NCBI GenBank assembly: GCA_013115125.1
Contig: JABANN010000069.1
Coordinates: 1-64,000 of the forward strand
Direction of reading: 5' to 3'
DNA: 64,000 nt
Source of the DNA: Perkinsus olseni
Taxonomy: Eukaryota
Below are positions 1 to 64,000 of this stretch, piece by piece (positions within the stretch are counted from its first letter, which is position 1; every line of letters starts with the position of its first letter). The notes under the pieces were generated by a model, which was given only the letters and a program-made list of their open reading frames with translations, ran no database searches and was not told where the DNA came from. The position numbers were made by a program, and so were the translations under genes.

Positions 1-305
1 TTGATGTATATCGGCATAGTGCCCTGTCGTGCTTGGTCGGCGGCTGTATATGGATATTGCTGTATATCTGCTTAATCGAGCCGCTGAGTCCAGATGATAG
101 CCCAATCCTGTGGTGTCTTGTGTTCGAGTCGAGGTTTGGCGCAGGCGATGAACTGTACCGCAGGAGTTCACTTCTTAATAGACTGAATCTCAGTACCAAT
201 TTGGTACAACGAGTTTGGTTCTAATCAGTGCATCGACCGAACCTCTGTTGTTCGTCTGTTAATAAATTAACTCCAGTAAAAAGAGACGAGATAGATACAT
301 CCATT
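1..305 (-). CDS. Partial hypothetical multi-exon gene running off the window edge
   Basis: ATG at ~305 followed by GT..AG-bounded short introns and an open frame to position 1; no recognisable domain. Confidence 0.25.
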
Positions 306-499
306 GTTGGCGAGATGGTCTACCCAGCGACCTCAAAGGTATTGTCATCACAAACGGTGATAGTGATTCATCATCGGTCGTTACTAAGCTAGCAGCGAGA
401 TGCACCCGTGATGAGCGAAACTAGTAAAGTCGAGATCGGCGGTCGTTCGAAACGTGGCACTCGAGAACAGGACGGCGACGGTTTGCATGCGGAAGTAAC

Positions 500-2086
500 T
501 CAGTCGCCATCAGCTCCAGCGATAGCCGCTTGGGTATATATCCTACAAGAGAGCCATGGGCAACCGGGGGACTGCGAACGGGATCATACTGGAGGATATT
601 CACTGCAGTGAGGAACGTCTCTCGAGCCTGACGTGAGGTCTCTAGAAAGCCCACGGTCTCTACGTCTTCAAGGGCGTGATGGTAAACCTAGGAGAAAGAC
701 GGCAGGCCGAGGAGAGAGTCGAGAGAGCGAGACCTGGAGGAAGATCATGCGGCCCATGTCATCGGCTGTGAGCGAGTCTTGGACGGTCGGGTACTCCTGC
801 GGGACATAACAATGAACCACTACACAGTAGGAGGGAGTATCTTTCTACTAGCGTGACGAGAGAATCCTCAGCTCGGAGAACATCCACAATGTCCACGATA
901 TCACAGGATACCTGAACGAGGGGGCGTCCGCTGTGCAGCGGCAGTGGTGGTCACTCGGAGCGGAGCAGGATAGGGGGGCACCTGTGGGCATGCGCGCACT
1001 GGATGGTCTGTTGCTAGAATAAATCGCCGAAGACTTCTGTCGAGTTGGTACCTGAGAGTCGACACCAATACGGTGGCGTGACACAAGCCAGGCACAAATC
1101 TTCAGTGAAGATCCGAGCATGATTCGTCGATGACGACAACAGTTGACAGATGTGAGAGCAAGGCCAGACCAGCATAAAAGATGACGAGAATGCTGCCTAG
1201 TGGAAGATCACATGAATAGACAATCACGACCAATGGCGAGGGTTTACGTGGCTCGGTGGGCCTCTCCGCTCTGCAGGTCGATTTGCCAACAGCTCACCCC
1301 TCGAACTGCCTTCGTCGTGAAGTCGCGAACGAGGCCCTGTGGGAGGCCGTGGAGGAGGAGTTGCGGATGTTATGGTATGGAGGTTGGACTTACTCTGAGC
1401 TTGCGTTTGTCGTCTGGGCTAGTCGTGGGTTCTCGAGGACTTTCTGCCAGCGTAGACGATCCATCGAACGAGTCACCTAACCTTAACCCATGCGGTCTTC
1501 GGACAAACAGTCGTCGTCACCGCAATGGCTCCGATTTCGACCGTGGTAGCTCGGGCTCGAGGAAGCGGTATCGAATCGCGGAACACTGAGAGGAATCTTA
1601 GGTTGACTCGCGGCAGCGGCAGAACTCACATCAAGTCGTTCCATTCGGGGACACCATCACTGGCGACTTCTTCGCTAACCGGTTCATACTCGTCCTCTGA
1701 GAGTTACGATTGGAGTGGTATGAAGGCAACTGTCGCTACCTTCGTCAGCTTCTTCTGCGGGGCTCGTAGGGTTCCTCTCCCCGCAGACCGTAGTGAACGG
1801 TCGTAAGGCGGCAGCATCACACGCCCCGCCACTGCATCCATTGGTCAGAAAACGAATGAGATTGTGCATCACTCCTGATGGTATTCAGTAAGCAAAGTCC
1901 GTAGCAGCATTGCAGCTTATTTGTCTCTTAGTGGCCGCATCGCTCCGCTCACTATGACAGAAATTTACCGGGGGTAGTACCCTCGGCTTTTCTTTGCTGG
2001 TTCATCATTTTAATTTTCGACCGTCGATTTGAGTACTCAGATACGCCTGAATTTGATAATGATGTCAGAGCCATAGGAGCTCCCAT
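500..2086 (-). CDS. IMC sub-compartment protein (ISP)-like PH-fold protein, multi-exon
   Basis: Spliced exons give LVRDFTTKAVRGVSCWQIDLQSG..YQLDRSLRRFIL..VSCDIVDIVDV..VGFLETSRQARETFLTAVNILQ, resembling the ISP C-terminal domain; candidate start MGAP (possible myristoylation); stop TGA at 500-502; 5' exons uncertain. Confidence 0.55.
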
Positions 2087-2405
2087 TTGTTGTCTCAGAA
2101 ACTACCATCATCGCCGTTGGCAAGACGACGGCATGTGCGACACCCGTGGGGTAACTTGACGTGGTCAAGACGAGAATCAACGTGGGACGCTCGGATAGAA
2201 TGCTACTCAGGACTTCTGAGTCAGGAGGACTTTGCCGACTGCTTCTTACTCTTCAGTGACGTCTATCGATTACATCGCGCTTTTACAGAGTTGATCGCAC
2301 TTTGAGAGTTAGATACTCGGGCGTGCGCCGAATAAGATGCGCCTTCATAAAACGCATCTTTCAATGGTCTCACATCAACGCCTTGTGCGAATTGAAGCCC
2401 TTACC

Positions 2406-3060
2406 ATGCAACCAACACCGTACCATACCTCCACCGCATCGCCCTTCCTAAGTCCGATTCCTCCTCGATCCGCCCGGTTGGACTCCCTCACAAGGTACGG
2501 CGCGAGTCCTCGGACTTATCGTGATGGTATCTTCAGGTCGGCTATCGTCTTCCCTGTTACTCGTTCTCGTCGAAGCTCAGTCCACTACCCCAGCCCCTCC
2601 ATCGTAGGACGACGGAGCTCCGTCATTGGAAGTAAGCTTAAGTCTTTGCCCTCTCGCCATCAGCTCGTCCACAGGCACGCTGCTATCACCATCGTCACAA
2701 CTGTTACTACCAACGCAATCAGCCATACCAGTACCCCCGTCCAACCCCTTCGCTACGGTAACAACATGGCCTGGAGTATCATTGTTATCGCTCACTCCTC
2801 AGGGTTTGTCTACGAGGAGCTCGTACGCGCCGCGTGGGCGCCGTTCATCAACCACCAGCCTCTTCGTAGTACCCGACGGTAGCGTCCCAGCTGAGGTTGC
2901 GTCCTCGCAGGCGCCCTCGATGGACACGATATACACCTCCTCCCCTCCAGCAAGAATAGCGAGAGTCGTCACTCGTGTCCACAGTCCACACGGAAGAAGC
3001 CCGCCAAAGGAGTTCACTACTACTTACTCCATCGGCCCCTCAAGTAAGACAGCTGATTGA
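2406..3060 (+). CDS. Ser/Pro/Thr-rich hypothetical protein (3 exons)
   Basis: Two short GT-AG introns join ORFs 2337-2882 and 2626-3060 in frame. Confidence 0.5.
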
Positions 3061-3235
3061 CGAGTTTCTCTCATCTCTTGTAAGGTTTGCCGAGCCCACC
3101 ATCCCCTCCGCCGGACTCGTCATCATCCTCGAAGCCTCCCTCTACAATGTTCATCACTCCATGATTACTCTCGTGAATTCACTAAGCATGTATATTGCAC
3201 CGGTGTGCTGCATACTCAACAACATCGCAAGTGTT

Positions 3236-6200
3236 TCATAGAGAGCCTGTCGAGTCATCAGTGTCTATCGACGATGACTTTACTGTATACATCTGTCCGC
3301 TCAACAGATATTTTTTGGTGTACATAACAGCGGTCCTCGCGCCATCTTTCGGTAATACCCTGCTGCAAATTACACCTCCGCAACGAAAAGGAGGAGCACA
3401 ACGCAAGTCTCTCGGGTTCGAACCCTGGCCAGAGCTTCTCGGTAACTTTTCGGTAGCCCCTACCACGGCTCATGACAACTCTGGCCGGTAAAATGCGAAT
3501 AAAACCGCTTTCGTGTTTCTGAAATACGCAGACCATCGTTCTCGCGATACTTAACATAGTCAATAAACTGCTTTTCCTTACTTTCAAGAACGCCCCCGGA
3601 TTCCACACATAAAATACTTTGGCTTGACGAACAGGGCTTATTCAACAGGCTGAATCGTTCCCCACGGAAAGGTATGTCGATGATGTTAATCAAAGCCGTA
3701 TCATCGACCTTGGACTTCAAACTCACTCACACAAATCGAGTTTACCTCGCGAGGAGGTCTTCAGTCCAGGATAGACAGCTTATTGTATCCCCCACTTAAA
3801 AGAATGAATGAAACGCGTTTCTCCCCCGAGGTCGCCTAGGACACTGTCAAACACAAAACTACTCTCCTAACGATCAACGATGAAACAAACAGCAATCTAT
3901 AAATATCCGATGGCGGGAATGGGTCGCTCATTGACAAGCAGGAGATTCTGGCGACTCGACTCTAGTCCACACACCACCTATATTGCCACTTCGAGACTTC
4001 CAAACGATTTCGGGGATTTGTGGTATGCCGTCTTGGCCACACTGGGCGACTTGCTCACGCGTCGAGGGATACTGGTACGAGTACAGCCCGGAGGTGCCCC
4101 ACTTCACTACGGCCTGAAAAACCCGAAGGATCACGCAGGAATGAGAGCATGAACCTACGCTATCAGAGTCTACTGTACTGAGGGCCACCACCAACGGCTT
4201 CGAGACGCCCTTCTCTCCCGTCTTAGCGTCAATCGCAAAGGAGTCATCTCCCTCTATGAGGTAACGCTTGCCCTTCGTATCAGAGTAGAGTCCCTGTGAA
4301 AGTATTTATGAAGGAAATTAACAGACAAGATTTACCCACCTGGAGGGAGTTCAAAATTGTCTCCTTCACGTCACTCTCAAAGGCAGGCGGTGCTGCCGAG
4401 CTCGAAGAACTAGTCTGTGCCGTCTCCGCGACCGTTTCTCGCTAAAGTATGAGAATGAATCACGTCACTTATGAGTGCACTTCGAGCCACCTGTGGTGAA
4501 CGCCTGCCGGGCTGCCGAGCCGCTTTGCCGTTCTTGGATACGTTTCCGTCACTTTGTGGCTGAGCGTATCGTCCCGTCCCAATAACAGCACCATAAAGAG
4601 CCTCCTCGTCGTCAGTCCCTCTGAGGGTACTCCTAAGGGAAATGGCAATTGTTGACCATCCGATCGACGGTAATTTCAATCGGTTCGAAATCATACCAAC
4701 TCATCGGCAAGATGTGAAAATATTAACGTGGAATTGCAAACATAGCGATGAAACTTGTCCGTAACTTTACGCATGAAAGTTGACGAAGACATCTTCCCAG
4801 TAGTACTTTCCCCGTTGCGATTCCTCCTTCTCAATCTCCCGTGCAATCGTCTCCACCTTCGACCTTTGAGCGCTGCTTAGATTCTTTGGCACCTCAGTAG
4901 TGTACAATTTCCAATTAAAGCTAGTATGAACTCTGACAGAACAAAAGGTACTCCCAGAATCGCAGCCGCCTAGTATGTTGCAATATCTTCAAAAAATTTC
5001 ATACCGATGATAAATCTCAAGAACCGTGAGAACTATGCCGCCTCGCAGGTACATGCTGTGATACCACTCCAATCGTAACTCCCCCACTACCCGAATCGCT
5101 CCTCGTTCACTTTAAACTGGTCCCAATGAAGGTTCTCGGTCGCAGAAAAATCCGCAGTGGCCGCCTGAGAACCCACACGATCCACTACCGCTGGGCGAGT
5201 TCCCCACTTACCGTGTCGGCCTCAAGCCAGGTGTCGTCAACCCGATGCAAGGCGTGAGCGGACGCATCCTCATCATCCGCTGAATACCCACGAATTTTAG
5301 AAAGGATCTCATGATCCGTCTCTGAATGAAAATAACAAAACCCCGCTCGCCGCAACTAGGAAGATGAATCCGCTCGTCTGACGAAGTCCAACGCCCGTCA
5401 GGGTCAGCATCGATAATTCACCGCCAATCAGGCATCTTATCATTAATTAGTAGTGGCTCGGAGCGTGAGAATCGCCAGATGAGGTATTCAGGCGAGGAGA
5501 CCTCTAGTTCTCCATTGCTGCTGTTAATAACCGAACAAGGATGACGAATTGGATCGAATAAAATGCAGGAAGAGAAAAAACGATTTTAAGATAACGAAAA
5601 TTTACGCGGTAAACAAAAAGGAATTTCGCCTCTCTTTTGCGGTGTATCGACCGTTACGATGTAGTATGAGCCGAGGGGATATCGGAACGTTTGCGAGGTC
5701 CAGCCCCTATTACGGAATACACTGCCTTTCGGGCGCTGCCTCGCCAGCCTAACATAGTTCGTGACGCTAGATGGCAGCTTCCACCATGTCGTGACCTGGG
5801 AGGAATGGATCACTACAGCCCAGCCGAGTTTGCCGTGTCAGAGGCACGAGAGAGAACACCACCAAACAATTCCTCCATCTTTTGCAGAGACACTTTCTCG
5901 CTTCGCTCCGCTAGGCATGATTGCGTACTTCTGAGGGCCGTACTTCAGCACCGACCCTCTGATGAGTCGAGCGAAGCCACGAACAGGATGCCCGTGGGAG
6001 AGCCCCCTACCCTCACTCACTCTTTTGGCAGGTTGCTTTATATATACATGTACATAGTTAGCCCTGGAACTCGGGAGGGAGTACCAATGCTTACGACCTT
6101 CAATCTCGGCCAAATCCTGAGAAACAAACACTAGCCGCCTACTGACGCAGGAACCGATCGACGCAGGCCAACACGCCTCCTGGTAGTGGCGGACGACGGA

Positions 6201-7179
6201 GTGAGGGAAAAAAGAGTTGCCAGCCCAGACTAGTACGTTCATTTTGATGAACCTCGAGGAAGGGCCAGAGGCCATGTCTTGCTGAGCATCGGGTCTTACG
6301 ACCACCTCTCCCGTATGGCTGTCGGTCTGCCGTTCCCAAGAGAAAGAGGACGACCCCTGTTTCGCGCGCCACGAAACTCGTCCTTCAGAGAATTCAGTGC
6401 CTACGCCCAAGAGTGGTGGTGCTGCGAGATCGGTGTCGGTATTACTATCAAGAATGTATCTTCCAGAACTGCCCCAGTAAATGGTACCTGAAGGTGCAGT
6501 CAATTCTCGAAGGTCTCCGTAGCATAACGGATAAGATCCACCCCTATCATTCCGGAGGACGCGGGTTCGAATCACCACCCGACATATAGCGACGACGAGT
6601 AATCACTAAAATGTTTCTGCCTACCTATACAAGGACGGGGAACCGTCAGGCAGGCAGACGGGGTACCCAGTCTGGGTAACAGTCTCACTCTCGGCCGTGA
6701 TACATCACGAGGATTCTCGAAAACGAAACCTCACAACTCCGCCGACACGCGCAAGCATACACCGCCTGGGGGCCGATGATTCAAGAATTAAAGGAACTGC
6801 CCGAATTAAAGAGGACCTCACCCTACTACCATCCTTATGTTGTAGCAATTTATCGTAGGTCCGGAGAGGTACGCCGTCCTTCGATACATGTACCGTACTG
6901 CCCTGAACCTGACACTGGCCAAGCTGCAATTACCAGCCTACCCAGAGCGAAGCCCTTCTGGAGAATGATCTGTATCACGGCTCTGTCGCCACTTCACCAA
7001 AGAACGACAGACTGTAGTACCTTGTAGGTCTTATGGTCCTCTAGACCGTGCCATTCACCTTGTATCCTCGCCAAGGGGTCATTCTCCAAGACCGAGGCGA
7101 AGAGCAGGTCCAGAGGGGTGGATCCATCCGAGGGAGGCAAGCCTCCAGTCTCCGAGCTTCCCCTGCTGGGGCCGAGCAT
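3236..7179 (-). CDS. Ataxin-2/Pbp1-like protein with LsmAD domain (multi-exon; could be more than one gene)
   Basis: Splicing 5090 to 4933 gives WDQFKVNEERFGVHTSFNWKLYTTEVPKNLSSAQRSKVETIAREIEKEE, then DDEEALYGAV: the LsmAD signature; outer boundaries tentative. Confidence 0.7.
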
Positions 7180-7382
7180 GACGATTTTCTAGGGGAACAA
7201 AAAATGCTGATGGTTAACCCGTTGGTCAGCGTCACTGCGCCACGAAATCCCCCACTATAGGAAACACAACTCTCTCTTTCTCGAGAGACATACCCTCATC
7301 ATAATACTGTTCGTAAGCTCGCACGAGTGCATGCGAGTGGCTCCAATTTAGCATGCAGTTCAATGTTGTTGAGATTGATAGA

Positions 7383-8928
7383 CTACGCTACTCCATCGGT
7401 CATAACCAACGCCACGTTACCCTGGCTGCTCATCCAGGAGACCCCGAGACTCGGCATCAACGCCAACAGATTGGCCACCGCATCATCGTGAATGGAGGTG
7501 CCTCTGAGATCGATCCACTGCAGGCTTGTACCATGCGTCACCACAGCATCCAGCAACGTGTCCGACACCCCGAGGTTGGCTGCGACGTCAAGGGCCTTCA
7601 AGTTGTGACAGTTTTCAATCAAAACAACGAGGCCAGCGTCCGTCACCAACGTCCGTGCCACATACACCTCCTGTATGCACTCAGAAACTCTGTTCTCCGC
7701 AATAGTCGTTAAGACCTCGTCCCTACAGTCGGATACCCCACTTAAATTAATATACCGCAGATGACAGATGCTAGAGGACCCCAGCCAAGCACACAAAGCT
7801 CGACAAGTGAGCTGATCTAAGCCACGGAGGTTCACGTGCTCTAGTCGTGTAGCAGCTCGCAGGACCCCAATGAATTCTGACGAGAGAGACGAGCATTCGA
7901 AGAGGTCCAAATGGGTGAGCACATCGCAACAAAGGCATATGATCTGGGAGAGTTCGGAGTCGGATAGAAACTCGCAACCGTAAAGATTGATCCGTTTGGC
8001 AGGACCACGAGTATCACAGCGTTGGAGGAGGGCTCGAAAGGCCTGCCGGTGAGCGGAGGCACGATCGAAGGAATCTGAAGTAATTAAACTCATACTGATA
8101 CTACGACATGAAAGGCGAAAATAATGGATAGTACTCATCCAAGGGTATTACCATCACGGTTGTTGGAGGAACAAAAACGGCTACGCAAGAGCCTTTCGAT
8201 GGACACCTGATGAGGAGAGATACACAACCGACCACCCTGCAAGGCTATTATAACATGGAATGGTGGAGGCGCTGATTGGCAGGACTGCCGACCGAAGCGG
8301 TTACCTGCGTGTTGCTCCAGTTACTCGACGTTGGACTCGAATCATCACCACTACTGCTGTCACCGGTGAGAAATGGGCATGATACTTTAGCTGACAAACG
8401 CGCTCACAATATCGAAGGTTGGACCCGGGAAGATACGAAACTGAAGATACGCCCAAGACTACCCCGCTATAACTACCAATGTCTCTCCGATGGCCGCCCT
8501 CGAGTCTCTCTTGTCCCAAACTTCCTGACCGCCTGGTACGCGACGATGCATGGGCCTTGGTGAGCGCTATGTCCGAGTAGAACATCGCACACGTCGTTGG
8601 TCTCTGCGGATACCGCAAGAGATGATGAGAGAAGTACCTGGTGAAGGAAAGTCGGCATTGTAAGAAAATAGCCGTCTAGCGAATCGAGCCCCAGGCAAGC
8701 CAGGCTGTCATAGATTTACGGAGAACATGACACCGGAGGGTCCCTTCGGGAGGGATGGAGTGAGAAAGATACCCTCGGAATAAATGTTAACCCAACCCCG
8801 ACCGAAATAGAAACAGGTTTCGGGGTTTCGAGTTATCGGACCCAGTACAAGGTCTCAACCGTTGCATTCGGGCTTCTCTTCATGTTCAAAAACTCCTCGA
8901 CAATTTCTTCGAGCGAGGTGAAACTCAT
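7383..8928 (-). CDS. Leucine-rich-repeat protein (F-box/LRR, AMN1-type repeats)
   Basis: ORF 7383-8138 has repeated LxxLxLxxC units (LTHLDLFEC, LRYINLSG, LQWIDLRG); upstream exons begin MSFTSLEEIVEEF at 8928. Confidence 0.7.
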
Positions 8929-8984
8929 CGATCTTGTCCGGCTGAGCCCGGCTCAGACGGACAAGATCGATGAGTTTCACCTCG
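8914..8984. repeat. 71-nt near-perfect inverted repeat (hairpin)
   Basis: 27-bp perfect arms 8914-8940/8958-8984, plus inner CTGAGC/GCTCAG and a 3-nt loop. Confidence 0.95.
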
Positions 8985-9059
8985 GCTCAGTGAGCCGACC
9001 ACAATGATCATAAGTCTGATTCGCGACATGCTGCCAGCTTGCTTTCATAAACCGCACTA

Positions 9060-9780
9060 TTAAGGTCCTACCAGTTGACAGTGCACATCCGTATCATCGT
9101 CTTCAACGTTTTCTCCAACATACACTGCACTAGTCGGTGATTTTCCCAGAATCGCTGGGCTAACAACTTCTCCCGACGATATTATCAAGGACTCTAAAAT
9201 CCAGTGTGCACATTTCAGTTATGTCCACCTTGTCATCAGAACCTGGCACCACCACGTTACCGAACGTGGTTGGGCACATACGAAGCCCAAAATACGGATC
9301 AACAACATGATACAGCATATCTGCGCTGCCATGAGAGCCTATCTTGTAGCTCCACGCATATATGTAAACACGCTTATCTGCATTGCCCGGCCCAGCTGTG
9401 TCGTAGCACATAAAAATCGCCCCAGACTGATGCGCCAGTATGACCCGTCTAGCAGCGAATCGCTGCCAGCGAGGACCGGTGACCATCGAGTACTTCAACC
9501 AGCTCTACCCAATGGGTAGTACCCATCTCCCTTGTGGGTTCTACCAGCTCACATATGTCCATACCTACGTGTCGCTCTAGGTCACAGTAGACGGCCATCC
9601 GCCGGGCTGGTTCCCCCCTTGCATTCGACGCAGAGCTTGGTTATATAACCGCTCGTTCAAGCTCTTCTATGTCCGTTAGCGAGCCATGGGTGGATGTCTC
9701 AAATCCTACAGATAGCCGCCCGCGAGCGCGGTGGCTGTGGCGCTCTTACTGAGTGCATATAAACATGATATGATTAGCAT
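9060..9780 (-). CDS. Hypothetical multi-exon protein
   Basis: Exons splice to MLIISCLYAL..VYIYAWSYKIG..VHCQLVGP*; no domain recognised. Confidence 0.45.
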
Positions 9781-10327
9781 ATTTGCGGTCACCTCTCCCG
9801 CTCCGTGGGTCGGAATTTGAAGGCGAAATTGTCCCGAATTTTCACCCCCTTATTACTTGGAGACCAGACATAGAGTGTTCGCCTGGGCTGCTGTCTTGCA
9901 TGCCGCGATTTGATGATCATAATAATTCCACCGAAAACGGTTGGTGAGGTAACTGCTAGGCACCGCCAGGAACGACAGTATCTGCAAGCACGCACGTACA
10001 AGCTAGCTTCATGGTTACTACCCGATAACCTTGTCCTCGATCTCAGTCCATCCTCCTATATAAATGGCCCAGAGGTCTCCCTTCTCTCTCTCGACGCCTC
10101 CGTCCTTGGGAGCGGCCATGTCACCATGAACTAACCGTAGATCAACAGTTCACGGCTTTATGAAGTACGCATGAATTGCACGGACCAATTTTACCGCGCG
10201 CCACGAAATTCTATGACCTCGGCGATGACAGGAACGGAGCAAGATTACCGTGAACGCCACTCCATCACTTTCGATTCTACTGTGTCGCCGCATTAGGACT
10301 TTCTGTATCGCCTGACTAGTCCAGCGC

Positions 10328-11622
10328 ATGCCCAGCGCGGGGCCCACCCCGCAACGCACTGAACCTGCCCTCGCCGCCGCCACCACCACTGCTGCTGCTG
10401 CTGCTGCTGCTGTTGGATTGGAAGCCGACTGGAGGAGATACATCCCCGACACGGCCCTGCTTGTGTCGGGTATCAAACCGTTTCATCCGAGCTCCTCGCA
10501 ACACCATTAACAGGTTCTTTCGGGGGGCCCTTCGTTATCTTCACACTCACACCGCTGCGGAATGGGTTGACACTGGCGGCTCAGGACCGAGTAGGAGACC
10601 GGGCTGATTGATGCCGAACGGCTATCACCGTCTTGCAGGTCTCAACGATGTCGAGCCTCTATCGGCGATGCTTCGTTCACGGCTTTAGAAGTGGTTGGGT
10701 CGGCGGGTTATGGCCGAGCGTCCCTGCCATACCACAATTCTGCGTAATCCTACCAATTCGGCAATCCGCTCTGTGATGGCTTCACGCCAGGTACTAGGGC
10801 CTATGTATCATCTTTATACGAGTTTTCTGGGACAACAAGGGGCTCTCGTTTGCACCGGTATGAGCCATTCTCTTACCACGCCTCCTCGTCGCTACTCCTC
10901 TCCTCAGCTGTGACGGAGACGGCCATCACCTATGGCGCCAATACTAGGAATGCTGAGGTTGCTTATAATCAATACGTTCCTCGAAAGGATCGTCTGACTA
11001 ATCTTACTCCAGCGTACAAACCGATTGGCCCGGGGGCTCTCGTAAGGACCGCAGCAGCAGTCGGGCCGCTGAGGGCTGTAAATGACGGTTGTGTCAGATG
11101 CACGCGGTACGAAACGCGTTGGGGATGTGCGGTATGAGGGTGTTCGCGGCGCCTCTGGATGAACACATGTGCAAAGTCATTCGCAATCCACAGGCTTCTC
11201 GGATGGTATCAGACTTTGTAGCTTCCTGCCTCAGCGGTAGGTTACTCTTTTCCTATGCGGTAGGTCCCTGGATCGAACCTCGGGTGTGACATCAGGTGCC
11301 ATATCCATGCCATTCAATCAACTATATAATTTTTTCGTCACATCCAAAGAGGCCCGGGAGTCCACCCGACTACAGCGAGTTGCTCTCGCCACCACCTACC
11401 TTAGGGGACAATACCTCACTATTGCACCGGGCGGATCGTAAGATACGCCCCCCCCAAAATAAAAGGTAAAATATTTTTCTCAGTGTACGGCCAAGCAAAA
11501 TTATGCTGCGGGACATGGGCATGCGTTGCCTCTATGCTGGTACACTATTCTGTATCTACGCCACCATTGAGCGGACTCTCGTGGAGAACTGGCCGGCATG
11601 GTCTGAAGCATATCTGTGCTGA
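10328..11622 (+). CDS. Divergent mitochondrial-carrier-like membrane protein
   Basis: Spliced exons include FTLTPLRNGLT, SGAISMPFNQLYNF and MLRDMGMRCLYAGTLFCIYATIE; carrier-like Pro-kinked helices without the canonical PxD/ExxK motif; stop at 11620-11622. Confidence 0.5.
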
Positions 11623-11699
11623 TTCTGCCACTACTTGTCTTGTACAGAGACCGTCATCATAACGACCGTTAATGAGCCGACCGATGCATGTGGTTTGTG

Positions 11700-12739
11700 T
11701 TTACTATGAGGGGTGGCGTCTGCTGATAACTAACAAACGCAATTTGACGATTGGGAGATACGTACATCTTTAAATTCGTAACCCGAAAGTACGACACCCG
11801 GGTTGCGTCGTCTTGAATCCGATCTTGCATCTGCTGTCTTCTCATCATCCACCACTCAGCTTCTTATCGGCTAGGATCAGCGACATAAACATTACCAATG
11901 TTCACCGAAGTCAAGTGGGGTCGAGTCCCTTCCCGCATAGACCATGCCTCAACGGTTTTCCTAACACGTTCGGCTGGAGGTGAGAACAGCAGAGGAAACG
12001 CTCAGCAGTCAGCAATCCCTTCAGGCGGTCACTCTGTTCTGAACGACACACGGCCGTTGTCGAGATACAGCACAGGGGACTTGATGATCGCGTAGGGATG
12101 ATAAGACGCGGGAGGTCGTCATGCTAGGCTATCATTGACAGATCGAAAATCCGACTGGGATCGCACACGCTGCCGCCCAACGGAGCCCTGTCGGGGGATT
12201 ACCGGTACCAGCGCTTATCAATGCTCTGTCTCGATCATGTTGCTAACAGGCTGTCCACAGAAGACGCCACGGACCGGCGGATGAATCGGGTTCTTCGTAG
12301 CGAGAAGGATGTGAAGAAGATAGGACGGTGTTGCGATGCTGAACTGAAACGTTCGAAGCGGCTATACAAGTAGGAGGCTTGGCAGCTGCCCTTCTCGAGG
12401 GAAACTCAAAATTACGAATAAACTGCGGACCAGGACGATGATCGCCTCTCAGGCGACTGGGAGATCTCCGGAAGACCATGAAGCGTGAGAGCTCTCGTCT
12501 ACACTATCAGTTAACCCCACTGCAGCCGAGGCGTACCGAAGGCAAGAACTATGATCAACACTCCTTCGTGTTCCTTCATCATAGTCACAGGCACGACCAG
12601 CTCCCTGGCCGAGTTCAGGAACGGCGATCTTGAGCAGTACTATTACCGATCGCCTGTGTACGAAATCATGGGCCGACAAGCTAGTATACTTAACATGTAC
12701 CCCTATAGTGATTCCCTGAGGAGACGGTACCGATTGTGA
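11700..12739 (+). CDS. Hypothetical multi-exon protein
   Basis: Series of short exons flanked by GT/AG; terminal ORF 12551-12739. Confidence 0.3.
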
Positions 12740-12943
12740 TAGCCTTGTTGTTGCCCCAGAGATCTGTTGCTGTGCTAACCAGTACTACTAACACGACGAC
12801 TTGAATTGATGCAAGAAATGCTGCTTCGAGAGCGGATTAAAATCCGATAATAACTTTACAAAAAAATCTATGCTACTTTCCTAGCTTTAACGTAGAATTC
12901 CTTTTGGCAACTACCATCAGAAAGAATCTCCCCAATAACAAAA

Positions 12944-14035
12944 CTACTCGGCAAACTTCACCTCGTCGCTGGGGCTCTGCGATGATGCCCGTCTGCGAAA
13001 CCGAACGAGAAGCAACACCGTAGTATTCAATAAGAATAGGACACTGATGACTGTCTTGATCCACCACGCTTGTAGCGACTCGTCAACGGTCCACACGGCC
13101 GACCAGCCCTTGAAGATCTCACCGGGCACCTCTTCAAGGCATCTTATAGCGGAGCGATGAGCGTGGCCTATATACGTCATCGTACGTGGTTTATTAGGCA
13201 AGAGAACCGTAGAGTTACCCGCCAAGTAGGTCCAAGAGAGCGGATAAACTGCCTTAGCTCGTACGCAGTGCTTAGGGTGATTCTCGAGGCACATGAGAGG
13301 GTCCTGACCAGGCGGGACCTCAGGACATGCGCACCTTCCTGGATGCTTCACCGTATGGGAAAACATCGAGAAGTTCGCTGTGCATCTGGCGCTGTTAGAA
13401 TTGAAACCGACTCTGAACTCGGCCAGGTCGCAAGCCCTGGCGTTCGCGATGTCACGAACTTCACCTTTGACGAAAGAAGATACGTCGAAGCCGCTGGGCA
13501 GTGCCGCTTGGAAGGCCATCAGGATGCTCTTCAACGTGCTGTTCACCGCCTGCAACTTTCGAAAGACTTCCTCACACTGTTCGCGATCGATCGCAGCCTC
13601 GGCGGAAGACACCCACAGTGCCAACTCGCCCTGATACTCCACCCAGCTGGATAAGGTTTGACCCGAAAGAAAAGGGTCAATCCCCAGGCCTCGCATCGCC
13701 TTCGTTGCGCCATCAATCAGCCCAGCAAGGCAACGACGATTATCCCCAGCGGTGGTCGCATTGACGACGGCTTCAGGGATGTAGTCGAGGGTGTCATCGT
13801 AGCTCATGCAGGTGGAATCGTCCTCGATGGTGACCGAGCTCGCAGGCCAGTCGCTTGCGTTGCGCGCGGCCATGACTAGATCGGTTGGACAGAACAAGAC
13901 TTTCTCGAGACTAACACGGTTGCTGAAGAAAGCCTCCTTCGATACTTGGATGGACTGGGAGACAGTTAGCGGCGACAAAGCGCACAGTATTAACAACGGT
14001 AGTAGGAGGTGGCCGCTGCATGGGGGGAAAACCAT
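12944..14035 (-). CDS. Single-exon type I membrane protein with a degenerate LicD/fukutin-like domain
   Basis: Met at 14035 opens a signal peptide (HLLLPLLILCALSP); PFLSGQTLSSWVEYQGELALWVSSAEAAI aligns with the LicD nucleotidyltransferase motif; C-terminal TM helix followed by RFRRR. Confidence 0.6.
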   Translation of the reverse strand: MVFPPCSGHLLLPLLILCALSPLTVSQSIQVSKEAFFSNRVSLEKVLFCPTDLVMAARNASDWPASSVTIEDDSTCMSYDDTLDYIPEAVVNATTAGDNRRCLAGLIDGATKAMRGLGIDPFLSGQTLSSWVEYQGELALWVSSAEAAIDREQCEEVFRKLQAVNSTLKSILMAFQAALPSGFDVSSFVKGEVRDIANARACDLAEFRVGFNSNSARCTANFSMFSHTVKHPGRCACPEVPPGQDPLMCLENHPKHCVRAKAVYPLSWTYLAGNSTVLLPNKPRTMTYIGHAHRSAIRCLEEVPGEIFKGWSAVWTVDESLQAWWIKTVISVLFLLNTTVLLLVRFRRRASSQSPSDEVKFAE

Positions 14036-14199
14036 CAGTAGAAAAATCTGCCGAAAGGAACGTCTCCGAGAAAGTAACCCAGTCTCGACGGTTGGCAGCG
14101 ATGAGACCCAACCCCTAGCTACCCAACCCACGCGACGAGGGAGGTCAAACGCAAGACTGGAAGAGCTTGAGAGGGGTACGAAATTCCCCTGATACAGAG

Positions 14200-14943
14200 G
14201 TTGGGAATGTGAGAAGCGAGTGGCTCTACTCTGACCTGCTCGACCTTCATCAGCGCCAGCGGCCAGGCAGTAGCCTGTGTATGCTACCAACATACAGGGA
14301 GCGAAGGGTTGGGCCGAGCTCGCGTCCGCCATTATCACAGCCATAAATTCGTCGCTGTACCTGTTTCTAGCACCTTGCTAGCTTTAGAATTCAACTATAT
14401 TGAACTACCGCGGCTTTTTCGTCATCTTTGGAACACACAAGCCCCCCTTGTGCGCTCATAGGTTCTGCGTGGTCGCTCATGTCGATTCTCCCGCGTAGGA
14501 TAGCTACTCGCAGACGGTCGAGACGTATTTTGCACACTGAGTAAATGCGCAAGAAAGCAAGATTGCCACTCGACGCCGTCGTTTCCCCGTTTTGGTTGGG
14601 GGGAAGCATCTTCGGGTTCAGTTGCTTGCCCTCTCGGGAGATGGGAGGTGTGTGGTTAGGCTGTCTAACCATGTCGAGAACCGCTCGCGCGGGCCGTATG
14701 AAGGGCGATAAGCTTTGAGTTTGTACTACCCGGCAATTGAGTTCGAACCTCTTCGTGTGGGGGTAGCAACAACAGCAGATCAGGCTAGCTTAACACCAAC
14801 GGAACTGTTACACCCGACCGAGTAGGTGGGAATAAATCGCCCAGGCTCAGCCTCTGGGATGACGCCATCTTGAACGGTCTAGCTGGGCTCCAGCGGGCTT
14901 CCTTACCGGAGGGAAGAGGGGTTATCAACGGTATCGTTCATAT
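14200..14943 (-). CDS. Hypothetical multi-exon protein
   Basis: Chain of short exons with gtaag/gtagt/gtatg donors; no domain recognised. Confidence 0.3.
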
Positions 14944-15088
14944 GGAGACCTAGGCTGTTAACTGATCAAACTATCGTCTAATATTTGTGCTACTTTCACG
15001 ACCACAACCGTGTTAGGCTAAGCACAGCTCCTTATCAGAACAAGATAGGACTAATAGCGGTATGAACTTCACTGGAGTGCCGACCATT

Positions 15089-16870
15089 GATGGACTTCAA
15101 TTCCCCTCTTGCTGTTGTCATTCAACACAGCGGTACGTCTTCCCTTATTTGTTATACTACTCCTTGAAGTCATCGCAGCCGCTACGGCTCTGCTGTCGAC
15201 TGTTGCCTCGGCCACAACCTGGGTTCGCACCGCGGGTCTCCCTCCTGGGCAGCGTGATGATGGCGAGGGCGTGGTAAGCCAAGGGTGATCACGGGTTGAC
15301 TCAGAACAATAAGATATCGTCCGATAGGAAAACCCAGCCAAATCTTGGCTGTTGCAGCTGGCCACGTCCGAGGGGTCGTTCAATAAACAAATTCGGAAAA
15401 TCGGAAAAGTTTCCGGAAAATCTTTCCAGCTTGAAAAAATGAACCCTGAATCGAATTCGAGTTTCAGAATTACTTCACTATGTCACTGAAGTGAAGTATA
15501 ACTTGCTATCTTGTCGTCCTTGATAGCACGCGTCGCCGTGTGACGCAGATATCAGTACCAAAGTATTCGTTATAGACAAGATTTCCCACCAACCAACCTA
15601 TTGTGTATGAGCAGTGACGACCAAACACCCGGGAACCAGTTACAACTAAGCGAGCGGAGAGCTCCGTGCGAACCGGTCCAATGGTGCTGTTGTTGCCTGA
15701 ATTTCCTTCGCGAGGTTCATTCAGGTCGTCGGCGTTAAACCCTCCACTTTGGGCTGTGAGGTTAACCTTCACAGTAACGGAGAAAGACGCATGAGATTTT
15801 TCTTCGACGCACTCCCCCCGGAAGCTGAAATCAGCTACTCTCGGTTCACCGACTTTACCACCAACATGGATTTTTCATTGTAAGTTTTGCGTATCTTAGG
15901 TTGATGCATGCCTTTCACGGATTAGAATCTTCGTACGTTCTCCTCAGCAATCGTTATTACTATGACGACTAGGGACGCGAACGAGAAGGTTTAGGGGTGA
16001 GGTGCGAGATAGAGTATTTGTCGGAGACCAGCAGACTTGGTATAAACTGGAGGACGCCTGCCTGCTGCCGTTGGGCCATCTCTCTCCGTCAACCATAGAA
16101 GTCATCAAGACCACTATGCCACCGACCTGGGCTGTGCCCAGTCAAGAAAGTTGCATTACTATGGCTTTGGCGATTTTGAACGACGCTCCTGAGGGTTATG
16201 AGGGTGAGGAGGAGGTTACCTCGCTTTCACAAAGAGAAGACGGCGATGATGCAATCGGCATTGGTCGGGCTGCGCTGAATAGGGGAAGGAGCGGGAGGGT
16301 ATTATCAAGCTGTTCATGTTGTATGGATGTTGATAACCTCTGGCGAGGAATGTGTCGAGTTGGGCGTGAATTTTGATGACCCCCTACCCGGAGGCCTCGT
16401 GAACCGTCGTGGAGGCTAGGGTGGGTTAAGAGGATCCCAAAGGTCGTGTGCTATGGAGTCCATTCTGCACGCTGCGTCCAACGAAAAGATTTGAATCTCT
16501 GGAGGCTCGTCGTTGAAGATGAATTTCGATAAACACGATCGAACTCGGGCGGATAGTGGTTGATACGGCTGACTCTGGTTAAGCTCAGTTCAGGGCTATC
16601 GAAAATCTCTAGGACTTGCAGTGGGAAGGTGTCAATATTTTTTTGAGGCGACCAGTGGTACGTCTTCGTAGGCTGGTGCATTCACTCAGCTTTGCCATGC
16701 ACATACGGTACATTACCGAAGTGATTCTCCTAGCTGTCGGCTCCCAAGCTGTCGTGGAGATCTCCTACGAGATGCTACAGACTGGGCCGACCGCTGCTGC
16801 TGCTGTCCTGCAGGCGGCCACCGGGCAAGGTAGTATGGGAAGTAGGCTGGCATGTCTTCTTGTACTTTGA
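15089..16870 (+). CDS. Hypothetical multi-exon protein
   Basis: Exon-like segments (e.g. FIQVVGVKPSTLGCEV.., QTWYKLEDACLLPLG..) with GT-AG introns; 3' end uncertain. Confidence 0.35.
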
Positions 16871-17921
16871 CTGAGGCCAACCAAAGATACCTTCTCCCAT
16901 AATTGCGCTATCTTTGAACCATCCAAGTCGTCGGTCGAACACTCATCGTTTTTGAGTGTCTGATGCAGTGCAGAACGAAGATAATTCTCACCTTATTTTG
17001 CGCTTGGAAGCTTTGATAGTCACTGATACAAGCGACGCCATAAGACGCTCTGCTGGCAGTTGCCCTCGTGCGTCGTGGCCTCTCCCTACTCCTCATCTCC
17101 GGGGTGTCTTGTAGGGCGTTTCTCCGCCGGAATCGACTGGATCTGACGTTCCTCAGGTTTAACAACGTATCCATTTCTAGTCGACGATTTGCCTTAGTAG
17201 AATTTCACCACGTTTATCCAGTCTTCGACCACGCAGCTCGGGTGGTCTCGTCGTTTGTAGCGATATCGTGGAACGCGCTTCGACATATCTAATGTCGAAC
17301 CTTGATTTGCACAGAATCAATAACCGTTTCATCAGGTATCTTCATGATCGACTCATTACCATCTTCCTTTAATGAAGCATACACTGTTCTGTCCGAGTCG
17401 CTGCCGCACTGCCGTGGTGGCCGAGAAGAGGTTTTGCCCGACGGCACAGTTCGGATTACTCTCGCTCAAAGTAGTGATGGTCATGTCGTTGCCGCTCGAT
17501 GTATGGAATAATTTCATGGCGCGTGAAGGAAGTATCGGGGTAGTGAAGCGGTTTGGTCGTCCTAGTCTAGCGTTGAGGGCTGTATCGTTGAGAGTCTCGG
17601 ACGTTCGGGGTGGTGTGGTACTAGGTGGTACTAGGTGTTGGTACGATCGATGCTCGTTGTTATCGGTGGGAACGGGTTACCGTCGCCGAGGCGAAACTCT
17701 CGACGGAAATTTTCCTTCCTGCAGTACAGTTAAAAAGCCAGCCTTTTCTGGTCGAAAGGCGCCGGGCGATTAAACAGTAAAATCTTCCACGCCGCTTCAA
17801 AACTCTGCCGCTGCTGCTGAGTCTTATCACGGGGCAGCTGGTCCAGATCGGGGCTGAATGAATAATTTATTTACGGCTCTCTACGGCAGGGCTTGCGCTC
17901 GCGTGAAGAATTGTGTATGAC

Positions 17922-20183
17922 ATGGAGATTATCAGGATAGTCGCCCAAGGTGTATTCTCATCAATCGCTCTTGTCGATCGCTAGTCTTGGTCCTTGTCGA
18001 AGCCCTCCGGTCAGGATCTGAGAATGCCAGTGCGGCCTTCCTTCACCAGCACGGCTGCCCAATGGCCACGGTAGAAGCAAGGCGTGATGTTCGCAGCACT
18101 CTGAACCGCATCGGTCGGGGTGTGGCGGGGATTCTGGATGAGGTTGGGCGAGGGTCGGTCAAGGAACCAAGACGTGACTGGGCCCCTTGACAGGTACTTG
18201 AAGTTGAGTACCCGATAGATCGGGCTAGTAGCATCGAAGACATCATCGAACTGGGCAGAGACAGCCATCTGGATCATCACCATATATATAGGACGTCTCT
18301 GAGGGACGATAGTGAAACTGATGTACTACGGGGAAAAGGCGGAATTTCGTGGCGCGCGGGAAATTCATTTGGCGGAGGGTGTTCAATAAACCAACTCTAG
18401 GACTCAGTAACGATCCTGAAGCTGATTTCATCCACATCGTGTCAGACTTTGATCGGTACCCGCGAACTGGGAGTCGACCGGGTAGTTGACTCAATGCCTA
18501 TCGAGAATCGCTACATTCTCTGGTGTTTCTCTCACATGTACCAAATTCCTGCTTTTTACGTGTAAAAGTTAATTCAAGAATCGAAATCTTGAATGAAAGA
18601 ATTAGTTCATTCAACTTGGGGTGAGCTCGGAACCCGTTCTTTTGAATTTCGTGGCGCGCGGGAAATTTTCTCGAGAGCAGTGAGTGAGCCAGGTGCCGCT
18701 TTGAATTTTATGGCGCGCGACATGACGATCGTCGTCCCGTTCAGGTGAACTCTACTTTATCTCTTCACATCGATCAAGGTGTATTCTTATTACTGGTCCT
18801 GCCGCCCGGTGACACCAACTTCCACTACTTGGACTCCGTCACTTCCGAGGAAGTCCTCAGCGGTGGAAAATCGATCGCTTTCAAAATGTCCTGTCTAGGT
18901 CCGCTTGGAAGTACCGGATGATGGCAGGACGCGCGTGGTGGTTTTCTTCGGCAGAACTCTGAGGGAGTTTACGAGTAGGTTGGGCGAGCACTCCGGCTGT
19001 GATGTTGTGAAGGAGCCAGGTACAGTTCCGGCCGTACGACCGTTGCCACATTTTGTGAGAATATCTCCCAGCCCCCTGGCCACTCGAGTGGTTATCGGCC
19101 GCATGTTTCTGCTTCCACCGGAAGCGATGAGCTACAGGTCGTCACCGCCGATGACGTATCGGGAGTGGAATCGGAGGGCGGTGGCTTTGAGGTCGTCTGA
19201 TGGTGGTGAGGTGGTTGAGGCGAAGAGAAGGCTGGGTAGGGAGGGTGGGGTGTGGAGATCTTCGGCAACGTTATATTCAGAAAAATTTCTGAATTTTCTG
19301 AGGTTTTCCGGGAAAATTTACTTTTTAGGAATTTTACGGGACGAAAGTTTAACAGTGGCTCGAAGGGAATCTTTTTGACCTGGAGTTTACCGTGGAGGTC
19401 GACATAGCTAAAGATACTCTTGACCGTTTCAACAACACTCAAGATTCGCCATGCTTCTTTTCAGAGGCGGCCTGCAAGGATGGCGAGATCTACTGTTGGA
19501 TGCAGTGCATGGCGGCCGACTGCGCCGTCGGTCTTCACCCCACCTGCTACGACCCGGCCAAGCAGGAGTCCTGCGACCCCAACGCCATGAACCATCAGTG
19601 TGGGGTGGAGTGCCGAGCGGAGCAAGCTAGCACACCCACGGTCGATCCTGGGGCCTTCTGCACTGGCTCGACGGTTATGTTCATGTCCGGTTTCACTTGG
19701 TCTGGCAGCGCTAAGAATCCCTGCGTGATACTGTTCACGCCCTCTTGGGTTCTCGACACGCCAGGCAAGTTCGCTATGGGGTGCATAGGAGTGCTTTTAC
19801 TGGGTATGCTGGTTGAAGGACTTCTCGCAGCCCGACGACGCTTCCTTGGCTACGTCCGGAGACCCCTTATAAAAAGCCTTGTAGGGTCCCTGGCCTTTGG
19901 CGTCAGCGTCTCTATTGCGTACCTGGCGATGCTGGTTGTGATGACGTATAGCTGTGAACTTTTCATCTGCCTTTGCGTCGGCCTGGCAATTGGTCACTTC
20001 CTTTTTGGTAATGTGAAACAGGAGATCGGTGAAGCTGCTGAACCGTGCTGTGGTGACACTACTGTTGTACGCCAACAGCAGACTTCGACAGGTTTGACCG
20101 CGCGCCACAAAAATATTGATGACGGCATGGACTCCCTGAGTGAGAGCCCGGTAGTTGGCACTCCGAGCGGACGGCAGGCGTAG
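17922..20183 (+). CDS. Fusion: signal peptide + 2OG/Fe(II)-oxygenase-like domain + Cys-rich module + Ctr copper transporter
   Basis: Hand-spliced in frame: MEIIRIVAQVLVLVEALRS..HLDHHHIY..LSLHIDQGVFLLL..VVFFG..PLPHFV..RVVIGRM..RRL|EAACKDGEIYCWMQC..MFMSGF..ILF..W..AYLAMLVVMTYS..GLAIGHFLF; Ctr MxxxM and GxxxG motifs present. Confidence 0.8.
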
Positions 20184-20509
20184 ATTTTTTATATATCAAT
20201 TTCGTTACTCGAGCCGGCGGGTTGACCGGGACTCGACGTTTGTAGTGGTCGTCGTTATTAGGTAGATGATTCTTGCCGTTTACTTTGTAGGGGCTGTCGC
20301 TGCTGCAGCTGCGGTTGGCATATTGGCTCCTTTGGTGATATCAATTGGGACCGTCCTGAAGGCTCACTGCTCTCCGACGGTCCGGTAGGAGATCTTTTAT
20401 GCGGTTGATTATTTCGAGCATTGCTATCGTGTTGGGTTATGGTAGTTCAGGGTGGGATTCAGTGGAAGCTTCGCTCCGCTAGAAAACTGAGTCATCTTTC
20501 TCCCTTTTT

Positions 20510-21507
20510 ATGGGACGTCTTGTGGGAGCCTTGGAAAACTACGGGTTGACACCCCAGGACGCAGCGGGAGTCGCCGGAACCTTTATCGTCGTAAAGTACG
20601 CGACCTTGGCGGCCTTCGTCCCCATCTGTCACTACGCCCAGCCGGTTCGGCGGTTATTCTGGCATCCCTCCCGAGAGCTCGCAGGGAGAGTGTTGGAGCA
20701 GTACAAAGTACGTAATAGAATTCGAGGAGGAGGGGTGTTCAATAGAAGTCTCGGGTCTTCCAATGGTGCCCCCTTGGATGTCTCTTCGTCGGGTCTGGTA
20801 CCACCGTCAGCTCGATTGAAGTTGGCAGCAACGCGAGCTCGGCAGAGGGCGTGGATGGATCGCCAGAGGGAGATGGTGGCGCTGCGCAAGGCGGGCTGGC
20901 AGGGGCGGTTCCGAGGTTTCAAGGAGAAGCAGTCGACCTCGAGTTGGGGGAGGAAACTGTTTGAGTAGGGAAGGCGACGGCGGAACGAAGCGATTCTGGC
21001 TGCGATTGGAGACTGCGTTGCAAAAACGGAATATCGATTTCTTTTCTGAAATTTTTGAAATTTTCTTATGAAATGTTCGTAATCTTTCTGTTATGAAACT
21101 TAGTATGATTTTGTGACTCTGCTGCACCAACTTTGTTTCGCTGGCCCTCACTCAGTTTCACGGGAAATCTTCACTACGCCCTGCTCACTCTCAGGTGGAG
21201 TGACAAATTTGCCGATCGTGCAGCTCGGGCTTGGCTGTGGCGGAGCGTAGCTAGCGTTTTCCGGATACCCCCTAAGGTCCTTGCCTGGGACGTCGCGGAG
21301 GCCTTTCTCACCTACAAGCTCACCTTCATCTTCCACGCCCCCTTGGAGCTGTACATCATCGTCAAGTGGTTCAAAGCACGGCGAGCCAACTTGGATGAAT
21401 TCATGGAAGAGTCGCCGAAGCTGCTCGAGATGGTGGAGGATGAGGAGCCGCTGGGAAGCGCTGCGTCGGCTGGGTCTCGATGGTGGCCTCTGCGGACGGC
21501 TGGGTAG
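20510..21507 (+). CDS. Hypothetical membrane protein (2 exons)
   Basis: ORFs 20510-20968 and 21133-21507 join through an AT-rich intron; hydrophobic segments present. Confidence 0.6.
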
Positions 21508-22129
21508 GGGTACTGGTGTGCTCGACTGTGTACTGTTGTCCGGCGTGAGATTTTCTGAGGAGGAATGACGTGTTGTGAGTGGATCAATAGGGAGAGGGTG
21601 GAGGGGAAGGTTACTCTTCGAAGATACGGCAAAAAAGATTCCCTCTCACCCGATCCGCTTCGCCATCGGTGAGCGAGAGGCGCGCCTAGGGTGATGTCGA
21701 GAGGGCCGCTGCTTTTGATGATGGCCGTTGCAGATAGGCTCTCGTAGCGGAGCTACCCACTGTTGCCAAGTCGGAGAAGTCCTGGTTTCTGTAACGCAAC
21801 ATCAGTGTTGCCTTTCCCCGTCACACCAGTACGCCTGGAGGGCTTCTGGTCGACCGCCTGAATCGGCCGACCCGTGAGTCACTGGCCGTGATATTGTTTT
21901 CTACATTCCGGGCGATGTGTGGCGAAAAGGAGCAGCGCTTTAGACGAGCTCGAAACCGTTCGACGGCGCTTCGTCCACCAGTCGGAAGAATTCTCACTGG
22001 TGGAATTGCTTGCATTCCGTACAAGGCTAGCATCGACCTCGGATACTCTCACCCGCAATTACTAGTCCGAAACAGGAAGTCTTAAGCGTCCTACAGCTCC
22101 TCTCTTCGGGCGGTTTCCCCCTTCTCTCC

Positions 22130-25100
22130 ATGCCCAGTCAAAGACGCTTCATCATCGCTCTCGCGGTGGCGTTGTTGGCTATGATGGTATCATTACTAAT
22201 GTAACCTGGTAACCGTAGCATTGCCAGTGTATTACCGAATCCTTCGTCGTCAGGTTCGTAGCGGACGTGACGTGGAAGCCTCGACTTTTCTATCACCCGC
22301 CACTCTGTGATCGCCGCCCGAGTAGCGAAGACAGCGGCGCCCCTCTACGACTGGAATGCTTCTTTTCTGAGAAGTGATGGTCAATCGACCTTTACTTGTT
22401 CATGGAGTTGATAGTATCTTAGTGAAATCGTGATATCTCCTTTTATTGTTATTGAAGCGTTGTAAACTGTGACGTATCTTGTTGATGACAGGTCGACTTT
22501 GATGACACGTCTATTGCCAGGCAGAAGAAGCGACGGTTGTTTTCTTATGAACTTCCGTCGCGATTGTTCATGCCTCGCTAGTAGCCGTGCGTAAGTGACT
22601 TGTGAATTACGGTGTGTGAAGAGTTTTGCCACTGTGCGTCGCCCCTGCGAGTCTTAACGTACTGCCGTAGCACCGAATTTAATGCCTGGCCTTTGGGACG
22701 GCCGTACCGCAAAAATTGCAGTTTTTCCATCTCTACATAAAAGCCCGACGCTGTTATCGACCGCCCTTCTGTCTCGTCATCATCCGACTAGTACCTTCCC
22801 CCGCAACTTTCTCATCGGTCTCCCTCAGTTACTACGAAGCTCGAGCGCAATTCCGGAGGCTAGCCAGCGAGGCAGGTCTCGAGTTGAGCTCATTCGAAGT
22901 GGTGCCTTCTAGTGGGTATGGTGATGAGTACACCATGGACGTGGCCATCCTGCGGCCGACGGAAGGGCTCACCAGCGGGAGTGTCGTCCACACGTCGGGC
23001 GTGCACGGCGTCGAGGGGTATGCTGGCTCTGGTATCCAGTGTTACATACTGGACCAGATCAGACGGGCTAGGGAGGAGGGACGTCTTGCAGGAATAGGGA
23101 AAACTTTGGTAAGGCAGTGCATTTTTTTGGTTTTTATTTGCATTTTTTGCCAGGTTTTTGTCCATGCCGTGAATCCCTACGGCATGGTCCACTACCGAAG
23201 ATTTAATGAAGAGAATGTCGATCTGAACAGGAACGCGCTAGAGCCGCATGAGTTTGATTTTCTTGTTAACGAACGGGACCCGAATGTTGCCGGGTATGCT
23301 GCCCCTCGTGAAAGTCGATAATTTCATGTTCCACAGATACGTCGATTTGGACGCCATTTTGAACCCTCGAGAGATGACCATACCCTCGCTTCTCTATAAC
23401 GCGGTTATTCTACTGGCCAGGTGAGTCGGTGGAGTGGCCACGAGGAAGTCTTTTTCATGCTGAGTTTACAAGGCTTGTTCGATGATGAGCGTAGAAAGCG
23501 TGGTGAAGTCACTGTGAAGTGTTGGTGAAGGAACGGTATGAACGACAAAATTATTCACGTAATTGAAGACCCATTGTTACGGAAATATTAGTACTTCGCA
23601 AACGGGTTCTCTGGGTCAGCAGTGGCGGAGGAGAGTCGAGGGGACTGGATACGCTGGAGATAAATCATAACAGCTGCGCTCTAGAAACTCGTCGTGAATA
23701 TCGTTTGCATGGCAGAGCTTCTGGAGTCCTTGATCTCTCACAGGGTAAACTCTCACAGGTACGGCATCAGTCGCGTTAAACGGGCTGTAGTTGGCGCCCA
23801 GTACTGGAAACCTTCTGGACTGTTCTTTGGTGGCCACAAACTGCAACGCTCACACCAGATTTTGACACAAGTAGAGCCGGCCGCCCAGCCTGTTGGGTGT
23901 ACTGCGTCACAGCAGGTCTTCGCGGATCTGAAGATATTCGAGGGAAATTCGACAATAATCGACATCCACACTGGGCTGGGTCCGAGCGGAGTGGATACAC
24001 TCATCACCAGCGACTCTGATGCTGTGAGTTTCGAGGAGGCCTTCGACCAGCAATCAGCGTCCTTGCTTTAGTTCGACTTTTTCTCGGCCCTGGTGAAGTC
24101 GCGAAGTCCCTCGGATGCCCCTCCCGTAGAATGCGTGGGTGCTGACTGCTCGGCAGCGGTCGGAGGGCGCGACCAGCCAGGGTTCGGAGCGGATGTTGTT
24201 CGTGGATACGACATCGTTCGGGGAGATGCTAGCAGCTTTTGGACTCGCAAAAGGCAAGCTTCGACCTCGGATGCGTTTCTTGGTATCTTTCTTCCCGCGC
24301 GAACGAGACCTTGTTTCAGTACCAACGGCACTCGAGTGAGCTGCGTCTCGCAAGAGTTTGGAACGCATAGCACCATTCTGGCCCTGCCCATTATGATCAT
24401 GGAAAATATGGCGTAGGTTGGCGTGAGGGGGGGCTCTTAGGATGCCGATTGAGCAGTTCATGGGGGCGGCGGTGTGACTGAGTTTAAAGTCCAATCTCGG
24501 AGCCCGCTCGGTTGGACTTTCACTCGGTTCTTGTGGACTTTTTTCCAGCAGTGGCGGTGTAGTTGTGGAGAAGTCCCAGCTGATGAGTGTTACGCACATT
24601 ACCTGATCTGTCTGATTGCACTGCATGCCAACCCTACAGAGTGTCTCCAACTGTGCACATCGGCAAGAGCCACTAAGCCGGAACCGTAGGCGTTGGACTA
24701 TTATTTCACAGGCACGCAAATTGCTGCCCATCAGTGTTCTCACCTCACTTTGATACTCCTCTGTAGTATCCCCGTGTTTTCCGATGTAACGTCAATCTAT
24801 GTATGGTCAATCTTACGAAAGGGATCTAAAAACTGATGTAACTGGCGAGACAGACTGTGGCTGAGGAAAGTTCGATCCGAGGGAAGGCTGAGCTGCTTGG
24901 TTGGGTTGGAGCGTTGGCTGTGGCCATTCCCTCGTGTAGGTTCCACTACTCACCTGACGACCACTCGAGGTGGGCTGGGTATAATCGAGATTTTTTTTAT
25001 GTAAGGACTGCTGAATGGAAGCATAGTCTTATCGATAGGTAAGAGGGCGTGGCTTGAGTGAAGCAGCTTGCTGCTTCTTTCGGCTTCCTTCGACTTTACT

Positions 25101-25398
25101 TGGTTTGATATGTTGAACGCAGAACATGTCACGTTTGCAGCAGTTCGGGTTTAGAAAGATAATACTGAACTATCTCGGACTATCCAAGCACTGTCATCAG
25201 CATCTCGGAATTGGCGATGGTCGTCTTTTGATTCTCGATCGCGCTCATCTTGAAGCATCTTTGTCTCTGACGTAAGCGTTAGGTGTTATGTGCATGTGAG
25301 TTTGAAGTCCAACGCCGACACTACCGTTGTGTTTGTTATGCATCTTCTTCCTCAGAGGTTCCCGTCTTTTCTGGGAGGCTGTCGAAGATACCACATGA
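22130..25398 (+). CDS. DUF2817 family (M14 zinc-carboxypeptidase-like) protein with N-terminal signal/anchor
   Basis: FFSENYYEARAQF, SGVHGVEGYAGSGIQ, HAVNPYG..RRFNEENVDLNRN, GAQYWKPSGLFFGG, IDIHTGLG, QEFGT; last exon RGSRLFWEAVEDTT*. Confidence 0.85.
24634..24710 (-). repeat. Dispersed ~77-bp intronic repeat, copy 1
   Basis: Reverse complement matches 31651-31729 (identical core ATAGTCCAACGCCTACGGTTC). Confidence 0.85.
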
Positions 25399-26226
25399 GC
25401 TACTGAAGGCAAGCTTGATTGTGGACCATCATCAATGTCTGCTTACTGGGTTTCATCAGAGTTTCTTAATAGTGTTCTGTGTGCGAGTGATTTGAGTTCC
25501 AGTGTTATATCGCTGCTCGCAGGAAATGGGGCTTTCAACGCGCTCGTCACCATGGGGGTGGTTCGGGTGAATGATAGGTGTTTGACGAAACTTTTTTGTA
25601 CACTGAATGTTGATGTACCTAGTGTATCGACATTCAGTGTGCAAGAAAGTTTACTGAGGACTGAGCATATTTTCTAAGGAAAAAATCTCGCACGCCCTCG
25701 CCATTTTTTGAAGAGCATCTTACGACGACAATCAAGTTTGTGGAACTGCGAGTGTTCGTAAGAGCTCAAGATGTTAGCGAGAGCCGCTTTGAGTTGAGTC
25801 GAGTCAGAACTTTAGTGTTGTTCTTCCTCCCACGCCTTCCCCGGGATTTTTAAGCCCAGATTCATGTCTTGTCTTGCCTGGGCAAGACAAGCTTGGCCCA
25901 TACTGATGAACCGCCCCGATACAGCGCAGCGACGAGGAGACGGCCCTGAGGCTCTGCTTTCATTCCCGAGGCTGGGCGGTTTATTTCAGGTTTTCAACTG
26001 TTCATATCCTGGGCACATTACGGCGTGATCTCTTATTGCCGCTTGTTGTGGATCGCAGCGAGATGATTGTCAGCTTGACTGCCTCACTGAGCCCGCCTTT
26101 GATAGCCAGGCGTAGGCTTCTGATAAAAACTGTGACGACACAACAAGTATATCCTTTCTCAAAAAATCATCAATATTTCATGATACACCATCGTGCAAAA
26201 AATAATGAAGTAATTAGGGGGGCTGC

Positions 26227-26671
26227 TCAGGCGAGGAGCGCAGCCCCCACAGCGGCTACGACCAGCCACAGGTTTCTCCCACGACTTCCCGCTGCTCGCC
26301 AGCCACTCGAAGAAGACCTGAGAAAATGGAAGATATCGCAGGCGATCGTAGTAGGAGGGTTCTCACCTTCCCGTTTCTCCTCGTAGTCCAGTGGCAGCCG
26401 ACCCATCCTTAGGACCAGTAGTAGGCGCGACGGTCGCGCTGGTCTGGGGGGTCGTCGTAGACGTAGTGCTACTCGGGGAGAGTAGAGGGTCCTCCCCGGC
26501 AGCTTTTTCGGCCGCCAACTGCTCGGAGATGAGCCCTTCCATCACTGGCCACCAGGTAGGCTCGCTTGGCGCGCCCAGAGCGCGAGCCGGCCTGGACGAG
26601 GAGACAGGAGGGGAAGGGTCTCCGGAAGTAGCGAAGGCGATGAGGCAAACAAAATGAAGGATGCCGATCAT
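26227..26671 (-). CDS. Small Ser/Thr-rich, probably GPI-anchored surface protein (2 exons)
   Basis: Signal peptide MIGILHFVCLIAFA, Thr-rich tract, C-terminal SSSSG spacer followed by hydrophobic LWLVVAAVGAALLA*. Confidence 0.7.
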
Positions 26672-26825
26672 TGAGTGATATGTCAACTCTGAGAGGAGTG
26701 GAGGAGTCGATGGTAATACCGTCACGGTACTCGCGCTTGCACATTCTAGTGATGCTAAGTGGTTGCGGTCGCGCGGTACAGCGGTCGCGGAGAGGTGATA
26801 GCGCTCGCCCTTAATCGAGCGCTAC

Positions 26826-26896
26826 GTATTTCCATGACCCCTTCTTGCCTCCTGAGGACTCCTCAGTGAGGAGGCGAGAAGGCATCATGAAAATAC
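26826..26896. repeat. 71-nt imperfect hairpin
   Basis: GTATTTCCATGA/TCATGAAAATAC and CCTTCTTGCCTCCT/AGGAGGCGAGAAGG arms. Confidence 0.8.
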
Positions 26897-28124
26897 AGAG
26901 GCGGAGAAATTCCAGAGCGGTTTCTTGAGAGCACCGGCCCGGGTAATATCTCACCGGGAAGTTCTCGGCAGCCCCGGTCAGTCAGCCCTATCGCCGGGCA
27001 GTGTCCTGCGATACTATCCTTTCCTGTAATATACCGGCCTTACTTAGCTCCCATACGAAGGGAAAAGTACATAATCGGCGTGAGAGGCTGTGGCTGAGAG
27101 ACGTGTGGTAGGATCACCATCTGGTTGGGTTGCTGACCATTTCGTGACCGTTCCGTCGTGTATGATGATAACTCGTCAAGTAATTCTCGAGGAGGGCTGA
27201 GTCTGATCGATACTTCCCTTATGTCGCATATATTATGTCGGCCCCACGTTGTGGGGTCTCCACGGTGGGGACTCGTGAGTGGAGTACAGCCTCATCGATA
27301 GGTTACAGGGTGTAGTTTTGTATCTGTCTTTGTTCGGGTCAACTTCGATTGACCTGTCGAGAGCAGCCGCGCTCGCGTCACATGGCCGGTTGAAGACGTG
27401 TGATTCGATTGCGGCTATCATCGAGGACCGCTCCTCTACCTTCATCTGAGTTTTCTGATAGTGTTCTGAGCAGAATTGAGTTTAGTGCTAGTGTTACATT
27501 CCCGCTGAAGGAAAGCTTCGGAACGCGATCGGAATGGCTTGGCAATCAAGCGATTCGGGCTCCTCGAAAAGCAAGTGCAACGCCCGATCGGATCGGGTCG
27601 CTCGCAGTGGGACAGTAAGTCACTGCCTGTGACGGTGGGACAGTCCCTTTGTCACTGACTATTGATGGTCTTAAGTTAAGACTCTCAACCCTCCTCCCAC
27701 GATGGGAGTCCCACCGCCGGCGGGCCACCGGCACTCTATCATCTCTATCCGATCTCTCCTCGAGTCTTCACCGAGTAGAGGAGTTCATGAGAGTCTTGTG
27801 ACTGATTCGATACTAGTACTTGACTATCACAGTGATAGTATCATTGATAGTAACCTTAGCACCACAACACTCGTCAAGTACTCACTTTCCTCCTTGCGAG
27901 TCTCCGTTTTAGTAGAGGAATTAAATTAAATTCCTCCACTGACACGAGGAACGATGTGAGCTGTTTGGATTGAAAACACGGAGGAACGACGCCGGCAGAA
28001 TGTGCTCGCGAAAGACCTTCGCCGAAAGTTCGAGAGGGCCGACGGCAGGCAAGCCTCTTTAGTCGTACCGTGCGACTAGCGCAATCGATGGATCAAGGTT
28101 CGGCTTAATAGGGACAGGATCGAC

Positions 28125-28182
28125 CGGGCAGACTGCCGTGCTTGAACTCGACGGGCAGACTGCTGTGCTTGAATTCGGCGGG
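28125..28182 (+). repeat. 27-bp tandem repeat (about 2 copies)
   Basis: CGGGCAGACTGCYGTGCTTGAAYTCGR twice. Confidence 0.85.
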
Positions 28183-28834
28183 ATGTACTCCCACACAACA
28201 GCAAAGCAAAAGTCGACGTCTAACACCGCAGCACTAAAGGGCAGTTTTAAGTGGGGAAGTCTCAAGCGAGAGTTTGTATTGGGCCTAGCGTGGGATGGCT
28301 GAAGACGGCTGTGATAGGTGTGATGGAACCAGAAAGATATGACCAGCCCGGAGTTCGACTCTACCCTTCACAAGGTGGGCCTGATAAATACCTGAAGAAG
28401 GCGAACATTGAAGTATTCAGATTGTGAATACTCCAGACCATCACGTGGGGGCACTACTCCAATACTCCATGAATATCAGACTCATCAGCGAAACTCATTC
28501 TGAATTTCAGAATGAAGATCGCTGATGAGTGGGCGCGACGATGTTGTGCAAGAGGCCGTGCTGCGCATCTGGGGACGTGGAAGCCGCTATTTGCAGGCAA
28601 TACCGCTGTAACTGTGTCAGCCATAACAAATAAGAAGCATGCATTCGTTGCATCGGGATGGGGTCTGCAACCGAATGACATGATCACGGGAGATTTGGCT
28701 AGAGTTCCAATGAAGATTGCTGCCTTCAAGACGGAGTATTGTTCTGATTCAGCGCTTCTGAACTTCAGAAGCGAAGACTTCAGAATCTGAAGTCTCGGCG
28801 GTCGGCTGCATCTCAGTTTTCAAGAGACTTTGCT

Positions 28835-31800
28835 ATGGATACCCTAGGCACTCTTCCTGCCGGGGCCCAGTGCTGGCACAAGACCGTTCTTTCCACCTCT
28901 GGGAACCACCTCGCTTACCTCAGTACACTCACACTCAACGTGTAGGATGCTCCTGGGTCGTGCACTCTCCGACCTCTCTCCTTAGGATACGCATATCCGA
29001 CCTCACTCCCGTTGACACGCGGGAGATCACATTCGGGAGCGTCAGAGATGAGATGCTCGCTGCTGTTATAAGGTCGGTGAGAGGGTTGATATCTCCTGGA
29101 GAGTAGATCTACCCACAAGGCCTGGCTGGTGGATTCTCGAGGTTGAGCTTGCAACTGATGAACTGATGATATTCATCACTATCATCACACTAGGGGCTCG
29201 CCGCCACATGCTCTACAGAAAACTTGGATCCGCTCTACGATAGGGTTGTCAGCGGTCCACATCGTTAATATACGGACTCCGGTTTGGTCGTCATCTCATC
29301 AAACTGAGCTCTCCATTTTATGCCACTTTCACGACTACAACCATTCTCAATCAATCCCGATTCACTGCGGCTGAGGCTTCATCGTTAGGAACCCGCATGG
29401 TGATGATGAATTTCTGGTGGTATCGTACACCGGTCGAGCGACTCTCGTACGAGTGGAAGGAGGTGGGCCTCCTTTCCTGGAGTCCTCATGGCTGGTCTGA
29501 CTTCTGCTGACAACAGGCTCCCTAGCACCAAGTCCAGGAGCCCAGGAGCCCTTTCAGTTGGCGATGCACGCGGGCTCGTCTCGAAGAACAGAAAGTGTAT
29601 CGGAGATACTTCTCGATTTTGACGCCGGTACGTCCTTCTGTGGTTAGAGCGGTGACTGAGTAGGTCTCCCAATTGCCAGTTGAAGCGGGCGTGTTGTGGT
29701 ACTACCACCATGCGGAGTCGGGTGAACATCAGCTGCGTCACAGGAAGGTTCGTGATCACGGTGAGCATTGAGGCCTCATCGGTCGGCGATGTCGTGGATT
29801 TACGGTATAGCAGTAGGCGCGATGGCTGCCTGGGCGGCGAGTCCCTTCTGCAGGTTCGGCACCTTTGGAGAGGTCGTTTCGGCTTGGCCCACCTAGCCCT
29901 GGGTGGGTGATAAACGAACCTTCGCTCCACTCACTGCTACGAACGTGATAGGTCTCGGCCCCTCAAGAGCCCGGCCGAAGGAGCGTCGAGGCCAACTGCG
30001 GTAAGTCAGTATACCGTTTCTGAAGCGCGATGGTATTCCGTCGCGAAGCTTCGTGAGCTTAGCTACGAGGCCTGACGAGCCTTCTTTCAGACAGTTCTGC
30101 GTCCTCATCATAGTCGAAGGCGGACGCTCGCGTTTGGTTGGTCCAATGGTGGCGTTACCATGATCACAGTGGAGGTTGGAGAGCGGGTACTCAGCGCCCC
30201 TCGAGGGGTGAGTCCCGCCTGCCGAGGTCTATAGCAAGAACAGCAGCGGTGGTCCGCAGAAGCACAAGCAACATCAATGCCTCTCCCGAGAAGGGCACTT
30301 AGACGTGCTCTCCTAGCCGTAGCTTGAGTCTTGTGTCGAACGATGCACCACTTCCCGTGCGTGCTGGACAGAAGTTGGACTTGTTAGCGAATGCCATGCC
30401 CAAGTTGGACATACGGGAAATTCGGACTTGACGTTGACCTCAAACCTAGTCATGAATTTGTTTCGCTTGCCTCTTCACTTGCACGGGAAATGGTGTCGAT
30501 GCACAGTGTGATTCCGAGTTAACCGTGCACCCTACTAAGGGGATGCTGCGGATCCTAAAAGGCCTTGTCGAGCTCTCCTTCTCAGACTGCTGTTGTTGAT
30601 CTAGCTTGGGACCTCCTATCGACGTGCTATATTCTAGCCGCCTACGGTAACGGGGAGATCGTCCTCCTAGATACCTCTGGCAGCGGCCTGGCTGTCGAGG
30701 TGGGGTCTGCCTGTGCGTTCTTCACGTGTAGTTCAGCGTCCAGTGGAGTTGGAAGTGTTGCTCCCCTTGTCGGTCATCGCTCGCAGCCTTGAAATCGATA
30801 AACGCTGTTATACATCCAGCGACGTTCAAGCACTGATGCTCGCGTGTTTCGACTCCAGCTGCCGAGCTCGGGCCAGGGGATTGCTCACCTATAGTTGCCT
30901 CTGAGCTGAGATATGTGGTTTGATACATTTGAAGTCCCGTCGAGGTCCTCAGTGCATCGGATCTGTTCTCAGCAAGATAGATGATATCTTCTCAGTCGTG
31001 CCGCTTCGATGCTGCTACAACACCTATTCGCTCGGTGTTGTGGCAGTGTGGTTCCCGTGGACCCGGCAGTTTCCTGACCGCAGGCGGCAACGGCTCGACT
31101 GTCCTCCAACTTTGGAATGTCAGCAAGAGGGCCCCAGTTGGGGAGATGAAGGTGCGCCCTTCGAGAATCGTATATTGAGCGGAGCGAAGCTGGTCTTGTT
31201 CTCCCTTTTTGATCCGGAACTTGCCTACTGTATTGAACCACTGAATAGCAGATTCACAGTGTGCGTTCTGGGAGAGCTACTCCGGTAGTTTAAAGCCAGC
31301 AGCATCCGGTGAAGGGCGATGGGCGACTTGCGTGTTTCTCCTGTCATTCTCCGTGCTGTTGTTGAAGGTACATGGGAGTGTCGGTGTCAATGCGGCCTGC
31401 TGCCTTCCAGGAGACGGTAATCGGTAGGCCTTACCGTACCTCCTGGCCTTGTCACCATCACCACTCAGGGTCCTCGCAAGCTTCCGCGATGGTGCAGTCG
31501 TCATTATCGACGTTAAAGCTAGAGGTGTCAGAAAAGTCTCTGGATCCAGTATGGTGGCTGGCAAAGGCTTTCGCTGTCACAGTCGTTACTGATCCAATTT
31601 CTCGTCCCTGTCTCCGCCTGCGGTTGATTTTTGAGGGGCGCCGTGGTTTTTGTGAGTTTATAGTCCAACGCCTACGGTTCTGGCTTACTCAGTCTCTTGC
31701 CGATGTGCTCAGTTGGCGACCCGCTGTAGCCTCTGATACACAGAAGCTCCCTTGTTCTTTAGAACGCATAACGCAACGCGACATGAGTGATTTTAGAGGC

Positions 31801-34800
31801 CAAAACGCGAAAACGTTGAGGTGCGATCAACCTGGCTCCGTGGGCGTGCAGGTCATCAGGAGACAGTGTTTGACTGTTCCTTCCACCCAAGAGATCCCAA
31901 CGTCTTCTGTACCGGCAGCTACGATGGATGTGTGAAACTGTGGAGGATGCTCTCTAACATCAACGGTGACGTGGACAGCATTGCTGAGGTTGTTGCGGAG
32001 ATGGTAGGGTGTACCACGGGTTGGTGGCCATTGACTCTGCGGAATTTTACCTGCTTGCTATTGTGGGCTTCCGATGATGTTTTCGCGTCTTTACGACCTA
32101 CTGACTATCTTGCCGTCTTGTGAGTCCTGCGGTACTTCAGAGCGCATCAACTGAAAGTGACGGCGGCCAGCCAGCTGTAGCGAAGAGCAAGTCTACCGTG
32201 TAAGTCTAGCTGTGTCCCCCATCCCAATGCTCAACAGTTGCTATTACGTTTTTGTTTGAAGCTCCATCGTCCATCCATTGGTCCGCAGTCCATCGCTTTC
32301 TGTGATATCGCTGACCCGTATAATGCTCACGTTCACCTATTGTGAGCCACATGACTTCTAAATGAGGGGGTTCTTAGGACGTAATTCTGTTCAAATAGGT
32401 GCGACGCTAGACCGTAGTCCGGCGTTGAGTTGGGCATGCTTAGGTACGGAGTTGATTTCTCTTATTGCGGCCAGAAGATTGCCGGCGTGACTGTCAAGGG
32501 GGAGCTGCATGTTTGGCGTGTCGATACTGGTCAGTTCTTATCTCAAGTCCTCTGCTGTGCTCGGTCACATTCCGATGAGATCCCTATCTCTCCTTCTGAA
32601 GTCAAGAGCCCTGTTCGCTTTGCCTGCGTGCATGCATTCAGAGTATCTCGTCAGGTAGGCGTGTCCTCCTCGTCCCGCCGATCGGTCCCGACCAGCCGAG
32701 TAGCTATCGTGTCTCTTGGTTGAAGGAGAGCTGTGAGAGGTCGGTCATCCTCGAGCCTTGGGTGTGGCATGCTGGAGGATCATCGTGGGCGTTGGCAACA
32801 AAAGAATCACAAATTCATGCGCGTCATTATAATGTCGTTGATATTCCCTCCTTGAGGCGGTCTGCTGGTGGTGGATCGTTGGCGCCTCGGAGGAGCGCCA
32901 TGCGAGGGTACCGATCATAGATCGGCGAATCGCCAATCTTGTTTCCATTATCACCTTCCTCTGTTTTTCTTTTCAGTCCTCATAGTGGATGGATTGCCTT
33001 CGCACGGACTGACGGTAAGGCCCTCGTAGTAGACCAGCTGCAAGGCGGCAGGACTGTCGCTGTCCTCGAGTACTCTTGCGTCTTCGCAAGCTTATCCCCA
33101 ACACGTTACCTCAGTCACCAAAGCCCGGTCTTTGGCGCGGCTTGGACACCCTTCGCCGAGGGTTCGTCTCCTCAACTTTGCACGACAGACCTCGATGGTG
33201 TCGTTCGTGTGTGGAGCATCTCTCCTACTAACGGGGTAACCTAAATCAGTCGGTGTTCCATCATCAACCTCCGTTGTCAGGTTGCACGTATCAGTCATTG
33301 CCTCAGCGGCCATAAAGGAAAGGCCTTCAACGTCTTACCTCACCCACTGCTCCGCGGCATCATAGCGTCAGGAGGGGACGATTCTACCGTACGTCGTCTC
33401 CTGTCAGCCCGTCAAGTTGTCTTCCCTGGCTGAAGCTACTACTGCTGGCGGCTTCCCTAACCACATGTGGCATATTTTAGATCAGAGTTTGGTCGTCTGC
33501 CTCCCAGCCGCGGTGCCTTCGAGTTCTCCATGGCCACCAGTCCAAAGTCCGCGCACTAGCATGGCACCACGAAGTCCCGGCTGTGCTGCTGTCCGGCAGC
33601 TGGGATGGCAAGTCCCCTCTAACGACCACTACTACTCCGAGTTCTCGTAGGCACCATTCGAGTCTGGGATGTTCCGACGGGCTGCTGTCTCCACGTCCAC
33701 TGTGACCACGCCGCTGATGTGTACGGCCTAGCGTCCCACCCTTCGAGGCCGTTCCTGTTCGTTAGTAGGGCCGATGCCTTGAGAGGTGAGGGAGGGTGTC
33801 GGTCTCAGGCACTTCCCGCGATTCGACGATCAAGTGCTCCACCACTGAGTGGCTCTGCCGCCTGCCGATCGTCTGCGCTCTGTTCGCCGAGGATCCCGTG
33901 GCCGAGCTTGCCAGTTTCATTTCCACCGACGACCGGGACGCGATCCTCAGGGAGTTCCTAGACGTAGCGTCGCTTCAGCGAGACGAATACCATCTCATGT
34001 CGACCTTGCCTCTTCGGCAAGTCATGGCACCTTTCGGTCCCACACAAGGCTGCGTCATCTCGCGTTATGGGTGACACTTATTATTTGGGCTAGATCGTCG
34101 ATTCGCGATGGGTTCGCTGATTTCGTCACGCATCCTTCGCATTTGTGAAGAAGGGACATCCCTGGGAAGTCACGGTTCATTCTCAGTGTTCGCCGGAAGC
34201 TTTCCCCGGCAAGCCCGTCCCATACACGAGTCTTTACGGCCCGGGGTCTGCTCGGCTACTTGAAGAACTCCGGAGTCGCGATCGTGACCCTTTGCGTGAT
34301 GCCGTGGACATAGTGAGTTGGCCGGTCCTTCCTTATGGAGCCGCGTCGGTTATGTGTTATCTCGACCGATTCGCGCTCTTACTGTCACATCAGAGCTAAT
34401 GTAGATTACAGCCTGTAACTTATCTGAGCTCTGACGGCTTCGACGGGCCCCGCTCCAATATCCACCAGCAGTCAGACTGTCTGACTGAGCCAAGTCTCTC
34501 AGTTGTCATTCTTCGTCTACCGAAGAGGAGTTGAAGATATCGCCGATGTTGTTCGAGGCCTGCTTGGAATCCCTAGGCAGCACGATGGCCCGGGGGAGTA
34601 TGTCCCCGAGGAGGACATAGAGGCAGCCTGCTCGAGTCGCGCATACACCGCCCTTGCCGCTGCCACCACCGCACCCTCTGTCGTGGGTAACCTGGTGGGG
34701 CGTGGATAGTCATCGAAGTAAACCCATTCGGGCAGGTATCGGAGCTCCTCGGTTGCAGGACGCGAGAGGGCACTTTAGCGTTATGCCGGAGAGCAGGCCC

Positions 34801-36131
34801 TCGCTGGGCCGAGCAGCCGAGCTTTTCCTCGTCAACGGGGACATCAGAAATTACTGCGAGGCTCTCGCGAGAGGCAGACAATGGGAGGCAGCCATCGCAA
34901 TGGCTCCAGCCGTGTCGCTTCAGTGGGGAGGGGCGGTTGGTACCCTCAGGAGGTCCTTGAGCAGGTACTGGCAGGAGTTGTGCGACCGTTACGTCGATTT
35001 CATAAAGCTGTCTGAGTCATCCGACAGCACTGGAGGAAGAGATGAAGCCCTTCCTTACCTCATCGCCGCCGGTACTCGAAACTATATTTCCTCCGGTTCA
35101 CACGACAGCCTTGGTTATGATAAGTTGAGGGACATGGACAGCTCACGCTGCATCAGAACTGCTAGGGTCACCGTCATTAATGAAGTTTATCGTATCCGTG
35201 GGCTCCGGGGAGTCAACACGCCAAAGGCTTGCATGGGGATCCTCACAGTCGGGACTTATGTGTTGCAAGGGCTCTAGACTTCAGGTCGTTCAGCCGAGGC
35301 GATTCAGCTTATGGTGGACCGTGGGGGCAAGTGCCTCGAGCCGATGACTCTCGCTAAGGCGCTGGCTGATGGCAGAGTTCCTGACAGATGTGTGGATCTA
35401 CACATACCTCGCACACCGCCCGGGGATCTGAGTCATTTCGAGAGGGTGAGTTTGAAACCGCTGCTAGGATCTGGTACCAACGGTTAGATCATCTGGTCGT
35501 TTCACTTTGTCTGATTTGGGCTTATTGTGGTATAAACTCCCGCTTCACTAGGACGCACTCGACGCTGTGTTCATCCCAGGCGTGCGTGTTGGTAGCCGAG
35601 AGCTTAGCCCGGCAGCCTTGGACGCGTCTCCGGGCTTGTGGCATTCTACTCGGCAGCGGACAGACTGAGAACGCCTTTGCTCTCCTGGGAAGACCTGAGG
35701 ACACCTTACTCCACTGCGGGCTGAGGAAGATGCTTCATTCTTGTCCGAGCCAGGTGGGATGCGCCACACCGTCCGACTTGTCCGACTGCGTTCGTTGTAG
35801 CGCTGCGCTCTCACTGAGAAGCTAACTCGAGTCACTGAGGAGCTCGAGAGCGTTGGAAGGCTTCCACCTCTTGCGTTGATCGATTTCATAAATGATGGTG
35901 TGTAACGTACGAACGAGCTCTTGAGTTGAGTGGGTTCTTAGTGAACATACCGGAGGAAAGCCCGCGGACCCTAGACCCTAGACGCAGCAGCACGATAGTA
36001 GTGCTCAGGTGACCTCGAATGCCTCCTAGAGGTGACCAACTGTAGCCTACATCAGAGACGAAGATCTGCAAAGTTCTGGTGCTGGGCTTAGCCTGTCCAT
36101 ACCGAACTGGGGAACTCTTGACGCTCAAGTA
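28835..36131 (+). CDS. WDR17: WD repeat-containing protein 17 homolog
   Basis: MDTLGTLPAGAQCWHK N-terminus; DLAWDLLSTCYILAA; PGSFLT..LQLWNVS; GHQETVFDCSFHPRDPNVFCTGSYDGCVKLW; YCE..QWEAAIAMAPAVSLQYWQEL all match WDR17 blocks; 3' end approximate. Confidence 0.85.
31651..31729 (+). repeat. Dispersed ~77-bp intronic repeat, copy 2
   Basis: Matches the reverse complement of 24634-24710. Confidence 0.85.
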
Positions 36132-36401
36132 ATCCTGGAGGATTCACCAGTTGATGGTAATGTAAATGCCATGGTTTTGCGTACACCCATTCCCGATCAA
36201 TTTCGATAATTGTTACCATCGACAACAGCATCTTTCCGCTCTGATGCTTCGCTCCGCCAGGAGTTGGATTTGGCGAAGGCACAGAGGTTACGAACGTTTC
36301 GAAATACTCAGCTAACCTTCCCCCCAGCGCCCCCTCCTTCGCTTCGTATTAACAAGCAATAACGGTGAGGAGTCGCGACGTGAGAAACAGAGTGCAGATG
36401 A

Positions 36402-38711
36402 TCAGTTTTGTGAAGCTGCTTGAACTTCAGGATTCTTATCATTCAGCAACTTCCGAATATCTTCAACATGAAGAATGTTAGTTGTCATTTTCTTCTTGTC
36501 GTCGGCAAGTCGAACAGAGTTGTAGTGGAGACCTGCGAAAATAATTTCGTGGCGCAGTGACACTATTATCAGAAATAATTTCGTGGCGCAGTGACGTTTA
36601 TATTACCATCATGATAGCTAAGCAAAACACACGGAGCTGAATCATCAAAGTTCTTCATCTCAATCATCTGCAATTCGCTGGCCTCATAGGCATGCTGAAA
36701 ATTACAAAATATTCCACGCTTCGCTCCGCTGCTGTCACCACTACCTGCGATAACTGCAATACGACCACGTTGACTCGATAGTGCTGCGAGAGCGCTTGCA
36801 GCTCGATGTTGCCGCCCCAAACTTTATCGTTTTGCATGCGCTGACTATACACAGCTGTCGTCACACCTGAGGAGCGACCACGAGTAAACCAACGGTGACA
36901 AACTCGGAGCGGTTGAAAATTGTCGAGCAGTGGAGGTTCTCCATCGCGGCGAAGAGCACGAGAACTATCAGTAGTTGCTACTAAAATCGTACTGAAAAAT
37001 AAAACTATACCGCTAATACGGTACACAGTTTTGAAAACATAACAGAACACACAAGCCCGTGAGATCGCGCAACATTAAGAGGCTAAAACGCAAAACGAAC
37101 GAGGAAGCACTCCAGCTCAGCGACCCCACTTCGTGATTCAGAGCTCCACCCCGCGAATCGGGCCCTCTATCGGGATATTATCCGTATCGTTTTGTGCGAC
37201 TTAGCGATTATTTTTTCACGGAATAATCTGTTGTATTTGGGAACTAGTCGCACGACAATCATAAGTTTTTCCGTGTCTATGAGCTTGATCGCATCGAAAA
37301 GACTCCTTGAGTAGATACAGCAGCTACGCTTTGAAGCGTACTCCAGCGGAAGGGTAAAATATTCCTAGATCATAATTCCTCGAGAAGTTTCGGGGAGCAG
37401 TAACGCGGAAAAACTGAAAAGTGAAAGTTCGGGAAATCTCCCAGGTTTGGTTGAAGCTTCAATTCCCCTGCCGAGAGTAAAGACAATGGTTCGAGGCAGT
37501 GTAGACGCACACAAGCAAGATTATCCCCTTTCCACTACCTGGCTCCATGAAGGGTTCAAAGATACTCTCATGTCGTCGAATATATTGTACAGCAGCCTTC
37601 CGAGCGTTCTTGTAGTCCTTCGGGCCGTCAGCATCGTAGCCGAGCTGATCCGCAAAGGACCGGAACATGCAATTTCCATCTGAATCGGGAACAACTTCTC
37701 CCAACAACAAAATGGTGAGCGTGCAGGTTACCATTCTGCACTTCTCGAATCCTCAAGCCAGCCTCAGCGAGCTTCCTGAGAAAAAGAATCTTTTTTCCCG
37801 CGAACGACACGGGCGACTTGCGTACTTTTCAAAAACCTGCATACTGCGGTACCATCCCTCGGCACCATCGAGATCGATCTCTCCTCTGGCAGCAGCCTCT
37901 TCGCGCTCCTGCTCCAACTGAGCCGCCCGACGGGCCAACGCTGCTGCCTCCCGTTTAGAGTCCTGACCATCGGCAATAGTAGTAAAATCACACTTCCGCG
38001 TCCTGAATTCTGCGGGCTAGATATTATCAATTTCATGCCACAACCCCGCGTACAACCGTACTACTAAAACCCTGTCACCAGCGGAAGCAGAAATGCTTGA
38101 AGAATCGAAGATCGACGGGATTTATAACGAAAGGAGTGGTATTGTAGCAGCAGATGAGATCCACAAACAACAGTATTTATTAGTCTTACCATATGCCTGC
38201 GAAATACGGATATCTGACTCAGCAATAATATACAATTTTTGCGATTGAACGTGCTGTTTTGTGAGGCACTTTGAAGGGTACATGAAAAGGATCTCGTTGT
38301 TTGCCTTGTGCCGCTGCAGATGGTGATCTTCCTAAGCGCCTTCATACCGCGCGTCCGACACTACGATTCACCTCTAGCGATGAATATAAATCCTTGATCA
38401 CACCAAGTTGGGCACGAAGCCAGTCGAGCATAACCAGCCCCTTTACGGTCGATGGTAATGACTCACCTCTTCCTTCTTCTTGGACTCGGCCTTTTGCCTA
38501 TCAGTATTCAGATTAGTCGTCTTGAATTTCTTTTTGGAAGCGCTCTTCTTACCAAAGATGCCTACAATGACAAGCGATGGAGATACCACTTCTTTCTGAA
38601 CGCACCCAGGATTTCCCGACTACCCTTCAATGCTGTGGAACCCACGTTAAGCTGAGGGGCGGCGGGAGTGGTAGAAGCAGCATTGCTCTCCTCCGAAGGT
38701 GAAGTCGTCAT
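36402..38711 (-). CDS. OTU-domain deubiquitinase (OTUD3/OTUD5-like)
   Basis: DGNCMFRSFADQL, WGGNIELQALS, LSYHDGLHYNSV catalytic motifs. Confidence 0.9.
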
Positions 38712-38955
38712 TATGCTCAACAGACAAACCCGGGTACGAATCCCTCATATGACATTTTTACTGCAAACACAAACCCCCACTAGTATGGTTGAATGCTATT
38801 GAAGAAACTCATCCAACTCGCTGCCATTAGGTAACCCTGAGCACCACTAAGGACTGCTCGAGACAGCAACAGCAACAGCGGTGGAACAGATCAGTAGCAG
38901 CTACTGGCCGCACCCCATGTGAATGGTGACAACAGTAGTGACTCTCCTATGCCGC

Positions 38956-39502
38956 TTACGCCTTGCCGAAGAACATCTGGACACGTTGCATGATGGAATC
39001 CTGATAACGACCAGACATGAAAGGAAGTCGCCAGCTTGCAGACACTAGCTACCTGAGCAGGGTTGTAGGGAGCCTCCTTGCTGGGGATCTCAAGGACGGT
39101 GGGGATGGCCGAGCCAGTGCTGGTGTACCTACACCAAGCCGGGATGGTGACGGGTTGGGTACGGGTTTCGGGTTGGACGGGTTGGACGATGGTCGCTCAC
39201 TTTCGGACGACATGACGGATCTTCTCAGCGATGGGCTGGTTGATGATGACAATGGCGATGTCAGGGCGCTCGACAAAAGTCTTGAAGGCATCCTCGATGT
39301 CGTTGCGTCGGGTCTCTGATGAAAAAAAGGTAACAGAATGACGAAGGTGATGTCACTTACTAGCGTCGACCACTAGGAAGTTGGTCACACCGTTGCCATC
39401 ACGCATGCCGGCGCCAGCGAGGCAAAAACCGGAGACGGTCTCCTCATCGCCAATAATGGCGACATGAAGGTCGCTCTTCTTGGAGATCTTGTTGGCAACC
39501 AT
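38956..39502 (-). CDS. ATP6V1F: V-type proton ATPase subunit F
   Basis: IIGDEETVSGFCLAGAG..DIAIVIINQPIAEKIRH..IPTVLEIPSKEAPYNPAQDSIMQRV; 4 exons. Confidence 0.95.
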
Positions 39503-39599
39503 AGTGTAGGGAAAGGAGTGGTATTAAACAAAGGACTGCTGATCACCATCACCATCGCCGTCAGCTAAGCAGCTTCACGCGCCACAATATTCAACAACA

Positions 39600-40340
39600 C
39601 ACGGATGCCTAGGAGCTTTTTCACGTCAAGCAGGGCATGCACGATGCTGGTGGTGACGAGCATTCCATTCAAGAGCAGCAACGACGCTGTTGGACACAAC
39701 GAAGACAGGCAGCCCCAGCCGAAGGAAATCCGAGGACTTTAGCGTACCCTCACAACAGAGCGCAATAATAACTCAGCGTAGGCTAAAAGTAGTCCGAACG
39801 TCGGCAAAGCTCGTAATAGAGAGAATTATTGGGCACTGACCAGCTTTTTTGCCAGCGTGTTTTCGTGACCCTCTGTTGCCTAGCCGCATGCGGCCGAGAG
39901 CTGAAGAGAAGTTCTACGTGACCTTAGTGCCGCTGAGAGGATTCGGACAGAATTTGCCAGGTTTTGTGCAAGTTGCACGAAAACTTGCGGTAAGGAAAGC
40001 CAAGATTTGCAAGTAGCGGGAGGTCGGTCCCGGGTCGCGTTTGCTCGACCGGGTTTGACAACGGAGACCCAACCGGGTTGCAGGGTCTGCGATGCAGAAG
40101 GCTAACAGGAGTTGAATGAGCTGTTGAGAAACGCCCGCGGAGCTCGAATCGGAGTCGCTGAGGACCCCGGCCATTCGGAAGGCTCGCGGAAGTCCAATTC
40201 AAACAGAACGAACATCTTTCAGTGTGACCCTAACTCGCTCCATGATCTTCTTGCCGTTCGTGATGTGATATCGTCTTGGTGCCTCGTTCCGGTTGAAGGT
40301 ATAAAGTAACGGAATGGCAGACGGAATCTCCTCATGAACG
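39600..40340 (+). CDS. Hypothetical multi-exon protein
   Basis: Exon-like ORF 40112-40300 with splice signals; no domain recognised. Confidence 0.3.
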
Positions 40341-40358
40341 ACACCAAGGAGGCGTCAA

Positions 40359-40430
40359 GGCCCTGTGGTGCAACGGTAGCGCATCTGACTCCAGATCAGA
40401 AGGTTGTCCGTTCGAATCGGGCCGGGGTCA
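40359..40430 (+). tRNA. trnW: tRNA-Trp (anticodon CCA)
   Basis: Cloverleaf: acceptor GGCCCTG/CGGGGTC, anticodon arm TCTGA-CTCCAGA-TCAGA, T-loop TTCGAAT. Confidence 0.95.
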
Positions 40431-40914
40431 AATATTTAATCTATTGATCAATCAGAGGGAATGTTGGGATGGTCATTGAATCTGTCAAACGCCGCTGGGA
40501 GAACATTCCTAAACCACTCGGGAAAGTTCCTCAAAGATATCCGAGACGAATACGACTGCCCGATCATGTCCAACCCGAACTTCGTACAAACACAAGTCTG
40601 CCGTGAATAGAATTGAAACGAATGAATCGTTCTTCGGATCTCCAGCACACTTCTGGGAGGCGAACACTTTGCAGCCGGCCTAGTCCAGTGAAGACAGTGC
40701 TGGTCGCGCTTTAAGATGACATGCTCATGCTATCGTGTGCGGCCACGACCTTCGCAACTCGTCTCTTCCTATCTTAGCGTCCAGCCTGTGCGTATCTTTG
40801 CAATCATTGATGTATCTCCCTCAGACCTTGATTGATTACTTCGCACCAATATGGCATTGATGCCGAAACCTCCGAAAGAGAGGCGCTTCACCCAACCGAC
40901 ACTCCAACAACTCA

Positions 40915-41565
40915 AGCATTATATGAGACCGGTCTTAAGGTTCGAGAAAACTGCGGTCGGCGCTGAACTAAGGAGACGTCCTGAATACTTGCAGATGAGT
41001 AATCCCCGGAGAAACCAAAGGTAAAAAAACGAGAACGAAAAACGTGAACTGCTCAAGCCAGTGGAGGGTGAGGAAATGACCGCATATCGGATTCGGCCCA
41101 AGTTGGTTACAACACAACCAGCCGTAATAGCCAACCACTACACATTGCAACCGAGAGAGGCTGCCGCGACCACCGTCAAACCGTAGTACAACATCATCGA
41201 GGCTGCACGCTTTACACGATGCCTCCCCCGCGCGATTGGCGGCGTAGCTGATGAGGTTAGCTGACTCTCGGGAAACCACGAATCCCGTTTTGGGAGGCAC
41301 CGCCCTACCTCCTTCGGGAACCTACACTTCTCGCTCTGCTGCAGCCCGTCCAATATTTTACAATCCCGTCCCGTCCGCGTCCCCCTCCTACCCGCCGGTC
41401 GTTCCAGCGCCCCGGGTTCCCCGTCTTTGAGGCGGAGCGATGCAACGACGGATAACACAACACCGCCTGTTGCTCACAAACTCACCACGGTAAGCGACGA
41501 CTACGAACTAGAAGACATCACCGGTTTTTTGTGTCGAGCAAGGATCAACCTCGGATACCATCATC
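40915..41565 (-). CDS. Small hypothetical multi-exon gene
   Basis: Polypyrimidine tract/AG followed by ATG and several short GT-AG introns; reading frame not resolved. Confidence 0.3.
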
Positions 41566-41657
41566 AACGGTGAAATCTGACGACCCTGCCCTCAGACAGA
41601 GATGTAGTAGCGAGAAAGAGATACAATGGTAAGCAAAATCGTCACTGCGCCACGAAA

Positions 41658-44247
41658 TTACTTTCCCTTCGCCGGAGACCCAGCCAAGCCTGTTCGAACA
41701 TACTCGTAGTGAGGGGCCGACCTGCAACGAACCTCCACAACTTCACAGCAATATTAACCACCTACTTAGTATCCCCATAGACGACATAGGTCGGATTTTT
41801 CTTCAACAGCTTGGCCGCCACCTTCTTCAAATCAGCCTCGGTCACTGCGTCAACCCGAGCGGCGAACTCCTCAGGGGTAACCACCTAGCGAAGCAGTCAC
41901 AAACAGGATCGCGTATCTTAGGTCGAACCTTGCCACTCATAATGATCTGTCTGCCAATGTCTTCCATCAACACCTTCGAGTTCTCGGCATTCATAAAAAT
42001 ATTTCCCTTCAACGTATTTTTCGCTCGACTCACTTCCTCAGGAGTGAACGAATTCTAACAACAAAGGATCGGAATCACACCCGCGCCGGGAGCACGGAGA
42101 TACTACCAATTTATGAAGCTCATTAAGAGCGATGTCCACTAACCTGGGAGCCTCTTGACCGTAACCAGTGATGTACATCCCGAACAGACCAGAATCCGAG
42201 TACCTGTCCACGAGTTCCATCTTTCTACTTAAACTAAGACCTATCAGAAAATTCCCAAAAACTCGCGAAAATACCCAATTTTCACCAAATCACGCTACTA
42301 GGGAGCCGCGACGCTGGCAAGATCAAGAGCATCTTACTGTGTGTTGAAGGCCATGCAGCTCTCCACGTTCGGATTCTGATTCAGGACGTTGAGGTACAGG
42401 CGGGAGTGCATACCCTTGCCCGGCCCACCAGTGGAGAACGAACCTCCCCCGCCTAACCGATGCATTGCTTCCATCAAACTAATGGTAATGGAAACTCACC
42501 TAGGAGGGTCTGCAGGACGGTAACCGGGACGAGATCCGCGGAGTTCCAGCCTTCAGTCTCGAAACCTATGGCGATGTTGCAGACCGGCATGTCCGCATTC
42601 TCCTCGAGCTTATAGCCACCGGTGTATATCGGCTTCGGCTCTTCACGCGGTAAGTTCGGGATCGCAACATCTGCGGCAAAAACGATCCAACGACGACCGG
42701 GAGAAATTTTTACTTACATTCCGCGAAGCTTCTCATCAACCACTTGCAGAGTTCGTCATGATCAACATTGATACCAACAAAAACGCTTCGCTCCGCCGAG
42801 AAATGCTTCATCATGTACTCCCGGATGTTGTCACCCGTGAAGTGCTCAAGGGCCCTAGCAGGCAACACTCGTACCACACCAATAGTAAATCGCAAGACGG
42901 CATCTACCTTCCCTCGTTCGCGAGGAGAGCGTTGCCCAGGGTGTTGTTGTGATATGCAGTCTGATGCAACAACTCCGAGACATACTGATCAGTATCAGCC
43001 TTCAGTCTCTCATGTGCCTGATACAGCAATCTCCTCTAGACACGCGAAGAACATGATACCATCACCTTTTTGATCTCCTTGTGACAAGCGTTGACTTCCC
43101 ATGGTAGGAGTCGAGGGAAGAGGACATTCCCAACGACCAGAGTACTGGCCACCGGCGTATATTCCCTTAAGAGCTCGAGGTTGTACATCATGTGCTCACG
43201 ACCAGCCTGGCAACCTCCATTCATGCCGAGGACCTCGATGGTCTTGATGGTGCGAAGGTGCGATAAGTGGGCAGTTGATCTGGGGAAAAGATGGTATCAA
43301 TACGGCAAGGCGTGATGATACCCACCTGAAGGCAACACACTCGACCATGTGAGAGAGGCCCTCCTCAGCTGGAGTCTCGAAACGGCTGCCAGCATGCACG
43401 AACAGACCGAGGTTGGCGGTCAACTGATGATGAAGACAGAAACTGCCTAGTCGCTGATAAGGTAGTCAGTACCCCTTGCTTATCCACAGACACAATGCGC
43501 ATGCCGTTCTCGAGGACAGAGAACTTCATCTCGGGTTTCTTCAGTTGAGGGGCCTATCAACAGCAGGAGCAGCCTACGTCAGAACAGAGACCGGTCGAGG
43601 GGTGGTTACCGGAACATCTGTCAGGATGGGTATGTCTAGGGGCACATCTCGGTACTTGTTGTCCTTGTGCTCGCCACCGATGTAGTAAAACCTATCACGG
43701 CGGTCAATGATGAGGTCGAAAGATACTCAAAGATTCCTACTGGAAGTGGGGGACTTCCTTCACGACTTCGCCGACATCCTCCTGCTTGAACTTGACCACG
43801 TTGTACGAAGTCCCTTGTATGGTACCTCAGCCATGATAAGTGCGGGAAGGAGAAAAGTTCGGTCGGATGTGCGATGGTACACGACTCAACCTACTCTGTA
43901 TCTTACATGCACGACCCCAAGATACCTCTGCGCATAATATACCGATCTTAACCGCACTCAAGATTGAAATTACTCCACGATTCTTGCCACTTCCACAGGA
44001 ACAACGCAAAATTGTCCCCGCCACCACTCGACCATCGGCGATTCGGATCGCACATCGAAAAGTAGTGCCGTCATCAAATCATGGGCTACTCACTTTTGCC
44101 TTCAGTCTTGGTCACAGCGGCAGCAGCAGTCTGAGCCGAGGAAAAGCATCTTCTGAAGGCAGCGGCCCCAAGGCATCTAGCGAGAGTAGGGCCACCTTGG
44201 ACCACGGCCGAGGAGGGGGCAGCAGCTGTGAGAAGCCTCGACAACAT
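41658..44247 (-). CDS. PMPCA: Mitochondrial processing peptidase alpha subunit (M16B)
   Basis: Mitochondrial presequence MLSRLLTAA..; [11 protein letters not shown]; glycine loop [35 protein letters not shown]; stop TAA at 41658-41660. Confidence 0.93.
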
Positions 44248-44905
44248 CAAAAAAGGAGATCTACGACAACGACGGATGAGTGAATCGAATCATCAAGTTG
44301 CACATACCTAAAGTCACGCGCCACAAAATTACGCGCGCGCCCAAATTGTTGAAAAGATTTTCTGCCTCACTGACGTCGCTGGTGATGTTTCTGCTGATGA
44401 AGGGCTGGCCTCACTCGTCCGTGTGTGATGGCATGATAATCTTGAATGCAACCCTGATGGTCTCCGTCCGCTTGTTGACAGAAATCTTGTCTTCTCCCGT
44501 CATCAACCTAAGATACCACGCTGCCAGTCGACGCCCTACCAGTGGCGGAAGTACTTGTCATGCCTAGGAAGCTTCTGATGACATGCTGAGAGCACTCATT
44601 AAGCTTACTCTGAGTACGCTCACGATTGAGCTAGGAAATCTTTTCAGCGTGTAGAAATCGACCTCACGATCGACGCAGTGCTCAGGGACTCTCAAAAAGG
44701 AATGAAGCTGCAGATTTTTACCCGCACAAGGGGCTTCCAGAATCGATTTCAATTTCAGAATTAGTTTTTCGAAAACCTCCCGCGTGTGAAAAGGAACTCT
44801 AGAATCGATTCTTAGTGTCAGAATCACCTTTTTGAACGGGGGCTGTGCACCAAGAGCCCTACCCAAGTCCTACGCGGACGATGGGGTCTTTCAATGCATT
44901 CTTCC

Positions 44906-45044
44906 AATTCTGAAACTCAGAATCGATACTGGAACAGTAATTCCAGAATCGATACTGGAACAGCATTTCACATGTAAAAATCAATTCCAGAATCGATACT
45001 GGAACAGCTTTATTCACGTAAAATCGATGCTGAGTTTCAGAATT
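44906..45044. mobile_element. MITE-like element with 22-bp TIRs and three internal palindromic direct repeats
   Basis: Left AATTCTGAAACTCAGAATCGAT vs right ATCGATGCTGAGTTTCAGAATT (21/22); CAGAATCGATACTGGAACAG at 44918, 44944 and 44988. Confidence 0.55.
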
Positions 45045-45195
45045 ATTTTGTTGAACGGAGAAAATGAAGATTTTATCATCACTATGGCCATCCCGCGATC
45101 CCGTATCATCATCAGCGTCATCGATAGAGCACTACCCCTATACCGGTGTGAATCCTATTGAACAACATCTACCACAAGTATCTTCACTCAGTGTC

Positions 45196-46310
45196 ATGGG
45201 CAAGGACCAACCTGTCACCCTGCGAATCATCGTAGCTGGGGAACCAGGGACAGGGAGACAATCTTTATGCAGGTGTCTACTTTCACAGCTAGAGGTGTCA
45301 GAAAGTCTATTGCTGTTGCAGAGCCCTCTGCACTGCGGAAGGTGATCCGAACACGTCCTATCTCGGGACGGCAACCGAAGGCTCTTCTGTCGTTCCCACA
45401 GTCGAAGTCGGTCGTCAAGTATTAGCCTTTCCAGATGGCCCAACACGGGAGGTATCAGAATCATGATCGTCACAGCACGGATGGGTCAGTCTCAGGTGTC
45501 GATTGAGTTCTGGATAATCAGCTGTTCTTCTGAGGTCAGCCTGGACCTGCTCACAGCGCCAGAGTCCTCCCCCGACGGGATGATACTAGTTTTCGATACT
45601 ATCCGTTCCACAACTCTCACTGGTGCTCTCACTGGCTGGCTCTTCGATTTTGTTTTTCCAGAGAAAGACAGGTAATGGCCAGAAAGTGAATATGCTACTT
45701 TTGTGTTGTTAACCGTCATCCGTGTCAGCGACCAAGCCCTCCCTTCGCCTTGCCGCGACCGTTCGCTGAGCACCTTTGAAGGGAATACTGACTTCAGAGA
45801 GGACCTGCTGACTGGCGTGTGCCCTCTGATGGTCGTAGCTAACAATAAGGATGCCCGGAATAGCTGGCAGTGGCGCGGTGGAGAAGCCCCGTTACCGAGG
45901 CCACCGACATACGTCGATAGATTCGTCGTTGGTGAGAAGAGCATCTCCGCTGCGTGGCTTCTGTGTACAGACCATGCATTTTCGACAAGCAACTCAGGAA
46001 TTTTATGGGTTCTTCACTATTGCCCCCTCACACCAATCGTCTGCCCCACACGCGAAACGGGTGATGCTAATAACCGCGTATTGGCCGAGGAAATGACTCT
46101 TCCGGGATATTTCGGACCGCGATCACCAGGCATTTTCAGTGGCTGACGAGCAATGAAAATCCCATCCAAGCTATGATATCAGGTAGGCGTTCGATTTTGT
46201 GATATCGCTCATCAGTGTGTTTCGTTGTAACCATTGCTTTGGCCATCAGCAAAATCACCGTTCGCCAACTTTCTTCGGCACAACTTGAGGATGGGTACAC
46301 ACTGATGAGT
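45196..46310 (+). CDS. Divergent Rab-like (RABL3-like) small GTPase with degenerate G-boxes
   Basis: LRIIVAGEPGTGRQSL, IEFW, DGMILVFD..W, PLMVVANNKD follow GTPase strand order; 3' end uncertain. Confidence 0.55.
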
Positions 46311-47314
46311 AGAGCTCAGTTCCGAACGGTACGTGATGTCACACGTACCGATAGCGGACGCCTACCTGGCGAAAGAAAGCCAGGTAGGCGCTAATACCTT
46401 TCCATGGGACCTACCACAATCACACCTGCTAATCCAGGTGTGATTAGGCTTTCACAGTGATTGAGTCTCTCCTTTCCTAGGGAGGCTGGGCCACAGCCTC
46501 TCTCAAAAGTGGCGAATTCCCTCAGAACCCGTCCCATGGCCCGCCTAGTCCCTACCGGAAAGATACTATTCTCATTAACGAAACACACACACGGGTGTTA
46601 GATTGGATAACTCAGCAAGAATCGTTCACGGTGGTTCTTGAGTAACAACTACAGTAATAACCGGACACGTAAGCTAGACTGTCGATCACACAAGGAATCC
46701 TGGGGCAACACAATCAATTGTGTACATTTTGAAAAAAGCTACACAAAAATGAATCCAATTTGAAGGAAAAATGTAGATGGAAAAATAATTCTTTCCTCAC
46801 CAAGGGAAGATATTCGATGGTCCTTCTTTACGTCCTCACTTCAGGTGAGCCGTGCCCTCGATGGACCTGTGGTGTTAATGGCAATGACGCGGCCGCTAAG
46901 GACGCTATGTACACTGTTCGCAACAGGCTCCTCAGTAAGTCTGAGGAATATCCGCAATGCTGCGCGCGTATAGATAATCTTTCGACAGGATACGACGACC
47001 CTCAAACACGGAGTATCTTCTCCACAGCTTCAGTCGACGGAACAGTACAGCACATCGACCGATGCTCGTGGATGGATTTCTTGCGGAAGTCTGTGGTCTA
47101 TCATGACCGGAAGCTCTTTGGTGGTGTTTAGTTTATCATATACTATCACAATCAGCTTGGAATGAGTTTTTCCTGCAACAGACAGATTATTGGGTTCTAC
47201 AGGAAGGTCTCGGCGGTTGGAAGGCCCAGGAGCTTGAGGTTGGGGTGAGCGAAGAATAAGCTCAACCAGCTTTAAAGGCACTTGAGGACGTCGAAGTACC
47301 AATCAAAACCGAAA

Positions 47315-48339
47315 TTATCCAATTGACTTTCCCGAAGAACTCTCCACGTCGCAGTTCACGAGGCTGAAGCTCTGCCACCAAACTAAATCGGCTGACAAAT
47401 TTCTATAGGGGTGGCTATGTGTAAATCGCCACAGAAATCTCCGAGCTCGGATCAGCTGAAATGCCTTCGAAAGCATTCGAACTACATGGGGCATGCGGAA
47501 GTGCCTGACGAAGTCCCTCCAATTCTCCATAGACGTGACGAATTAGCCTCGGACTCGTGAGAGTTCGGCGTAGTTTTTACGCCGCTCAACAGACGGATTG
47601 GACGAGGACAGGTCGGCTTCAAACTGCAATATTGACAGACCCCGCGCCGAAACTCCTTTCATTTGTGACACCGTCATTGTTAGTGCAGTGCACGTAAGGT
47701 CGCACCATGAATGCCCTCTCGAGTCCGACTTTCATTCAGCGTATAAACGAGTGGTTCATCTAGGTTAAGACAGGCGCAGAGAGATGCCATGTCATGTGGT
47801 GCGCACAATTGGACACTGAGTGTCTCGGTTGTGCCTCCCGCGCTTGCAAGCTAGTGCCTTGAGCGCCGGCTCGAGCCCTCAGGTGAAGGATGACGGTTCG
47901 ATTCAACGGTCGTCGTCTTCCCAATGCTCTCACTTTTTAAACCGAGGTCCTCGAGAGGCAACTTGTGCCTGCGATTGCCATTTGTGGTGACGCCTTCGAC
48001 CTCGGAGACCACAGGTTTTGCGACGATACGAGTTACCGTAGTTAGTGAGCAGTAGAGATGGTCCTCACTACAGTGCATGCTATCAGTGCCAAATTCATTT
48101 ATGCCGCTCTGATTCACAGCCAGTGGGACAGTGTATCGCTCGAGAGATCTGTCGGCCATACCGCCATCCATGCCAACCGTTCTTAGTTTGATGCGCTGGA
48201 CGAGCTTCGCGGGCAAACACGAAGACACGAAGCGTAGCGGTGCGGCGACCCCATTCTCATGGTGGAGGGTGTACTTCGAAGAATGGGAAGCAGCAGGAAT
48301 CTTTAGCAGAAATACCGGGGCTAGTAGACGAGTCAGCAT
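47315..48339 (-). CDS. Hypothetical, possibly secreted, multi-exon protein
   Basis: Hydrophobic N-terminus MLTRLLAPVFLL; exon-like ORFs with splice signals. Confidence 0.35.
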
Positions 48340-48851
48340 AGTGACAACCATCTACTACTTAGTAACTACCAGTGTACTCGTATCGTTGTGCGCCTCGCAC
48401 TCGCGTTCATGCGTACGCGTTCAAGGTTACGCTATAGATCGCCTTGTCTGTCTACTCCTCTCGAGTCCGGTTTCACCGCTCTTCGAACCCCGTCCCAAAT
48501 AGTCACACTGTCCTGAGTTATAGGGCAAGTCTAGGATACGATGGTTCACGCGGGCACTTCTTTTCACGGCGATTTGTCTTGTCCGATACAGCTGAGAGTA
48601 TCTGGACCGAAAACTCGTCTTGTTACTGCGAGCCATCGAATCGTCGTGCGCCGGGCGGTTTCAGATTCTCAACGGATTCCATAGTCGCAATTGCAATATG
48701 TTGCTGGCTTCTAGGACCTACTGTAGTAGATCGCACTCTATGATATGGGGCTTGTCATAGGTGCATATTAGTAGACCGATCCACAGTGTTTGGCCTCGGA
48801 GCGACGTGAATGTGGACGTGCAACTCATAGTGTTAGGAAGCTTCGTACCCT

Positions 48852-50804
48852 ATGATAATGCTTAGGGCCCTTCTACTAACCTGTATCTGCTGGCAGGCTA
48901 TCTCGGCTCCCTTCCGTTGGGAAGTGCTTGATAATGGTGGGGGGCCCGGTGCCCGCGATAGGCCGGCCATCGGCTATGATCCTCTTCGTGAGTTGGGCGT
49001 TAATCTTGAAATCGGCTGAATTGATTTCTTGTGTCAGGTAGGAATTTGATCTCCTTCGGTGGCCGTTCTGGAGGCTCCCTCTTCCAGGACACGTGGTACT
49101 TCAACTTGGACAGTCAAACCTGGACCCTCGTCAATGTGGCTAACCCTCCTGCTGCTCGCTTCGATGCTATCTCTGGTGAGGGTGTTCCCCTCAGCCACGC
49201 TGTTGCCTGCGGATTCGTTCAGGCTATGACGTGGCGACTGGTCTTTTCGCCATCTCCACCGGCGATGCCGCCCCTGTCTTCTTCAACGACCTCTGGGTGC
49301 TGGTAGATTATGCCGGCCCAAATCCACAATGGCGTAGGATCGACGCGCAGTCAACCCGCTCGTTCGAACCAAGGTGGGTGTCACTTGACATGTCTTAGTG
49401 ACAGAGTCGGTTCGAGTAGGTACGGTTGCGGCGGCGGTCTGGCCATGGACGGCTATATCTATATAAGCCTCGGATTTGATGGCGCCACCCGATTTGGGGA
49501 TACATTTCGATTTCGCCTTTCCAACACCAGCGGAGGCTCATGGGAAGAGGTGCTTCAGCACTCCGCACACTCGATGTCGTCAGATGTCCTGAGTTTGCCT
49601 GTCTCCTCAGGTTTCGAACACCTTCCAATACGGTATAAACGAGCCTCATGCGCGCTGTCTTGTTGGCAACGCCGTCCTTCCGGGCACCAACTACGGCAAG
49701 TTCGTCATGTTTGGTGGATGCGCTAATGGTGGTAAACATGGCGGCCCGTGCCCAGCCTACGATACCTGGACTCTCGACCAGTCTATGAGTTGGGATCGTC
49801 AGGCGGATGCACCGGTGCCCACTGTATTCGGAGACCTTGCGGCTTGGGGCACTGATAAAGTTATCATGTACGGTGGAGCCGGCCCTGATCTTGACCAGCC
49901 CATCAGCATCACCGACCAGACCCCAGCTGATGTCCATGTTCTTGATCTCAACGCCAACGATTGGGAGAGTTACAAGGCTGAGCTGCCCAGTGGGATCCCC
50001 GGGCTCACACCGCAATCGTCTGCTATCGCCTTTCACCGTATGGTGGTGGCAGGCATTAACCCGCCGGCTGTGCTCCTCTTCGGTGGTCGTATCAATGGTC
50101 GTGTGTTGATGCTCACTGGCGGTCCTTCCGGCAGCCCAATAAGTAGCGGATGGTTCTACTTCTCTTGGATTTGGTTACACGGTATATTCATGGTCGCCGC
50201 CTGGGGCTTATGCCTGCCGATTGGGGCATTCATTTTCCGTTACTTTCGTCATAAGAAGTTTGCTTGGCCGGCTCATCTGGCATTGCAGAGTATCGGATTG
50301 GTCTTCAGCATCGTTGGCTTCATCGCTTCCTTCTACACCGGCGGTACCTTCGATTTTGCTCACGCGTACATTGGTATTATAGTATTCATCCTCGGGTGTT
50401 TGCAGCCGATCAATGCGGCATTCAGATGCCATCCTCGAGGACGAAATTTTCTCTGTAAGATTGACTACGGCAAGAGGTACATCTTCAACGCCTTTCACCA
50501 AATTGGTGGTCGAGCTGCACTTCTGCTGGGTATTGTCAACATCATGCTCGGCATACCCCTCGCTCAACTTCAAGTCGGCTGGCTGATAGGCGTTGGTGTC
50601 TGGTTTGCTGTCCTCATCTTTGGTCACTTCGTCTGCGAGCTTCTCCGTATGAGAGGAGTTCTACCACGCATACCTCGAAGCTACAACGAGCTCTACTTGC
50701 CTGGACCATTGAAGAAGCTCCACACGCACGCCCATCGAGATGAAGATCTGATTGCTGCGCCGCCCAAGGAGGCTGGCAGTGCACCAACTACCGGTGACCA
50801 CTGA
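48852..50804 (+). CDS. Kelch-repeat (beta-propeller) + cytochrome b561/ferric-reductase transmembrane fusion
   Basis: Signal peptide; Kelch repeats (SFGG..DTW, MFGG..DTW, MYGG, LFGG); b561 His ligands in WLHGIFMVAAWG, PAHLALQ, FAHAYIG and AFHQIGGR. Confidence 0.85.
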
Positions 50805-52143
50805 CGTCACAACTAAACGTGCGTTGATATTTATAATGCCGGCGTCGATCATTTGGAGTGGTCGGCTTTTTTACATTGAGAACTGTTCACTGATCTACTT
50901 TTCACAAAATCTCATCATAACATCTCGGTTGTGTTGGATATGCTCTTCCAGTATGGACGTAATACGTCGTCTGCAGCTCTACCGCGGTTTTCACGTCACG
51001 CCGGCTCTACGTACAACCGTTTTTCAGCGAAACTAATTCCGAAACTCAGGAACGATCCGGAATTGATTTTCGCGCGTTGAATCGATCGCGAGGTTCAGAA
51101 TCAGCACCCGGAACACCCACACAGTCTGACTGTGAAACAGAAAGATGCATCCCGCGAACGTGAGACCATCATGCCACGCGCAGCGCGTGAACGGCGGTCA
51201 TTAAGTCGATCCGATCGACGTAGTGACCATAGCGAACATGCCCGAGAGGGAAGAAGGCAGACCACATCTAGTGATGCGAATCACATCTTGCACCGTGTGG
51301 GTGTGCACCGTCTTATCCACCGTACACGTTCCGCGCGAATAACCATGACAATGCAAGTGCCGGTCGCTAGCTTTGTGCAGCGGCAAGTGATGAATGATTC
51401 ATCATGAATCATCACCCAGTGAAGGTCCGGGCTTTGCCTAGAGCAGGCACGTGTTAATAATCATTTATAATGATCGATGACTGGGGAGTCTCAATTGTTG
51501 CACACCCTCTTCAACCCGCGCTCTTTTTCGTCATGGACGTCGCACGGTGCACCAAAATTCAAAGTGCCTCAAGAAAAAAAACCGATTGTAGATATCTATG
51601 TGTGGAACTCATACACGAATTTTTATGGCCATACTGTGGCTCACACTATTTGTCAACAGCTTCACGTGTGCTTTTGGTACTGCAGTGGCATTCATACAGG
51701 GCAGACGGTTTGAATTGCCTTTATGGCCGCAACAATGCCTCGCCTCTTACGACCAAACACGACACAACTTACTGCAGAGGATGGGCTCTTTAACAATGGT
51801 ATCCGGCCTTGCTCATTGATCTTGAGTAGATTGTACAGGGGTCATTTTCGACATTTCAGCCTCCGAAACGGGGTTTCCGAGTTCGAGGTCGAATGCTCCG
51901 ACATTTCTACACAATTCCCGGGGCAAGTTTGACAAGTGAACAGGCAAGAATGACACACGCGAGTCCAAGTTTGACACATCTCCAAATTGTACACTTGTCA
52001 AGCTGGCACCGTGCCAGCTTACACCGCTTAGATCGTGACGATCTACTTCCATAATCTCACTGCGTACTAGAGCTCTGAGTAAGAAAGGATGTGTTCCCGC
52101 AAGGGTTCGTATGATGGCCGTGTGCTTATTATGCGCTGATCGC

Positions 52144-52902
52144 TTCCCATGCATGCGTGTGCAGCTAGTTCCCCTCGAGAGAATGAGCTTCGCAGGAGGC
52201 TCTATCTCCCCTTCTCATGTGGCGCTGCCTATGATTCATAGGCTATGACCCATAGGTAGAGAAGCAACGGTGGCCAGACCCAGCTTTGCTGGGTCAGGCT
52301 GACCCAGCGAAGCTGACCCGGTCAGCCACCCCATGAGCGCTCCTCCAAGCACTCCTGAGGAGTGACTCCTCAATGTTTTTCCAGACCTCTGCACTATAAC
52401 TCAGTTGAGTGTGGCTATTTGAGACGGGGCTCAAAGAGTGGTGAAATTGGACAAGGTGGCAGCTGAGCAATAATGTGATTTACAGCTTACTGAGCTCAGC
52501 TAAGCTTAGTGTAGCACATATACTCATGCACGCGAGTGCAAGGCACAGAATGAGGTAAGACGATTATCTGATATTAATGGTACGTAGTAGCAGCAGTGAA
52601 CTAAGAGCTGAGTGGTACTGAACCAGGCTGTAGCTGTAACATAGCGTACACTATAGGTGTCACTATCTTGTCACTATAGTGCACCTCCTGTTTCTCATAG
52701 GCGCCGATCTCCTGTGCATGCGTGCAAGATACTTCCTCCTCGAGAGCGTGAGTAAGGATAAACCCGCTCACGCCTCTACACGGTAGGAAAGTGATGTTCC
52801 CCATGCGCCGAGGCTAATTTTCCCTAGAGAATGGGCTCAGGAGAAGACTTCATCCGCCCCTGCTCATGCTGCTTTGCCTGTGGCCGACAATAGAGAAGCA
52901 AC
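52144..52902 (+). repeat. Two degenerate ~110-125-bp direct repeats flanking a palindrome-rich spacer
   Basis: 52144-52268 vs 52797-52902 share TTCCCATGC, GAGAATG, CCCT.CTCATG, TGCCT and TAGAGAAGCAAC in order. Confidence 0.6.
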
Positions 52903-53224
52903 ATTATGGGACACGTCTCAGAGACACATGACTTATGTGACAACAGTGTGTGCGTGCACTGGAGAAGCTAGGCTAGCCGCAGCCTGCGACCCGCAGGATG
53001 AGCAGCTCATCATAAAGCGCGAAGTAAATCGCTCTTAGCCCTCGAGAAGACTCCTAGTAGAATCATAGAAGACAAAGCGGGCAGAGTACGGCGTGGAGAT
53101 TTCTGATTCGGCACCGCTTGTCCTAACGAACAATGGTTGTACTCCGGATCGCCGATCCAGGATCGAGACTATGTCCATTTCAAAGCTACCTTGCTGGATC
53201 GTCATCGTGCTCCTTCAGGTTTAA

Positions 53225-53494
53225 ATGACCACTGTTCTTCTCGCCATCATCGTCGTGTGCTCGTGCAGTCTTCCGTCGTATGCGGAGTGCATAGAGACTG
53301 AATGCGTGAACGGTCGCTGGGAGCTTATGCCATCCTGGGTGTCGAGTACCAATCCGCCCTTCCCCGCTCCGATCGAGGCCTTGGACTTCGACCAGGATAC
53401 ACAGGGATACTGTTCGGTGACGTTATTCTTCCCCAAGGCGGGTGGTGGGTTGAGCCAAGTCACAGCTAACTACACAATACGTGAAGGAAGATAG
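53225..53494 (+). CDS. Small secreted protein, possibly a truncated pseudogene
   Basis: Signal peptide MTTVLLAIIVVCSCSLPSYA; protein-like sequence continues past the TAG. Confidence 0.45.
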   Translation: MTTVLLAIIVVCSCSLPSYAECIETECVNGRWELMPSWVSSTNPPFPAPIEALDFDQDTQGYCSVTLFFPKAGGGLSQVTANYTIREGR

Positions 53495-54945
53495 ACCTTC
53501 AACTTGACACCTATCCACCCAGTGACGCCAAAGGCTTGAAGTATTTAGCTCACAACACCCTCGAGAGCTTCGGTTACAACCCCGTGTACAAAGTGATCGA
53601 CATAGAATGGACGGAATCTTACAGTAACTACTGGCCTTTCTAAGGGCAAGTAAGGCTTCTATGCCCAAGCAGGAGATAGTGGCTGCCGAGTGCTGCTCAA
53701 CGTGGCACGGTGAATGTCACAGAATTGTTGCTGCCGCTATTATTCTTATTTTTATCTTCACTGCTGATGAGCACCGGTTTCTGGATCATATCCCACCCAC
53801 TGGGTTTCTCTTTCGACAGAGAGAGACTGATGTCAGTCTTCTGCGTTCTATCGCTGCATCACTTCGTAAATGTTAGCGCTTGTCGACGATAAGCACTCTA
53901 TTTTCAAGTGATCTCTCATCCGCATCGGTTGACCGGCATCATTCAGTATCTTTAGCGTCGAAAGTTTCGGCACTCAGTGTGCTAACGTGGGCACGCGAAC
54001 TTTTTCAGGCCAACCAGTGGTCTTTTTTTCTACTCAGTATCTGGGTCGTAGGAGATCCGATACATGTCCGATCATCATAGCGGGCAGCCATACTCCCACT
54101 ATTCAAAATAGCTTTTCTCCCGTGAACTATACGGCAGTGAGTTCAGTCCTGAGCGACGCAGTCCCAACATCAGGTATGCTCTCAACAGCATGAGCATAAT
54201 ACACAAGGCTCATGGTGACCCCGGTCTTGGGGTCGCATGAAGGGAACAGAAAGCTACTCTTATTGATGTCCATTTCCAGCCATCACGCGGGACACCCTCT
54301 TTTGATCCTCGAGGAGCGCACACGATCAATTTGTGCTAGAAGCCATTACTTTCTCACAGCAGGACATTTTCAGGACGTGCGCTTCTTTGAGAAGCCCCTG
54401 TGTATCCGATGTACAGTGCGAACCATCTTGATATGCGAATCTCGAAAATTGACGTTACTTTCTGACTCTTTCAAATATCGAATTGAAACTTCAGAGGGTT
54501 ACGGAGTTGATGTGTGTAATATGTAGCGTACTGAGTGTACTTATCCACCATCACCGTTAAACACCGCTTTTGCTGTGGATGTCCGTTTACTCGACCCCGA
54601 ACACAAGACGACATCGTGAAGTAGTAAGGCAACTGAGCATTCTGCTATATACAAAATATCACATCTCGTCGTGCACGTAGTCCTGAGGAAAATACGAAAC
54701 GTGAACGACCGAACATTCATATGCTTCATAGATGCATTTCCACCGTGCCCCGCAAGCGTCTGGACAGCTACAATTTACCCGCGAATGATTATCCTCTGTC
54801 TCAGTTGGGGTTGGTATTTGTTTCGCTTCACCCGAGGCTCACGCACCCCGAACGTGCTTTTCCCGCGGAACAAAAAAAGATCTACAAGCTTACTGTAGGG
54901 CGAAAAAAGGCTTCCATGGCAGTAACGACGCTGAACGCATCATCA

Positions 54946-57900
54946 TCACTCGCGAGCTGGCCCTCGGCGGCCTCGTGAACGGAGTGGACCTGAGAGCTGT
55001 GTGGTGAGCCGAAGGGAACCATAAGATTCCCTCACCAGTGCCACGCCGAGCCAGGCCGCTATGATGACAGGGCCGACCGAGGTGAGGAGCTGCAAGACGC
55101 TTGCTCTGTGGCTCGAACCACTGTCGGCGAGCATCTGCAGGGTCGCGGTGAGGACTTGTTCTCCCATGATGAAAACGGCGAATGTTGTGAAGCTCCCGGC
55201 CGCCAAGGCTGCTGTTGCCTGAAAATGCATAAGGGAATGATCACGTAAGATAGAGCAGCGAATGGACACTGGCCATTGGCCAGCTGTGTGCCCCACGCCA
55301 GTATCATACCAACGCGGCTGCCAACTCGCAGGTTGGCGAAAAACCTATCAATATATAGCGAAGAAGTAAGCTTTTATTCTTCGGAGCGGCAGTAGTACTG
55401 CCGCAGTACTCTACAGCCCAGTCAAACAATCTGCAGAAGCGATTCCGCAGCGAAAGGTATGGCGACACATGGAAGTACAGTCACCGATAGCAAAATCTTT
55501 GCACTCTTACGGAAGATGGACGCCATGGACATAGAATTGAGCGGCATTTTTCGGTCCGTCCCACCATTCCTCCGCGAGAATGAGTTGTACTTACCGCATA
55601 GGCCTTGCGGGCTAAGGCTGCTTGAAGGAGGAAGGCAACCACCACTCCCAACGGGCATGTCAAGGACACTAGAAAATTCAACCTGACAAGGAAGAAGGTT
55701 GGTGAGCAGAGTTCGTCACGAGGCGAGGGAGCGCTGTCCACACAATACGCTGAAAGAGGGGCCTTTAGTATGACCCGCTAAAGGGGGCACCTGGTGGCAC
55801 CAGGCTGGTGCCCGGCACCACCAGCGCGCGAGTTGCCTTATGCTAAGTGAAATGGTTTGGTGGAATCCTGGGTTTCTATCTCGGAGATAGTATCTCCATA
55901 CCTAAACTACAGTGATGGGATCATCTACTACCGTCAGCTGAGCAAGGTTCCATAATTGTGCACTTGCACAACTACACCTTATTAATGAAACCCTCGGTGA
56001 ATCTCAACTTGACTCAAGTTGCTCGAGTTCCTTGAGAATCTCAAGGCTCGAATAGGGACTTCTCGGTCAGCTAGTTCACGGACAGTAGCTGCGATAAACT
56101 TGGCAGAACGAATGACTTCCTCATCCATATCTTCAGCTCCTTTGAACATGCCGAAGTCTTCAGAGGTGATGGCTCCGAAGAACCTTACCAACCCCGAGAG
56201 CACCGGCCATTCCTTATTCCAAGACCCAGTTGGAGTGGGGGCTCTGTTCATGAGAGCCACAAAAGACTGCTCCTGAACTGGATGGCCTAAGCGGACCTTC
56301 CTATAGTTCCTCAGAGTCGGTAGTTCCGCCACCTCTTCAGGATCGTTTGCCAACAACACGGAAAATTCCACAAGAAGTCCGTAGCGGAACGCTACTAGCG
56401 TTCGAGTTATCCCCCGAATGTGTCTTCGCCGTAGCTGACGAAGCGAACAAGGTCTTTCTGAGCCGAAGCAATTATCGTGTTGATTTCTGCATCTCTAGGG
56501 TGACCAAGCCACTTCACATAGGATTGGTAGAAGAAGGAGCAAGCACCAACCTCCTTAGTGATGATTCCACTGATGGAGATGACCTCACTCTAAAGCGCCT
56601 TGTTCATGCCATAGACTCTCAAACCCCGCTTGATGGCGCTTCTCCAACTGCATCCTCTAATTATTAGAGCGACTATTAGACTGTCTAATCTGCTTGAGCA
56701 ATCCGTCCTGCCTTTGCTCCAAGATAAGGTACGTTGATAGAAAGTATGATGATATCCACAGACTGTGGACCACAGTATACTAGTTCTAGTACATAGAACT
56801 TCCATTTGTCCAAAACGCTTCGCCGCCCAGAGGTGGCTTCCAATTTGGAAGTTCCAAAGCTGATTCTGAAGATGCGGCCACGGCGATGGGTATTGAGAAT
56901 TCCCGGCGCTGTTGCTGGAACCAGTACCACATTTTGACCACCTCTCTACCGAACGACCCGCGGGCGAATGGGAGTGAGTGTTGCTGAGGAAACAGAAGGC
57001 ACAGTAATCTTGGGCGGACGTAAACAAGTGAACGTTCAGAGGTCGAAATACAGGGAGAGCAACTACAAGGTGTCGCGGATGAGCGAATTTGCCCCAAGGC
57101 GAGAGCCAAGATGGGCCCGAGATGGGGGTTTAGATCGTGCTGCGCCAATCAATGAATTCAGCACGATCGGAAACCGTTCTTGGGCCCCAAACGACTGTTT
57201 GAGGCAGTTTGTTGAATCCAGATTCGTCGATTTCTCCGTCGCAAAATTCACGCAGAGCTCACCAAAGGAGTCGCGCCGGATGCAAACCCGCCGCCAGAAA
57301 GAGTACTCCGTCCGACAGCTCCTGCGGTACCTCGTGAGCTACCACTGCTATTGTCACCGTCCGAGCACTCGCGATATCTACGCATCAAGCTTGCATGTGA
57401 TAGGTTAACCTACTGCTTACTTGGGCCAAGATACGCCATGCCGAGAGAGAGACCGTCGACGAAGTTATGGAGAAGCTCGATCTGAAATAAAGGGCCTTTT
57501 ATCGTGGACTACTCTACCGACGAAGGATGTTGCGGCAAGGCGTGAAAAATTAACGGCCAACGGAAGCCGGACGTAGGGTCGCCGAAAATTCCCGTGTGCA
57601 TACCACAAAATTCCCAAAAAACTGTCGTCAGTTTCCCGAAAATCTTTTCTCACCAGCAAGTTGGCGACACCAAAATTCTTGATCTCATCTCGATCTTGTC
57701 CCGGATGCTCCCTATGGTGCTTCTCATGAAGGATGTCCACTCCTCTGTTAATACCGAGGGTCAGTCCCACGCCGATTAGGAAAAACAAGTAGCCTGAGAA
57801 GGACGAAGCATTCCTGGTGGGGGGGGAAGGAAGGCCCTTACTGCTGCCTCCGGCGTTGAGCACTTCGGGGACGAGATGACCGACGCTGTCACATGTCATC

Positions 57901-58174
57901 ACCGCGCACGCAAACGATAGGAAAAAACCTGGAAAATTTCGATTTTTTACGAAAAAAATGTTCTTTTACTTTCCAGAATTTTAGGCGCGGTTTGCCCACC
58001 CTTTAATAGGTAGACCAAAAACACTGAAGTGCCGGCAGCAAGAATTGAGCACACCTGAGAAATGACGGAATAAAAAACGAAAGATCATCGAATTCTGTCG
58101 GGACGTACGCTCATCAAACCACCCGAAAAAAGTGCCTCAGAAAACGCTGGTGAGTGAAGGAAGCCGAATGACAT
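54946..58174 (-). CDS. ZIP family (LIV-1/LZT-like) zinc transporter
   Basis: FACAVMTCDSVGHLVPE, His-rich loop HEKHHREH, TM4 NLL|IELLHNFVDGLSLG, TM5 VVAHEVPQELSDG, LNFLVSLTCPLG, ALAAGSF; start codon uncertain. Confidence 0.85.
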
Positions 58175-58605
58175 TCTGAAAACAACTGAGAGATGGCGAA
58201 CTCGGATGGAACACCTCCACAATGATGATCGGCCATCGCGATGATTTCCTCAGCGTGTGGTAACACAAATAAAAGTGACAAATTCCCAGTCGAGAAAAAC
58301 ACAGCGGGAAAACAATCAACCCATGCTAAGAATCATTTTCCCAATTTTATGTGACATCCTTGAACACCCTCGGCATGCAGCCGCACTGAACCAAGTCCTT
58401 CCTCGTCCAAGTGTTATCCACTTCTCAGTATTTCACTTTTTCCCGCAATTTGTCCCACCCTCAGCCTCCGGTCGCGCAGAGGCCAAATCAACACCCACCC
58501 TGTTAGTCGTCAATACACTAACAATCAACACGGCCGCTACAGCAGGGGTAAAATCATGTTCATGATATCGAATTCACAGATTCTGAGATAATGACAACCT
58601 TCACG

Positions 58606-60256
58606 TCACTCTTCCTCTGCTATGGCTTCCTCTGAGACGAAGAACAACAGCGTAGGAAAATCCTGCCAAGTCGGAAGACGATCTCAAACAAAAGCCATTT
58701 GCATTGATTTTTGCGATACCAACTTTTGACACAAACCTAAACTTCCCAGGCAAGCACACGCTGATTTCCGTTGTTGAAATAACTCCAAACATCGCTATGG
58801 GTAGAGGAAGGGGAGCTTATAAACTCCAGCGAAGCCCCTGCCACCCGTCGGAGTCGCCAGGCCGTATGGCGGCGTGTGTGCGAGTTCAAACTCCAACGCC
58901 GACAATACGGCCCAGCATCACCGACATCCCTTTCCGTACAGAACGATTGAACGGAAAGGGCTTGCGGCTGCGGCCAAGAGATATCTTACCGTCATCTTTT
59001 TCGATCTCTGTTATTCAAATATTCTCAGTTTTCGCTCAACAAGTCGAATAGCTCATCTGGGTAAATGGCGATTTGTCAGTTAATACGTGCGGATGACGAT
59101 GGGCGAAGAGATGAAGAATTTCGCAGCTCCGATTCTGATCAGTGATCGACCGGCTTACCCGTGACCATCTCGCCATCCAAGGTCTTCACTCCCGGGAAAT
59201 GCTTCGTCACCATCGGCCTCACACTCTTGCGAGTAAAACCCTGCCCAGTCTGTTTAACCACCGAACGACCCCGGTTCAAACCCCGCTCACCTCATATATC
59301 GGATTTCCGACTAAACATATGTTTGTCAACTCTGGCAACGCTGACAGTTTCCTGAGGAATCTTTCGACTCCGCCGAAGACACGGGTCAACCTACGATATC
59401 TCGTCCCAGGAAGCAATCGCGTTATTCGATATGTAAAGCGTGTGGAGTTTCACGCAGGGAGTCAGACCGTCCTAGACAGACAGAAAAAATCGTAAAAATT
59501 TTCCGAGATTTTCCGAATCCTACCAGTGACGAAATTTGGTTATAGGAAATCCACAACTGCTGCAGACTGGCGCCAACCTGACAGAGGCAATCCTAGATGA
59601 AACGGCGAAAAGATACTCCAAAAATTTGCAATCAACTTATTACTGGCGCAAAATTCGACTCACCTTCAGCATCATTGTTTTACACGACGAATGAAGCCGA
59701 ACTCAAAATTTTTTTACGCCCCCCCCATCCTTAGGTGCGTAGTACCTCCTCCAAGCTTGTTATCTTCTTGATTTGGTTCCTTCCAAGAGAGAGGATCTGG
59801 AGATTCTTTAGGCCGGGCAGGGGTATCATTTTATCGATACAATTAGTCGAGAGCGATAGGTGTTTAACCTGATCATCATAAGATCCCCGGTTCGATCCGC
59901 AGCTACGCCATTTTACATTGACCAGGCTGTTTAGGACTGTATCCAACTTCTCAATGGGGGGAATAAGACACATCAGCTTGATCACTTCTGCCTCTTCAGG
60001 ATTCGCTCCCTGAGGTTAAGCGTGCAAGACACGAAATAGGTCAAGTTGATAACGAAGAGTCAAAAACTATTCCTCAAGAAAGAAACGGGCCAACAAACTT
60101 CAACATCTGGTCGAGACTTATCAACCCCTCATCCTACTCGACGAAAAAATTTTTTAGAAAATTTCCCAAATTTCCTTCTTGCCGACCCGCCCCCATCAAC
60201 ACCTCATGTTTCTCCTGCCAGAGTTGAAGAGCCTTCGCACAGGTAGTGGCGGGCAT
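58606..60256 (-). CDS. DNAL1: Axonemal dynein light chain 1 (LC1)
   Basis: MPATTCAKALQLW, PPIEKLD, HLSLSTNCIDKM, ILSLGRNQIKKI, LQQLWISYNQI, LVGNPIY, LDGEMV. Confidence 0.93.
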
Positions 60257-60284
60257 TTAGAGGTGATGGCACTATGAGAAAATC

Positions 60285-60302
60285 GTCACGCGCCACGAAA
60301 TT
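60285..60302 (-). promoter_or_regulatory. Representative copy of the recurrent AATTTCGTGGCGCGTGAC motif, upstream of DNAL1
   Basis: Same or near-identical motif at about 14 positions, several a few tens of nt upstream of start codons. Confidence 0.6.
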
Positions 60303-60565
60303 AGGATGCGCAGTTCGGACGAAGTCACCTCAGAGCAGATCTTGGTTCTGTGACATGTAAAATGCGAGGCATCTTTGGGAGGTCTATGCGTCCCATGGGT
60401 TAGCCTAAGTGTTGCACGCATCACCCGAAGATTCCTCCTATTGAAGGTGAATGAAATCCTCGCTCCCACGAAGGTATTAGCTGTACATTATGGTGAGGTA
60501 TCTAGAGGTTGAGCTAGCCTCAGACAGAGCAAAAGATACCCTCCCAACTCAAGGCGGTAACTTCT

Positions 60566-61372
60566 CTAATCAAATCCGTTGGGAAATTGCGGGGCCTCTC
60601 GACGTGTCAAGGACGAGCCAACAACGTAGCTGTCGCAGGTATTCCGTATCATCCCCTCTTCGACCTCGGATTCTCTATTAAGTATAACTGCTGGCCGAAT
60701 CATTTGTCGACCAATTTGACCAATCCAAGCTTCCTTGTCCGCTGGGGTCTCGGCGATAAGGTAAAACACTCTACTTGATGAATCCACTCTGAGGGTAGGT
60801 TGAAGCTTGCTCTTCACGGAGGTGAAAGATTCCCTCCCAAGCTACTACTTGAAAGAGTTTGCCTGACCCGTCTCCTCGTCCGCTGACTTCACCGACGAGC
60901 ACATCCGCAATAGGAGAGCCTCGGTGGGATACGCTAGAGCGCCTGAATAACAGAATCTTCGCAGTGCGCGGCCGGAGAATCTTAAGGTTAAGCTGGTAAG
61001 ATACGCTATCCAACGCTCGGGAGGGAGAAAGGTATCTTTCGGACGACCGTGGTTGATACAGAGAGGCCGAGGTGAAATCTACAAGGATCTAGTTGGCTGC
61101 ATTTGAACGAAGTTTCTTTCAAATCTCGTTGAGCTGCCCTACAGTAACGTATCTTTCCAACCCTCGACCTCCACAAAGTCGAAAGATTCACCCCCGACCT
61201 CACTACCTTTAATCGAGAAGCTGCAAAGCATATCTTTGGTCAGTACCAACCATCGCCTTTTCCACTGTAAAAGATGCTTGCTCTGCTTCCTAACGTATCC
61301 TGCCTTCACGACATCGGACGGGCTCAACACGACACTCCGCGGGTCCACGTGGTCACTACTAGAGGAGAACAT
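60566..61372 (-). CDS. Pleckstrin-homology domain protein
   Basis: KAGYVRKQSKHLLQWKRRWLVL..RVFYLIAETPADKEAWIGQIG. Confidence 0.85.
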
Positions 61373-61476
61373 GAAAAATTATGGAATGGAGGTCGTGGTC
61401 GGGAGCTGCGGTGTCGCGCGCCACGAAATTAAGCGCACGCCAGTGGGTATTCTGCGCCGGGTTGGTGAGAGTAGGA

Positions 61477-63799
61477 ATGAAGGAGAGAAATCTGGCTCAC
61501 TTTAACGAGAAGGCGGCGGAAGATGCGGACAAGCTGTGGAGGGAGAAATGTAGTATCTTAGGTTGATCATGGCGTATCTCAGAATCGCTTGCATGGGAAA
61601 AGATTCCATATGCGTACAATTACTCGGAAAATTCTGGTTGTTAAAATTGGAGTATCTTTTATCTCGTGAAGTACTAGGTTCAACCTCCATTCCCCATTAT
61701 CATGAAATGTATCATGCGTTCACGTTGGAGTGATATTATAAAAATGTATGTCTGCGACACAAGGCGATTTCCATACAAACTGCCCAGGCGCATCCTAGGT
61801 CGACCACTGCGCAAGACAGAGTCCAAAGATACGTCTCCTAGCGAGCCAGTGTGATCGTATAAAGGATACTTCCTTCTTACCCAGACCTCACTAGGTCCAT
61901 CCGGCATCTTTCGCGTATCTTTCGAATCTTCTCTGTGCGGAGGTTTCTTCCTAGCCTCGCTCTCTTTCCAAAATAGTTGGGATATTTTTCTGGAGAATTT
62001 TCTTCTGGTCTACTCCAGTCTCAACCCTCGAAAATGGGTAATGTTTTTGATATATAATTGCGTTAAAATCTCCGATACTCCATTTTTTGAGTAAAAATCA
62101 AGCCAGGGCTGCCTCGACGGTGGTTGATCTGTCGGGCGTAGGATTTCTGCGAAAGTTGGTATCAGGCAATTTTTCCGACGAATTTTTCTCGTTAGGTACG
62201 GGGGAAGCTTCGAAAGCAGCGGCGGTGGACTTTCTGAAAACTTCGTTCAAGGTTGGCAGCGTGCGCGCTGACACTGTCAATTATAAAGATGCCGACCGGG
62301 TAGTATTCCGGTCGTACCAAAATTTCCGTAACTCCTACGGATGGTGGGGTGGCTGACTGCTGAGTGATACCAACTTTTTCTCAACTCCCGGCGGATATCT
62401 TCCAGGTATTTCCCTTGTCGGATATACCGCCTGCAATAGTATCTTTCAAGCAAGCCGTGAAGAGCAGTGTTCGACCTAGGATACTCGACACCTTGCCGAA
62501 GCCTTGGGACGTCAGTAAGCCAGCTTCGCTCCGCCTTTTTCTTTCGAATTTCAATCTCATGGCCGTAAATCTACAGCGAATTTCCAGAAAAACTATTTGC
62601 GATGCCCACGAAAATTTTTCCGGAGTTTTTTCTCCTTTGTTCCTGTGCGAATTTCGTGGCGCGTGACGGATTTCTGCTCTACTCCGTTCTCTTGATTAGA
62701 GCGTATCTTTCGGTACGGAGCCCAAGCGTTCTCCTTCCTCCTACCTCAGGCGTGAAGGCTGATGAGAAACCCGTTCGGAAGGACTTGAGGAGGCAGCTGT
62801 TGATGGTTCGTGCCGGCCTTATGGATCAACCTCTGGTAGTATCTTTTTCACCTGTCAAGTACTATGATGAAGTTGCTGAAAGATATGTCATTCACGAGCG
62901 ATAATTACAGTTTTTCATTTCAAATCTGCATCGCTCCGCTAGGATATTGGATAACTATTTCAGTGGTATCCAAGGTCGAAGCATAAAGATATGTCACCGG
63001 CAGAGTTCTCGTCGTCTTTGACTATAAAGGAGCGGGACACGATTCGGCATGTTGGGATGGTGACCGGGAAGGGTCCTGTAGGAAGCCTGACGAAGAGATG
63101 GTTCAATTTGGTGGACGAGAAGGGTAGTAGGGGTGGTAGTGATTTTGAGAAGTATCTTGTTTTTTGTGAAGCTCTTCGCCTCTTAAAGAGAACTTTCCTT
63201 CTTTTTTTCTTTCCATTAATTTATTGATCTCGTGCGTGATGTCGGCCAAAGTATTTACCCGATCGCGTTGCCTGGGGTAGTTTCCCGTCGGCGGGAGGGT
63301 TGAGCTCCTCTCCTGGTGCTGTCATTCAAGCAGCTCTGATTGTCGTCTTTGAAATATTTTCCAGAATCTCCTTTCTTCCTGCTGTGATTGTCTCGTATTG
63401 CATGTTGGACACGCGGCGGAGTGTCATATAACGCAGGAAATATTTTCAAAGGGAATATCAGGAAATAAGTATATTATTACGTCGTCTGCGTGGCGCAGGT
63501 TAACAGATAGCTTGGCATGGTACTCTCACCAGTTTCAAGTTGTGAATGAAATTGAAGACTGTTCACTTGTTCTTGGATTTGGGAAAGTTGTGGTACGCAT
63601 GTCCAGTATCGCAGGTGCTAGTCAGCATAGTGTTAACCCAGAGGACGATTTCGTCGGGTCCTGGGACATATCTTCTAGTACTTGTCATCCTGCTGACGTG
63701 AAGGCACGAGTGAGGGCTTTTGTTGAGGCAGAGAAGAGGAGAGTGAGAATGAACGGCGATGTGGACGCTCATGTTAACCGTAAAATATATAGGAAGTAA
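61477..63799 (+). CDS. Hypothetical multi-exon protein
   Basis: Consecutive exon-like ORFs (62087-63799) separated by AT-rich GT-AG introns. Confidence 0.45.
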
Positions 63800-64000
63800 C
63801 GGGGAGGAGACCTTGAAATCTTGCGCTCACTTGCGTTTCCTCAACGATCAGTCCTGAAGAGCATTTCGCGGAGTTCCAAGAGCTTGTTAGAGAGAAGAAA
63901 CGGCAGTACGCTGATATCCGAGGGGAGTTCATACGAGAACTCAGGGTCGAAGTAAGATACGCGCCATTTCGCGCGCCACGAAATTACCCTCCAGTTTCCC

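Follow-up and report, generated by a model that had tools for sequence, protein, structure and literature searches.

An oxygenase-like ectodomain fused to a Ctr-family copper channel in Perkinsus olseni and other protists

Structure and transcription of the fused gene

The window, that is, the whole stretch of DNA analysed here, comprises 64,000 nucleotides of the genome of the shellfish parasite Perkinsus olseni (assembly GCA_013115125.1, contig JABANN010000069.1, positions 1 to 64,000). Its forward strand carries a gene that fuses an ectodomain to a Ctr channel domain; the fusion is real, and consists of one gene and one spliced transcript (Table 1). Read from the ATG at 16697, where the gene probably starts, the spliced frame is open over eight exons and encodes 547 amino acids.

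Table 1. Features of the fused gene in the P. olseni window.
Feature	Position	Strand	Remarks
Probable trans-splice acceptor AG	16688-16689	+	acceptor context same in C3077 paralogue
Exon 1 (putative)	16690..16829	+	ATG 16697; predicted signal peptide, about residues 1-18
Exon 2	17336..17470	+	N-terminal part of oxygenase fold; conserved C70, R84; joint in X1, X3, X15
Intron 2	17471..18014	+	skips 544, GT..AG, depth 0-1; contains the formerly proposed ATG 17922
Exon 3	18015..18142	+	conserved C104
Exon 4	18194..18322	+	beta-helix strand I: H160 (18275), H162 (18281), Y164 (18287)
Exon 5	18745..18852	+	HxD motif: H183 (18766), D185 (18772)
Exon 6	18899..18974	+	beta-helix core strands
Exon 7	19020..19235	+	H247 (19049), R259 (19085), V261, M265 (19103), linker, RRL (19226-19234)
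Phase-1 intron	19236..19464	+	GT..AG, 229 nt; 3/4 runs; joins ectodomain to Cys module and Ctr
Cys-rich module	19473..19613	+	C312-C358, CWMQC; small beta module
Ctr core	19677..20009	+	MxM (M380/M382), TM1, MxxxM (M464/M468)-x12-GxxxG (G481/G485)
Cytosolic tail	20010..20183	+	CC (20046-20051), stop codon; transcript continues to about 20420

From the 24 listed runs, reads of four (X1, X3, X15 and X23) were placed over 17400-20700. X23 had no reads placed in this interval. The other three, which come from three studies (X1 guessed to be RNA, X3 RNA on record, X15 of unknown kind), each contain six GT..AG joints: 17470>18015, 18140>18192, 18322>18745, 18852>18899, 18974>19020 and 19234>19464. 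The last of these (cut +1) corresponds to the in-frame phase-1 junction 19235/19465 predicted by the sequence-only reading; it is present in three of the four runs, with 215 letters on its shorter side. In two runs the ectodomain and Ctr lie on a single contig (X3, 1895 nt; X15, 1908 nt), which is assembled and not a single molecule, and both contigs span 17400 to about 20410-20420 and cross every one of the six joints. We also looked for an independent start of the Ctr part, through a spliced leader added near 19465: the listed loose ends include none at 19465, and the one with leader-like character, before 20481, lies where the next gene starts.

An artefact, in which prediction or assembly merged neighbouring genes, might be argued from the fact that the contigs are not single molecules, and from public model P0003, which does wrongly extend into the downstream gene. 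For practical purposes this explanation is nevertheless refuted by a joint seen in three studies, by the 19 intron-free loci, among 80 metagenome loci, in which the fusion is one uninterrupted frame, and by hundreds of full-length relatives.

The 5' end of the gene required revision. The protein had been taken to begin, with its signal peptide, at ATG 17922, in a model without exons 1 and 2. That start is misplaced because 17471-18014 is spliced out; the frame from ATG 17922 is open on paper, and we rejected it as intronic. Over 17844-17954, X1 reaches a read depth of 1.0, and X3 and X15 stay at 0. For exon 2, the 3' part and its joint were observed in RNA. Exon 1 we infer, since read placement began at 17400. 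Upstream of this position, the contigs of X3 and X15 extend by 223-224 letters, which equal 64 + 140 + about 20, and the 20 or so extra letters would leave room for a spliced leader. The intron 16830-17335 is GT..AG, exon 1 is present in the P. olseni models P0001 and P0003, a paralogue on contig C3077 has the same acceptor context ahead of its start, and the product of exon 1 has a hydropathy peak of 2.15 at residues 9-20.

Downstream of the corrected start, the motifs reported earlier were all recovered in the spliced frame: HLDHHH (18266), LHIDQG (18763, His codon 18766), PLPHF (19040), RVVIGR (19085) and KRRL (19223), followed by the Cys-rich module with its CWMQC and a complete Ctr core. 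A public P. olseni model corresponds to residues 48-547 with 0 mismatches and has no signal peptide, so the fusion is already in the databases, minus its signal peptide. The last exon has 91% identity to a P. olseni protein and 66% to a P. chesapeaki protein.

On every feature tested, the window protein is a member of the Ctr/SLC31 family, and it is predicted to transport copper. It matches Pfam Ctr (PF04145) with an E-value of 8.6e-17 and a score of 62.5 bits (cut-off 25.3), and the model of its orthologue has three membrane helices (402-432, 436-461, 466-482). In a family alignment of 155 rows (the window protein and 154 others, three of them fragments and four near-duplicate models from Perkinsus; median pairwise identity 34%), an MxM ahead of TM1 is found in 155/155 rows, MxxxM in 155/155 and GxxxG in 154/155, with a spacer of 12 residues, and CC lies at most 40 residues past TM3 in 121 of 140. 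The three-helix core, the Met pair, the MxxxM-x12-GxxxG and the C-terminal Cys motif are shared with Ctr/SLC31 proteins such as the salmon Ctr1 chimera (6M97/6M98). This signature, and the capture of copper by Ctr channels through Met/His-rich N-terminal motifs, are described in PMC9502191. Unlike a typical Ctr, the fused protein has, beyond Met/His-rich motifs, a signal peptide, a folded domain some 270 residues long and a Cys-rich module.

Among 24 ORFs of the window, there is no other metal-related match than a distant cytochrome b561, in an ORF at 49593-50804 that also has Kelch-like matches, and a weak ZIP transporter match below cut-off at 57465-57965. Immediately downstream, the gene at 20481-20968 is transcribed separately, and P0003 wrongly merges it with Ctr. 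A DUF2817 gene with several exons follows at 22683-24071.

The fusion family and its members in P. olseni

The fusion is not confined to this locus: it belongs to a large family and is already in public P. olseni models. A six-sequence full-length profile searched against 1.84 billion representatives retrieved at least 655 representative clusters at E<=1e-30. We scanned the best 150 of these 655 with Pfam; three fragments and five earlier matches were excluded, leaving 142 new proteins. Ctr was found in all 142 (141 above cut-off), a biased count that is no gauge of the standalone domain because the profile included Ctr. Unlike a typical Ctr, 33 of the 142 relatives have a C-terminal HMA domain, and these are scattered in a FastTree tree of 140 rows. 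NCBIfam returned HMA-type matches only, below cut-off, in one of five proteins.

The architecture is present in dinoflagellates, rhizarians, stramenopiles and green algae. Named members, found in the first search or by 30 look-ups, include Perkinsus, Symbiodinium pilosum, Gymnodinium catenatum, Polykrikos kofoidii, Paulinella chromatophora, Norrisiella sphaerica, a pelagophyte and Cymbomonas tetramitiformis; most members are nameless, and the counts are lower bounds. Among Atlas clusters, diatoms have Ctr, and the oomycete clusters display none. The same architecture, for which a search had been proposed, thus occurs in dinoflagellates and other protists. Searches with patterns for the Cys module plus Ctr, rather than for the double-stranded beta-helix (DSBH), gave 0 of 69 candidates in prokaryote genomes and 0 of 176 in viral contigs. 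A word-based protein search yielded 2 and 6 matches and missed the distant family. One relative, P0141 (1523 aa; equal length in Logan), carries, next to ectodomain, Cys module, Ctr and HMA, a P-type ATPase marked by CPC and DKTGT motifs; unless chimeric, it is an importer fused to a pump.

Database labels each name one of the domains: UniRef calls P0001, P0002 and P0096 'Fe2OG dioxygenase domain-containing protein', and automatic labels read 'Copper transport protein' for P0182, which is without exon 1 and the signal peptide, and 'COPT6' for P0008. Chlamydomonas CTR1 and CTR2 reportedly have a Cys-Met motif and an enlarged ectodomain bearing Cys and Met; that ectodomain is described as a set of short repeated motifs, unlike an oxygenase fold. 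A literature search, with most subscription journals outside its scope, found no description of an ectodomain-Ctr fusion. The family is widespread and apparently uncharacterised, and the database labels describe neither the fusion, nor the altered pocket, nor a function.

The P. olseni genome encodes four members, three with Ctr (on contigs C3001, C54 and C1880) and one without (C3077); all three Ctr genes found in the genome carry the ectodomain. The third Ctr fusion (C1880; L010:1376-3270), overlooked by the Pfam Ctr genome search, has Asn at the position of His162. In the C54 paralogue (L008, between 2548 and 2900), the linker-side exon is interrupted by an in-frame stop at the position of a Trp in P0004; this is either a broken allele or an assembly error. 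The Ctr-less paralogue (C3077, about 4570-6330) has a signal peptide, a DSBH with intact pocket, RRL, a Cys module and a GPI-like tail. It is followed by two Cu/Zn SOD copies (C3077:7383-7697 and 11919-12329) with apparent signal peptides; both have a Cys-rich N-terminal part, and the nearer copy seems truncated. The genome has eight Sod_Cu matches.

Fold and pocket of the ectodomain

The P. chesapeaki orthologue P0002 was modelled with AlphaFold, using 145 aligned sequences. The model has a mean pLDDT of 82.7 and a pTM of 0.63, with domain orientation uncertain and the linker at 288-303 disordered (pLDDT<50). Residues from about 10 to 298 resemble IPNS-like oxygenases both in Foldseek (ACC oxidase and deoxypodophyllotoxin synthase, DPS, at E 1.7e-10) and in VIA (Z 22.1, rmsd 2.7-3.0 over 245-254 residues against rice DAO and GA2ox3; the 50 listed entries all have Z 20-22), and an Atlas search concurs. 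By sequence, the family profile run against the PDB matches salmon Ctr1 (E 3.3e-20) and, as its nearest oxygenase, the Neurospora pyrimidine nucleoside 2'-hydroxylase (PDN2'H, 9HDL; E 1.2e-11). According to this orthologue model, the ectodomain is an IPNS-like DSBH with an intact facial triad, in agreement with the fold proposed for it beforehand. No 2OG Pfam match (PF03171/PF14226) was displayed for six proteins at E<=1, nor for the 142 relatives at E<=0.01, where one protein's sixth family was not displayed.

The ectodomain shares the DSBH, the HxD..H, the Arg and the Tyr with IPNS-like oxygenases such as DAO (6KUN), GA2ox3 (6KU3), DPS (7E37) and ACC oxidase (5GJ9). It differs from them in its signal peptide, a conserved Cys pair and the fused channel; C104 probably forms a disulfide with C70. 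It further differs in its pocket, where the serine of the RxS motif is lost and a His/His/Met set is near-invariant.

In the family alignment, the triad residues H183, D185 and H247 are kept in 152/153, 153/153 and 151/153 rows, respectively, and the whole triad in 148 of the 149 complete rows. The Arg of the 2OG site, R259, is present in 150/152, and the strand-I residue Y164 is Tyr in 134/151 and Phe in 17/151. At the serine position of RxS, occupied by V261 in the window protein, none of the 149 complete rows has Ser or Thr; 124 have Trp and 24 have Val. Further near-invariant residues are H160 (146/151), H162 (147/151), M265 (148/152) and G263 (141/152), and all six of H160, H162, H183, D185, H247 and M265 occur jointly in 139/149. 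A mutual-information analysis of covariation (148 rows) was swamped by invariant columns and discarded. Sets of His and Met are typical copper ligands.

The counterparts of these residues can be read from DPS. HMM alignment places H160, H162 and Y164 onto its His165, Met167 and Tyr169, and counting from the Arg places M265 (R+6) at its Phe255. According to PMC8740726, the 2OG ligands of DPS are Arg249, Ser251 and Tyr169, and its substrate contacts are His165, Met167 and Phe255; an equivalent Arg/Ser/Tyr trio binds 2OG in GA2ox3 (PMC7195466), and our definition of RxS follows these two sources. By this register, the 'His cluster' HLDHHHIY lies on the active-site strand, with His, His and Met in the substrate pocket; the side chains of His160, His162 and Met265 would be grouped there. 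The residues of the cluster are thus present as first noticed, but they are part of beta-helix core strand I and not a free His tract. Similarly, the HxD..H..R layout of 2OG enzymes is kept as regards triad and Arg, but none of the 149 rows has the serine of RxS. Because the Arg is retained and the serine lost, the site is not a canonical 2OG site, and we do not place the protein among the canonical 2OG oxygenases.

IPNS and ACC oxidase are 2OG-independent Fe/O2 oxidases. The ectodomain might still be a catalyst, either as a 2OG-independent Fe/O2 oxidase acting on a thiol or another copper chelator, or by reducing Cu(II) with a bound, carboxylate-bearing reductant, with Cu(I) released at the pore. 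The conservation of triad, Arg and Tyr would suit such an activity, and the closest folds are active enzymes, ACC oxidase and IPNS among them. Diatoms and algae, moreover, use organically complexed copper after a reduction at the surface whose molecular mechanism PMC9502191 calls poorly understood. We nevertheless regard catalysis, the chief rival of the capture reading given below, as somewhat unlikely, given the RxS serine replaced throughout, mostly by Trp. An oxidase using O2 would seem an odd source of Cu(I), and an external supply of Fe(II) or co-substrate is not evident. The genome also has three ferric-reductase and two cytochrome b561 matches of its own, so that no reductase is missing and the ectodomain fills no evident gap.

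Linker, location and a possible route for copper

Between ectodomain and channel, the window protein has the RRL at which cleavage had been proposed. RR[LM] occurs in 31/152 linkers, and near the Cys module in 27/140, so the motif itself is not universal; the shorter RxL is enriched, being found in the last 22 residues ahead of the Cys module in 80/140 compared with 14% of control windows, after exclusion of 7 proteins and 8 rows with gaps. Linker cleavage at RxL is thus plausible from the motif counts, and, as RxL is missing from 60/140, it is not a family-wide requirement. Most members outside Perkinsus have one linker Cys, and an odd Cys total (2+1+10 in 60/148); such an odd linker Cys suggests either an unpaired thiol or a bond between chains. 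In the Cys module, Met or His stands immediately N-terminal of the seventh Cys in 113/141. Searched alone (pLDDT 66.5), the module gave a best Z of 2.5, nothing in Foldseek at E<=0.001 and nothing usable in the Atlas, a lack of match that indicates neither absence nor novelty. A complex prediction of the P0002 ectodomain on a trimer of Cys module plus Ctr, with the alignment unused, scored 0.00 and is evidence neither way.

If the linker is cut, the protein could be a polyprotein or carry a pro-domain: the ectodomain would work apart, for instance by supplying secreted cuproenzymes with copper or by keeping the channel gated until its removal, and the mature transporter would be the Cys module and Ctr. 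We consider this improbable. It is in keeping with the RxL enrichment, with the RRL or RRM in the linkers of all four P. olseni paralogues, with the disordered linker of the orthologue model, with the removal of RXL domains from diatom silaffins by proteolysis (PMC5525289), and with the two Cu/Zn SOD copies adjoining the Ctr-less paralogue with the GPI-like tail. Against it, many members have no RxL at the linker end and few have RR[LM], and the linker Cys of most non-Perkinsus members could tether the two halves. The neighbouring SOD copies are a single case noticed post hoc, the nearer of them seemingly truncated, and there are no metal-related neighbours among the 36 flanking ORFs of 15 metagenome loci.

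The location of the protein admits a further alternative. Several hosts of the family are phagotrophs or parasites, and the protein could reside in the vacuole or lysosome membrane, its ectodomain stripping copper off digested material for the cytosol. Vacuolar Ctr proteins exist, as PMC9502191 relates, and a signal peptide fits the plasma membrane or a lumen alike (an N-terminal hydrophobic stretch is found in 112/125 rows). The tail motif [DE]xxxL[LI] is, however, present in only 11/148, the paralogue with the GPI-like tail suggests the cell surface, and diatoms and a pelagophyte have members too; we give this recycling role a still slimmer chance than the pro-domain.

Building on the transcript, the modelled fold, the conserved residues and the Ctr signature, we favour, at a probability of about 0.45, the reading in which the oxygenase fold is reused to capture copper that is passed to the Ctr pore. 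The protein would be a Cu(I) channel of the secretory pathway, with the whole IPNS-like fold serving as capture site on its extracellular or lumenal side. The signal peptide would bring the ectodomain outside the cell or into a lumen, and the HxD..H triad would hold a metal. His160, His162 and Met265 would take the place of the organic substrate of related enzymes and, with or beside the triad, could form a His/Met-rich copper site in a 2OG pocket altered from serine to Trp or Val. Copper from seawater or host ligands may then pass to the Met or His of the Cys module and the invariant MxM at the pore mouth, and from there through the MxxxM filter to the CC motif in the cytosol or to the HMA domain, where one is fused. 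In the many members with RxL, a cut may leave the ectodomain as a loosely held or soluble scavenger.

The sequence-only reading had suggested metal capture or redox chemistry coupled to copper import; this is still conjecture, strengthened by the His/His/Met of the pocket and the C-terminal HMA domain of 33 of the 142 relatives. The triad, R259 and Tyr164 are kept as in active enzymes, so catalysis fits equally well, and DPS holds an organic substrate with the His and Met of strand I, so that a His there is no proof of a metal site. The Asn at position 162 of the C1880 paralogue counts against capture. The domain also occurs without Ctr, in the C3077 paralogue and the oomycete clusters, and its job may therefore not depend on the channel.

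A more specific form of the capture reading, which we hold to be unlikely, is a two-metal site. Here, a metal in the triad would sit beside a His-His-Met copper subsite derived from a former 2OG oxygenase; the site would strip and/or reduce ligand-bound copper and feed Cu(I) to its own Ctr and fused HMA chaperone, in a family-wide and protist-specific manner. If true, it would provide new chemistry for the DSBH fold and a missing step in the use of ligand-bound copper by marine plankton.

Coupling of a surface redox or metal-handling enzyme to a metal importer has precedents in yeast, in Fre1/Ctr1 and Fet3/Ftr1. These are separate proteins with unrelated folds, whereas the fusion family has partner and importer in one chain. 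The family supplies a soluble, expressible domain and a set of residues (H160, H162, H183, D185, H247 and M265) for direct tests. A whole enzyme fold is placed on Ctr in at least several hundred protist clusters, and its pocket is remodelled alike across alveolates, rhizarians, stramenopiles and green algae. The fusion may be how many marine single-celled eukaryotes capture scarce, tightly bound copper.
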